A DNA stretch of 52,450 bases, taken from NCBI GenBank assembly GCA_045600905.1, contig JAZRYT010000069.1, forward strand, positions 1-52,450, written 5' to 3'. Positions 1 through 52,450 of this stretch are shown here, piece by piece. The notes under the pieces are model-generated. The model was not told where the DNA came from and ran no database searches. It saw nothing but the letters and a program-made list of their open reading frames with translations. The stretch is from Bacteroidales bacterium. Lineage in GTDB: Bacteria; Bacteroidota; Bacteroidia; Bacteroidales; WCHB1-69. A program made the translations under genes and the position numbers. Every line of letters starts with the position of its first letter. Positions within the stretch are counted from its first letter, which is position 1.

Positions 1-115
1 TGATTTCCTCGTTGAGCAACACGGTTACCAGCCCTTCGAGCACGACGAAGTCGGCCTTGTCGCGCAGCAGGTTCTTCGCCGCCCAATCGAATCTGACGTA
101 TTTTTCGGGTATCAT
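1..115 (-). CDS. Rpn family / PD-(D/E)XK nuclease-transposase-like protein, N-terminal part (runs off window)
   Basis: Manual translation from ATG at 115: MIPEKYVRFDWAAKNLLRDKADFVVLEGLVTVLLNEEI, matching the RFDWA-K-LLR-KA-F-VLEG N-terminus of Bacteroidales Rpn-like proteins; TATTTTTG promoter-like motif upstream. Confidence 0.75.
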   Translation of the reverse strand, partial: MIPEKYVRFDWAAKNLLRDKADFVVLEGLVTVLLNEEI

Positions 116-362
116 GGTTTCGCTTTTTTCGGAGCCGCAAAAATAATTATTATTTTCATTTGATTTTTTCATCGCATAGTTTTTTTCTTTTATTTATTAT
201 TTGCGGCAAAAATAACATAAAACATTAATTATACTGACGATTTTTGAAAAATTATATTACACTTTATTTAAGATTGTTATAAAACTATCTTTTGAAATTT
301 AACAATCAATAGTTAAAAAACAAACATCTGTTTGGAAGTTTTCGGGGCGCCTGCAGCGGGTT

Positions 363-407
363 AACCGCAGAGGACGCGGAGTAACGCGGAGGTTGCGCCT
401 ACGGCGC
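363..407. repeat. GC-rich REP-like element: CGC(A/G)GAG repeats plus GCGCC-TAC-GGCGC hairpin
   Basis: aaccgcagaggacgcggagtaacgcggagg followed by hairpin 395-407 in an otherwise AT-rich intergenic region. Confidence 0.5.
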
Positions 408-702
408 GGGAGACACGTTAAAATAAGGCAACTATAGACTTGTTGACCTGAAAAATTGATTCTTTATCAATTCTTGGGACAAGATTTGGCAATTGAGACG
501 TCTGCGATATTTTCTTTAGATTTTTTATTGGATTTTCAATACGATTTTAAGGAGTCTGAAAGACGACGACTTGAAAAAGGCCGGTTCGTCCGGCTATTTT
601 GGGTGGGATTTTCATTGGATTTTGGAACTTGCTTATGCGACCCCAATTGAGATGAATTGTACTTTGCACATTGTGTATGGTAAATTGAATCCGTTGGGAC
701 AT

Positions 703-727
703 AAAAAAGGGGCTTGAAAGCCCCTTT
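703..727 (-). terminator. Rho-independent terminator of the flavin oxidoreductase gene
   Basis: aaaaaaggggc-ttgaaa-gccccttt hairpin, with T-tract on the minus strand just after the stop at 732. Confidence 0.8.
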
Positions 728-731
728 ATCT

Positions 732-1985
732 TTATTTGTTGGTTCGTTTCACCGTGGTTTCAGCCTTTTCGATTTCCTTTTGGAGTTTGCAAGGAATCTG
801 GTTTTTCTCCATACATTGGTGGCACTTCATCTCGAGTGTGTACATACGCCCGATGCAGTAGTTGGAGTGGCCACAGCCGCTTTCGGTAACTTCGCCTGAT
901 TGGAGTTTGTTGACAAAATCGGTGTCGTGAACCAGGGCACGAGCCATTTGGAAGGCAACGAATCCGGAATCCAGAACTTTCTCCATATCGTCCTTCTTCA
1001 CCATACCGCCCACATAAATCAGCGGCATCTTGACAGCCTCACGGAACTTCATAGCCGTATCATAGAAATAAGCATCTTTGTAAGGCACTGTCGGAATCAT
1101 CATACGGCCGCCGATATGGAGTCCCATCTTCAGCCACCAGAAATTCTTGACATCCATATAGTATGCGAGGGTTTTCAAAGGCATAGCGCCACGCATCACC
1201 TCCATCGGGGCCTTGCTGACAAAACCTGCTGTCAGCACCAAAGCGTGCACACCGAGACGTTCGAGATCCTGTGCAACCTTGATGCATTCATCTACTTTCA
1301 TACCACTGCGGAAACCATCGTACATATTGGTCTTCACAACCACAGCCATATCGTCTTTGGCCTCTTCCATCACGCGTGTGATGACGCGACGCATAAAGCG
1401 CATACGGTTTTCCAAAGAACCGCCGTATTCGTCCTTACGATGATTGGTATAGGGTGAGAGGAACTGGCTGATGAAGTAGCCGTGTCCGGCGTGAACTTCA
1501 ATACAGTCGAAACCTGAGCGACGACACAAATCCACAGCCTTACCGAAATCATCCACAATCTGATCAATCTCCTTTATGGAGATTTTCTTGGTGAACGTAG
1601 GGGAATAGAGGTTGAAGCGTCCAGACGGAGAAAACGGTTTCTGTCCGCAGGTGGCGCGATGCGTCATATTGCCGCAATGGCCGATTTGGATGGAAGCCTT
1701 AGCGCCTTCGGCGTGGATGGCATCCGTAAGTTTCTTCAATTCAGGGACAATCTCTTCGCGCAGCCAAAGCTGTCCGTTGAAGGAAAGTCCACTACGGCTC
1801 ACAGAAGCGTATGCCACGGTGGTCATACCGATACCGCCTTTAGCGACAGCTGTATGATAGTTGAACAAATCTTCTGACGGACGGTTGTCGTAAGCCATAT
1901 TTTCAAAAGCCGCAGAACGGATGGTGCGGTTACGCAACGTAATCGGACCAATTTGACAAGGGGTAAAAATCTTTGATTCAGACAT
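732..1985 (-). CDS. NADH:flavin oxidoreductase (Old Yellow Enzyme family), possible steroid 5-beta-reductase-like
   Basis: LRNRTIRSA start, EVHAGHGYFISQFLSPYTNHRKDEYGGSLENRMRF motif, C-terminal Cys cluster. Confidence 0.9.
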   Translation of the reverse strand: MSESKIFTPCQIGPITLRNRTIRSAAFENMAYDNRPSEDLFNYHTAVAKGGIGMTTVAYASVSRSGLSFNGQLWLREEIVPELKKLTDAIHAEGAKASIQIGHCGNMTHRATCGQKPFSPSGRFNLYSPTFTKKISIKEIDQIVDDFGKAVDLCRRSGFDCIEVHAGHGYFISQFLSPYTNHRKDEYGGSLENRMRFMRRVITRVMEEAKDDMAVVVKTNMYDGFRSGMKVDECIKVAQDLERLGVHALVLTAGFVSKAPMEVMRGAMPLKTLAYYMDVKNFWWLKMGLHIGGRMMIPTVPYKDAYFYDTAMKFREAVKMPLIYVGGMVKKDDMEKVLDSGFVAFQMARALVHDTDFVNKLQSGEVTESGCGHSNYCIGRMYTLEMKCHQCMEKNQIPCKLQKEIEKAETTVKRTNK

Positions 1986-1989
1986 AATA

Positions 1990-2082
1990 TAATGTGTTAA
2001 TGCGATAATGCGATAATGCGATAATGCGATAATGTGCTACGCAGTCATATTAAATTGTAACTTGAAACTTGAAACCTGAAAC
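1990..2082. repeat. Octamer tandem array (TAATG[C/T]GN x6, 1990-2037), short core, then heptamers (CTTGAAA/CCTGAAA x3)
   Basis: taatgtgt taatgcga x4 taatgtgc; cttgaaa cttgaaa cctgaaa. Confidence 0.85.
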
Positions 2083-2083
2083 T

Positions 2084-2860
2084 CTATTCCGGTAGTTTGG
2101 CAAAGATTCTTCGAGCGGTGGCAGTGGTTTGGTCAGCGATGGTTTCCAGGGAGACATTGAAGATTTCCGAGAGTTTTTGAGCGATGATGGGGATATAGGA
2201 ACTTTCGTTCGGTTTCCCGCGATGTGGCACGGGAGCCATATAGGGAGCATCTGTTTCCAAGACGATATGTTCCAAGCCGATTTGCGGCAAGAGTTCTTGT
2301 AATTTGTTGTTCTTGAAAGTGACGACACCGCCGACACCCAACGCGAAACCATGCTTGACTGCCCACTCGGCTTCCTGTATGCCGCCGGAGAAACAGTGCA
2401 TCACACCGGTAAGTTCGCCATCTTTGAACTGTTGCAGAATACGGATGGCATCGGGATAGGCATTGCGAATGTGCAGGGATAGAGGCATCTGTCTATCGCG
2501 TGCCCAACAAAGTTGGCGATAAAAAACTTCCTGCTGTTGTTTCTCAAATGTTCTATCCCAATAATAGTCCAGGCCAATCTCCCCTATTCCAATAACATTG
2601 TCATCCTTGATATGGGATTCCAACAAGGCGAGTTCCTCTTCAAAATTCTCTTTGGTGTCCTCCGGGTGCAGACCGACAAGGGCAAACATATTGTCGGGGA
2701 ACAGGGTCACAGCCTCATTGATTTGCGCAGGGGTCTGGCTGTTCACACAGCCCAAGATCATCCGCGTCACGTCATTGTCGATGGCGCGTTGCACCACTTC
2801 CTCGAAATTGTCGGGGTAGCTTTCGCGATAAATATGGGTATGTGTGTCTATAAAATACAT
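2084..2860 (-). CDS. tatD: TatD family hydrolase/DNase
   Basis: FIDTHTH, GLHP, GIGEIGLDYYW, MHCFSG, LETDAPY motifs. Confidence 0.95.
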   Translation of the reverse strand: MYFIDTHTHIYRESYPDNFEEVVQRAIDNDVTRMILGCVNSQTPAQINEAVTLFPDNMFALVGLHPEDTKENFEEELALLESHIKDDNVIGIGEIGLDYYWDRTFEKQQQEVFYRQLCWARDRQMPLSLHIRNAYPDAIRILQQFKDGELTGVMHCFSGGIQEAEWAVKHGFALGVGGVVTFKNNKLQELLPQIGLEHIVLETDAPYMAPVPHRGKPNESSYIPIIAQKLSEIFNVSLETIADQTTATARRIFAKLPE

Positions 2861-2869
2861 AGTCGCCGA

Positions 2870-3388
2870 TTAATTAAAACGATATCTAACGCCTAAGGCA
2901 ATGCCGTAAAAATCGCCCAAATACAGTCTGCCGTCGCCATCAGGTATCAATCCGAAGATGTTCACCATAGGGCGATAATCTATACTGATGTTTAATGGGA
3001 ATTTGAATTGGTATTCCAATCCGACTTGGGCACCGACATTCAATTTGACAGGCGTATTTCCGTGATAGTTACTCCAATAGAATCCGAGACCGGCACCAGG
3101 TCCCACATACCAGTTCAATCCGCCGGTGATATTCATCACCCAATCGAACATGCAGGTAAGGTCAATGGAGCCGAAAGAATAGGGCTCGCCGGTTTTCCTG
3201 TCGTATCTGACAACATAATTGGACACACCGGCGGTGATATCCAACATATTGTTGGAGAGGACGGAATGCTGGTAAGAAAAGTCTATATTGCCCCCTAATC
3301 TGGCACCGATGGCGCGAGGTTGGGCCTTTGCAACCGTCAGGCACAATATCGGAAGCAGCAATATCAAAAAGAATTTTTTACAGTTCAT
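2870..3388 (-). CDS. Small outer-membrane beta-barrel protein
   Basis: Signal peptide, AIGARLG, alternating beta strands, C-terminal GVRYRF beta-signal. Confidence 0.75.
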   Translation of the reverse strand: MNCKKFFLILLLPILCLTVAKAQPRAIGARLGGNIDFSYQHSVLSNNMLDITAGVSNYVVRYDRKTGEPYSFGSIDLTCMFDWVMNITGGLNWYVGPGAGLGFYWSNYHGNTPVKLNVGAQVGLEYQFKFPLNISIDYRPMVNIFGLIPDGDGRLYLGDFYGIALGVRYRFN

Positions 3389-3440
3389 ATAAATGATTTA
3401 TTGTAACAAATATATATATGTTAAAAGACGTTAACCCACC

Positions 3441-3473
3441 AAAAAAAGAAGCATCTTTCCGAGGAAAGATGCT
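3441..3473 (-). terminator. Rho-independent terminator after atpF
   Basis: agcatctttcc-ga-ggaaagatgct inverted repeat with T-tract on the minus strand. Confidence 0.85.
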
Positions 3474-3493
3474 CATATAAAGAGTATGTGCTA

Positions 3494-3988
3494 CTAGTTC
3501 AAATTAGTTTCATTGACCCATTTTTCAATGAGAGCTTCTTGTTTTTGTTTATCAGACAATTCCTGTTTGATAACTTTTTCAGCGATTTCGATAGAGAGGT
3601 TGGCGATTTCGTTTTTGACATCGGTAATAGCCTTCATCTTTTCGAAATAGATGGCTTTTTTAGCATCTTCCACAATAGCTTGAGCTTCAGCATCGGCTTT
3701 CTGCTTAGCGGATTCCTGCATATTGGTGCTAATCTTGCGGGCTTCAGCGAGGATGCCGTCGCGTTCTGCTTTGGCCTGAGCCAGCATTTCATCGTGCTTG
3801 AGGTTCAGTGTTTCCAATTCTGCGTGCACGCGGGCTGCTTCATCCAACTGGTCTTGGATTTTCTTATTACGGTTGGCGATACCTTTTGTAATGACCGGCC
3901 AAGCGAATTTTGCCAAGATGAAGAACAGAATGCCGAAACCGATGAGCATCCAAAAGATTAGTCCAAAAGACGGTTTTATGAGTTCCAT
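3494..3988 (-). CDS. atpF: F0F1 ATP synthase subunit b
   Basis: MELIKPSFGLIFW, N-terminal TM, FAWP, long coiled coil; follows atpE. Confidence 0.95.
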   Translation of the reverse strand: MELIKPSFGLIFWMLIGFGILFFILAKFAWPVITKGIANRNKKIQDQLDEAARVHAELETLNLKHDEMLAQAKAERDGILAEARKISTNMQESAKQKADAEAQAIVEDAKKAIYFEKMKAITDVKNEIANLSIEIAEKVIKQELSDKQKQEALIEKWVNETNLN

Positions 3989-4029
3989 ATTAGTTTATAT
4001 TATAATCTTTAAAAATAATCTACAATAAA

Positions 4030-4064
4030 GTAAGGTTCCACTGCCAACCGCAGGGGAACCTTAC
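4030..4064 (-). other. Intergenic stem-loop between atpE and atpF
   Basis: gtaaggttcc(a)ctgc-caacc-gcag(g)ggaaccttac inverted repeat. Confidence 0.7.
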
Positions 4065-4069
4065 GATAA

Positions 4070-4324
4070 TTACTTAATGGCAATCAGCAGACAAACCACG
4101 ATAGCGAACAAAGCGACACCTTCGATCAAGGCGGCTGCCAAGATCATATTGGTACGGATATCGCCAGCTACTTCGGGTTGACGAGCGATAGCAGACATAG
4201 CGTCTTTACCGATGTTACCGATACCGAGACCTGCACCGATTGCTGCGAGACCTGCACCGATACCTGCGCCGATATAGCCGACTGCTACAGAAGCTGCTTG
4301 CATTAAAACTGTTAAAAGTGACAT
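4070..4324 (-). CDS. atpE: F0F1 ATP synthase subunit c
   Basis: Gly-rich helix, ARQPE loop, ion-binding Glu in LIEGVALF. Confidence 0.97.
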   Translation of the reverse strand: MSLLTVLMQAASVAVGYIGAGIGAGLAAIGAGLGIGNIGKDAMSAIARQPEVAGDIRTNMILAAALIEGVALFAIVVCLLIAIK

Positions 4325-4353
4325 AATGAGTTAATTTAAATGAATAAATAAGG

Positions 4354-5472
4354 TTATTTTACTATTTCGGGTTTTTCTTCGTTACCGCAGGCCATACCGA
4401 TATAGATGGCGCTCAGCAGGGTGAACACGAAGGCTTGGATAAAGGCGACCAGCAATTCGAGGCAGCCCATAAAGATATAGAAGAACACGGACACGACGGA
4501 CACGCCATAACCGATGGCGGGTGCCATTTGTCCGAAAATGAATATCAGTGAAATGAAGCCGAGCACGATGATGTGTCCAGCCGTGATGTTGGCGAAGAGT
4601 CGCACCATCAGGACGAACGGTTTGGTGAAAACACCCATCAATTCCACGAACGGCATAATTGGCAATGGGATCTTGAGCCACCAGGGCACGCCCGGCGTAT
4701 TGACGATATCGACCCAGTATTCCTTGCCGGCGGAGAATTGCGTCACAAAGAACGTAATCAACGCGAGAATACCGGTGACGGCGATATTACCTGTAAGGTT
4801 GGCACCACCCGGAAATACCGGAATGAGGCCCATCAGGTTGTTCAACAGGATAAAGAAGAACAGCGTCAGCAGGTACGGGGTATATTTTTCAGCCTTATCG
4901 CCCAAAGAAGGATTGATGACTTCGTCTTGGAGGAAAACGATGACGGGTTCCACGAGGGCCTGCAGGCCGCGCGGTGCTTCGTCAGGATGACGTTTATAGG
5001 ATTTTGCCACAGACAGGAAAATCCACGCAATGAGAACCAGTGAAATCAAGAGCGCGCAAACGTTTTTCGTAATGGAGAGGTTGTATTTGCAGACGTGGTC
5101 AACAGCATACGTTCCACCTTCCTCGAGATGTCCGGTGTAATCGTCCTGCAGTTTGACGATGGAGCCCTTCTGTTCGCCCCACCCCATAGCATAACCGTTA
5201 TAGGCAGCCTCGCCGTGATGCAGCTTGTTGGACATAAAAGTCACCAAATGGCCATTGTCAACCAAGATGATCGGGAGAGGAATGGTAACGCTCTTGTCAC
5301 CGTCGCCACATATATGCCAACCATAGCTGTCCGTAACGTGTTCTATGATAAAAGGACCTGCGTCGAAAGGTTTATCTTCTTTTTCGGCGGCTTTCAGAGT
5401 ATTGGAGGAAATCACCAACAAGAGCGCCGTGAAAATCATCCAAATAGAGAGTTTATGGTTTTTGTAATCCAT
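4354..5472 (-). CDS. atpB: F0F1 ATP synthase subunit a (Bacteroidetes long form)
   Basis: LMVRLFANITAGH, ELLVAFIQAFVFTLLSAIYI. Confidence 0.97.
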   Translation of the reverse strand: MDYKNHKLSIWMIFTALLLVISSNTLKAAEKEDKPFDAGPFIIEHVTDSYGWHICGDGDKSVTIPLPIILVDNGHLVTFMSNKLHHGEAAYNGYAMGWGEQKGSIVKLQDDYTGHLEEGGTYAVDHVCKYNLSITKNVCALLISLVLIAWIFLSVAKSYKRHPDEAPRGLQALVEPVIVFLQDEVINPSLGDKAEKYTPYLLTLFFFILLNNLMGLIPVFPGGANLTGNIAVTGILALITFFVTQFSAGKEYWVDIVNTPGVPWWLKIPLPIMPFVELMGVFTKPFVLMVRLFANITAGHIIVLGFISLIFIFGQMAPAIGYGVSVVSVFFYIFMGCLELLVAFIQAFVFTLLSAIYIGMACGNEEKPEIVK

Positions 5473-5577
5473 ACGAAATCAAATAGTTATATTAATAGAT
5501 TGCCGCTTCCCGATTTTTTTCGAAAAGCGGCGCAATATACGATATTTTTCTACTCCTGTTCTTTGAAAAAAATATAG

Positions 5578-5585
5578 TACGTTTG
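5578..5585 (+). promoter_or_regulatory. Bacteroidetes sigma-A -7 element (TACGTTTG) for the chromate transporter pair
   Basis: Matches TAnnTTTG, about 21 nt before the TTG start at 5607. Confidence 0.6.
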
Positions 5586-5606
5586 CGGCTTCAAAAAACA
5601 GGCATT

Positions 5607-6158
5607 TTGAAACAGTTATTCGAACTCTTTTGGTCATTTTTCAAAATCGGGACTTTCACCATCGGCGGCGGTTACGCGATGATTCCGCTAATGGAGAAAG
5701 AGCTTGTGGAACGTCGCCAATGGCTTGATCGCGAGACATTTATGGACATTCTATCCATCGCCCAGGCCATGCCGGGAGTTTTCGCGGTGAATATGGCCAC
5801 GAACATCGGATACCGTCTCAAAGGTGTGCGCGGGGCCGTCTCCGCGGTCGTCGGCAACATCCTCGTTCCCATCCTCATCATCTTGGGATTTGCCACCTGC
5901 TTCCACTATCTGCGTGGCAATGAGACCTTTGAAGCCATCTTCAAGGGTGTGCGCCCCGCCGTGGTCGCGCTCATCGCCGCACCCGTGTTCAAAATGGCCA
6001 AAACCGCCAAACTTAGCTGGCACAACTGCTGGATACCGGTTGTGGCCGTCGCTCTGATTTGGCTGCTCGGCGTTTCACCCTCGTGGATAGTGCTCGCTGC
6101 CATCATCGGCGGACTGCTATACGGCTTCCTCCAAAGCAGAAAGGAGGAACAACAATGA
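5607..6158 (+). CDS. Chromate transporter, short-chain CHR subunit 1
   Basis: FFKIGTFTIGGGYAMIP, AQAMPG; start moved to TTG 5607 because the ORF-track start lies in the promoter motif. Confidence 0.9.
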   Translation: MKQLFELFWSFFKIGTFTIGGGYAMIPLMEKELVERRQWLDRETFMDILSIAQAMPGVFAVNMATNIGYRLKGVRGAVSAVVGNILVPILIILGFATCFHYLRGNETFEAIFKGVRPAVVALIAAPVFKMAKTAKLSWHNCWIPVVAVALIWLLGVSPSWIVLAAIIGGLLYGFLQSRKEEQQ

Positions 6159-6736
6159 TATTCTGGCAGCTCTTCATCACCTTCCTGAAAATCGGCATCC
6201 TCACCTTCGGGGGCGGCTACGCGATGATTGCCCTGATACAGAACGAAGTAGTGGTCAAAAACGGCTGGATGACCGCCCAGGAATTCACCGACATCGTGGC
6301 CACCTCACAAATCACTCCAGGACCTGTGGGTATCAACACAGCGACCTACGCGGGGTACACCGCCGTGGTCAACTCCGGATATTCGGAATGGCTCGGCGTG
6401 GCGGGCTCCTTCCTCGCCTCCTTCGCCGTCATCCTCCTCCCCTTCCTGCTGATGATTCTCATCAGCCGCTATCTGATAAAGCACAAAGACAACCCCGTCA
6501 TTGCCACGATGCTTTCCATTCTGCGCTTAGCCATAGTGGGACTGATTGCCGCCGCAGCACTGTTGCTGGCCTCCTCCGAGAACTTCGGTTCGCCCAAAGA
6601 AAGCACCTTCCAATTCGTATGCAGCATCGTGCTGTTCCTCGCCGTCTTCGTCAGCTCCTTCAAATTCAAGCTCAGCCCCATCCTGCTCATTCTGCTGAGC
6701 GGTGTCGCAGGATTTTTATTGTATGGGATTGGGTAG
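6155..6736 (+). CDS. Chromate transporter, short-chain CHR subunit 2
   Basis: FLKIGILTFGGGYAMI, SQITPGPVGINTATY; ATGA overlap with the upstream gene. Confidence 0.9.
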   Translation: MIFWQLFITFLKIGILTFGGGYAMIALIQNEVVVKNGWMTAQEFTDIVATSQITPGPVGINTATYAGYTAVVNSGYSEWLGVAGSFLASFAVILLPFLLMILISRYLIKHKDNPVIATMLSILRLAIVGLIAAAALLLASSENFGSPKESTFQFVCSIVLFLAVFVSSFKFKLSPILLILLSGVAGFLLYGIG

Positions 6737-6745
6737 TTTACTGAA

Positions 6746-7537
6746 TTACAGATTCTCCTTCTCGATGTCTTTGAAGTATTTCACAGTGCCGTAGGTCATC
6801 TCGTCACAAGCAGCATCATCACAGACGATAATGCCCTTGGGATGGAGTTGGAGCACACTCACCGTCCACATCTGGCTTACAGCGCCTTCAATAGCCTTTG
6901 CCAAAGCGCGTGCCTTGCCGTGGCCGTTAGCCAAAATCATCACCTCACGCGCATCCATTACGGTGCCTACCCCAACTGTCAGAGCCGTCTTGGGCACTTT
7001 GTTGACATCATTGTCGAAGAAACGTGAATTGGCGATAATGGTGTCCGTTGTGAGCGTTTTCACGCGCGTACGGGAAGTCAGGGAAGAACCGGGCTCATTA
7101 AAAGCGATATGACCATCCGGTCCAATGCCTCCCATAAAGAGGTCTATACCACCGAAGGATTTGATTTTGTCCTCGTATCGTTGGCATTCAGCCTCCAAGT
7201 CTTCAGCATTGCCGTTCAAAATGTTGACATTTTCTTTCTTTATATCTATATGGCTGAAAAAGTTGTTCCACATAAAGGAATGGTAACTTTCAGGATGGTC
7301 TTCAGCGATTTTAACGTATTCGTCCATATTGAACGTGACCACGTTTTTAAAGGAAATCTTGCCTTCCTTATTCAAACGAACTAACTCGCGGTACGTTCCA
7401 ATGGGTGTGGAACCGGTAGGCAGACCCAGCACAAAAGGCTTATCCTCTGTGGGATTTAAAGCATTGATTCTTTCCACAATATGGTTGGCAGCCCAACGGG
7501 ACATTTCATCATAATTTTTTTCAATAATAACTCTCAT
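6746..7537 (-). CDS. nagB: Glucosamine-6-phosphate deaminase
   Basis: [33 protein letters not shown]; start MRVIIEK at 7537. Confidence 0.97.
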
Positions 7538-7569
7538 AGTACTATAATTAAAAGGGTTAATGGTTCGAT

Positions 7570-9768
7570 TTATAAAAATTTCCGACAAAGTTGAATGAAC
7601 TCCTCGGTTTCTTTACGAATTTGCTGTACAAATCCGACATCGTCAATAGTGCCGACGACCGCAATTTTTTCCTCCTCGTTGCGGAAAGTGGCGTTGCGAA
7701 TCGGGTTGTCATAGTCTTTTTTGCGTGTATCATACACTTGGTCGCAGATAAACTGCTGGACCTCGATGGCTTTTTCTATGCATTCTTTCCAAATTGCCGG
7801 TGTAAGCACGCGCGATTTGCCTATGTAAAGGAAGCGCAGGGAAGAGAAAGCGTGGCGCAGTTTCTCCATCGGATAGCGTTCCCAAATCTCATTATATCTT
7901 TGGTGGATTTCGTTCCAATTGTTCAACACGCCTTCACGAATATCCTGGCGCAGTTTTTCGACATCGTCACCATTGACCAACTGGCCGCCCAGGTTAATCC
8001 ACTCGCGTTGCTCCTTGCTGCGAAGCTCCTCGCAAAGGGCATCAAAGGAAACTTCCGGATTGGTATCCAAATAGCGAATCAAATTCTTGACAGCGTAATA
8101 GAGCAGCATATCCCCGTACGCGCGATAGGCTTCGCAATGCTTGAGAATGTGAACTTTACGTTTCCCGCATTCCATTCCCTCGCCATAAACGGTCAGCTTC
8201 TTAGCTGTCTCCGGGTCGTTGACGAGAAGGTTGCGGCCGATCTCGCGCAATTCCATCGCGGACATCGCCTTATCATACTGATTGAGCGAGATAAGGTAAG
8301 CCTTGCCCGTCCATTTTTCCAAAAGTTTGCGGGCTTCGATAGCCTCCTCCATCGTATCAGGAGCCAGGGTTTCAAACTCAATATTCTGGATTTTACGTTT
8401 GCGCCTGTCGCGTTTCTGATATTTGGACGTATTACGGGCGATAGCATACATATTGTACATCCACCAATAGGCGGGCATCACCTCCAACTCATTGGTATGC
8501 TGATTATTGTTCACCAGACTAAACGGGAGCATAATGTTCATCTCGTGCGGATAGTCGGCTTTGGACAGCAGCGTAAAGGAAGCGAACTTGGAGGAATGTT
8601 TGATGCTGGAGCAGAGTCCGGGCCAGAAACCACGGCTGGCCACGATTTCGCCATCGGTGGCACGGCTGTTATGGTTGGAGCCTATAGTGGCGCCGGCGGC
8701 CATATTACTCTGTCCCATCACGCAAGCGGCGATAAGGAACGAGTTGTTGTGGTGCTGCTCGTGCGACGGGAAAATCAGGTTGTTGAGCACCTCGCAACAG
8801 GAAATCGTGGAGTTGTCGCCGAGCACAGAATAAATCAGGCGTGCGCCGTACTTGAGGTTGCAGTTGTCGCCCAAGACAAAACGGGTGGCCACCACGGAAT
8901 AGAAGATGTGGCAGCCGTAGCCGGTAATGCCGTTCACCAGAATGACACCCTCGCCAATCTGCGTAGGCTCGGATTTTGAGGAGTTAATCGTAACGTTTTT
9001 GAGCTTGGACGCGCCTTTGATATAGCAGCACGGCCCGACTTTGGCATCCTTCAAAATCCAACAGTTCTTAATCACACAGCCTTCGCCGATGGTTCCGTAA
9101 TAGCCACGGCGATTATCAAAGGAAGATTGGGTAATGTCGAACAGGCGCTGCTGCAACTGCTTGTCATCCGCATATTTAGCCCATAGATAGGCATCCGCGG
9201 TAATCATTCCGTCAAAAGGCAGGATACGGCGTCCGCCCGCCTCATTCATCACTTCCAGCCAGACACGCACGTCTTCTTTCTCCCCTTCCTTTAGAATACC
9301 ATTGCCGAATTTCGAATGGTCGGTGGTGGAAAGTTCCTGAATATTAAACAGAATGCAGCGGTCACCGATAATGTAATTGGCCATATAGTGGACATCGTGG
9401 ATAGCCACGTCATTGCCTATATCGCAGGAAACGATGCTGCTGTCCGTAATGCCCACGGGCAGGCGCAAATCGTGGTATTGCAGGATTTCGTTGCGAATAC
9501 GGCCAATACGCACCATTCCGAAAAAGCGGTTGTTTTTGACCATATTGGTGTCAAAATCATCGGTCACCCAGATGTCATCCCAATTGGTCGCGGTGTTGGC
9601 ATTCTTCACTAAATTTTCCACCTCGCTGGAGCGCAGATGGCGCCAACCGCCTTTGGGCTTCTTCACCTGCTTGTTCCTAAAATAATATTCATCGTAATTA
9701 TGCAGGAACTTTTCATCTATAAAGTTCTTACAGATTTTATCGTACGATAAGATGGTAACTTCATCCAT
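7570..9768 (-). CDS. DUF4954 family protein (hexapeptide/left-handed beta-helix-like)
   Basis: 732 aa with IG.GC.I-type hexapeptide repeats, [11 protein letters not shown] and [11 protein letters not shown] motifs. Confidence 0.75.
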
Positions 9769-10004
9769 ACTCTTTGACTTTTCAAAAAAAAAGCAAAAGT
9801 ATAAAAAGTTGAAAATGAGACTATGTTAAAAATGTTAAAATGTAAACTATGAATAGTTTATAGTTTCAAGAGAATTTATGAACAGTTCGGGGGTTCTAGT
9901 AGAGTCTGTGGTGAGGGGATGTGCCTCAGAAAAGATTTGAAAATCAACAGTTAAGAATCAAAGGATGCCTGCTAAGCATCATAACTTCATTACAACATTG
10001 CACA

Positions 10005-10556
10005 TTATCCTCTGTCTTCCAGATTAAATTGCCCTTTGTTGTAACCGACCATACCTCTATAGTATTCCTCTATCTCCACCATATCTTTGGCATAGTCACC
10101 AGTGGGATAGAAAAGTTTGCCGATGCCCAACGTCCTGCTACGGAAATCGATGTGGCTCAATCCAATAGGGACGTTGGCACCAAGCGCAATCTGATAAAAA
10201 CCGCGTTTCCATTTTTCCACTCTTTTGCGTGTTCCTTCCGGACAGATGATGAGATGCACTTCATCTCTTTCTTTCACAACATTCGTGGCAAATTCCGCGA
10301 AATGCAAGGCGTGCGCCCTATCCACGGGCACGCAGCCCATAGCTTTGAGAATGTATTTCACGGGAAAGACGAAGAATTCCTTTTTCATCACCATCACCAT
10401 TTTGAGTTTCAGATAGCGAATCATCATCAACCCTAGGAAGAAATCCACAACGGAGGTGTGCGGAGCCATAATGACAACGCATTTTTTCTCTGTAAAAGGA
10501 TGGATTCCAATTGGTTTGAATCCGCAAATACGCATTAACAAATAGTGAATCGACAT
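10005..10556 (-). CDS. Lysophospholipid/glycerol acyltransferase (PlsC-like)
   Basis: APHTSVVD (HX4D) and PEGTR motifs. Confidence 0.9.
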   Translation of the reverse strand: MSIHYLLMRICGFKPIGIHPFTEKKCVVIMAPHTSVVDFFLGLMMIRYLKLKMVMVMKKEFFVFPVKYILKAMGCVPVDRAHALHFAEFATNVVKERDEVHLIICPEGTRKRVEKWKRGFYQIALGANVPIGLSHIDFRSRTLGIGKLFYPTGDYAKDMVEIEEYYRGMVGYNKGQFNLEDRG

Positions 10557-10561
10557 ATCGG

Positions 10562-11464
10562 TTAATTTTCAACAATTATTTTATTATTATGGCAAATCAG
10601 CCGCATTTCGCAGCCCATACGGATGGCACGATTGTCGGGCAGATGTCCGGCCGGGAAATTGAAAAACAACGGAAAATCATATTGGGCAGCGTGCTCCGCG
10701 ACAATTTCCTCCGCATTTTTCCCAAATGGTATGGCATTATCGTGCATATCGCTAAGATGTCCGACCACAAGCGCCGCCAGGTTTTTAAATTTTCCATTGC
10801 GCTCAATATTGGCCATCATTCTATCTATGTGATACAAATACTCATCCAAATCTTCTATAAAAAGAATTTTACCCGCAGTATCCACATCGGACGGGGAACC
10901 CAACAGCGAATATATCATCGAGATATTGCCACCGACGACAGGCGCACAGACTTCCTGCGGTCTATTAAAAGGATGCGCTGGAATCTCATACTGAAGCCTT
11001 TCGCCCTTCAACGCGGCAACGAATGTTCGATTGGCATTCGTATCATATTGGTTTTCATGCACATTGATTGGCATTGTGGCGTGCAATGTGGCGATGTTAT
11101 AATTTCTGTGTATGTGGGAATGAAAAACCGTCACGTCGCTATAGCCGGCAATCCATTTGGGATTTTTAACAAAAGTGGAGAAGTCCAGTTTGTCGATAAT
11201 GCGCACGGAGCCGTAGCCCCCGCGGGCACACCAAATGGCCTTCACGCTCGGATTATCCAACAAATCCTGAAAATATGCGGCACGGATATCGTCATTGCCG
11301 GCGAACTGATGTTCTTCCGCAAAGAGCCGTTCGTCATAATAAACGTTAAAACCGGCCTGGCGCAACAGCTCTTCTGCCGGTGCGATTTCCGTTTTGGAAA
11401 TCTTGCGGGCAGGAGCGGCTATCGCCACCGTGTCACCATTATGAAGATACTCCGGAATTATCAT
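10562..11464 (-). CDS. LD-carboxypeptidase, peptidase family S66
   Basis: ARGGYGS, GYSDVT (Ser), ILFIED (Glu), PAGH (His). Confidence 0.92.
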   Translation of the reverse strand: MIIPEYLHNGDTVAIAAPARKISKTEIAPAEELLRQAGFNVYYDERLFAEEHQFAGNDDIRAAYFQDLLDNPSVKAIWCARGGYGSVRIIDKLDFSTFVKNPKWIAGYSDVTVFHSHIHRNYNIATLHATMPINVHENQYDTNANRTFVAALKGERLQYEIPAHPFNRPQEVCAPVVGGNISMIYSLLGSPSDVDTAGKILFIEDLDEYLYHIDRMMANIERNGKFKNLAALVVGHLSDMHDNAIPFGKNAEEIVAEHAAQYDFPLFFNFPAGHLPDNRAIRMGCEMRLICHNNKIIVEN

Positions 11465-12312
11465 AATTCTATATGGTTGCGTTTCAAAGCCTGAGCAGTA
11501 ATCTCACGCAGATATTCTCTCTCCTTTACATTATTGTAGAAACGTTTGCTATGTTTCTTGACCTTTTTTTTCTTAAAATAGCATCCTGTAATGCCTTCAA
11601 ACTCCGGATTCAAAGCGGCCGCCAACATCGTAGCGGCACCCTCTTCGGGGGTATTGATGAGCGGACGGAAAAGCCAATCGCAGAGCTTGTCTATCACAAT
11701 ATTGCCTTGGCGGATAATACCCGTACTGACAATATCAGGGTCTGCCACATTGATGCAGATGCCGCGCTTTTTCCACTCTTCTGCCACATCCAACATAAAA
11801 TAATAGAGCGCACGTTTGGAATTGCCATACGTGGTAAAGCGATTGAATTTCTTGTCGTTAGTTTCAGAAAGAAAATCCTCTTTGATCTTGCCCATAATAT
11901 AGGCAATGGAAATCATACTGACCACGCGTGTGCCTTCACCCATAATAGGGAGCAGCGCATTGGTTAACGTATAGTGTCCCAAGTAATTGACAGCAGCCGT
12001 ATATTCCACGCCGTTGACGCTGTTTTTGGCGCGGTGGCACAACACGCCGGCATTATTCAAAAGTATTTGAAGAGAGTTGAATTGGGCTTTGACTTCATTA
12101 GCGAAACGAATAATGTCATTCAGATTTCCCAAATCGACCTGCATCAGATGCAATGTCGCGCCGGTCTCATTTTTTATTTTCTCGTATGTGGGGCGTGCCA
12201 CTTCTATATCGTAGCAAGCCATAATGACTTCGTAACCAGCCTGCGCCAGCGTACGCGTATGCACGGTGCCCATTCCGCCGTCGGCACCCGTGACAAGTGC
12301 AAGTCTATTCAT
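11461..12312 (-). CDS. SDR family oxidoreductase (retinol dehydrogenase-like)
   Basis: VTGADGGMG, NNAG, YGNSK catalytic motif. Confidence 0.9.
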   Translation of the reverse strand: MNRLALVTGADGGMGTVHTRTLAQAGYEVIMACYDIEVARPTYEKIKNETGATLHLMQVDLGNLNDIIRFANEVKAQFNSLQILLNNAGVLCHRAKNSVNGVEYTAAVNYLGHYTLTNALLPIMGEGTRVVSMISIAYIMGKIKEDFLSETNDKKFNRFTTYGNSKRALYYFMLDVAEEWKKRGICINVADPDIVSTGIIRQGNIVIDKLCDWLFRPLINTPEEGAATMLAAALNPEFEGITGCYFKKKKVKKHSKRFYNNVKEREYLREITAQALKRNHIEL

Positions 12313-14122
12313 TTTTCTTCTTGTTTAGTTCGTCTTCTTTTTGTTCTTTATTAGTGTAATTGTAGATATCTCTGCAAAGCGCTTCGTACTTCTTCAGCAC
12401 CACGGCACGTTTGAGTTTCAGCGTCGGGCTCAGCTCGCCAGTTTGCGGGGTCCACTCCTCACCCACCAAACGGATTCGATGGATACGTTCGTGCTCGGCA
12501 AGACCCACATTGATTTTTTCAACCTCTTCCTGCACACGCTTTTGGACTTCCGGAATCTGGACCATTTCAGCATTATTGTTATAATGTATCTTATGCTTGA
12601 CGCACCAGAAATGCAGGGTGTCAAAATTAGGGACAATGATGGCGGAGGCGAACTTCTCACTGGCACCTATCACCATACAGTTATTTATATAATCAGATTC
12701 GTTGAGTTTGTTTTCCAAGACCTGCGGGGCGATATACTTACCGGTGGAGAGTTTGAAAATCTCCTTCTTTCGGTCCGTGATTTTCAAATATTTACCGTCA
12801 ATCATCGTACCGATGTCGCCCGTGTGGAACCAACCTTCCTCATCAATCACCTGCTTGGTATATTCGGGATCTTTGTAATAGCCCTTCATCAGGCAGTCGC
12901 CTTTGGTAAGGATTTCACCATCGTCGGCCAATTTGAATTCGATACAGGACATAATTTCACCGACCGTTCCAATCTTGAAAATATTTTTGATAGGGTTGTT
13001 AACGGCGATCACAGGCGATGTTTCGGTCATACCATAGCCTTCGAAGACGCGCAATTTGGCTGCGGAGAAGAGGCGGATGATACGTTCCTGGATGGAAGAG
13101 CCGCCGGACACCACAATCATCGGGTTGCCTCCAAAGGCCTCGCGCCATTTGGAATACACCAGATAATCGGCCAACTGCATCTTTTTAACATAGAACCAGT
13201 TGTGGTTTTCATAATCAAACTGCGTGGCTAAGCGGAAAGCCCAGAAGTAAATCTGTTTTTGCAAGCCCTTCATATCCTTTCCAGCCGTATAAAGCTTGTC
13301 GAACATCATTTCCAAAACGCGCGGCACGGCGCAGAAGCCCACGGCGTGGATATCCTTTAAGTCTTTGGCTATCGTACTAAGGGAGGCCGCATAATAGAGG
13401 CTGGCGCCCAATATCTGGTAATGGTAGTTGATGACTCTTTCATAGACGTGACACAACGGCAGAAAACTGAGGATGTTGCCGGTGTGGTCGTTAATCTGCA
13501 TGGTGGAAAGCGTATAGGCATTCGTCACGAAATTCTTATGCGAAAGCATCACGCCTTTGGGACGGCCCGTGGTTCCTGATGTATAGATAATGGTTGCCAC
13601 CTCTTCGGGATCCATTTCCTTTTTGATGCGTTCCACTTCGGGCATCCACTTCTCACGAGTATCTCTGCCCAACTGCAGGAGTTCCCTGTAATTACGCTGT
13701 CCCTCAATTTCCGCGATAGTGAACACCAGCGGATTCAAAGTCAGATTCGGGAATGCGGGAGACACACGCTTGTAGATAGCCTCTATACCGATAACGATGC
13801 ATTTGGCATCAGAATGATTGAGTATGTAGGTATAATCGTCAGCGGAAAGTGTTGGATAGACGGGCACGTGTACCATTCCGGCCATCATAATGCCCATATC
13901 CATAAAGTTCCATTCGGGACGGTTGTTCATAATCGTCGCCACCTTGTCGCCTTTTTGAAGACCGAGTTCCAAAAGTGCGCAGGCAATGGAGTGGGAAATC
14001 TCTATATATTCATCAACGCTGTATTTGCGCCATTTTCCATTCTCTTTACCACAGAGGATGTCGTTCTTTCTGTATTTTTCCTTGAGAATGTCAAGTATAT
14101 CAAAAAGTCGGGTTATTTTCAT
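12305..14122 (-). CDS. Long-chain fatty acid--CoA ligase
   Basis: IYTSGTTGRPKG, EGYGMTE, WFHTGDIG, ITDRKKE. Confidence 0.93.
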   Translation of the reverse strand: MKITRLFDILDILKEKYRKNDILCGKENGKWRKYSVDEYIEISHSIACALLELGLQKGDKVATIMNNRPEWNFMDMGIMMAGMVHVPVYPTLSADDYTYILNHSDAKCIVIGIEAIYKRVSPAFPNLTLNPLVFTIAEIEGQRNYRELLQLGRDTREKWMPEVERIKKEMDPEEVATIIYTSGTTGRPKGVMLSHKNFVTNAYTLSTMQINDHTGNILSFLPLCHVYERVINYHYQILGASLYYAASLSTIAKDLKDIHAVGFCAVPRVLEMMFDKLYTAGKDMKGLQKQIYFWAFRLATQFDYENHNWFYVKKMQLADYLVYSKWREAFGGNPMIVVSGGSSIQERIIRLFSAAKLRVFEGYGMTETSPVIAVNNPIKNIFKIGTVGEIMSCIEFKLADDGEILTKGDCLMKGYYKDPEYTKQVIDEEGWFHTGDIGTMIDGKYLKITDRKKEIFKLSTGKYIAPQVLENKLNESDYINNCMVIGASEKFASAIIVPNFDTLHFWCVKHKIHYNNNAEMVQIPEVQKRVQEEVEKINVGLAEHERIHRIRLVGEEWTPQTGELSPTLKLKRAVVLKKYEALCRDIYNYTNKEQKEDELNKKKNE

Positions 14123-14177
14123 AATCTGGGTTTTTCAAAATTACAAACGTAGCAAGATGCGTTTACAAAAATCTTTT

Positions 14178-15581
14178 TTATCTGAGTTCCAGTTTTACGA
14201 CGTTTTCAACGTGCTGTGTGTGCGGGAACATATCGACAGGTTGTACGGCGACGACCTTGTATTTCTCGTTCAGCAGCGTCAGGTCGCGAGCCTGTGTTGC
14301 AGGATTACAGCTCACATAGACAATGCGCGGCACCTCCAATTTGAGGAGTTGCTCAATCACATTGGGATGCATACCGGCGCGTGGGGGATCGGAAATGACC
14401 ACATCCGGTTTGCCGTGCTTCTTGATAAAGCTGTCCGTGAAAATCTTGGCCATATCGCCAACCAGGAACTCCGTATTGTCGATATTGTTCTGCGCCGAAT
14501 TAATCTTTGCGTCTGCCACAGCGGTATCCACATACTCAATTCCCACCACCCGCTTGGCCTGGTGCGCCACAAAATTGGCAATAGTGCCCGTTCCCGTGAA
14601 CAAGTCGTAAACCACATCATCGGGTTGAATGGCCGCAAACTCGCGCGCCACCTTGTATAAATTGTATGCCTGCTGGCTGTTCGTCTGATAGAACGATTTC
14701 GGGCCGACCTTGAATTTAAGGCCTTCCATCTCTTCCATAATGTAATCCTGTCCTTTGAAAAGATGGAACGGCAAGTCGAAAATGGCATCATTCATCTTCG
14801 TATTAATGACATACACCAAAGAAGTGATTTCCGGGAAACGGTCGGCGATTGCCTGCAGAAGGCCTTTGGATCCCTCGTTAAGCTCTGTGATGACGACTAC
14901 GAGCATAATGTCGCCCGTGGAAGCCGTGCGGGTGATGATGTTGCGCAGAAGCCCTACCTGCTCACGCGGATTGTAGAACTCCAAGTCGTGTTCCATCGCG
15001 TAGGCGCGACAGAAAAGACGGATGTCGTTACTGGGTGCATCCTGCAGCCAGCAATGCTCAATATCAAGCACCTTGTCGAACATACCCGGCACGTGAAAGC
15101 CCAAACAACGCTGTTCGTAAAACTCTCCATCCTCGTACTTTTTCAGATCCTCGTATGAGAGCCACTTCATCGTGGAAAAGGTGTATTCCAATTTGTTACG
15201 ATAATAATATTGCTTTTCAGAACCTATGATGGGCATCAAATCCGGAAACTCGAATTTTCCCAAATGACGGAAGTTGTCTTCAACTTGTTTCTGCTTGAAA
15301 GCCAATTGTTTGTCATAAGAAAGCATTTGCCATTTGCAACCGCCGCAATTCCCGAAATGGGCACAGGGAGGAACCACACGATCAGGTGACGGTGTGCGGA
15401 TAGCCAAGAGGTTAGCTTCGGCATAGCCGTGTTTGCGTTTGTAGATTTCCACATCCACAAAGTCACCGGGCACGGCATACGGCACAAAAATGGTCAGTCC
15501 GTCCAATTTGGCAACTGCCTTGCCTTCCGCACCAGCAGATAGAATTTCCAGATTTTCAATAGTATATCGTTTAAATGCCAT
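14178..15581 (-). CDS. rlmD: 23S rRNA (uracil-C5)-methyltransferase RlmD
   Basis: TRAM domain, CGGCKWQ Fe-S motif, SFYQTN, DPPRAG, YVSCNPAT, DMFPHT. Confidence 0.93.
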   Translation of the reverse strand: MAFKRYTIENLEILSAGAEGKAVAKLDGLTIFVPYAVPGDFVDVEIYKRKHGYAEANLLAIRTPSPDRVVPPCAHFGNCGGCKWQMLSYDKQLAFKQKQVEDNFRHLGKFEFPDLMPIIGSEKQYYYRNKLEYTFSTMKWLSYEDLKKYEDGEFYEQRCLGFHVPGMFDKVLDIEHCWLQDAPSNDIRLFCRAYAMEHDLEFYNPREQVGLLRNIITRTASTGDIMLVVVITELNEGSKGLLQAIADRFPEITSLVYVINTKMNDAIFDLPFHLFKGQDYIMEEMEGLKFKVGPKSFYQTNSQQAYNLYKVAREFAAIQPDDVVYDLFTGTGTIANFVAHQAKRVVGIEYVDTAVADAKINSAQNNIDNTEFLVGDMAKIFTDSFIKKHGKPDVVISDPPRAGMHPNVIEQLLKLEVPRIVYVSCNPATQARDLTLLNEKYKVVAVQPVDMFPHTQHVENVVKLELR

Positions 15582-15593
15582 TCTATATTTAAA

Positions 15594-15621
15594 AGTTTAA
15601 GGGTTAAAGTTTAATGTTTAA
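15594..15621. repeat. Heptamer tandem repeat (NG[T/G]TTAA x4)
   Basis: agtttaa gggttaa agtttaa tgtttaa between nadD and rlmD. Confidence 0.65.
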
Positions 15622-15633
15622 AAGTGGATGATT

Positions 15634-16209
15634 CTATCTATAAAATCCCATTTCATCAATGTATTGAAAGACTTTGGGCGGGAGCATATAGCGTACAGAC
15701 ATTTTCTGCCGGATGCTTTCCCGAATCATCGTGGAAGAAAGTTCCATTTGAGGTGCATCCACAAACGTCACGTGGGGATGACTTTTCCTTTCAGCCGCAT
15801 CATAACCGGGACGAGGATAAACGTACAAGTGGTAGTTATCCAAAATCCAATCGTAATTGAGCCACTTTTCAAAAGTCTGCAGATTGTCCTCACCCATAAT
15901 CAACGCAAATTCACGTTGCGGGAATTTTTCCTGCAAATGCACCAACGTATGGCAAGTGTAGGAAGGCTGCGGCAAACCGAACTCCACATCTGATGCTCTG
16001 AAACGGTCGTCATCTTCTATAGCCAAATTCACCATATAGAGACGTTGCCGGTCATCAAGCAATGACGACTTCTTCTTTAAAGGATTACAGGGAGACACAA
16101 CGAACCAAATCTCTTGTAAATCAGAGTGTTCAAGCATATACTCTGCAATGACGAGATGCCCGATATGGATAGGGTTGAACGATCCGAAGTAGAGACCTGT
16201 TTTGTGCAT
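15634..16209 (-). CDS. nadD: Nicotinate-nucleotide adenylyltransferase
   Basis: FGSFNPIHIGH, LIMGEDN, LSSTMIR; start at 16209 or 16215, downstream of a TACTTTTG promoter motif. Confidence 0.95.
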   Translation of the reverse strand: MHKTGLYFGSFNPIHIGHLVIAEYMLEHSDLQEIWFVVSPCNPLKKKSSLLDDRQRLYMVNLAIEDDDRFRASDVEFGLPQPSYTCHTLVHLQEKFPQREFALIMGEDNLQTFEKWLNYDWILDNYHLYVYPRPGYDAAERKSHPHVTFVDAPQMELSSTMIRESIRQKMSVRYMLPPKVFQYIDEMGFYR

Positions 16210-16310
16210 AAGCATTTTTTCTAAAAGTCGGCAAAAGTACAAAAAAAGTGTAAAAGGAAGAAAGGTTAATAGTGAATGAAAATAGAGATTCATCACTACT
16301 CTTTTAATTC

Positions 16311-17966
16311 TTAATTCTTAATTTTGCTTACGCTCATCGGTTTGCTGTTCACTGCGCGGCATATTTCATTATCCACGCATAACACAAAGGGCACGTCAGG
16401 TAAGAGCTTTGTCTTCGTGGTAAAACTGACTTTCCCTCCGGCAGGGATGACCAAGCCTTCCGGAACGGGGCAATTCATAATCACGTAATGCTCAAGCAAA
16501 TAGGCCAGCAACAAGGTCGTTGCAAATTCAGGATGGTGGAAGTCGAACGGCACGGAATAGGGATTAGCCATCGTCAAATCCAAAATCAACGTATCATTTG
16601 CAACATCGTACTGATTTACGGTTATTTCAATCCGATTGGTTCCTTGAAAGGAATTGTATTTGCGAACAAAAAACGGCCCATCGCTACCCGCGTCAACCTC
16701 GCAGACACCGGCTATCTTCCATTCTTTCAGATTCTTCCCGATAGCGGAAACCGGCTTTCCCTGCAACTCCTTATCCCACTGCCAAATATCATACTGTGTC
16801 CGCCGTCCATACACAGAACTCAGAACCACGGACGGCCGAGCCGTGTAATAACTGTACAGAGCGGGTTCCTGGAAGGAATTGAGGAATACCACAGGCGTGT
16901 CACCACAATACTGATGAACAGCCTCCATTTTCTGATGCTGTTTAAACGCCCCAACACTCGGGATTGAGAGAACAGGCAGCACAACCCGCGCCAAAAGCAT
17001 CAGCAAGGCAACCGGCAATATGCCATAACGGAGCCACTTGCGCCAACGCAACTCCTGCAACTGATTGGATAGCAATAAAATCATTGGTATGGAAGCAGTC
17101 GTCGTCCAATGCGGCTCAGCGTGACCTTTCAAGGTCATCAACCAGAAAAAGAAGACGAAACCTACCATTGTATAAAGACAGAATTTTTCAAAAAGATTTT
17201 CCGTCTTACGCTTTTTCCAACAGAAAAAGAGCGCCAATCCAAGGCATACAGGATTGAAAACCATCAGCTGGTTGGGCCAATATTCCAACAGATATTTAAT
17301 GGAAAATCCTTCATTTCTTCCCATCAAATGATATTGCATACTTGGGAATCCGTTTCTATATTGCCAAAGAAGGTGAGGGACAAACAACAGTGCCGCCAGC
17401 AGTCCGGCGATCCATATTTTAGGGTCTTTTAACACTTTCCAATTGGACAAAAGAAGACAGGCAAGCACCAAAACCGCCATATATTTGCTGTACAGCATAC
17501 ACGCCAAGACCACCCCCAATCCAAATGCGATGCACCAGGAATTTCCCTCCAAGTATTTTTCATACAGGAAAAAAAATAGCGCAGCAAAAAACAGCAGCGG
17601 AGCGTCGGGCGTGGTAATCACACCGTAGGCAGAAAACATAATCATTGAAAAAGAGACGATGAAAAAGACTTTTACCGAATGGGAATCTTCCTCTTTCATT
17701 GACAATGTTCTCCATAACAGCCAGACTGTGGCGCCGTGCAACAAGACGGTCAGGAATCGGATGGATAGAGAGCCCTTGAATAACAGGCTGCTAAAAAACG
17801 TTAACAGCGCCACCATCGGCGGATGATCATAATAGCCCCAATCCAAAAACTTTCCATACATCGCATAATAAACCTCGTCCGGATGAACGGGAACGGAGAT
17901 TGCCACAAACAAGTCGAGCAACATCCACGCAATCAGCAAAATATAGAATAGTCTCTTTGATTTCAT
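16311..17966 (-). CDS. ArnT/PMT-like integral membrane glycosyltransferase (GT-C fold)
   Basis: DEVYY, GYYDHPPMVA, TPDAPLLFF, SKY motifs, many TMs; start MKSKRLF after TAGTTTTG promoter motif. Confidence 0.85.
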   Translation of the reverse strand: MKSKRLFYILLIAWMLLDLFVAISVPVHPDEVYYAMYGKFLDWGYYDHPPMVALLTFFSSLLFKGSLSIRFLTVLLHGATVWLLWRTLSMKEEDSHSVKVFFIVSFSMIMFSAYGVITTPDAPLLFFAALFFFLYEKYLEGNSWCIAFGLGVVLACMLYSKYMAVLVLACLLLSNWKVLKDPKIWIAGLLAALLFVPHLLWQYRNGFPSMQYHLMGRNEGFSIKYLLEYWPNQLMVFNPVCLGLALFFCWKKRKTENLFEKFCLYTMVGFVFFFWLMTLKGHAEPHWTTTASIPMILLLSNQLQELRWRKWLRYGILPVALLMLLARVVLPVLSIPSVGAFKQHQKMEAVHQYCGDTPVVFLNSFQEPALYSYYTARPSVVLSSVYGRRTQYDIWQWDKELQGKPVSAIGKNLKEWKIAGVCEVDAGSDGPFFVRKYNSFQGTNRIEITVNQYDVANDTLILDLTMANPYSVPFDFHHPEFATTLLLAYLLEHYVIMNCPVPEGLVIPAGGKVSFTTKTKLLPDVPFVLCVDNEICRAVNSKPMSVSKIKN

Positions 17967-18037
17967 AACGGCCGCAAAACTACATAAAAAACATTGACTT
18001 TGGCTGCCAGCTTTCAGCCGTTTAAACTTGGAACATG

Positions 18038-18094
18038 TTGTAGAGACGGTGCAGTAAAATAAATTGTAGAGACGGTGCAGTGCACCGTCTCTAC
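18038..18094. repeat. GTAG-type REP element: half copy plus a perfect palindrome with 14-bp arms
   Basis: ttgtagagacggtgcagt (18038-18055) and gtagagacggtgca-g-tgcaccgtctctac (18066-18094). Confidence 0.8.
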
Positions 18095-18178
18095 GGTGAG
18101 ATTGCAAATGGATTGGGGAATCAGGAAATATTTTGGCCCGTTTTTTTATTTTTGCATCTTCATTAAAAAACAGCAAAA

Positions 18179-19480
18179 ATGCAGGCGCAACAATTTTGGA
18201 CACGGACCTATAAGCAGAACATCGAAAAGATGATCGGGGTGTGCTATCGCTATGTTGGCGACCGTGCTCTTGCGGAAGACCTTGCGCACGAGGCGTTTTT
18301 GACCGCCATCGAAAAATCGAGAGACTACCGAAAATTGGGGAGTTTTGAAGGTTGGCTGATGAAAATAAACCTCAATACGGCTTTGCAGTATCTGCGCCAA
18401 AAGAGGAATTTTCTCCCTATCGAGGAGATGAACATCCAAGACAAGACGAATGAGGATCCGCTTCCCGGTCGAGACTTCACCCGGCAGGAAATTTTGGATG
18501 CCGTGTGCCGTCTCCCCGACCACAATCGAGCCGTCTTCAATCTGTATGTTTTTGAAAATCAAAGCCATAATCAAATAGCCAAAACATTAAACATCGGCGA
18601 GCGAAGTTCGAAGCGATATTTGTCGGAGGCGCGGACGCAACTCCAACAGATGCTGAACAAAGTCGCCCGCGACAAAAGATCACGCATTATGATACTTCTA
18701 CCCCTTATTCATAAACGGTCGCACGCCGTTGACACAATATGCCGACAGCATCTTCGGAACTTGTCCTTTGCGCCCACCACCGCGTCGCCCCTTGCAGGCA
18801 TTGACTGGGCAGGGATGCCTGCGCCCAACGGCTGGATACAGCTTTCCAACGCAAGCGTGCCTGTTTCGGCAGGCGTGGCCACCTGCGCCATCGGGAGCGC
18901 AGTCGTCTGGCAAGTTGCCCAACAGGAGCCGCAAGCGCCCACGCACGACCCCGCGCCAAATCCCGCAGAAACTGTCATTGACAGCACGGATGCGCCCACA
19001 GAAGACACCATCGCCTTCGTCGCACCGAACCAGCCAACGACGGAAACGAACGCCGTCCCAATGGATTCCTTTGAAACAACAATGCCTATAGAAACCGCAC
19101 CTGCCGTCAAAGAAGCGCCCACGCCCCCCGTTAGAACACCCAACTATTTGAAATGGGGGAAAATAACGCGCAACGGTTTTGTCGGACTAAAAGATGAAAA
19201 AGGACGCATCGTAGTCTATCCGAGATACTCCGACATCGGGCCGTTCGATGAATACCGCAAAGGTTGGGCATTGGTCAACACGTTCGGATTTTTGGGTTTC
19301 ATTGACTCCACCGGCAAAGAGGTCGTAACGCCGCAGTACGACGAAATCGGTCCGTTTGACGCCAAGCGCGAAGGGCTGGCCTACGTCCGCAAAGGGAAAT
19401 ACTACGGATATCTCAACACCAACGGCAAAGAAGTCGAGCCCGTTGCCGTTCCGGTAAATAACAAGTTCAACAACCGATAA
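18179..19480 (+). CDS. ECF RNA polymerase sigma factor with a large C-terminal extension (putative TM helix, Pro/Thr linker, WG repeats)
   Basis: Region 2 (AEDLAHEAF, SFEGWLMKI..N) and region 4 (LPDHNRAVFNL..SHNQIAKTLNI) in aa 1-160; GFIDSTGKEVVTPQYDEIGPF-type WG repeats in aa ~330-422. Confidence 0.85.
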   Translation: MQAQQFWTRTYKQNIEKMIGVCYRYVGDRALAEDLAHEAFLTAIEKSRDYRKLGSFEGWLMKINLNTALQYLRQKRNFLPIEEMNIQDKTNEDPLPGRDFTRQEILDAVCRLPDHNRAVFNLYVFENQSHNQIAKTLNIGERSSKRYLSEARTQLQQMLNKVARDKRSRIMILLPLIHKRSHAVDTICRQHLRNLSFAPTTASPLAGIDWAGMPAPNGWIQLSNASVPVSAGVATCAIGSAVVWQVAQQEPQAPTHDPAPNPAETVIDSTDAPTEDTIAFVAPNQPTTETNAVPMDSFETTMPIETAPAVKEAPTPPVRTPNYLKWGKITRNGFVGLKDEKGRIVVYPRYSDIGPFDEYRKGWALVNTFGFLGFIDSTGKEVVTPQYDEIGPFDAKREGLAYVRKGKYYGYLNTNGKEVEPVAVPVNNKFNNR

Positions 19481-19492
19481 AATTCAAGCACT

Positions 19493-20614
19493 ATGAAGAA
19501 AATCATCCTATTATCCATCATTTTCAGCTGCGTATGTATGGGTTACGCGCAAAAAAGAATTGTCGGAAACAAAGACATTGTAACCAAGACTCAAACTCTC
19601 GCACCATTTTCCGTTTTCAGAGGTGGTTGTTCTGCCGAGATAAGAATCATCAAAAGCGTAGAAAACAAGGCCATAATCTCAATAGACGAAAATCTTATCG
19701 AATACTATCACTTGGAAGTGATTAACGACGAATTGAAACTGTATAAATTCCCGGAGGTCAATTGCACACACACACAATTCACTATTACCATTTACACACC
19801 GCATATTAAAGAATTGGATCTTTCAGGCTCCGGAAACAAATACGTTTCAGGTTTCTCAGAAAGAAATTTCGCTCTGAAGCAGCAAGGAAGTGGCAATTTG
19901 GTAATGGAAAACATTATCGCAACAAATGACTTGACATTCCATCACACAGGGTCTGGCAGCGCACTCTTAACAAATACCACGGGCACGAATCTCTCTCTTG
20001 AACATAGTGGGAGCGGCAATTTGGTAATGGAAAACATTATCGCAACAAATGACTTGACTTTACATCACACAGGGTCTGGCAGCGTACTCTTAACAAATAC
20101 CACAAGCACGAATTTCGCTCTTGAACATAGTGGGAGCGGAAACACTGATTTGGCAGACATCATCATCAAGAATGACTTAACCACAAAATTCACAGGCTCT
20201 GGAAGTTTGAAAATCAGAAATTACGACATTCACAATCTAACCATCGACAAATCCGGTTCCGGAGACATCCATATTTCCAATCCGAATTATTCAAAATATA
20301 TGGACAAACTAATGATAGACCATCAAAGCAGCGGGAACATCAGTATAACCAATCTATTAGCCAACAAAACGAACATAAAGATCCACAGTTCCGGCAATGT
20401 CAATCTTTCTGGGAAGACTACAGAAATCATTATGAACAGTAATAGCACCGGCAATATCAACGCCAGGGACTTGGAAGCGCAAATTGCTCACATCGAAAAT
20501 GCCAGTGTTGGGAATGTACAGCTTACCGTCACCAAAAAAGCTTACATCTCTGATAAAGGAGCTATTGGAAAAATTAAAATATTTGGGGAGGGAGAGGTTT
20601 CTTACACAGAATAA
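19493..20614 (+). CDS. Exported DUF2807 / head GIN domain beta-helix protein
   Basis: Signal peptide, IVGNKDIVTK, DENL, repeated GSG/SSG turns, ARDLEAQ..GNV..V C-terminal motif. Confidence 0.85.
   Translation: MKKIILLSIIFSCVCMGYAQKRIVGNKDIVTKTQTLAPFSVFRGGCSAEIRIIKSVENKAIISIDENLIEYYHLEVINDELKLYKFPEVNCTHTQFTITIYTPHIKELDLSGSGNKYVSGFSERNFALKQQGSGNLVMENIIATNDLTFHHTGSGSALLTNTTGTNLSLEHSGSGNLVMENIIATNDLTLHHTGSGSVLLTNTTSTNFALEHSGSGNTDLADIIIKNDLTTKFTGSGSLKIRNYDIHNLTIDKSGSGDIHISNPNYSKYMDKLMIDHQSSGNISITNLLANKTNIKIHSSGNVNLSGKTTEIIMNSNSTGNINARDLEAQIAHIENASVGNVQLTVTKKAYISDKGAIGKIKIFGEGEVSYTE
19892..20139 (+). repeat. Intragenic 123-bp (41-aa) near-identical tandem duplication
   Basis: Units start at 19892 and 20015 (GNLVMENIIATNDLT.HHTGSGS.LLTNTT.TN..LEHSGS). 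Confidence 0.95.
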
Positions 20615-20816
20615 TCATTCCCCTTTAATTGAAGATATCACCCCACTTTCTCTTAACGCCAAATATTCGGAAAAGAAAAACACTAATAATTTTAACGACA
20701 GAAAAGGCGAAGTTCCAACAAACTTTTATTCTATCTTCTACAAGTTAATCCTCCACTTGATTCCGAAACTTCCACTGCTTAATTCATCAAATTTCACCTT
20801 GTCAAAATTTATCATT

Positions 20817-21713
20817 ATGAAGAAAATCATCCTATTATCCTTCATTTTCTGTAGCATATATTTGGGCTACGGACAAGAAAAAATTATCGGCAGTAAAGAA
20901 AAAGCCACTGTGACACGAGATCTTGCTTCGTTTACGGCCGTTTACTGCGATATGATTGCCGACTTGCAAATCATTCAAAGCCCTGAATCCAAAGTTATGA
21001 TTACCGCCAGCGAAAATATCATTGAATATGTCAATTCGAAAATTTCAGCCGGGAGACTCTCCCTTACGTTAAAAGACAGCCTTAACTATTCCAATTGCGG
21101 CTGCAATATTAAAATCTACACACCTCATCTTAACGACATTAATTTAGAAAGCAATTGTACGACTACATCAATCTCAGGATTCACAGAGGAGGACCTCAGT
21201 ATCAAGTTATGTGGTGATTTGAACTTATCGGACATCACCATAACAAACAATCTCGCCATTACAACCATTGGCAAAATAAAAATCAAAGACTTTAGCGCCA
21301 AAAATATAACTATAGATATTAAAGGCATTTGTAAAAACTATATATCAAAGCAAAAAAAATCTTCCCTTATTGAGAATCTTTCCATAAATATTCGAGGAGC
21401 AGTAAGTCTCAATATGTTAGATCTGAATGCTGACAAAATCTTCATCAACTCAGAAACCTATCGTGACGTTCAACTTGCAGGAAGAGCAAACGAGATCACA
21501 CTAAGGAACAGAGGACGTGAGCCTTTCAATGCAAAAGATCTTAAAACGAGAATAGCCTACATTGACAACACAGGGCATGGGGAAGTGAAGCTTACCGTCA
21601 CAGACACGGCCATTGTTTCCCCAACCACAGAAGACCTTGGGGACGGATTGACCATCGGATGGAATGACAAAATTAAAATCTATGGAGACGGAAGAGTTAT
21701 TAAGAAAAACTAA
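20817..21713 (+). CDS. Second exported DUF2807 / head GIN domain protein (paralog)
   Basis: Start MKKIILLS with the first 24 nt identical to the upstream paralog; IYTPH and NAKDLKT..G.V.LTVT motifs. Confidence 0.8.
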   Translation: MKKIILLSFIFCSIYLGYGQEKIIGSKEKATVTRDLASFTAVYCDMIADLQIIQSPESKVMITASENIIEYVNSKISAGRLSLTLKDSLNYSNCGCNIKIYTPHLNDINLESNCTTTSISGFTEEDLSIKLCGDLNLSDITITNNLAITTIGKIKIKDFSAKNITIDIKGICKNYISKQKKSSLIENLSINIRGAVSLNMLDLNADKIFINSETYRDVQLAGRANEITLRNRGREPFNAKDLKTRIAYIDNTGHGEVKLTVTDTAIVSPTTEDLGDGLTIGWNDKIKIYGDGRVIKKN

Positions 21714-21737
21714 TCCTTCCTGTTGCAAACTGCCTTT

Positions 21738-21938
21738 TTAAGACAGCTGCAAATAATCAGCAGGCAGAACAGCAAATGCGCAACCTCTATATTCATTTTC
21801 TATAGCATTGTTGACCAACATAACTATCTGTCCTGAAAGCACTCGACTAAGAATTTGAAATGGGGCTGAGACCGCTCTGTTCTTCGTCAACAAAGCAGAA
21901 ACTAACACATTAGTATCTAAGACAATACTATCTTTCAT
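21738..21938 (-). pseudogene. Truncated PIN-domain toxin
   Basis: IVLDTNVLVSALL...IENEY N-terminus; only 66 aa, lacks the later PIN acidic residues. Confidence 0.75.
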
Positions 21939-21939
21939 C

Positions 21940-22218
21940 TTATTTGCCTTTTCGATATGAAGATATCTCAGCCTCGATATCCTCCTCTGTCAGTTCGGCA
22001 GTTCCATTAAGCTGAGCAGCATTGTTTAGAGCATATAAAGCTTCCAATCCGGCATTGTTCTCTTCCCTCAATTCAAAAGGGAGTCCGCCCACAGCCAATG
22101 ATTTTTTAAAAAAAGCCCGCACGGCAGTAGGAAGGTCCAAACCCAACCTATCAAATAAAGCGGCTGCCTGATTCCTTAAATTTTCATCCATTCGGATTTG
22201 CAATATAGAAGATGACAT
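21940..22218 (-). CDS. RelB/DinJ family antitoxin
   Basis: LQIRMDENLRNQAAALFDRLGLDLPTAVRAF...GGLPFEL. Confidence 0.9.
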   Translation of the reverse strand: MSSSILQIRMDENLRNQAAALFDRLGLDLPTAVRAFFKKSLAVGGLPFELREENNAGLEALYALNNAAQLNGTAELTEEDIEAEISSYRKGK

Positions 22219-22354
22219 TTGTATTGGTTTTTATATATTTTCTGATGCAAAAGTAATACATTTTTTTGAATTACCAACTTTTTTTATTTTTTTATCCCAA
22301 CACAATACGAACTTTATGGGAAGTCAACGGGCAGGAACGGAACATTTTTCGTCC

Positions 22355-23032
22355 TTACATAATTGGCAATATGACGAACACCAATGCGTCCCAGACGGCG
22401 TGCGAGACAATCAGCGCCGGCAGCAAAGAAGGGCGCAGTCGGTATAGCAAGCCCCAGATAAAGCCGGCTACCAATGCGGCCATTACCAACATAAAGTTGA
22501 AGGACCAAATGTGTACCAACGCATAAACCACCGTCGTGACCGCAAAACCCACATTTTCAGCGGAAAACAAGCCCTTGCGGAAAGGGAAAAGCTTTACCAT
22601 TTCGCGCTGCACAAAGCCTCTCCAGAAAAACTCTTCGGCAGGGCCGATGACGAACAACAGCAGCAGGGCAATCACCCCGTCCGGCAATCCCGTTTTCATA
22701 CCATACACGGCATCTACCTGCGGGCGGGCAAAATCAAACAGACATTGCGAGACTTTGTCGCCAAGCCAAAAGATGCCCCAGAGAACAAAAGCAATAGCAA
22801 AGCCGACAGCAATCTGCAACGCTATGTTTTTGAGATTTTTATCGACATTTTGAAAGATTTCCTGTCCTTTGGAGAACAGCAGTGCCATCGTCGTCAGCAC
22901 CACGGCGGCAAACGTCATCGTCAACCAGAAGTTGGTCAGACCGGCAGTCCACGGGCTGAACATATAGAACCACAATGCCGCAGCAATCAGCAGCGGGACA
23001 ACCATCCTACAAATACCTTTTATCTGGCTCAT
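22355..23032 (-). CDS. CPBP (Abi/CAAX) intramembrane glutamic endopeptidase
   Basis: AEEFFWRG, YALVH, SHAVWD. Confidence 0.9.
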   Translation of the reverse strand: MSQIKGICRMVVPLLIAAALWFYMFSPWTAGLTNFWLTMTFAAVVLTTMALLFSKGQEIFQNVDKNLKNIALQIAVGFAIAFVLWGIFWLGDKVSQCLFDFARPQVDAVYGMKTGLPDGVIALLLLFVIGPAEEFFWRGFVQREMVKLFPFRKGLFSAENVGFAVTTVVYALVHIWSFNFMLVMAALVAGFIWGLLYRLRPSLLPALIVSHAVWDALVFVILPIM

Positions 23033-23050
23033 ATTTAGAATTTTAAAAGA

Positions 23051-23944
23051 CTATACAACAGCGGCAACCACAAGGCCGAGCGTCAGCAGCACGCTGAACA
23101 CCAACTGCAATTGTGCTGTTTTCTGGTCCAAGCCCATCAACGCGTCTTTGCCTTTGGCAACATATTGTCTGGCCGCACGGATATTGCCGACAGCCGGGAC
23201 CAATGCTACGAAACAGAGGAGCGACAGCCACGGCAAACGGCCCACCAGAGCAGCGCCAAACACGCATATAAAAGGAATTATCATATAGGCGACGTACAAT
23301 TTGGCCGAAGTTTTGACACCGAGAAGCATAGCAAAGGTTTTGATGCCGGCTTTTTTGTCGCTTTCAATATCTACCGTATTGTTGGCGTGGAGCACCGCAA
23401 CGGTAATCAAACCGATAGGCAGTGCCAGCGCCAATGCATCCCAATAGAAGGAACCGATAGCCACATACGTTGTACCGAGAATAGGCAAGATGGAGAAATT
23501 CAGAAAGATGGTAAGATCACCTAACGCCCTGTATTTCAGGAAAGAGTAGCCAACTGTGAGCAAGGCGCCCAAACAACCTAAAGCCAGCAGCGGCCAGCCC
23601 ACGCGTAAAACGAGCACCAAGCCAATCACCACGCCAATGGCCAGCAGAATGGCTCCGAATTTCAGATACTCCTCCGATTTGAACTTATGGAACACCAAAT
23701 TCGGCACTGCAAATGCGTTTTCATTATCTACGCCCGACCGATAATCGGCCCAATCGCTGAGGACATTGCCGCCAGCGTGGAAGAAAACGATGCCGACCAA
23801 AGCCATAACAGCATTCAGCCAGCTAATCAATGAAACTTCAAAAATCCAAGCCAGATAGGCTGTTGTAACAACCACCGGCATAACGGACACCGGAAAAGAC
23901 CAATAGCGCGTTACCGCGAACCATTCTTTCAAAGAGTGTTTCAT
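23051..23944 (-). CDS. UbiA-family prenyltransferase (MenA-like)
   Basis: NVLSDWADYRSGVD and NNTVDIESDKKAGIKT Asp-rich motifs, multiple TMs. Confidence 0.85.
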   Translation of the reverse strand: MKHSLKEWFAVTRYWSFPVSVMPVVVTTAYLAWIFEVSLISWLNAVMALVGIVFFHAGGNVLSDWADYRSGVDNENAFAVPNLVFHKFKSEEYLKFGAILLAIGVVIGLVLVLRVGWPLLALGCLGALLTVGYSFLKYRALGDLTIFLNFSILPILGTTYVAIGSFYWDALALALPIGLITVAVLHANNTVDIESDKKAGIKTFAMLLGVKTSAKLYVAYMIIPFICVFGAALVGRLPWLSLLCFVALVPAVGNIRAARQYVAKGKDALMGLDQKTAQLQLVFSVLLTLGLVVAAVV

Positions 23945-24080
23945 AAAGTCAAAAAATTAGGGCGCAAAAATAGGAAATTTCACCTCAGCAAACGGAGTTT
24001 CAGAAATCATGCTTCCATTTACACTCTACTTTCTACTAAAAAACAGCACCCACAATACTGAAGCTATCATTTGCGCATGC

Positions 24081-24120
24081 CCTAATTAACACATTATCGC
24101 ATTGTCACATTAGCAAATTA
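24081..24120. repeat. Octamer tandem array x5, reverse-complement family of 1990-2037
   Basis: cctaatta acacatta tcgcattg tcacatta gcaaatta. Confidence 0.75.
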
Positions 24121-24160
24121 TTTTTTGTATTTTCGCGGCCTTACTTTAAACAACACAACT

Positions 24161-25726
24161 ATGGGACAGAAACTACCGATTGGCATACAGAATTTTGAGG
24201 ACCTGAGAAACAAAGGCTTCAAATATGTGGATAAGAGCGGCATCGTTTACAAGTTGGCCACAGAGGGGAAATACTACTTCCTATCGCGTCCGCGCCGTTT
24301 TGGGAAAAGTTTGCTGCTCAGCACTATAGAGGCATATTTTCAAGGCAAGCGCGAGCTGTTCGACGGTCTCGCCTTAGCTGATTTGGAAAGCAACTGGGTT
24401 GAATATCCCATTCTGCATCTGGATTTGAACACTCAGAAATACGATTCACCGGAGGCCTTAAATTCAATTCTTGACGAAGAAGTGACCAAATGGGAACGTC
24501 TCTACGGAAAAGACGAATCAGAATCAGAAACAGCGACAGGTAGAAGATTTCAAGGCATCATCCGTCGGGCATACGAGAAGACCGGCCGCCAGGTGGTGAT
24601 CTTGGTGGATGAATACGACAAACCACTGTTGCAGGCCATCGGCAACACGGAGCTGCAGGATGCCTACCGCGCCACGCTCAAGGGCTTCTACGTCGCGCTC
24701 AAGTCAATGGACGGCTGCATCCGCTTCGCCTTCCTCACCGGCGTCACTAAATTCGGCAAAGTCAGCGTGTTCAGTGATTTGAACAATCTGAACGACATTT
24801 CGATGGATGCCGCATTTTTTGATGTCTGCGGTATCACTGAAAAAGAACTCCGTACCAACTTCGAAGTTGAGGTTTCCGAATTGGCCGACAAATTGGGCAA
24901 GTCTGTGGATGAGACCTATATCGCGCTGCGCGAGAACTACGACGGATACCATTTTTGCAAAGAAAATCAGCCCGGCATATACAATCCTTTCAGTCTGCTC
25001 AACGCTTTCTTCAAAGGCAATATCGGTGCTTACTGGTTCGAGACCGGCACACCGACCCATCTGATGGAGCTGCTCAAAATACATCATTACGTGCTGCCCG
25101 ATTTGGAACGCGAGGAACCGGATGCCGACACGCTCAACAGCGTCGATATCGCCTCTTCCAATCCCATTCCCGTCATCTACCAGAGCGGCTACCTGACTAT
25201 CAAGGGCTACGATCCGGATTTCGGGCTGTACCGCCTCGGATTTCCGAACAAAGAGGTCAAGCAGGGCTTTTTGAAATACCTGATGCCCTACTACGCCAAC
25301 ACGGTGCAGGGCAAGTCCAGTTTCGAAATCAGCCGCTTCGTGCGCTCCCTGCGCGAGGGCGACATCGAGGGGTTTATGGAGCGCCTGCAGTCGTTCCTCA
25401 GCGCCTGCCCCTACGAGCTCGAACCCGAGCAGGAACGCCATTTCCAGAGCGTGATGTTCATCCTCACCGCGCTGTGCGGCTATCACGTGCAAATTGAGGA
25501 GCACACCAACAAGGGACGGATGGACATGACCGTGCAGACTACGGACTACGTCTATATCTTCGAGTTCAAGTTCAACAAGTCGGCAGAAGAAGCCCTCGCC
25601 CAAATTGACGACAAGGGCTATGCCGAGCGCTTCCAATGCGACAAACGGACCCTGATGAAGATCGGTGTGAACTACAGCACCAGGGAGAGAAACATCAATA
25701 AGTGGAAAGTGGTGAACAATGAATAA
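24161..25726 (+). CDS. AAA-ATPase-like / PD-(D/E)XK nuclease protein (multicopy Bacteroidales family)
   Basis: LPIGIQNF, RPRRFGKS Walker A, ILVDEYDKP Walker B, GRMD..YIFEFK nuclease motif. Confidence 0.92.
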   Translation: MGQKLPIGIQNFEDLRNKGFKYVDKSGIVYKLATEGKYYFLSRPRRFGKSLLLSTIEAYFQGKRELFDGLALADLESNWVEYPILHLDLNTQKYDSPEALNSILDEEVTKWERLYGKDESESETATGRRFQGIIRRAYEKTGRQVVILVDEYDKPLLQAIGNTELQDAYRATLKGFYVALKSMDGCIRFAFLTGVTKFGKVSVFSDLNNLNDISMDAAFFDVCGITEKELRTNFEVEVSELADKLGKSVDETYIALRENYDGYHFCKENQPGIYNPFSLLNAFFKGNIGAYWFETGTPTHLMELLKIHHYVLPDLEREEPDADTLNSVDIASSNPIPVIYQSGYLTIKGYDPDFGLYRLGFPNKEVKQGFLKYLMPYYANTVQGKSSFEISRFVRSLREGDIEGFMERLQSFLSACPYELEPEQERHFQSVMFILTALCGYHVQIEEHTNKGRMDMTVQTTDYVYIFEFKFNKSAEEALAQIDDKGYAERFQCDKRTLMKIGVNYSTRERNINKWKVVNNE

Positions 25727-25771
25727 TCAACTTGCGAAACATAAATCATTCATCATTAACCATTCATCATT
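25700..25771. repeat. Degenerate heptamer repeats in inverted arrangement around a short core
   Basis: ...aacaatgaataatc-aacttgcgaaacata-aatcattcatcattaaccattcatcat. Confidence 0.55.
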
Positions 25772-25908
25772 TTTTTCTTCTACACTTTCAACAAAAAAAT
25801 TTGATGTGAATGTCCTTGTTTTTATTTCAAACATCTACAGGCAACAAACTTTTTTTGTATGTTTGCGCTCTTATTTTGAAACTGGAGTATAATATAAAGT
25901 ATCTGGAT

Positions 25909-27963
25909 ATGAAAAACATCAAACATCTACTCTTAATTAGTGCGGTAATGGTTTTGAGCGTTTTCTCCCTCATCGCCCAAGACTCTCCCATAAAATGGAC
26001 ATTCAAGACCGTAAAGATCAACGATTCGGTTGCAGAATTGCAATTTCAAGCCAACATTCTGCCCGGTCACCATTTCTATTCCCAAAACACGCAGGGAATC
26101 GAGCAACCTGCGACTTTCACCTTCGATAAAGATGCCAAAAACTATAAGAGAATCGGAAAAGTCAGTGAGCCAAAACCAGAAGAACTGACGGATGAATTTG
26201 GCACTGCGAAATTTTTCAGCAACCATGTAACCTTCAAACAGCGCGTTCAGATTTTAAGCGATCAGCCTTTCACCATCAAAGGAAAAGTAGAAGGCCAAGC
26301 CTGTATGGAAGGTCGATGCACCCCCATCGAAGACAAATTCAAATTTGACATCAAGGGATTTGACAAAGTAAAGGCTCCCGCTGTAGCAGTGGTTGAAAAA
26401 GAAGAACCCGCCGAAGAAGTTCAAAAGGCCACTCCGAAAGCAGAAATCGCAAAAGCAGTTCCTGCTGAAAAGACCAAGAAAAAAGTTGAAGGCTTGGACG
26501 AAGAAGGGGAATCCCTTTTACGTTATTTCTTCGTGGCCGTACTTGGTGGCTTAGCAGGCTTGCTGATGCCCTGCGTATTCCCGATGATACCGATGACCGT
26601 GTCATTTTTCTCCAAAGACAAGCACAAAGGAAGACATAACGCTTTGATATACGGATTGTTCATCATTCAGATTTTCGTCATTTTCGGTTTGGTACTCTCC
26701 CTGATTTTCGGAGCGTCGTTAGGTAACGTTCTTAGTACACATTGGATTCCCAACCTTCTGTTTGCCGTCATCTTCCTGATTTTCGCATTCTCCATGTTGG
26801 GATATTTCGAAATCACGCTGCCGTCTTCTTGGGTTAACGGTTCCGCCAAACGCCAACGTTCCGGTGGTCTGATAGGCATTTTCTTTATGGCCCTCACACT
26901 GGTGTTGGTTTCATTCTCCTGTACCCTGCCTATCGCAGGTGCCGTGGCCTTGGGTGCTGCCGGCGGTTCTTTCCTCAAACCCGTAATCGGTATGCTCGGT
27001 TTCTCTTTGGGTATTGCCGTACCATTCACATTCTTCGCTATGTTCCCGGGCGTACTCAACAAGCTGCCCAAATCCGGCAACTGGATGAACACCTTGAAAG
27101 TAGTCTTGGCCTTCATCGAATTGGCTTTTGCACTGAAATTCATCAACGTCCCTGACCAGACTTACCACTGGGGCATCCTCGACCGCGAGGTATATTTGGC
27201 CATTTGGATCGTACTCTTCTCTCTCTTAGGACTTTATCTTATGGGAAAAATCAGATTCCCGCTTGATGACGAATATCCTGTTCAAAAAAGCGCCTTCAGA
27301 TTCATTCTCACCGTGCTCGTATTCGCATTTGTAGTCTATATGGTTCCGGGCATGTTCGGCGCTCCGTTGAAAGCCATTTCCGGTTGGTTGCCACCTATGA
27401 CCACCCAAGATTTCGACATTTCCACCATTGTGAGAACGGAAAGTGGTAACGGCGGCGGCGAAGCCACCACCTACCAATGGACCGAAGAGCCTAAATACGC
27501 TGACAAGCTTGAGATTCCATTCGGTATCAAAGGCTATTTCGATTACAACCAAGCACTCCGCGTGGCCAAGAAAGAAGGCAAACCCGTATTTTTGGATTTC
27601 ACCGGCCACGGCTGCACAAATTGCCGTAACGTTGAGAACGCCGTGTGGATTGATCCTGAGGTCCGCCGCATTTTCGCCGAAGAGGTCATCGTCTGCACTA
27701 TGTATGCCGACGACAAGATCATCCCGCTTCCTGACGACGAAAAAGGCAAACTGACAGACGCTGACGGCGACCCCATCACGATGTTAGGTGCCAAGAACAG
27801 ATACATCGAGCAGACCAAATATCACGAAAACTCACAACCCTGCTACTTCATCGTCGATACAGAAGGCAATGTTCTCTCCGGCCCGACCTACTATGAACGA
27901 GACAAAGACAACTATATCAAGTTCTTACGCGAAGGTATTGACAAATTTAAATCTGAGAAGTAA
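25909..27963 (+). CDS. dsbD: Thiol:disulfide interchange protein DsbD
   Basis: Signal peptide, N-domain C-x4-C, TM PCVFPMIP and FSCTLP, thioredoxin CTNC. Confidence 0.92.
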   Translation: MKNIKHLLLISAVMVLSVFSLIAQDSPIKWTFKTVKINDSVAELQFQANILPGHHFYSQNTQGIEQPATFTFDKDAKNYKRIGKVSEPKPEELTDEFGTAKFFSNHVTFKQRVQILSDQPFTIKGKVEGQACMEGRCTPIEDKFKFDIKGFDKVKAPAVAVVEKEEPAEEVQKATPKAEIAKAVPAEKTKKKVEGLDEEGESLLRYFFVAVLGGLAGLLMPCVFPMIPMTVSFFSKDKHKGRHNALIYGLFIIQIFVIFGLVLSLIFGASLGNVLSTHWIPNLLFAVIFLIFAFSMLGYFEITLPSSWVNGSAKRQRSGGLIGIFFMALTLVLVSFSCTLPIAGAVALGAAGGSFLKPVIGMLGFSLGIAVPFTFFAMFPGVLNKLPKSGNWMNTLKVVLAFIELAFALKFINVPDQTYHWGILDREVYLAIWIVLFSLLGLYLMGKIRFPLDDEYPVQKSAFRFILTVLVFAFVVYMVPGMFGAPLKAISGWLPPMTTQDFDISTIVRTESGNGGGEATTYQWTEEPKYADKLEIPFGIKGYFDYNQALRVAKKEGKPVFLDFTGHGCTNCRNVENAVWIDPEVRRIFAEEVIVCTMYADDKIIPLPDDEKGKLTDADGDPITMLGAKNRYIEQTKYHENSQPCYFIVDTEGNVLSGPTYYERDKDNYIKFLREGIDKFKSEK

Positions 27964-27969
27964 TAATAT

Positions 27970-29616
27970 ATGAAATGGTATAGGGCTCTTTTGCTCAGCA
28001 TACTCAGCGGACTGATTTTCGCATTCGCCTGGTATCCTCATGGACTACCTTTCCTTATCTTCTTTGCCTGGATTCCCCTATTTTGCATTAGTGATTCCCT
28101 GCTAGAAGAGAAAAAAAGGCTTCCTTTTATTAAAGGATGGCTGTGCACTTGGCCCTGTTTCCTACTTTGGAACCTTATCACTACGTATTGGATTGGATAC
28201 TGCACTTTAGAAGGTGCCATTGGAGCCATTGTTGCCAATTCTCTGTTGCAATCCTGGGTGTTCGGATTATGGCATTGCTGCAGGACGTACATCAAAATGG
28301 ATTGGATACACCCTATCCTATTGACCGCTTTCTGGATGTCTTTCGAGTATCTACACCTCAATTGGGATTTGACGTGGCCGTGGCTCAACTTAGGCAACGT
28401 TTTCGCAACTTGTCCTCACTGGGTACAATGGTACTCGGTAACAGGCGCTTTCGGCGGAGCCTTATGGATTTTCGCGCTCAACTTCCTGTTTTTCTACCTG
28501 TTGCGCAAGCAACGTAAGACAGGACAACGGGCTTGGGGATTCGCAGCAGCATTTTTCGCGGTTCTCATTATCCCGATTCTCATTTCCGCCATACAATTCA
28601 ATCATAATCAAAAGGCTATCGACAAAGACAAGCCTATAGAAGTTGTGGTTGTGCAGCAAAACACAGACCCCTGGATTGAGGAATACGAGCTTGACAATCA
28701 AGAACATATAGAGCGTATCCTGCAAGTCAGCAAAGCATACGTCAACGAGCGGACCAATCTTGTGGTTTGTCCTGAATCCAGTGTGCCGCAAGGGATATCT
28801 CTTCACAATCTGAAATGCAACGACTTTGTAAACGGTTCGCCTTCTGGGATAGGATTTCATCTTTTGGACAGCAATATAGCCTTCTATCCGAACTTATCAT
28901 ACATATTAGGGCTTGCCACCTACGATTATTACGATTACGCCGCCACCCCGACAGCTACAAGAGTCGGGCCGAGCCTATATATAGATGCTTTCAACACAGC
29001 GGCTTGCTATAATGCGAAGCGATACAACGGCCACTATCACAAGAGCCGATTAGTGCCCGGTGTTGAAAAGATGCCATTCCCAAAGCTCTTTGGATTTTTG
29101 GAAAACATCATCATCAAGTTAGGCGGTTCCAACAGGTCTTTAGGTGTTGACTCCTGCCAACGTGCTTTTACCATTCAAGTTGACGGCACGCCAATGAAAG
29201 TTGGCACGGCCATCTGTTATGAATCCATTTACGGAGAGCTGTTCAGCCACTTTGTCAAAGACGGGGCGCAACTGATGACTGTTATCACCAACGACTCTTG
29301 GTGGAAGGACAGCCAAGGGCACAAGCAACATTTTGAAATGTCGCGATTAAGAGCTATTGAGACTCATCGTTACGTATTACGCGCTGCCAACGGAGGCTTT
29401 TCCGGCATTATTTCTCCTACCGGTGATGTGCTGCAAAAGACGAAATACAATGAGAGGACGGCATTGAAAGCTACCGTTTTCGCTCAAGAAGGGCAGACAT
29501 TCTACGTTAAGCACGGAGACTATTTGGCTCGCATAGCCATCTTGATTTCAGCATTAGGATTCCTATATGCATTAATCATCTGGTTCACAACAATTTTCAT
29601 TAAAAAGAACTCATAA
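27970..29616 (+). CDS. lnt: Apolipoprotein N-acyltransferase
   Basis: WPWLNLG, PES (Glu), HKSRLVPGVE (Lys), ICYES (Cys), TNDSWW, RAIE, RAANGG.S. Confidence 0.93.
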   Translation: MKWYRALLLSILSGLIFAFAWYPHGLPFLIFFAWIPLFCISDSLLEEKKRLPFIKGWLCTWPCFLLWNLITTYWIGYCTLEGAIGAIVANSLLQSWVFGLWHCCRTYIKMDWIHPILLTAFWMSFEYLHLNWDLTWPWLNLGNVFATCPHWVQWYSVTGAFGGALWIFALNFLFFYLLRKQRKTGQRAWGFAAAFFAVLIIPILISAIQFNHNQKAIDKDKPIEVVVVQQNTDPWIEEYELDNQEHIERILQVSKAYVNERTNLVVCPESSVPQGISLHNLKCNDFVNGSPSGIGFHLLDSNIAFYPNLSYILGLATYDYYDYAATPTATRVGPSLYIDAFNTAACYNAKRYNGHYHKSRLVPGVEKMPFPKLFGFLENIIIKLGGSNRSLGVDSCQRAFTIQVDGTPMKVGTAICYESIYGELFSHFVKDGAQLMTVITNDSWWKDSQGHKQHFEMSRLRAIETHRYVLRAANGGFSGIISPTGDVLQKTKYNERTALKATVFAQEGQTFYVKHGDYLARIAILISALGFLYALIIWFTTIFIKKNS

Positions 29617-29643
29617 TTTTATCACAACAACAGCCTCTCTTAT

Positions 29644-32600
29644 ATGAAGCGACTTGGTCTTTTTTTTTTACTGTTGATACTTTCAGCATCAACGATTTTG
29701 GCAGCTCCTATTGATACCAACAAGAGCAAACTGATTGCAACCAATTTTTATTCAAGCCGAGAGCCCGGATGTCGAGGTGCGGAAGCCAAACTTGCCTACG
29801 TCAAGAAAAGCTATCACCACTCAAGGCGAGATTCCATTACCTGTTTCCGCATATACAATGTAGGGAATGGTTATGTCATTGTCAGCGCGGATGACTGTTT
29901 GCAACCGGTATTAGGTTATTCGACGGAAAGCACCTTCAACGCCAATGAAATACCCATACAACTTCAAGACTGGTTTGAGGACTATGTCAAAGAAGCAGTT
30001 GAATCCATTGTGGAAGGTATCACGTGTGATGCACAAACAGCAGCCAAATGGAGGATGCTGTCAAAAGTGGATTACCGACCGACACGAGCAGGAACTACAG
30101 TTGTTTCGCCCCTTCTTTCCACCATTTGGAATCAGAATTCACCTTATAATCAACTTTGTCCTGCTGATGCGCAAGGTCCTGGCGGGCATGTGTATGCGGG
30201 CTGCGTGGCCACCGCTATGGCACAAGTCATCCGATACTGGCGTTATCCGGAACGAGGAATCGGACAACATTCTTACTCTGCAAACAATTCAGGACAAGGA
30301 TACGGCAACTATGGCATTCTGTTTGTGGACTTCAGTGACACGACCTACAACTACGACCTTATGCCCAACAGCATTTCTTCATCATCAAGCACCACACAGA
30401 TTAACGAAATAGCTAAGCTAATCTATCATTGTGGTGTAAGTGTTAATATGATGTACGGAAATGATGGAAGCGGGGCCTATTCTGCGGATGCGGCGGGTGC
30501 TTTAAACACTTATTTCGGATACTCAGGATGCGAGCATCTCAATAGAAGTACTAATTTGGATGACTGGACAGCACTTCTCAAAGAGGAATTGAACAATCTG
30601 CGTCCCATCTTATATCATGGCAGTGGTTCTGGCGGACACTCCTTTGTTTGCGACGGTTACGACAACGAAAACTATTTTCATTTCAATTGGGGATGGAGTG
30701 GCAGTTATAATGGATATTTTCTTCTTACCGCTATGACGCCGGGGACATCACACAATTACAACAATAGTCAAGGTGCTGTCATTCATATCAATGGCGGCAT
30801 CCCAATCATTCGTCCTTCCGAATCCTCAATCTCTTTTCTTGTCGAGGAAGGGACCGTCAGCGAAAATCATAAAATTTCTGTCATGACGAACGAAATTTCC
30901 AACAATATAAACATTACTGTTACTGGAAATTTCAAAATCAGTACAGATGGTACCAATTTCAGCAATTCCTGCGTTCTCAACAGCACAGGAGGCCAATTCT
31001 TCGTACGCTATCAACCCGTCAGTACAGGGATCAATGAACAGGGGATAATCACACTGACCAGTGGCAACATCACCTCTACTATCACGTTGTTAGGAAACAC
31101 CTACCACTTATCTTGTCTGCCTCCTCAAAATCTCACTACAAATGTTACAAACTCACCCTACGTGAATATTTCTTGGGAAGAACCCACGATGCAAGAATCT
31201 TCTTCTTCACAAATTCTAAGTTGGAACAACCACAATGTTTCCACCCGTTACGGCTATACTTCTGGAGATTATACGGTTACCATGCTTCAACGGTTCAGTA
31301 ATGCCGATTTAGTTTCCTATCACGGCCAATCACTTACTTCAATTTCTTTTTACGGATATACTGGTGCGACAACCTACAAAGCCGTTGTCTATCAAGGTGG
31401 GAGTTTCAATGGTAGTTCATACGACCCCGGACATTTGGTATTAGAGCAACCCATTCCTATGAACAGCGTGACTTTAGGCGGATGGAACACCGTAAACCTA
31501 AATCATCCTGTCACCATTGACGCGAACCAAGAGCTTTGGTTCGGAATATATGTGGAAGCCGACAGCGCCACTTACGTATTAGCAGTAGGAAGCCCCTACG
31601 TTGCTCAAAAAGGTTGTGTCTATGGCAGACACTCGGGCAACAGTGTCTCTTGGGGCGAATTTGTCCAAGATAAAAGTTTCTCCATCCAAGGAACCGTGAA
31701 AGATATGCCATTTGTTGAATATTATGAGGTATTTCGGGACAACACATCTATTGGGACAACAACTTCAACGGAAAAACAAGACCTCGTTGCAGGCACACAC
31801 ACTTACACAGTAACAGCCTATTGGAACAATTTCTGTTCTTCTTCTGCTCAAACAACATACACCTCTCCGCTTCATCTAGTTGCCATGCCGCTAGAGTATG
31901 ATTTTTTCAACGATTATGGTTACAACAGCCAAATCAAAAAAGTAACTGTTTCCTGTGATGACCCTTTTGCCTCGATAAACGCATCGGTAACTGGCAATTT
32001 CGCAATCAGCTCTGATTCTTCACACTTCAGTTCAACGTGTTCCTTAAGTACAAACGGAGGTGAAATTTTCGTCAAATACACCCCTACAGACCTCAATTCG
32101 ACTTTCGAAACAGGAAAAATCACCATAACATCTGGCAATTTTTCAACCACCGTCAATCTTACCGGGCAATGTTTCAAAGACTGCTATCCACCCGAGAATC
32201 TGACTATTTCAAAAACAGACGGCATTGCTGACCTAACTTGGGACAGTCCTATTCAACCACAACCCGACAATACGGAAATATCTTGGTGTACCACAAAAAC
32301 CTACGAGTACGGTTCTTCCTATTCAGCCACAAAATGTTACTGTCTGCATCGATTTTCCACTTCTGACTTGACTTCATATAGAAACAAGCAGTTGACATCC
32401 ATATCCTTCATGGCAAATGCCAATGCAACCACCTATAAAATCGTTGTTTATTCTGGCGGCAGCAACTCAGGAAACATCTATAATCCAGGTACATTATTAC
32501 TTGAGCAAACAGTCCCAACAAACCAACTCTTAAGTAACAATTGGAATACAATTTCTCTTTCAAGCCCTATTCCCATTAACCCAAACGAAGAATTGTGGTA

Positions 32601-33936
32601 TGGAATTTATATCGAAAGCCCCAAAAGCACCTACCCTATTTATGCGGGCACACCGTATGTCTCAAAAAAAGGATGCATCTACAAAGACATGAGCAGCAGT
32701 TATTCTTCTTGGAAAGAATATAATAAAAACCGTTCTTTTGTTCTTAAAGCCACTTTAGAAGACATTCCACTAGCATTATCCCATTACGAAATAATCAAAG
32801 ATGATCAAATATTGGGAAGCACATCTAACAGATTCTATTCAGATACCATTTTTCAAAACGGAAACTACGCCTTTTCTGTTTTTGCAGTATGGAACAACGG
32901 TTGCAAAGCGGCCAACCACAAGAACATCTCAATAAATGACATGCTTCCTCCTATTGGAGAGTCCCTCTCTGCAACTAATTGTGAGAGCTATCTTTGGAAC
33001 GGGAATTCATACACCACTTCTGGAATATACTTTAATAAATATTTCGCCGATCATCGTTGGCATATTGACACCCTACATTTAACCATATCTAACGACAATG
33101 CTACCATTGTCCCCGTTTCCGCCTGCGATGCTTACATCTGGAACGGAGAGACCTACACGACCTCCGGCGATTATATCCAGCACTTTGAGACCGTCAACGG
33201 TTGCGATTCAACGGTCACCCTGCACCTGACCGTCAATTACAGCGCCGCCACCGAGTTCGGCGAGACCGCCTGCGATTCCTACACCTGGAACGGACAGACC
33301 TACACGACCTCTGGCGACTTCATCCAGCACTTTGAAACCGTCAACGGTTGCGACTCCACGGTAACGCTGCACCTGACCGTCAATAACAGCGCCGCCACCG
33401 AGTTCAGTGAGACCGCCTGCGATGCTTACGTCTGGAACGGACAGACCTACACGACCTCCGGCGACTACATACAGCACTTCCAAACCGTCAGCGGCTGCGA
33501 CTCCGTCGTCACGCTGCACCTGACCGTCAATAACAGCGACTTTACGGAATTCAACATAGACTGTTCTGACAGTTGCTATATCTGGAACGATATGACCTAT
33601 TGCGAAACAGGGGATTACACCTTGACTCTAACCAACAATCAAGGATGTGACAGCGTTGTAGTTCTACATCTTACTATTACCAATGGTATTAACGAATATG
33701 CCAATAACAATTTCATAGTCTATCCTAATCCGACCACAGGAACGCTCTCCGTGAAAAATGATGTCCAGATAATCCAAAGTATTTCCATCTACAATGCCTA
33801 CGGTCAACTTATCAGACACGAAAAGGCAAATGACACGCACATCACTTTTGATGTCTCTAATTATGCTACAGGCCAATACTTTATACGTATAGAATCCTCT
33901 AATGGTTTCATCACGAAACCATTCATCAAGAAATAG
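29644..33936 (+). CDS. C10 (streptopain/interpain) cysteine protease with prodomain, duplicated accessory modules, Cys-containing repeats and T9SS type A CTD
   Basis: IVSADD..PVLGYS prodomain; WNQ, AGCVATAMAQ, GGHSFVCDGY, HFNWGW; C-terminal VYPNPT...G.YFIRI...KPFIKK. Confidence 0.92.
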   Translation: MKRLGLFFLLLILSASTILAAPIDTNKSKLIATNFYSSREPGCRGAEAKLAYVKKSYHHSRRDSITCFRIYNVGNGYVIVSADDCLQPVLGYSTESTFNANEIPIQLQDWFEDYVKEAVESIVEGITCDAQTAAKWRMLSKVDYRPTRAGTTVVSPLLSTIWNQNSPYNQLCPADAQGPGGHVYAGCVATAMAQVIRYWRYPERGIGQHSYSANNSGQGYGNYGILFVDFSDTTYNYDLMPNSISSSSSTTQINEIAKLIYHCGVSVNMMYGNDGSGAYSADAAGALNTYFGYSGCEHLNRSTNLDDWTALLKEELNNLRPILYHGSGSGGHSFVCDGYDNENYFHFNWGWSGSYNGYFLLTAMTPGTSHNYNNSQGAVIHINGGIPIIRPSESSISFLVEEGTVSENHKISVMTNEISNNINITVTGNFKISTDGTNFSNSCVLNSTGGQFFVRYQPVSTGINEQGIITLTSGNITSTITLLGNTYHLSCLPPQNLTTNVTNSPYVNISWEEPTMQESSSSQILSWNNHNVSTRYGYTSGDYTVTMLQRFSNADLVSYHGQSLTSISFYGYTGATTYKAVVYQGGSFNGSSYDPGHLVLEQPIPMNSVTLGGWNTVNLNHPVTIDANQELWFGIYVEADSATYVLAVGSPYVAQKGCVYGRHSGNSVSWGEFVQDKSFSIQGTVKDMPFVEYYEVFRDNTSIGTTTSTEKQDLVAGTHTYTVTAYWNNFCSSSAQTTYTSPLHLVAMPLEYDFFNDYGYNSQIKKVTVSCDDPFASINASVTGNFAISSDSSHFSSTCSLSTNGGEIFVKYTPTDLNSTFETGKITITSGNFSTTVNLTGQCFKDCYPPENLTISKTDGIADLTWDSPIQPQPDNTEISWCTTKTYEYGSSYSATKCYCLHRFSTSDLTSYRNKQLTSISFMANANATTYKIVVYSGGSNSGNIYNPGTLLLEQTVPTNQLLSNNWNTISLSSPIPINPNEELWYGIYIESPKSTYPIYAGTPYVSKKGCIYKDMSSSYSSWKEYNKNRSFVLKATLEDIPLALSHYEIIKDDQILGSTSNRFYSDTIFQNGNYAFSVFAVWNNGCKAANHKNISINDMLPPIGESLSATNCESYLWNGNSYTTSGIYFNKYFADHRWHIDTLHLTISNDNATIVPVSACDAYIWNGETYTTSGDYIQHFETVNGCDSTVTLHLTVNYSAATEFGETACDSYTWNGQTYTTSGDFIQHFETVNGCDSTVTLHLTVNNSAATEFSETACDAYVWNGQTYTTSGDYIQHFQTVSGCDSVVTLHLTVNNSDFTEFNIDCSDSCYIWNDMTYCETGDYTLTLTNNQGCDSVVVLHLTITNGINEYANNNFIVYPNPTTGTLSVKNDVQIIQSISIYNAYGQLIRHEKANDTHITFDVSNYATGQYFIRIESSNGFITKPFIKK
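33121..33540 (+). repeat. 147-bp (49-aa) intragenic tandem repeat, about 3 well-conserved copies
   Basis: Units at 33121, 33268 and 33415 (ACD.Y.WNG.TYTTSGD.IQHF.TV.GCDS.VTLHLTVN). Confidence 0.95.
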
Positions 33937-35218
33937 TGCCTATCAACTTGATAACACACTCCCCTATGCTGCAATCCAAGCAACGTCTTTCTTTGCAGTA
34001 GTTGTCAAAAAGTTCTATTAGAGCTTGAGAGTCAAACGCCGATTTCTGAGGAAACGGCGTTTTTTTATATACTCTTGTTAACTTATTGTCCTCAAAAGGA
34101 AGTTTTTCCAATATCTGCACTGTTTCTTCCAACAGATGCTCATTCCCCGAAAAGCGATGGAAAGCAAACAGAACAGGTATTACTGAATTTATCAGCAACA
34201 GATTGACCGCCGTCGAACCCATAGAAATACTATGTGTCAACATAGTTTCCTTGCCAAAATGGTAATGATTCAACCAATATTCGTCCGCATCAACAGATAA
34301 AATATTGGACAAATATTCCATAGAAGGATGGTTGACGAATTCAGATAAAAGATCGGAGGAGAATCGGTGCAGCAAACTCGCGAACTGGGCCAATCTGACA
34401 CAAGGGAAATTTGGTGGACGCAAACGAAGGAGATTCCAATGATGCGCGCCAATCGGGGTCAGCTGATACTTGTATCTCAAATAATCGTACTCATATTTCA
34501 AACTATCATAATAGGCATCTATATGTGGAAATTCCAACATTCCCGCTTGCCCAAAGACCAACGCATTCATCTGCAATGCGGAATCAGAATGTCTCGAAAG
34601 GATTTTCAGAGGCAGGCTTCGCGACAATAATTCAAAAGCCGTCGCATTGGTTTTAAATCCAAAACTAACAGCCAACTGACGATACAGGGTCTCATTCCAA
34701 TCATATTGACATTGGGACAACACTTTCAATACCGCATCCTGCTTACGAAGCAGGCGTTCCATCACCACGGAGGACATTTGGGTATGAACGTGCAACTCGT
34801 CAACATTAGACAGATAATTTTCACACGGGAGCGTATCCAGAGAATTCACCAAATTCTGATACTGCATCAGCATTTTTTGAGGAATACGGTTTTTCAATTC
34901 CAATGTCGGATAATACTCTCCCCGCGTTCGTTCCACATCCACATCATTCTCATACACGACATGCAATATTACAGACTTATATTTTTCATCTGCTTGATGT
35001 TTGTGCATATACCAATCCGAACTTTTGACATGGATTTCCACATCTCCAGCCCATTTCATATCCGCGATACGAACAACCGCTTGCTTAAAGTCTGGTCCCG
35101 CATCCGTATTATGATACCCTGGAAAAATTATTTCTATTGAATCGTGATTTGTAGTTTGAACATTCAAAAAATCAAACAACCGATTCTGCCATACATAATG
35201 TAAAAAAGCCTCCGTCAT
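33926..35218 (-). CDS. DUF2851 family protein
   Basis: MTEAFLHYVW, NTDAGPDF, GDVEIH, VILHVV, RLRPPNFP, C-terminal YC....CL.C. Confidence 0.85.
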   Translation of the reverse strand: MTEAFLHYVWQNRLFDFLNVQTTNHDSIEIIFPGYHNTDAGPDFKQAVVRIADMKWAGDVEIHVKSSDWYMHKHQADEKYKSVILHVVYENDVDVERTRGEYYPTLELKNRIPQKMLMQYQNLVNSLDTLPCENYLSNVDELHVHTQMSSVVMERLLRKQDAVLKVLSQCQYDWNETLYRQLAVSFGFKTNATAFELLSRSLPLKILSRHSDSALQMNALVFGQAGMLEFPHIDAYYDSLKYEYDYLRYKYQLTPIGAHHWNLLRLRPPNFPCVRLAQFASLLHRFSSDLLSEFVNHPSMEYLSNILSVDADEYWLNHYHFGKETMLTHSISMGSTAVNLLLINSVIPVLFAFHRFSGNEHLLEETVQILEKLPFEDNKLTRVYKKTPFPQKSAFDSQALIELFDNYCKERRCLDCSIGECVIKLIGTIS

Positions 35219-35415
35219 ACGCTCTATTTTTATTCGCCGCAAAAATAAAATTATTTTTAATACATCAAAATAATTCATACTAATTTTATTAATTTTGCGT
35301 TACCACCTACAACATACAGCTTCAGCATAAATCAAATATCATATATACAACTTTGATTATTAGAAATTAGGACAATTATTAATACTCGTAAAATTAACAA
35401 TTAATTCTTAAAAAG

Positions 35416-35781
35416 ATGCAGACAGAAAATCAAGAAAAAGGTAAAAAGGGGGAGCAGATGGCTTCGGAATATCTGATGTCAAACGGTTACACAATTTTAG
35501 AGACAAACTGGCAAGTCGGTCATTTGGAGGTAGATATCATCGCTTCCACTGAAGACATGCTTGTATTCGTAGAAGTGAAGACGCGGAAAAGCAATCTATT
35601 TGGTGAGCCCGAAGAATTTGTCGGATTGCCCAAACAACGGAATTTGATTCGGGCCGCGAACATCTACATTGAAAAGACGGGTATCACCAAAGAAGTGCGT
35701 TTCGACATCATCTCCGTCATTTTGAACGAGGGGGTTGAAAGTGTGAAACATATAGCAGATGCTTTCAAACCTCGTTGGTAG
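35416..35781 (+). CDS. yraN: YraN family endonuclease
   Basis: GE..A..YL...GY.ILE.NW, EVDIIA, VFVEVKTR, RFDII. Confidence 0.92.
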   Translation: MQTENQEKGKKGEQMASEYLMSNGYTILETNWQVGHLEVDIIASTEDMLVFVEVKTRKSNLFGEPEEFVGLPKQRNLIRAANIYIEKTGITKEVRFDIISVILNEGVESVKHIADAFKPRW

Positions 35782-35785
35782 GCAT

Positions 35786-35813
35786 AAAAAAACCGGATGC
35801 GTTGGCATCCGGT
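35786..35813 (-). terminator. Rho-independent terminator of rnpB (possibly bidirectional with yraN)
   Basis: accggatgc-gttg-gcatccggt hairpin, T7 tract on the minus strand. Confidence 0.8.
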
Positions 35814-35817
35814 AAAT

Positions 35818-36151
35818 CAAGGAAGACTTATAAGCCGGGTTCTGTATTAGGTTGCCATTTATCTAGGGCCTGCGTCACCGCAGGTCTCAATCAACCTACC
35901 CTCCGAGTCGGACGAGCAGCCCTCAGGCCTCGGTTTATTTGGTCTTTCAACCCATAAGGTTTACCCCAACCGACATCACTGCCGGCCGCGTGAGCTCTTA
36001 CCTCGCGTTTTCACCCTTACCCTTTCGGGCGGTATTTTTTCTGCGGCACTTTCTGTCATCCTAAGATGCCTTCCCGTTAGGAAGTATGGTGCTCTATGTT
36101 GCCCGGACTTTCCTCTCCCGCCAAGCGGCAGCGGCAACCAGGTCTTCCTTG
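35818..36151 (-). ncRNA. rnpB: RNase P RNA (bacterial type A)
   Basis: GAGGAAAGUCCGGGC, AGUGCCGCAGAAAA, GGUAAACC and ACAGAACCCGGCUUAU conserved blocks; P1 helix caaggaagac/gtcttccttg. Confidence 0.97.
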
Positions 36152-36154
36152 GTG

Positions 36155-36240
36155 GTTCCAAGTTTAAAGTTTAAATAGCAGGGGCACATCCCAACTCCTT
36201 AGCCCTTACTCCTAATCCTTATTACCTATCACATAATCCC
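36155..36240. repeat. Heptamer repeats between dnaN and rnpB
   Basis: gttccaa gtttaaa gtttaaa, then actcctt agccctt actccta atcctt... Confidence 0.6.
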
Positions 36241-36243
36241 TGC

Positions 36244-37374
36244 TTAAGAGTTCAGCATAACGGGCATAATGAGCATCAGGAGGTCTTCATTCTCATCATA
36301 CTGCTCTTCCGGAATAATCAGAGCCGCGCGGTTGGGTTCGGAAAGTTCCAAGCGAATCTGTTCGGCATCCATATTTTCCAACATTTCGCGCAAGAATTTG
36401 GCATTGAATCCGATATTCATCGGGGTACCGGTGAAGACACCCGTAACATCTTCTGAAGCCTTATTGGAGAAATCCATATCTTCCGCTGTGATGTTTGATT
36501 TTTCCTGAGACAGGGAGACTCTGACTTGGAAAGTCGATTGGTTGGAATAGATACCCACACGGCGAATGGATTTGAGGAATTCGTCTTTAGAGACCACGAA
36601 CATATTCGGATTGTTCTGAGGGATAACAGCCTCATAGTTAGGAAATTTACCTTCTTTCAAAGAAGAATAGAGCACCATGTTTCCGAAAGAGAATCTGATA
36701 TGGTGGGTTTCTTGAGAATATTCAACATGAACACTTTCATTCACGCCGGAAAGGATGTTCTTCAAATGAGCAATCGGTTTCTTAGAAAGGATAAAGGATG
36801 CGAATTCGTCGGTTTTGACTTTGTCATTGCGATAGCGGACAAGTTTGTGGGCATCGGTAGCCACGAACGTCACGCACTCGCTGGAGAGTTCGCAGAGCAC
36901 GCCCATCATCGCGGGACGGAGCTCGTCCATACTGGTGGCGAACATCGTCTTGCCGATTGCGCGTTGGAGCACAAGAGCATCAATATCGAAGGAGCTGGGA
37001 TTTTGAATTTCAGCGACAGATGGAAACTCCTTGCCGTCGTGGCAGGGCGCGTCATACACGCCATTTGCGGCCGTGAACTTCAAAACACCGGAGGCTTCAT
37101 CAATTACAAATACGATTGGTGTTTCCGGAATGAGCTTCAGGGTCTCGATAAGGAGTTTTGCCGGGACAGCGACACAGCCCTCGCCTTCAACATTGTCGAG
37201 TTCGATTTCAGCCGTCATAGTCGATTCCAAATCGGAAGCAGTCAGCTGCAGCTTGTCCCCTTGGATAGTCACTAAAACGTTATCTAAAATCGGCATGGAG
37301 TTGTTGGAACTCATCACGCCACTGATGGCGCTTAAATTACGATACAGAATATCTCGTGATACGATAAATTTCAT
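36244..37374 (-). CDS. dnaN: DNA polymerase III subunit beta
   Basis: MKFIVS, LTASDLE, VATDAHKL, GKFPNYEAVIP, IGFNAKFL, LIMP. Confidence 0.97.
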   Translation of the reverse strand: MKFIVSRDILYRNLSAISGVMSSNNSMPILDNVLVTIQGDKLQLTASDLESTMTAEIELDNVEGEGCVAVPAKLLIETLKLIPETPIVFVIDEASGVLKFTAANGVYDAPCHDGKEFPSVAEIQNPSSFDIDALVLQRAIGKTMFATSMDELRPAMMGVLCELSSECVTFVATDAHKLVRYRNDKVKTDEFASFILSKKPIAHLKNILSGVNESVHVEYSQETHHIRFSFGNMVLYSSLKEGKFPNYEAVIPQNNPNMFVVSKDEFLKSIRRVGIYSNQSTFQVRVSLSQEKSNITAEDMDFSNKASEDVTGVFTGTPMNIGFNAKFLREMLENMDAEQIRLELSEPNRAALIIPEEQYDENEDLLMLIMPVMLNS

Positions 37375-37400
37375 AGTTTTCCTTTTTAAAAATTAGAGCG

Positions 37401-37462
37401 CAAAGATATATTTTTTTTCGACACTTTTATTTGAAAAAATGAGGTATTTTTTTGTATCTTTG
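37401..37462. promoter_or_regulatory. Divergent sigma-A promoters for dnaN and pyrE-atpHAG
   Basis: TATCTTTG on the minus strand (37401-37408) and on the plus strand (37455-37462). Confidence 0.7.
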
Positions 37463-37483
37463 CCGCCTTGAATTTAACAAGCA

Positions 37484-38044
37484 ATGAATATGGTAATAGA
37501 CGAACTCAAACAATCAGAAGCCCTCTTGGAGGGGCATTTCCTTCTATCTTCCGGCCGTCACAGCGACCGCTATTGTCAATGCGCGAAGCTCCTTCAATAC
37601 CCGGATCGTGCAGAACGCGTCATCGCCCGTATCACGGAGCAAGTGAAAGACCTCCATATTGATATGGTAGTAGGTCCGGCCATGGGCGGTATCATCGTCG
37701 CATACGAGTTGGGACGTCAGCTCGGCGTTCCCGCCATCTTCACCGAACGCGTTGACAACGTCATGACGCTGCGCCGCGGTTTCGAAGTGAAACCGGGACA
37801 GAAACTTATCATCTCCGAAGACGTGGTCACCACCGGCAAGTCCTCCCTCGAAACTATCGAGGTGCTGAAATCCTTCGGTGCCGAAGTCATCGGTGTCGCT
37901 TGTCTGGCAGACCGCAGCGCCGGCGACTTTCCCTACCCTATCTACAGCGCGACCAAACTCGACATCCAGAGTTGGGAAGTGGCAGATTGTCCACTCTGCA
38001 AGCAAGGTCTTCCGTTTGTAAAACCCGGTAGCAGAAAATTCTAA
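37484..38044 (+). CDS. pyrE: Orotate phosphoribosyltransferase
   Basis: [31 protein letters not shown] motif. Confidence 0.93.
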
Positions 38045-38118
38045 GCAAAGCGACCTTGGGTTCGCCCAAAGGCTTTGAACCAGCAAACAACTATTTTGCG
38101 CCACTAACATTATCACAA

Positions 38119-38676
38119 ATGAAGAATCCCAAACTAGCTAACAGATACGCCAAGGCTTTGTTCGACTTCGCCCTCGAACGCAAACAAATGGAAGAAGTCC
38201 ACAAAGACCTGATCTTGGTTCTTGACATCCTAAAAGAGAACACCGAGCTTCAGAGCATCCTGAACAGCCCTGTCATCGTTCCTTCCAAAAAGCATGCTAT
38301 TTTCACCAGCATCTTCCAAGAATCATTGTGCGAAACCAGCTTCTCGTTTTTGGATGTCATTATCCGCAAGAAGCGCGAACCTATGCTGTCCCTTATATGC
38401 AACGAATTCGTTAAATATTATAATGAATATCATAAGATAAAGGTCATCACCCTTACCTGCGCGGAACCTGTAGGCGACGAAATGATTGAGAAGCTCAAGC
38501 ATTTCCTCACCGCCGATTCCGGATACACCCTAGAGCTCCACCAAGTGATCAACAAAGACATCATCGGCGGCTTTATTTTGAAAATGGATGATTACTATTA
38601 TGACAACAGCATATCATCTAAAATCAACAAGTTAAAACAGGAATTTGCGCATAATATTTACCAAGTCAATTTTTAA
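38119..38676 (+). CDS. atpH: F0F1 ATP synthase subunit delta
   Basis: ANRYAKALF, IIGGFIL..D.S; ATG at 38119. Confidence 0.93.
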   Translation: MKNPKLANRYAKALFDFALERKQMEEVHKDLILVLDILKENTELQSILNSPVIVPSKKHAIFTSIFQESLCETSFSFLDVIIRKKREPMLSLICNEFVKYYNEYHKIKVITLTCAEPVGDEMIEKLKHFLTADSGYTLELHQVINKDIIGGFILKMDDYYYDNSISSKINKLKQEFAHNIYQVNF

Positions 38677-38694
38677 TATCTAACTATCAACTAT

Positions 38695-40287
38695 ATGTCA
38701 GAAATAAAACCCTCAGAAGTAACATCCATTTTGCGTCAGCAGTTGCACAACTTCGATTTGTCAGCCGAAGTTGAGGAGACTGGCACCGTCCTTCTTGTTG
38801 GTGACGGTATCGCCCGTGTATATGGACTGAGAAACGCAAGATCTGGAGAGCTGGTGACTTTCGAAACCAACACTGGCGCAACAGTCACCGGTATCGCTCT
38901 CAACCTGGAGGAAGACAACGTCGGTGTCGTCCTTCTTGGTGACTCCAAAACTCTTAATGAAGGTGACATTTGCAAACGTACCGGCAGAATCGCCTCCATT
39001 CCTGTTGGCGAAGGCTTGTTGGGCCGTGTAATCAACACCTTGGGCGAGCCCATTGACGGTAAAGGTCAAATCGAAGGAGACCTTTACGAAATGCCCATCG
39101 AGCGTAAGGCTCCAGGCGTCATTTACCGTCAACCCGTGAAAGAGCCGCTGCAAACCGGTTTGAAAGCCGTTGATGCCATGATCCCTATCGGCCGCGGCCA
39201 ACGTGAGCTGATCATCGGCGACCGTCAGACAGGTAAAACGGCTATCGCCATCGATGCCATCATCAATCAAAAAGAATTTTACGAACAGGGCAACCCCGTT
39301 TATTGTATTTACGTAGCAGTCGGACAAAAGGGTTCTTCCGTTGCAGCCTTGGTGAAGACACTTACCGAAAGAGGCGCTATGCCCTACACCATCGTAGTGA
39401 CCGCTACCGCTTCCGATGCCGCCGCTATGCAGTTCTACGCTCCATTTGCAGGTGCCGCTATTGGTGAATACTTCCGTGATACCGGACGTAACGCCCTCAT
39501 CATTTACGACGACCTTTCCAAACAAGCTGTCGCATATCGTGAAGTCTCCCTGCTGCTCCGTCGTCCCCCTGGGCGTGAAGCATACCCCGGCGATGTGTTC
39601 TACCTCCACTCCAGACTGTTGGAAAGAGCTGCTAAAATCATCGAATCCGATGAAATCGCAGCCAAAATGAACGACCTGCCGCAATCCATCAAGCACCTTG
39701 TGAAAGGTGGCGGTTCCCTTACCGCTCTGCCTATCATCGAAACCCAAGCCGGTGACGTTTCCGCATACATTCCGACCAACGTGATTTCTATTACCGACGG
39801 TCAGATTTTCTTGGAGACCTCCCTCTTCAATGCCGGTGTCCGCCCCGCTATCAACGTCGGTATCTCCGTATCCCGCGTCGGTGGTAACGCCCAAATCAAA
39901 TCAATGAAGAAAGTGGCCGGCACACTGAAACTCGACCAAGCACAGTACCGCGAAATGGAATCCTTTGCAAAATTCGGTTCCGACTTGGACGCAGCCACCA
40001 AATACGTGCTTGACAAGGGTGCCCGCAACGTGGAAATCCTGAAACAACCGCAATACACACCGTATAAAGTTGAAGAGCAAATCGCCATCATCTTCTGCGG
40101 CTCCCGCGGCTTGTTACAGAATATCCCCATTTCAAATATCCGCAACTTCGAAACTGAATTCATCCATTTTATGCACGAACAACATCAGGATGTTCTCGAC
40201 ATTCTGAGATCCGGTAAAATTGATGATAACGTAATGAAACAACTTCAAGACGCTTGTAATGAAGTTGCCGCTAAACACGAAAATTAA
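38695..40287 (+). CDS. atpA: F0F1 ATP synthase subunit alpha
   Basis: [30 protein letters not shown]. Confidence 0.98.
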
Positions 40288-40289
40288 TT

Positions 40290-41168
40290 ATGGGAAACCT
40301 AAAGGAAATACGAACCCGCATCAGTTCCATTGAATCCACCCAGAAGATTACAAGTTCTATGAAGTTGGTGTCCGCAGCCAAGTTGAGACGTGCTCAAACG
40401 GCCATCCAATACCTGCGCCCCTACTCCGAGAAACTGAACGAGATTCTGCACGACCTTTCCGACTCTGCAGAATCAATGGAAGATATGCCCTTGTTCGAAA
40501 AGCGCACTCCCGAAAAAGTCGTCATCTTGGTAATTACTTCCAATAAAGGACTTTGCGGCGCTTTCAATTCCAATATTGTCAAACAAGTCAATAAACTTGT
40601 GGCAGAAAAATATGCCGCCCAACATCAGGCCGGCAATGTAAAACTCATCTGCATCGGCAAAAAGGGAAACGAACAACTCAACAAAATATATCCTGTTCTC
40701 CTAAGCAACGAGTCTCTTCTGGACAATCCTGACTTCCGCGAGCTTTCCAAAATCGCCGACTTCCTGACGCAGGGCTTCCTCAAACACGATTTCGACAAAG
40801 TCGATATCGTCTATAACAAATTCCTCAATGCTGCCACACAACGTGTTACCGTTGAAGAATTCCTGCCCATTTCCAATCTGGAAAGCGAGGGAGGTTCTCA
40901 AACCAAAAACGACTATATCATCGAACCGTCCCCACAAGAAGTCTTGAAAGAACTGATTCCAAAGATTATGAAGACCCAGCTTTACAAAACGCTGGCAGAC
41001 TCAATAGCCGCCGAACACGGCGCTCGTATGATTTCTATGACGAAGGCTACGGATAACGCCACGGAAATCCTCCGTGACCTCAAACTCAAGTACAATAACG
41101 CCCGCCAGTCCTCCATCACCAACGAACTTATTGAAATCGTCAGTGGTGCCGAAGCGCTCAAAGGCTGA
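40290..41168 (+). CDS. atpG: F0F1 ATP synthase subunit gamma
   Basis: KITSSMKLVSAAK, KGLCGAFN, ARQSSITNELIEIVSGA. Confidence 0.98.
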   Translation: MGNLKEIRTRISSIESTQKITSSMKLVSAAKLRRAQTAIQYLRPYSEKLNEILHDLSDSAESMEDMPLFEKRTPEKVVILVITSNKGLCGAFNSNIVKQVNKLVAEKYAAQHQAGNVKLICIGKKGNEQLNKIYPVLLSNESLLDNPDFRELSKIADFLTQGFLKHDFDKVDIVYNKFLNAATQRVTVEEFLPISNLESEGGSQTKNDYIIEPSPQEVLKELIPKIMKTQLYKTLADSIAAEHGARMISMTKATDNATEILRDLKLKYNNARQSSITNELIEIVSGAEALKG

Positions 41169-41231
41169 TAAGATCACAGAGTTTTTCCCGAAAACTCCGA
41201 AATTCATAGATTTCTCATTCATAAACCTATC

Positions 41232-41267
41232 AAGGCCGCTGCTCTAAATCAGCGGCCTTTTTATTTT
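41232..41267 (+). terminator. Rho-independent terminator after atpG
   Basis: aaggccgctg-ctctaaat-cagcggcctt then T-rich tract. Confidence 0.85.
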
Positions 41268-41409
41268 CCACCTTCAAAAACCAACAACTTCCTCTTCAAA
41301 TTCGTCTTTTCCAAACAGATTTTAACAATTTTATGTTAAAATAGCGGTATGATAATTTTTATTGTATTTATTTGTAATTATTATATACTTTTACCGCGAA
41401 AATCAAGAT

Positions 41410-42171
41410 ATGAAAAGAGGAACGCTCATATTATTAATACTCATCGGCAACTTTTTCGCATCAGGGCAGACGGCCTTGACAAGCATCCGATTATGCAGAC
41501 AAAGCACAAACATAGCTGCTTACAAAACTCTGGTCGGCCATTCCTTCTTCCAATGCGGTTTCAGAGATGATTTCTGCACGAAAGAATTGATGTATAAAGC
41601 CCTAAATATGGGGATTTCAAAAAACAATGATGCCTTAACCAGTAATTTCAATCATTATGGATATTCCCAATTCGGAAAACTGGAATTACAATTGGGGTAT
41701 GCCCACTGCTTCGGCCACAAATTGTCCTTTGCTTTGCAAGGGGTCTATTTGCTGCAACACGCCACGCACTACAAAAGTCAACATTCTTTCACCGTCGATA
41801 TATCCTTCGCCTATCAAACGACCCAAAACCTACTCATTGCCATTGATTTATACAATCCCATCCGTATGAGATACGGAATCACTGGGAAAGAAATCATACC
41901 TATGCAGTTTCGCGTTTTAGCCAACTATCAACCCTCCGAAAGAATATCTGCCAATATATTCTGCCAAAAGACATTACCGGGAGATTTTGAAATCGGATTG
42001 GAATTAGGATACCAACCTATTACATCCTTAGTAATAATGGGCAATTGTTCGTTACGCAAATGCGGCATTGGGATACACATACCCTGGAAAAGAATCGTTT
42101 TCAGCATACAAAGCGATTGGTATTACCGTATAAGCCTTTCTCCCGGAAGCGACATCCTATTTATCTTATAA
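41410..42171 (+). CDS. Hypothetical exported protein, probable outer-membrane beta-barrel
   Basis: Signal peptide and alternating beta-strand pattern; directly upstream of the HhH protein gene. Confidence 0.6.
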   Translation: MKRGTLILLILIGNFFASGQTALTSIRLCRQSTNIAAYKTLVGHSFFQCGFRDDFCTKELMYKALNMGISKNNDALTSNFNHYGYSQFGKLELQLGYAHCFGHKLSFALQGVYLLQHATHYKSQHSFTVDISFAYQTTQNLLIAIDLYNPIRMRYGITGKEIIPMQFRVLANYQPSERISANIFCQKTLPGDFEIGLELGYQPITSLVIMGNCSLRKCGIGIHIPWKRIVFSIQSDWYYRISLSPGSDILFIL

Positions 42172-42198
42172 TCAGAAAAATGCATCAGAACACCAACT

Positions 42199-44154
42199 AT
42201 GACAAAATTACGGTTTTTTTCTACAAGTGCGATCCTCCTTATTCTATTATGGAGCGGAATGTGTTGCGCTCAAATTGACAGTACATACAACACCGACCCG
42301 ATAATTGAAAACATTGAAAATGTCCTAACCGTTGACGATGAAATTAGCATTTCCGAAGATTTATTAGAAGAATTGGAAGCTTGTTCAAACGGAAACAGAC
42401 CCAACATCAATGCCTTATCCTACGAGACAGCCATTCGGATGCTGAAACTGACCGATTATCAATACTATCAATTGCAACTATATATAGAAAATTACGGGCA
42501 ATTGGCCAGCATTTACGAATTGGAAGCCATTGATGGTTTTTCCTATGAAGAGCGAAAACGAATAGAACCACTTGTGAACGTTATTATCACGCAGGAGAAG
42601 CAGTTCTTTTTCAGAAATTTCTTCAAACGGAGCAAACAATCTATACTTATCCGGGACGGGCAAGTACTTGAACATCAGGCAGGATACGACACCACACGGA
42701 CGAATCACTACGCGGGGAGTCCGAGTCACGTATGTTTCAAATACAATTTCAGTTCGCAAGACAAATTCTTCCTCAAACTATCTGGCGAAAAAGACGCTGG
42801 AGAACAATTCTTTAAAGGGGAACAGAAATACGGATTTGATTTCTATTCGGGATCAGCCAGTTTGAAAGACATAGGCATTGTTAAGACAGCCGTTGTCGGA
42901 GATTATCGGCTGAACTTCGGCCAGGGGCTAGTATTGGGCAACTCCCTACTTTCGGGGAAAGGCAGCAGTCCGGACAATCTTCGCCGATTCAGCACGGGGA
43001 TTCGGGCCATCGCGCCCACAAACGAAGGAGACTTTTTGCGAGGAGGAGCCGTCACCTTGGGGACGAACAAACTTGCGGGCACACTTTTCGGAGGCAGGCA
43101 ATTTGGGAGCCTGGATAATGTTTTCGGAGGTGACATTTCCTACAGAAGGGCTCTCTTTAAGATAGGATTACGACTTGCCGGGTACTCCACGACAGACACA
43201 TCTGCAGAAACGATTTCAAAACAATTGAAAAGCACTTTTCAAATCACGGGATTCAATGTGGCGATCGATTATCAGATGATTGTGCACAAGCATTTGATTT
43301 TCGGCGAAGCAGCCATCAACAAGCACGGGGAAATAGGAATTTTGCAAAGTGCGTTGTTCAACCTCACGCCCACGTTCAAGTTGGCCACCCTCTTTCGATA
43401 TTATGACAATGAATATACAGCACCGTTGGGCAATGCATTTGGCGCGAAATCAGGAAATTCGGGCGAAACCGGCCTATATCTGACAAGCACGTGGATAGCG
43501 GGACGCAATATGGAAATCAGCCTCTACGCAGACTACTACCGCCTCACCTGGCTGAGCTATCGAACAGACGCGCCAACATCGGGAATGGATTTTGGAATGT
43601 CCGCGCAATACAGCCTCAGCAGATATAGCAAAATATTCTGCAAATACACGTTCCGCAGCAAATCACAAAATGCGAACACGAACGAATATTTCAAAGAAAT
43701 CACTGAAACCCAACGTCATAAGTTCAGAATACAATGGCAGAATGAACCGTACAAATTTTTGACTTTGAAGACGGAGCTCGATTGGCAACTCAACCACGAC
43801 GTTTCCTCTGGCAAAAACAGGCAGGGATTTCTCCTCTACCAGGATGCGGCATTGGAGTTTCAAAAGGCAGGAATAGCCATCCATACCAGAATAGCCTATT
43901 TCGACACAGACACATACGATGAGCGGCAATATGCTTACGAAGACGATGTCTATTATGCCTTTACGATAGGTTCATACTACTACAAAGGCATTCGCGGCTA
44001 CCTCGTGTTCCGTTACAAATACCGATTCCTGAGTTTATGGCTCCGACTATCGCAGACATACTACATTGACAGGCTACAAATAAGTAGCGGCCTGTCAGAG
44101 ATTGACAAGCCGCATAAAACCGAATTGAAATTTCAAATCTTAATATCTTTCTAA
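42199..44154 (+). CDS. Helix-hairpin-helix (ComEA-like) domain protein with probable outer-membrane barrel
   Basis: PNINAL...YIENYGQLASIYELEAIDGF, EKDAGE, VGDYRLNFGQGL, YAYEDDV..F, terminal Phe. Confidence 0.75.
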   Translation: MTKLRFFSTSAILLILLWSGMCCAQIDSTYNTDPIIENIENVLTVDDEISISEDLLEELEACSNGNRPNINALSYETAIRMLKLTDYQYYQLQLYIENYGQLASIYELEAIDGFSYEERKRIEPLVNVIITQEKQFFFRNFFKRSKQSILIRDGQVLEHQAGYDTTRTNHYAGSPSHVCFKYNFSSQDKFFLKLSGEKDAGEQFFKGEQKYGFDFYSGSASLKDIGIVKTAVVGDYRLNFGQGLVLGNSLLSGKGSSPDNLRRFSTGIRAIAPTNEGDFLRGGAVTLGTNKLAGTLFGGRQFGSLDNVFGGDISYRRALFKIGLRLAGYSTTDTSAETISKQLKSTFQITGFNVAIDYQMIVHKHLIFGEAAINKHGEIGILQSALFNLTPTFKLATLFRYYDNEYTAPLGNAFGAKSGNSGETGLYLTSTWIAGRNMEISLYADYYRLTWLSYRTDAPTSGMDFGMSAQYSLSRYSKIFCKYTFRSKSQNANTNEYFKEITETQRHKFRIQWQNEPYKFLTLKTELDWQLNHDVSSGKNRQGFLLYQDAALEFQKAGIAIHTRIAYFDTDTYDERQYAYEDDVYYAFTIGSYYYKGIRGYLVFRYKYRFLSLWLRLSQTYYIDRLQISSGLSEIDKPHKTELKFQILISF

Positions 44155-44170
44155 ACTAACGATTCGCAAA

Positions 44171-46970
<2,800 letters not shown>

Positions 46971-46973
46971 TTA

Positions 46974-47035
46974 TTTTCATAAAACGAGCAAAGATAGGAA
47001 AAATTCGGCAAAGTCCCAAAGGTTTTTTATGAAAA
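46974..47035 (-). promoter_or_regulatory. gyrB promoter (-33 TTTG, -7 TATCTTTG) flanked by an 11-bp inverted repeat
   Basis: caaagata 46989-46996 and caaa 47017-47020 (20-nt spacer); ttttcataaaa / ttttatgaaaa. Confidence 0.65.
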
Positions 47036-47340
47036 AATATGAGCCTTGTTTTTCATCGGAAGGAAGTGGAAATTGTGTTGGGAAATGCAGGAGTTCACCC
47101 CGCGATTTCCAACAGGAAATCGCCGAATATAGCTTCGCACGAGGATTCACAAATTATGAAAATTTCATAATGATTTTTTCATAATTATTCTTCACCACAA
47201 TTTTTCAGAGAACAATCGATTGTCATCAGTTTATGGCAGACAACTATTTATGAGCCTCAGGATTCAAATCACCCACAGTTCTCTCGGATGATTATCCTAC
47301 TGCATCTGCGGAACGGTGCGAGAACAATCACGAACATCAC

Positions 47341-47520
47341 CTACATAGACGGCGTAATGGCGACATACCATTTTTCTCCACCCAACTTTGAACGGAGGAC
47401 ATATCCTTTCTGCTCCCAATTGTCCATCTGCTTCTGCACGGCCGAGCGGTTGATGCGCAATTGCCAAGTAAGCGAGTTGATGGTCACCTTTGGCTCCATC
47501 ATCAGAACTTTTGTTTTAGT
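47341..47520 (-). pseudogene. Winged-helix HTH fragment (as at the C-termini of Fic or RecG-like ATP-binding proteins)
   Basis: PKVTINSL..QL.INRSAVQKQMDNWEQKGYVLR..GGEKW pattern without a credible N-terminal domain. Confidence 0.5.
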
Positions 47521-47871
47521 AATAGAATTCCACCAACAATCATTATGATTATTCTGTAAAATGTTATTCCGCGTACAACAGCGTGAGCGGCGGGAGAACA
47601 ACCACGGACACAAGACACATTGATTCCGGTGGCTGGCCGTTGGATTTTCGTCCAGAATATGTCGTTTTCATCAAAAAAGATGTCTGCCGGCACCATTTCG
47701 ACTGGAACGCGCGTTTGTCTGTGAGGCATGTGTTATATTGGGAAAATCACCGCAGAATTTAAATCTTTTCGTGCCGCGATACTCATGCAACTCGCAAATA
47801 GAAACGCATCGATCCATAAGACACCAGCGCTATGGGCAAACAATGGTTTTTTCATAATGTTTCCCGAAGGT

Positions 47872-48324
47872 TTAGCGTTCTTCTTTGGTTATATAAGAGG
47901 AGGGATGATTTTGATTTGGGTAAATCTGTGCAGCGAATTGTAACGCTCTACCGTAATCGTCAAATTCCGCTCCGCCCACTTTGTAAACGGTTTTTCGCGT
48001 GGTCGGCTCATCTGACTTGGGCTTGGCTATTCTTTCGGCAAACGAGCGTTTCGCTGTTGCCTTTCCACCGGTCACCTTCGAGAGAAGCCAGCCAAGCACC
48101 AATATTGCGACAACGATTCCGCCGAGAATTTCAAAGAAAAGAAGGGTGTTGCGCGTCGCGAAGAAAAACAGTTTTTTAGCGAGTTCCAAGCCGCCCCAGT
48201 CACCTAGGAACAGCCAGAGAAGCAAACCAGCGACTCCGAGAATCTTGAAAATGAAACGTTTGCGACTCACAAAAAAAATGCCTACTGCGAGAAGCGCAAC
48301 TGCGAAAAGTATTTTTACTGCCAT
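47872..48324 (-). CDS. Hypothetical membrane protein (about 3 TM)
   Basis: 150-aa ORF with three hydrophobic segments, basic C-terminal tail, A-rich leader. Confidence 0.65.
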   Translation of the reverse strand: MAVKILFAVALLAVGIFFVSRKRFIFKILGVAGLLLWLFLGDWGGLELAKKLFFFATRNTLLFFEILGGIVVAILVLGWLLSKVTGGKATAKRSFAERIAKPKSDEPTTRKTVYKVGGAEFDDYGRALQFAAQIYPNQNHPSSYITKEER

Positions 48325-48468
48325 TTGATATTTTTTTATTTGCTACTTAAAAGATATTGATGTACTTTCGGAAGCAAGAGACATCTACTTCTTTCTTTCC
48401 TACAAACGCACATCGCGGATGCAAAAATAATCAATTATTCAATATGCGAATGGGCGTCTGTGAAAAAA

Positions 48469-48770
48469 TCATTCGCTCAACTCGTAGTTCGTGCTTCGGC
48501 CACCTTCTTCCGAACATCGCAATATACCCTTGTTTATCAGGTCTTTAATATCTCTATTTGCGGTATCTTGAGAACAATGGTTTATCTTGTACCACTTCGA
48601 GGAGTTGAGTTTTCCTTCAAAGCCATCAAAGAGTTTGTTGATGACCTTGCGCTGGCGATCATTGAGAGGCGTTGCGCGGTATTTGTCCCCAAAGGCGGTC
48701 TTGCGGATGACATTGTCTGTTTTGCTCAAGGATTCCGTAATGGCTTTCCAAAAAGTCTTTCCGGTGAAAT
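48469..48770 (-). pseudogene. C-terminal fragment of a Fic family (DUF4172-type) protein
   Basis: LNDRQRKVINKLFDGFEGKLNSSKW.KI..CSQDTANRDIKDL..KGIL...GGRSTNY; Fic HPF.DGNGR core absent. Confidence 0.8.
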
Positions 48771-48825
48771 CTTCATTTCGTAGTGTTGGGTGGCATTCAG
48801 CATCACCTGCGGAGAAAAACGGAAA

Positions 48826-48851
48826 TATTCTCCGCAAATTTGCGGAGAATA
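48826..48851. repeat. Perfect 26-bp palindrome
   Basis: tattctccgcaaatttgcggagaata; extra half-site tgcggaga at 48808-48815. Confidence 0.9.
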
Positions 48852-48911
48852 AAATAGAAAGCAGTATTAATTAACTGAAACACAGCATTATCATCGATAA
48901 TATGGTATAAG

Positions 48912-49682
48912 TTAGTGGAGCAGGTAAAGCGCCATTCCCCGCTGCAAGGCGTCCTCGGCATTTTCGGGTATGATGATGGGAAGAAAACCTTGCATTTCTT
49001 TTTCAAGTGCGTTTTGCAAATCGGGATACAAATGGAGTTTCCCCGTGAGGTAAAAGGCCTCCGGATGACTTTCCTTGCATTGCTTGACAAATTCCAGGAT
49101 CCGCTCAGCTACATCTTGGGCATTTGCCGTACAGCGTGCCGACACGACCTCCAAACTTTCCTTCACTTCAACACAACATTGTATGTGAATATCTTTTCCA
49201 GACAAAGTGATGATTCTATCTTTAGCCTTGCCTTTTCTGAAATCTTCCAAGTTACATGCAAGATCAGCTAAGTCGTCATCGTACATATCAATATTGTGTC
49301 TTCTGCGTACAATGCCTGCCAGACTTCTATCCCAAAAAAGCTGGAAGAACTGCCAAGAATAATTGTTTCGCGCATCCTGAGTTATCATAGCCACAGAGAA
49401 GTACTTGTTTTGGAGATTGAGCAGGATGAAACGTTCCGTTAGCGGCTGCGCAAGACCGCGTGCCGCCAACACTTCCTCGTGTTCAATGATGATGTTTTCA
49501 CGAGGCAGGGTAGGAAAGCTCTCCTCAATTTTCGGATTCGCAAAGGTATATGAAACCACTATGCGTGTGGCATTGGGATTGGCAAAGGAGATTTTGCCGT
49601 CTTCGATGAAAATGAAATTGTTGGGATCGCCACCCAAAGAGATGGCGAATGGGTCGGAGGGAATAGGATTTGTTTTTGCCAT
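48912..49682 (-). CDS. Hypothetical protein, degenerate MreB/actin-fold-like
   Basis: Collinear resemblance to MreB segments (see findings); TATTTTTG promoter motif at 49709-49716. Confidence 0.55.
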   Translation of the reverse strand: MAKTNPIPSDPFAISLGGDPNNFIFIEDGKISFANPNATRIVVSYTFANPKIEESFPTLPRENIIIEHEEVLAARGLAQPLTERFILLNLQNKYFSVAMITQDARNNYSWQFFQLFWDRSLAGIVRRRHNIDMYDDDLADLACNLEDFRKGKAKDRIITLSGKDIHIQCCVEVKESLEVVSARCTANAQDVAERILEFVKQCKESHPEAFYLTGKLHLYPDLQNALEKEMQGFLPIIIPENAEDALQRGMALYLLH

Positions 49683-49708
49683 TGTAATATGATTTTAAAA
49701 TACGCCGG

Positions 49709-49751
49709 CAAAAATAAACCGTACCTATGCCAAATGTAGGCATAGGTACGG
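49709..49751 (-). terminator. Hairpin terminator after the methyltransferase, tail overlapping the next promoter
   Basis: ccgtacctatgcc-7nt-ggcataggtacgg followed by tttattttt on the minus strand. Confidence 0.7.
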
Positions 49752-49841
49752 GGAAAGATTGGGAAATGTTGTTTTTTTTAATTCACGCTAACGGGGGTGG
49801 TGGAGAATGCGCGGCGTAATATAAGCTAGTGAAGGAAACTT

Positions 49842-51947
49842 TTACATTTTTTGGATCTCCGCCATCGTAGTATCGGTAAACGTCCTCCAGATTTCAAGTT
49901 TAACTTTTTTGTAGTCATCGAAGAGCTGACCGACACGTTCTATCTCGAATACCAGCCGAAGGTCATTTTTATCCCCATTCTCCTGTCCCTCTTTGCGGTA
50001 GCCGAGGCGTGCAATCTTGATGAAGTAGAGGTCGCGGATGCCTTTTCCCGAGAGATACGGCATGAAGTAGTAGGGTTTGTTAAGAGCCACGGTAGTCGGG
50101 AACTTTTTGCCAGTGTAGTAAATCTTGGCAGAGCCATTGAGATACGGTTCCTGATTATCTTTCTTGACGTTGCAAATGAGGAGATTCTTGGTGGGATCAA
50201 CATCCAGCAGCTTATTCTTGGACGTTTTGCCGTATTCAATTTCCGAGTCCTCACGCGCTATGAAGTTCTGAGTGATTGGGTCAAGTTCATACTGGTCGAA
50301 GAGGTCGAGGAAGTTGAGTTGCTTTTCACGAGGTTCATCCATCCTTTTGACGATTTCCACCTTAACAGATAAAGAAGTATTCTTCAAGATTTGGAGTCGT
50401 TCATTCAAAACGTCTAACGAATGTATGCCTTTAGTGTATCGCAACGAGAAGAATTCATTCAGGAGTAGAGCTCCATCTTTCTCTTTTTGGGTATCTTTAA
50501 TAAAAGCATAAACGTTCTTAACAAACGAGCATTCTTCAGCATTTAGCAAGTTCAAATCTACAACCATGCCCTTGTTTAGATCGTTTGGTTCAAATTTCAC
50601 TAGACCATTTCCATATTGACGTGAGTTATCGAGGAAAATCTCCTTTGCCACATCAGTAATAAGATAAGCAAATAACACATCAACATCAACTCCATCGATT
50701 TTGGGATAAACACAATGGAAAGTTGTGAGATTGTATATATTTGCCTCATTGCGAATAAAACGCAAACCACTTCTATTGAATACGGAAACCCATATCGGCG
50801 CAGGAGGTCTATTCTCAATAGCATACCACGGACAACGACTCGCAGTAAGATATCGCTTGTTGATTCCTGAATCTTCACCAAGACGTATGTACCTCAACAC
50901 ATTTGTGTTGTTAAGTGCAGTACAACCATTGAATAAATAGGCAGCCTTATCTCCATTTGTTAATTTTGTAAAATCATTTTGGGTAAAGAAAGTTTGTGGT
51001 GCGTCTGCAGCTTTGCAAATACAAGGCATCAAGCACTCTTGGGGAATACCATATTCATCTACCTTTGAAGGTTTGAACGTGAAATATTCGTTTGCACCGG
51101 TGGCAATTCCACGCGACACCTTAGCAAATTTGGAGAAAGGAACAAGATGATTGTATTTAGAACTGTTACCTTTCTCATAATATGATTTCCACTTAACAGT
51201 TGCATCAAGATCAGACGTGTTGTATTCCACATATTCTTCAAAACAGGTGTTGAGACGTTCTATATTGTTAACAAGTGAGAAACGCACGCTGTTTGAATTT
51301 TCTGTTCTTTCGCAGAGGAGAATACAGGCAGTTGTTAAAGCGTCGTCGAAAGCACATTCAGTAAAATCAACGACAATGATGTGCTGAAGGGTGTTGCTCT
51401 GTACTAAAGCACGTTTTACCTCTACACCGTAGTCAGAATTAAGAAATTCAGAAGGAATGATGTATGCCAGGCGTCCACCTTCCTGCAATTGTGCAATTGA
51501 TTTCAGTAGGAACAATGTGTAGAGATTTGTAAAGCCATTGAGTTTTGTCCCTAAATGATTGTTTACATCTGGTATGTAAGTAGTATTATCGTAGTCGTGA
51601 AATTTCAGATAAGGAGGATTGCAAATAATGGCATCGTATTTGGCATTCCAATCACTTGAAAAATAATCTTCATTCCAAAGATTCACTCCATTAGGACGAG
51701 AAAGGACCGCACTTGCGAAAATTCGTCCGTCAATTTCGTACGCATCTATAGGCAGAGCAGAACTCTTGGCTAGAACACGCGAAAAAATTCCCAAGCCGTA
51801 TGCAGGTTCGAGAATTCGAGTTTTAGGTTTGCCTTGTAACATCCAATGGCACATAAACTCGGCTATCTTCTTTGGAGTGAAGAATTGAGCATATTTTTTG
51901 CGATGATCAAAGGAAGTGGATGCTATGTATTTCTGTTCAATAGTCAT
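49842..51947 (-). CDS. N6-adenine DNA methyltransferase (gamma class, M.AccI-like) with extra C-terminal domain
   Basis: AQFFTP, LEPAYGLGIF, YEID, ICNPPY; adjacent to an AccI-like endonuclease. Confidence 0.9.
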   Translation of the reverse strand: MTIEQKYIASTSFDHRKKYAQFFTPKKIAEFMCHWMLQGKPKTRILEPAYGLGIFSRVLAKSSALPIDAYEIDGRIFASAVLSRPNGVNLWNEDYFSSDWNAKYDAIICNPPYLKFHDYDNTTYIPDVNNHLGTKLNGFTNLYTLFLLKSIAQLQEGGRLAYIIPSEFLNSDYGVEVKRALVQSNTLQHIIVVDFTECAFDDALTTACILLCERTENSNSVRFSLVNNIERLNTCFEEYVEYNTSDLDATVKWKSYYEKGNSSKYNHLVPFSKFAKVSRGIATGANEYFTFKPSKVDEYGIPQECLMPCICKAADAPQTFFTQNDFTKLTNGDKAAYLFNGCTALNNTNVLRYIRLGEDSGINKRYLTASRCPWYAIENRPPAPIWVSVFNRSGLRFIRNEANIYNLTTFHCVYPKIDGVDVDVLFAYLITDVAKEIFLDNSRQYGNGLVKFEPNDLNKGMVVDLNLLNAEECSFVKNVYAFIKDTQKEKDGALLLNEFFSLRYTKGIHSLDVLNERLQILKNTSLSVKVEIVKRMDEPREKQLNFLDLFDQYELDPITQNFIAREDSEIEYGKTSKNKLLDVDPTKNLLICNVKKDNQEPYLNGSAKIYYTGKKFPTTVALNKPYYFMPYLSGKGIRDLYFIKIARLGYRKEGQENGDKNDLRLVFEIERVGQLFDDYKKVKLEIWRTFTDTTMAEIQKM

Positions 51948-51951
51948 TCTA

Positions 51952-52450
51952 TTAGAGCTTTATTCCAAACAGAGATTCAAAATTGTTGGCATCCAAGCAA
52001 GCCTCACCACCATCAAATTTCACATAGAAGAGCAATCTGCCCTTGTTCAGTTCCTTTCTCACACTATGGTGATTAGGTTCGGTTACAGCTTCCGCAAGAC
52101 ACGTTCCATCTTGTGAAGGTATCTTAATTGTTGTCTTGTTTTGGTTCTTTGTATCTTGTTCGATGAAGTATTTTTCGTCTTCTAAATCAGGGTTTGACAC
52201 AAGTTCAAGAATATGCTGGAACGATACTCCATACACTTTGTCGAAGAACACCTGTACATAGAAATGTGGTACATCGTAGGTTTGAATCCATTTGTGAACC
52301 ACCTTCAAGTCTTCCACCTTTGGGGTGATAGACAATGAGTTGCGTTTTTGAATAGCTTTGAGACATTTCTTAATCTCTGAAAGCATCGCAGAAAGTTCTT
52401 GCAGGCGCTGTGACGAACGCCAAGTCGTAGCCCGAAAATCAAGTGTGCGG
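51952..52450 (-). CDS. AccI family type II restriction endonuclease, C-terminal part (starts beyond the window)
   Basis: Frame open to the window edge; LSITPKVEDL..V.KWI....VPHFY.QVFFD, KNQNKTTIKI, KEL..GRLLFYV.F.GG recalled from R.AccI-type enzymes. Confidence 0.75.
   Translation of the reverse strand, partial: RTLDFRATTWRSSQRLQELSAMLSEIKKCLKAIQKRNSLSITPKVEDLKVVHKWIQTYDVPHFYVQVFFDKVYGVSFQHILELVSNPDLEDEKYFIEQDTKNQNKTTIKIPSQDGTCLAEAVTEPNHHSVRKELNKGRLLFYVKFDGGEACLDANNFESLFGIKL

Follow-up and report, generated by a model that had tools for sequence, protein, structure and literature searches.

Among the main routes by which bacteria transduce signals, ECF sigma factors count as the third, and to our knowledge Bacteroidota carry the most ECFs per genome of any phylum, very few of them understood. 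The locus described here, in a 52,450-nucleotide stretch of DNA (the window; contig JAZRYT010000069.1, assembly GCA_045600905.1), raises the question of whether a sigma factor, its inhibitor, a membrane anchor and an envelope sensor can be joined in one chain. An earlier note on this DNA had read a 433-aa ORF as such a chain. The host is an uncultured rumen-type Bacteroidales bacterium. The ORF and its parts are as follows.

18179..19480, plus strand: sigma/anti-sigma-like hybrid ORF (P0001), ATG start, 433 aa.
18209..18406, plus strand: sigma-70 region 2 (aa 11-76), Pfam PF04542 Sigma70_r2, E 1.2e-13; AlphaFold2 (AF2) pLDDT >90.
18482..18643, plus strand: sigma-70 region 4 (aa 102-155), Pfam PF08281 Sigma70_r4_2, E 5.3e-10.
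18677..18718, plus strand: fusion-specific connector (aa 167-180), basic residues around a short hydrophobic patch that includes Met171.
18719..18844, plus strand: anti-sigma-like juxtamembrane segment (aa 181-222), from invariant residues, hhalign and complex prediction.
18851..18919, plus strand: single helix (aa 225-247) that probably spans the membrane, of weak hydrophobicity and rich in Ala, Gly, Thr and Val.
18920..19144, plus strand: disordered Pro/Thr/Glu-rich stalk (aa 248-322), AF2 pLDDT 40-56 at aa 251-310.
19145..19453, plus strand: WG_beta_rep domain (aa 323-425), Pfam PF14903, E 2.2e-18; AF2 pLDDT 89-95.

Pfam finds only regions 2 and 4 (r2 and r4_2) in the sigma part, regions 1 and 3 being absent, as in ECF (group 4) sigma factors, and the NCBIfam model TIGR02937 (sigma70-ECF) reaches 71 bits, above its cut-off of 42.9, in agreement with the two sigma regions recognized in the earlier note. 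The best subfamily model, the Bacteroidetes-type TIGR02985, scores 75.5 bits, which is under its cut-off of 126.4. A Foldseek search with the modelled protein gave 27 matches with E <= 1e-3, with an ECF sigma in all the matches listed. The low AF2 confidence of the stalk bears out the Pro/Thr/Glu-rich stretch proposed at aa ~250-320, and the alignment shows that its length and sequence vary between orthologues. The WG_beta_rep match consists of two scored stretches (best 373-409) with 66.4 bits (gathering cut-off 25.6), and the AF2 model of the domain has 12 beta strands in three units, like about three propeller blades, so that the earlier count of about three WG repeats is a fair one. A PDB sequence search using the WG domain gave no match below E 0.27. 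Fold searches with it returned only middling matches to pieces of propellers (Foldseek E 0.01–0.03), from which no specific relative can be named; by VIA the best Z was 6.4, with none at or above 8, and beta-propeller pieces were among the matches listed.

Homologue searches with the 433-aa protein gave 355 matches with E <= 1e-3 among 3603 candidates, and the 120 homologues among the matches listed all combine r2, r4_2 and WG in 428–489 aa, with query coverage of 97–100%. Both sigma domains are also present in 74 of 82 homologues found with the extension alone. Every complete WG-type genomic locus (34/34) has a single uninterrupted ORF, contigs from three DNA studies span the ORF with 0 gaps, and the 30 strain variants listed comprise 11 synonymous, 19 missense and 0 nonsense changes. 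The frame thus shows no stop or shift near aa 165-171, where the earlier note had advised looking for one, and its reading of a single polypeptide stands. The genome is a 190-contig draft, and a paralogue on contig C140 of the same genome is indeed broken, as might be expected if the fusion were an assembly error or the recent product of a stop codon lost between two genes. The frame is nevertheless kept in the listed homologues, in the genomic orthologues and in the contigs of the three independent studies, and conservation in the ortholog alignment runs on across the sigma/extension junction; an artefactual or recently decayed fusion is refuted as far as sequence data allow, and we give it practically no weight.

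Judged by profile alignment, the extension is homologous to a separately encoded single-pass protein of sigma operons. The stand-alone sigmas of these operons have 48–53% identity to aa 1-166, and the operons end in a single-pass membrane protein of 182–201 aa, whose gene comes after 2–4 lipoprotein genes and not directly after the sigma gene. Alignment of the fused family with these partners by hhalign gave a probability of 98.0% and an E of 2.6e-13 over 150 columns (P0001 181-344 on partner 3-181), and a fused paralogue matched a partner by BLASTP with an E of 6e-9; the clamp profile by itself (the clamp being the anti-sigma-like segment) gave borderline matches to the split-operon partners (E 0.013–0.12 at genome-size Z). 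The likeness to an anti-sigma factor encoded by the next gene, which the earlier note had proposed, therefore holds as to a homologous separate membrane protein but not as to its position, given the intervening lipoprotein genes. Its proposal that Met171 is the relic start of a second gene fails, because the partner N-terminus aligns from about aa 178-181 of the fused protein, with the start near aa 178. The alignment shows the connector (aa 167-180) to be kept in fused forms and missing from the stand-alone partners. In the tree the split sigmas nest within the fused clade; forcing the 36 fused rows together, a constraint chosen after the tree was seen, cost 19.2 log-likelihood units and was not rejected (p-AU 0.128). 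A small membrane protein beside the nearest conventional sigma (contig C38) was considered as a further relative of the extension (BLASTP E 0.022) and set aside, because only a Trp, the helix and the stalk are colinear.

The ~60-aa segment after the sigma domain is conserved among orthologues. A183, D185, C188, L192, L205, W210, P214 and W219 are invariant in 25 of them, D185 is conserved in at least 90% of 84 diverse fused relatives, and C188 is conserved within the WG subfamily only. Complex prediction of sigma 1-165 with 166-224 scored 0.82, against 0.18 for the best of 3 controls; 58 of 80 solved complexes attain this mark, as do 2 of 110 mismatched pairs, counts that apply only approximately here, as a custom alignment was used. 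At least 77% of contacts recur between runs, the partner pLDDT is at least 65, and residues 182-216 are placed between sigma2 (contacts at residues 2-48) and sigma4 (100-125 and 152-159), with D185 and C188 on sigma4 and 195-198 on sigma2. The pLDDT of 181-220 is 85–97 with the sigma domain vs. 61–80 without it, and the model gives the segment roughly one helix, not a bundle of helices. By Foldseek, the modelled sigma fits anti-sigma-bound compact forms best (rmsd 6–8 Å, TM 0.54–0.59), compared with an rmsd of 26–27 Å for RNA-polymerase-bound forms. Solved structures include many sigma/anti-sigma complexes, and both the complex score and the compact AF2 conformation may in part echo them. Together with the homology described above, these results support in silico the anti-sigma-like segment that the earlier note had placed at aa ~184-210, now as a predicted sigma2/sigma4 clamp. 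Curated anti-sigma Pfam families (zf-HC2/ZAS, RskA, FecR N-terminal etc.) gave no match in P0001, 40 fused relatives or the stand-alone partner, and an Atlas look-alike search with aa 163-250 was uninformative (best score 0.79). Against 15,846 ORFs of its own genome, the clamp profile (aa 163-226 columns) found 6 fused paralogues only; the best non-fused match had an E of 0.069, and the genome thus has no stand-alone clamp relative by this search.

Two genes for DUF2807 (Toastrack/GIN) proteins follow.

19493..20614, plus strand: DUF2807 protein 1, 373 aa, Pfam PF10988, E 1.7e-39, 135.9 bits (cut-off 24.2).
about 20826..21713, plus strand: DUF2807 protein 2, 295 aa from ATG 20826, Pfam PF10988, E 1.8e-22, 80.4 bits (cut-off 24.2).

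The first starts 12 nt past the sigma stop codon, and both proteins begin with signal-peptide-like sequences. Whether DUF2807 genes follow the homologues had been raised in the earlier note; they do so in all 33 evaluable loci (31 by blastp, 2 by tblastn), with a second copy in 6 loci examined (L003, L005, L006, L009, L018 and L037). In a sister group (L032, L034, L035, L036 and P0159) DUF2807 lies in the same ORF, after the stalk. A tight functional link between the DUF2807 genes and the sigma fusion is thus supported in silico. The earlier idea that the sigma drives two downstream GIN genes is borne out as to linkage but not as to separate targets: most simply, given the 12-nt gap, the sigma gene and the GIN genes share one transcript that starts at a conserved ECF-like promoter before the sigma gene. 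One RNA-library run has contigs at 18322-18685 and 18656-18786 and nothing elsewhere in the gene; because the rest is uncovered and DNA can contaminate such libraries, these contigs are no proof of transcription.

The putative promoter of the sigma gene is a two-block element.

18134..18158, plus strand: ECF-type promoter-like motif, TGGCCC (18134-18139), 15-nt T-rich spacer, CATC (18155-18158).

The motif begins 45 nt before the ATG of the sigma gene, and in all 38 genes examined the pattern TGGC[CA]C-N15-C[GA]T[CT] begins 39–46 nt before this codon. Paralogue subfamilies have the -10-like block in common and differ in the -35-like block. A loose genome-wide pattern scan gave 49 matches vs. 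~31 expected by composition, of which 3 alone resemble the full motif, and a scan of 17900-22300 for consensus sigma-70 promoters and terminators found no more than in shuffled sequence. The motif overlaps an element resembling TAnnTTTG, which we take to be the Bacteroides housekeeping -7 box, and the primary sigma is therefore a possible reader of it. The promoter function of the motif is putative, as is the choice of sigma that would read it.

The computed results (architecture, conservation, homology of the extension, predicted intramolecular docking, operon linkage and the promoter-like motif) lead us to favor, as the probable reading, a self-inhibited, membrane-tethered sigma/anti-sigma hybrid that is autoregulated together with its Toastrack partners; its topology, inhibition, proteolytic release and cue are what we infer. 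The N-terminal 165 residues would form a complete ECF sigma factor, and residues ~181-222 would be the fused counterpart of the cytoplasmic N-terminus of the small single-pass protein that is separate in relatives. Packed between sigma2 and sigma4, this clamp may hold the sigma closed and RNA-polymerase-incompetent. Residues ~225-247 would span the inner membrane, with the disordered stalk holding the small propeller-like WG domain in the periplasm, where its partner(s) in action might be the secreted DUF2807 protein(s) made from the same transcript. An event on the envelope side, for which the earlier note had proposed an envelope or peptidoglycan cue, would lead to removal of the extension, most plausibly through site-1 cleavage, RseP-type intramembrane cleavage and then cytoplasmic degradation of the remaining clamp; an RseP-type site-2 protease (Peptidase_M50) is encoded in the genome, which bears on feasibility only. 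The freed sigma would read TGGCCC-N15-C(G/A)TC before its own operon and at a few other sites, and reading of its own operon would give positive feedback and more Toastrack protein.

This topology depends on a segment of borderline hydrophobicity. Past the sigma domain the Kyte-Doolittle profile has a single peak, 1.66 at aa 225-243, a borderline value for a membrane helix. Among the 108 of 121 WG-type orthologues scored (13 without the anchor regex were dropped), the peak has a median of 1.65 and a range of 1.49–2.04, reaching at least 1.6 in 99, and the stretch is uncharged in 107. The equivalent position peaks at 1.6–3.3 in most of 68 fused representatives. AF2 gives a helix at 230-247 with a pLDDT of 54–65, and the stretch is not helical in an extension-only model. 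The uncharged transmembrane stretch that the earlier note had placed at aa ~225-247 is thus conserved and uncharged, but only marginally hydrophobic in this protein. The low peak and low model confidence, together with the published argument for an intracellular location of most Toastrack domains (bioRxiv 10.1101/2020.09.24.301986), would suit a soluble cytoplasmic ECF with a WG sensor, for which the DUF2807 genes are mere co-transcribed cargo. We consider this improbable: in many fused paralogues, and in the stand-alone partners, strong hydrophobicity marks the aligned segment, charge is almost never present in it, a basic cytoplasmic segment stands before it, and DUF2807 comes after it on the same chain in the DUF2807-fused relatives, while both window DUF2807 proteins begin like exported ones.

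The extension could also regulate without proteolysis, either by a conformational change that modulates or activates the sigma, such as has been put forward for ECF41/ECF42-type extensions, or with the sigma active while tethered. C-terminal extensions acting by conformation or protein interaction are established in other ECF groups (PMC8999054 and PMC7826278), and the ~60-aa tether with its flexible connector (pLDDT <50 at 173-176) could give some reach. By contrast, the extension has its homologue in a separate membrane protein encoded in sigma operons, which is the classical anti-sigma arrangement, and the predicted contacts fall on both sigma2 and sigma4, through whose surfaces a sigma must bind core RNA polymerase. 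IutY, the sole membrane-bound hybrid studied experimentally, also needs regulated intramembrane proteolysis (PMC8999054), and we rate regulation without proteolysis as unlikely. A further alternative, that an internal start at Met171 yields a free anti-sigma-like membrane protein as a second product and makes the locus act like an ordinary sigma/anti-sigma pair beside the fusion, draws on the conservation of Met171 in at least 90% of WG-type orthologues and on 2 of 82 extension homologues (P0151 and P0152) with gene calls starting exactly there. Those two calls lie on contigs of just 2.0–2.4 kb, however, the start of the stand-alone partner aligns ~7 residues past Met171, and Met171 sits inside a conserved hydrophobic patch that is present also in paralogues without Met at this position, which makes a second product very unlikely.

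The membrane-tethered hybrid that we favor has counterparts among known systems. Release of such hybrids is established for IutY of Pseudomonas putida (ECF243), which is freed by Prc (site-1) and RseP (site-2) and serves as the model for the mechanism, and proposed for ECF52 (PMC8999054). IutY likewise joins an ECF sigma to a membrane-bound anti-sigma part in a single chain; it belongs to another phylum and is of the FecI/FecR type, acting in cell-surface signalling with a TonB-dependent receptor (PMC8999054), whereas Pfam finds no FecR domain in the window protein. ECF52 (SCO4117, Streptomyces coelicolor), and also ECF48 and ECF53, have the same order of sigma, anti-sigma-like segment, helix, Pro-rich stalk and extracytoplasmic binding domain, but ECF52 is actinobacterial, its anti-sigma domain is a zinc finger (ZAS), and it carries a carbohydrate-binding domain (PMC5826349; PMC8999054); no H-x3-C-x2-C motif is visible in the window protein. 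In Bacteroidota, the Dma1/Das1 and Reo/EcfO pairs of Bacteroides have a short cytoplasmic N-terminus (the first 40 aa of Dma1 suffice for binding its sigma; the window clamp is ~40 aa), a single helix and a long disordered linker, but are two separate proteins of group ECF21 with an outer-membrane barrel, unlike the one chain of the window protein (PMC10927553). Also from this phylum is Dma3/BT_2778 of Bacteroides thetaiotaomicron, for which a sigma-fused anti-sigma architecture has been predicted (PMC10927553; bioRxiv 10.1101/2025.09.27.678952): the N-terminal sigma would share its chain with a short stretch in the cytoplasm, a lone helix in the inner membrane and a long disordered part in the periplasm. 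The window protein shows in silico a like arrangement of a short segment predicted to bind sigma, a single hydrophobic helix segment and long disorder. Dma proteins end in an 8-stranded outer-membrane beta-barrel, whereas the window protein has a soluble WG_beta_rep domain and secreted DUF2807 partners; no Pfam OMP model, including OMP_b-brl_2, matches its C-terminus, where the AF2 domain resembles propeller blades.

The statement in the earlier note that no characterized case of this architecture was known in Bacteroidetes must be narrowed, as the sigma-fused Dma3 had already been predicted (PMC10927553); in the freely accessible main texts searched, no description of the WG/DUF2807 form was found, nor anything on sigma factors in literature on WG_beta_rep. 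The Pfam models DUF4097, DUF2154 and DUF2807 have been unified as Toastrack, in partners of Lia/PSP envelope-stress systems, and such proteins are repeatedly tied to membrane-stress signalling, at times with an operonic sigma factor (bioRxiv 10.1101/2020.09.24.301986). Here they pair with an ECF hybrid and not with LiaFSR or PspC, and they are probably periplasmic, because of their signal peptides or their position after the membrane segment of the sigma fusion. We take the locus as a new form, widely conserved yet unstudied, of a signalling switch whose kind is already known. It matters less than a new principle would, since proteolysis-released sigma/anti-sigma hybrids are already known. The family nonetheless offers a compact, self-contained design in which one chain would provide the sensor, the inhibitor, the membrane anchor and the output, with a recognizable putative cognate promoter and many naturally insulated variants. 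If the proposed mechanism holds, the clamp would be a new anti-sigma module of about 40 residues outside every curated model, WG repeats and periplasmic Toastrack domains would gain their first functional context, the recent Dma idea (PMC10927553) would stretch from outer-membrane barrels to soluble periplasmic sensors, and parts would be at hand for orthogonal gene circuits in gut Bacteroidales.

Among paralogues of the window protein, an OMP_b-brl-type gene lies directly 3', separate or joined by read-through. A sample of 200 other genomes spread over the order yielded the family in just one (E <= 1e-40), and a 600-aa paralogue search meant to reach BT_2778/Dma3 gave 23 matches, none Bacteroides-named. 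A possible, still tentative joint reading is a modular family of single-chain trans-envelope switches, specific to a lineage of rumen Bacteroidales, with exchangeable partnered ends and insulated channels. Its common cassette would consist of an ECF sigma, a ~40-aa clamp of an undescribed anti-sigma family, a membrane helix and a disordered stalk, and each periplasmic end would pair with a dedicated, co-transcribed secreted partner. The ends would include a WG propeller fragment with Toastrack proteins, as in the window gene, or Toastrack fused directly. A third end would be a short C-terminal beta-motif, the sequence of which recurs at the mature N-terminus of the downstream outer-membrane barrel protein and points to complementation of strands across the periplasm. 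A separate -35 variant of the shared promoter for each subfamily would give insulated parallel channels, and what the WG domain senses would be the state of its Toastrack partner and not a small molecule.

A further element lies a short way 5' of the promoter-like motif.

18066..18094, no strand assigned: REP-like perfect palindrome, 29 bp, core GTAGAGACG ... CGTCTCTAC.

The palindrome is a dispersed repeat and is not known as part of the switch. Summed contig depth in 3 DNA runs is up to ~30-fold higher at 18022-18143.

The anatomy claimed in the earlier note (ECF sigma factor, anti-sigma-like segment, TM helix, stalk and WG repeats in one polypeptide) proved correct, as judged from the open reading frame, Pfam domains, a hydrophobic stretch, an AlphaFold2 model and the DUF2807 (GIN/Toastrack domain) neighbours.

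18179–19480, + strand: sigma-fusion gene, 433 residues
aa 11–76: Sigma70_r2 (Pfam, E 1.2e-13)
aa 102–155: Sigma70_r4_2 (Pfam, E 5.3e-10)
two stretches: WG_beta_rep (Pfam, E 2.2e-18)
19493–20614: first DUF2807 gene (Pfam), starting 12 bases past the sigma gene stop codon
~20826–21713: second DUF2807 gene (Pfam), after the first

The protein scores 71 bits against the general ECF model TIGR02937 (cut-off 42.9). The single hydrophobic window after its sigma domain, aa 225–243, is borderline (Kyte-Doolittle mean 1.66). The AlphaFold2 model (84 relatives in the alignment, mean pLDDT 79.6) shows a sigma domain of high confidence, a mostly non-helical segment aa 181–220 whose placement is also confident (pLDDT 85–97), a low-confidence helix 230–247, a stalk disordered up to ~aa 320 and a confident 12-stranded beta domain at aa 323–425.

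Database searching gave 355 homologues at E ≤ 1e-3 out of 3603 candidates, and all 120 listed of these 355 share the three Pfam domains of the window protein, are 428–489 aa long and align over 97–100% of it, at 47–53% identity with one exception at 96%. A search with the extension only (aa 161–433) returned 82 proteins, 74 of them with both sigma domains; a start equivalent to Met171 occurs only in P0151 and P0152, both on 2.0–2.4-kb contigs. A scan of species-representative genomes retained 80 loci, from uncultured Bacteroidales/Bacteroidetes of herbivore guts plus one oral sample. The gene is an uninterrupted single ORF in 34/34 WG-type loci (fused genes ending in WG_beta_rep) with a complete gene, a count that leaves aside L030, truncated by a contig end. 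Contigs from three DNA studies span the gene gap-free (X1, 18052–19318; X4, 18067–19700; X9, 18497–19302), with indels confined to the upstream repeat, and the 30 strain variants listed within the ORF comprise 11 synonymous, 19 missense and 0 nonsense changes. The stop or frameshift near aa 165–171 that the earlier note named as grounds for refutation is thus absent from all complete WG-type loci, as is any gap from the bridging contigs; on this sequence evidence the fusion is real and not an artefact.

No Pfam model matched the post-sigma segment in the window protein or the fused relatives scanned, an Atlas search of the segment returned nothing, and its profile matched only six fused paralogues in the window's own genome. 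A family-level genome search yielded stand-alone sigmas of 171–188 aa, 48–53% identical to aa 1–166. Eight of their loci were fetched; six extend far enough to show the operon end, and all six have the order sigma, two to four small lipoprotein genes and a 182–201-aa protein. This last protein has a short N-terminal stretch that is conserved, a single hydrophobic helix and a stalk, and it ends in the beta-motif of the short fused forms. Profile–profile comparison of the fused family with six such partners (probability 98.0%, E 2.6e-13, 150 columns) pairs aa 181–344 with partner residues 3–181, and in BLASTP a fused paralogue aligns end to end with one of the partners (E 6e-9). By this homology, the extension corresponds to a membrane protein that these sigma operons encode as a chain of its own, in the position of an anti-sigma factor. 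A profile of the clamp alone (the anti-sigma-like segment, aa ~181–222), run on 276 ORFs of the eight loci, matched only partner N-termini, in five loci and weakly (E 0.013–0.12, genome-size Z).

The proposed likeness of the segment to the N-terminus of a separately encoded putative anti-sigma factor is thereby borne out. The partner is a separate protein of the sigma operon but is not encoded by the next gene, as the lipoprotein genes intervene. Met171 as the relic start of a second gene does not stand, the partner start aligning ~7 residues after it. Around this residue, in aa 167–180 (window 18677–18718), K/R on either side flanks ~7 hydrophobic residues, Met171 and a Pro among them; this basic-hydrophobic connector, of low model confidence, is conserved across the fused forms, and the stand-alone partners lack it. 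The split system lies at L081–L087, in other genomes of the same genus, with lipoprotein genes between sigma and anti-sigma-like membrane protein; these lipoproteins are small, paralogous and without a Pfam match. The tree favours an origin of the split operons by fission of a fused gene; constraining all fused rows to one clade was not rejected (p-AU 0.128).

Structure prediction of the sigma domain with the post-sigma segment, as had been suggested, predicted docking on both sigma2 and sigma4. Folded as two chains (sigma 1–165 and segment 166–224, an 84-row alignment for each), the complex scored 0.82, whereas the highest of three controls reached 0.18; such a mark is attained by 58/80 solved complexes and 2/110 mismatched pairs, though this calibration is only rough with a custom alignment. 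At least 77% of contacts agreed between runs, with partner pLDDT at least 65. Confident predicted contacts join segment residues 182–216 to sigma2 (residues 2–48) and sigma4 (residues 100–125 and 152–159), the invariant D185 and C188 lying against sigma4. The clamp pLDDT is 85–97 in the full-length model and 61–80 without the sigma domain, and the modelled sigma superposes on compact anti-sigma-bound structures (SigW/RsiW, RpoE/NepR, CnrH/CnrY) at 6–8 Å rmsd vs 26–27 Å on RNA-polymerase-bound ECFs; both agree with the predicted docking as softer evidence. These predictions may owe something to the large number of sigma/anti-sigma complexes of known structure.

Five further genes of this build occur in the window's genome (3.13 Mb, 190 contigs), so that the type makes up 6/23 of its sigma70-ECF matches above cut-off.

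C140:6324–7645 (L091): second WG-type copy, broken within region 4
contigs C14, C111 and C44: three short fused forms, 348–399 aa
C8:3569–5371 (L090): 600-aa paralogue

At L091 a 140-aa ORF stops within sigma region 4, and coding sequence resumes at the Met171 equivalent with an ORF of 266 aa; the match contains one TGA and one TAG. The copy retains the promoter-like motif; it is a pseudogene, or else the assembly is wrong here. L090 appears to be a short fused form (~358 aa in most relatives) reading through into the next gene, with an internal signal-peptide-like stretch at ~aa 415–435; an Atlas score of 0.95 likens its C-terminal part, as a lead and no more, to outer-membrane barrel clusters of the DUF3575/TraO kind. 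Such a form, of which only one other (606 aa) was found, would reproduce the architecture of Dma3, a predicted sigma-fused Bacteroides thetaiotaomicron protein ending in an outer-membrane barrel.

An exhaustive profile-free search gave 248 cluster representatives at E ≤ 1e-30; from the best 150, 68 were kept that have at least 280 aa and the region-2 motif (AEDLAH-like) within the first 120 residues. Their post-sigma hydrophobic peaks are mostly 1.6–3.3, mostly at ~aa 225–245, which supports a membrane helix at the corresponding, less hydrophobic stretch of the window protein. C-terminal ends among relatives comprise 2 to 10 WG repeats, DUF2807, a weak TonB_C-like domain, a 450–500-aa class without Pfam match and, most commonly, a short beta-strand motif. 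The distribution of the family is narrow: at E ≤ 1e-40 the window protein was matched in 1/200 other genomes sampled across the order and in 51/150 of its own family, namely 45/53 of its own genus, 6/19 of a second genus (the matches inspected being 629–658-aa DUF2807-fused forms) and 0/78 from the 20 remaining genera.

Whether DUF2807 genes follow full-length homologues, a question raised earlier, is answered by the 34 WG-type loci: each of the 33 that have downstream sequence carries a DUF2807 homologue as its next gene, detected in 31 by blastp among called ORFs and in the other two, L007 and L020, by tblastn. In L032, L034, L035, L036 and representative P0159, DUF2807 lies within the same ORF after the stalk, replacing WG. 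In a tree of 56 sigma domains, WG-type and DUF2807-fused forms and the broken paralogue make one clade (SH-aLRT 99), the DUF2807-fused forms nested within WG forms. By a Rosetta-stone argument, these arrangements suggest that the WG domain works jointly with the DUF2807 protein and that both lie on one side of the membrane. Toastrack, a beta-helix domain linked with Lia/PSP envelope-stress signalling, unifies several models, DUF2807 among them (bioRxiv 10.1101/2020.09.24.301986). The hybrid gene L033, its WG domain cut after the first repeat and joined to DUF2807-like sequence, looks intermediate between the form with WG and separate DUF2807 and the fused form.

The motif TGGC[CA]C-N15-C[GA]T[CT] starts 39–46 nt before the ATG in 38/38 genes (the window gene, 33 WG-type and 4 DUF2807-fused loci; L015, without upstream sequence, L030 and L033 were excluded), and sequence further upstream is unrelated.

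18134–18139: TGGCCC, window copy
18155–18158: CATC, window copy

Overlapping the motif is a TAnnTTTG-like element of the housekeeping -7 box type, so the primary sigma might be what reads it. Other subfamilies keep the -10-like block and T-rich spacer, with GTAACC, TTGCCC or GCAACC as the -35-like block, as we would expect if these ECF paralogues were autoregulated and had diverged in region 4. Only three full-motif-like sites occur in the genome, at the window gene, its broken paralogue and 55 nt before a gene for a secreted transglutaminase-like protein (contig C64:1160–2327, L089; 370 aa; Transglut_core 26.9 bits, cut-off 23), a candidate regulon member.

The evidence is best explained by a sigma/anti-sigma hybrid that is tethered to the membrane and inhibits itself: the sigma would be held by its own clamp while anchored in the membrane, proteolysis would free it, and the freed sigma would feed back on its own operon. 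An RseP-type site-2 protease is encoded in the genome. The hybrid kind is already known: in Pseudomonas putida, Prc and RseP release the sigma/anti-sigma hybrid IutY, and IutY-like working has been proposed for ECF48, ECF52 and ECF53 (PMC8999054). The Dma proteins are defined by an outer-membrane barrel, which the window protein lacks, whereas an OMP_b-brl-type gene comes directly after several of its paralogues, and the 600-aa one apparently reads into such a gene. New here are the WG/Toastrack periplasmic end, a clamp outside every curated model, and the size and modularity of a lineage-specific expansion, although a described ECF group with such an extension may already exist (PMC7826278 covers every group).

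Short fused forms (L041–L080) and stand-alone partners (L081–L086) share a conserved beta-strand motif at the C-terminus, ...DT..x..DTVY[VL]. A same-strand ORF follows in 22/26 loci, mostly starting like a signal peptide, and 15 of the 22 have the mature N-terminus DT[IM]Y[VI]; OMP_b-brl/OMP_b-brl_2 matches were found in 5/9 following ORFs tested, two above cut-off. The sigma fusion and outer-membrane barrel may thus interact by strand complementation.

Immediately 5′ of the sigma gene lies a 28-bp perfect palindrome, GTAGAGACG-N10-CGTCTCTAC (window 18040–18094). It is inserted in frame in 20/34 WG-type orthologues, always read V-E-T-x4-S-L, in the sigma2–sigma4 linker and/or the periplasmic stalk, with up to 3 copies per gene; its 9-base core has 198 copies in the genome, and it resembles a REP/MITE-like element colonising disordered coding segments. 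The divergent upstream neighbour of the sigma operon is an envelope-modifying enzyme, and two small ORFs lie just after the second DUF2807 gene.

16311–17963, - strand: PMT_2 (ArnT/dolichyl-phosphate-mannose transferase-like) multi-pass glycosyltransferase, E 4e-18
21738–22218, - strand: two adjoining ORFs, 92 aa and 66 aa

The latter two look like an antitoxin gene with a truncated gene for a PIN-type toxin behind it.
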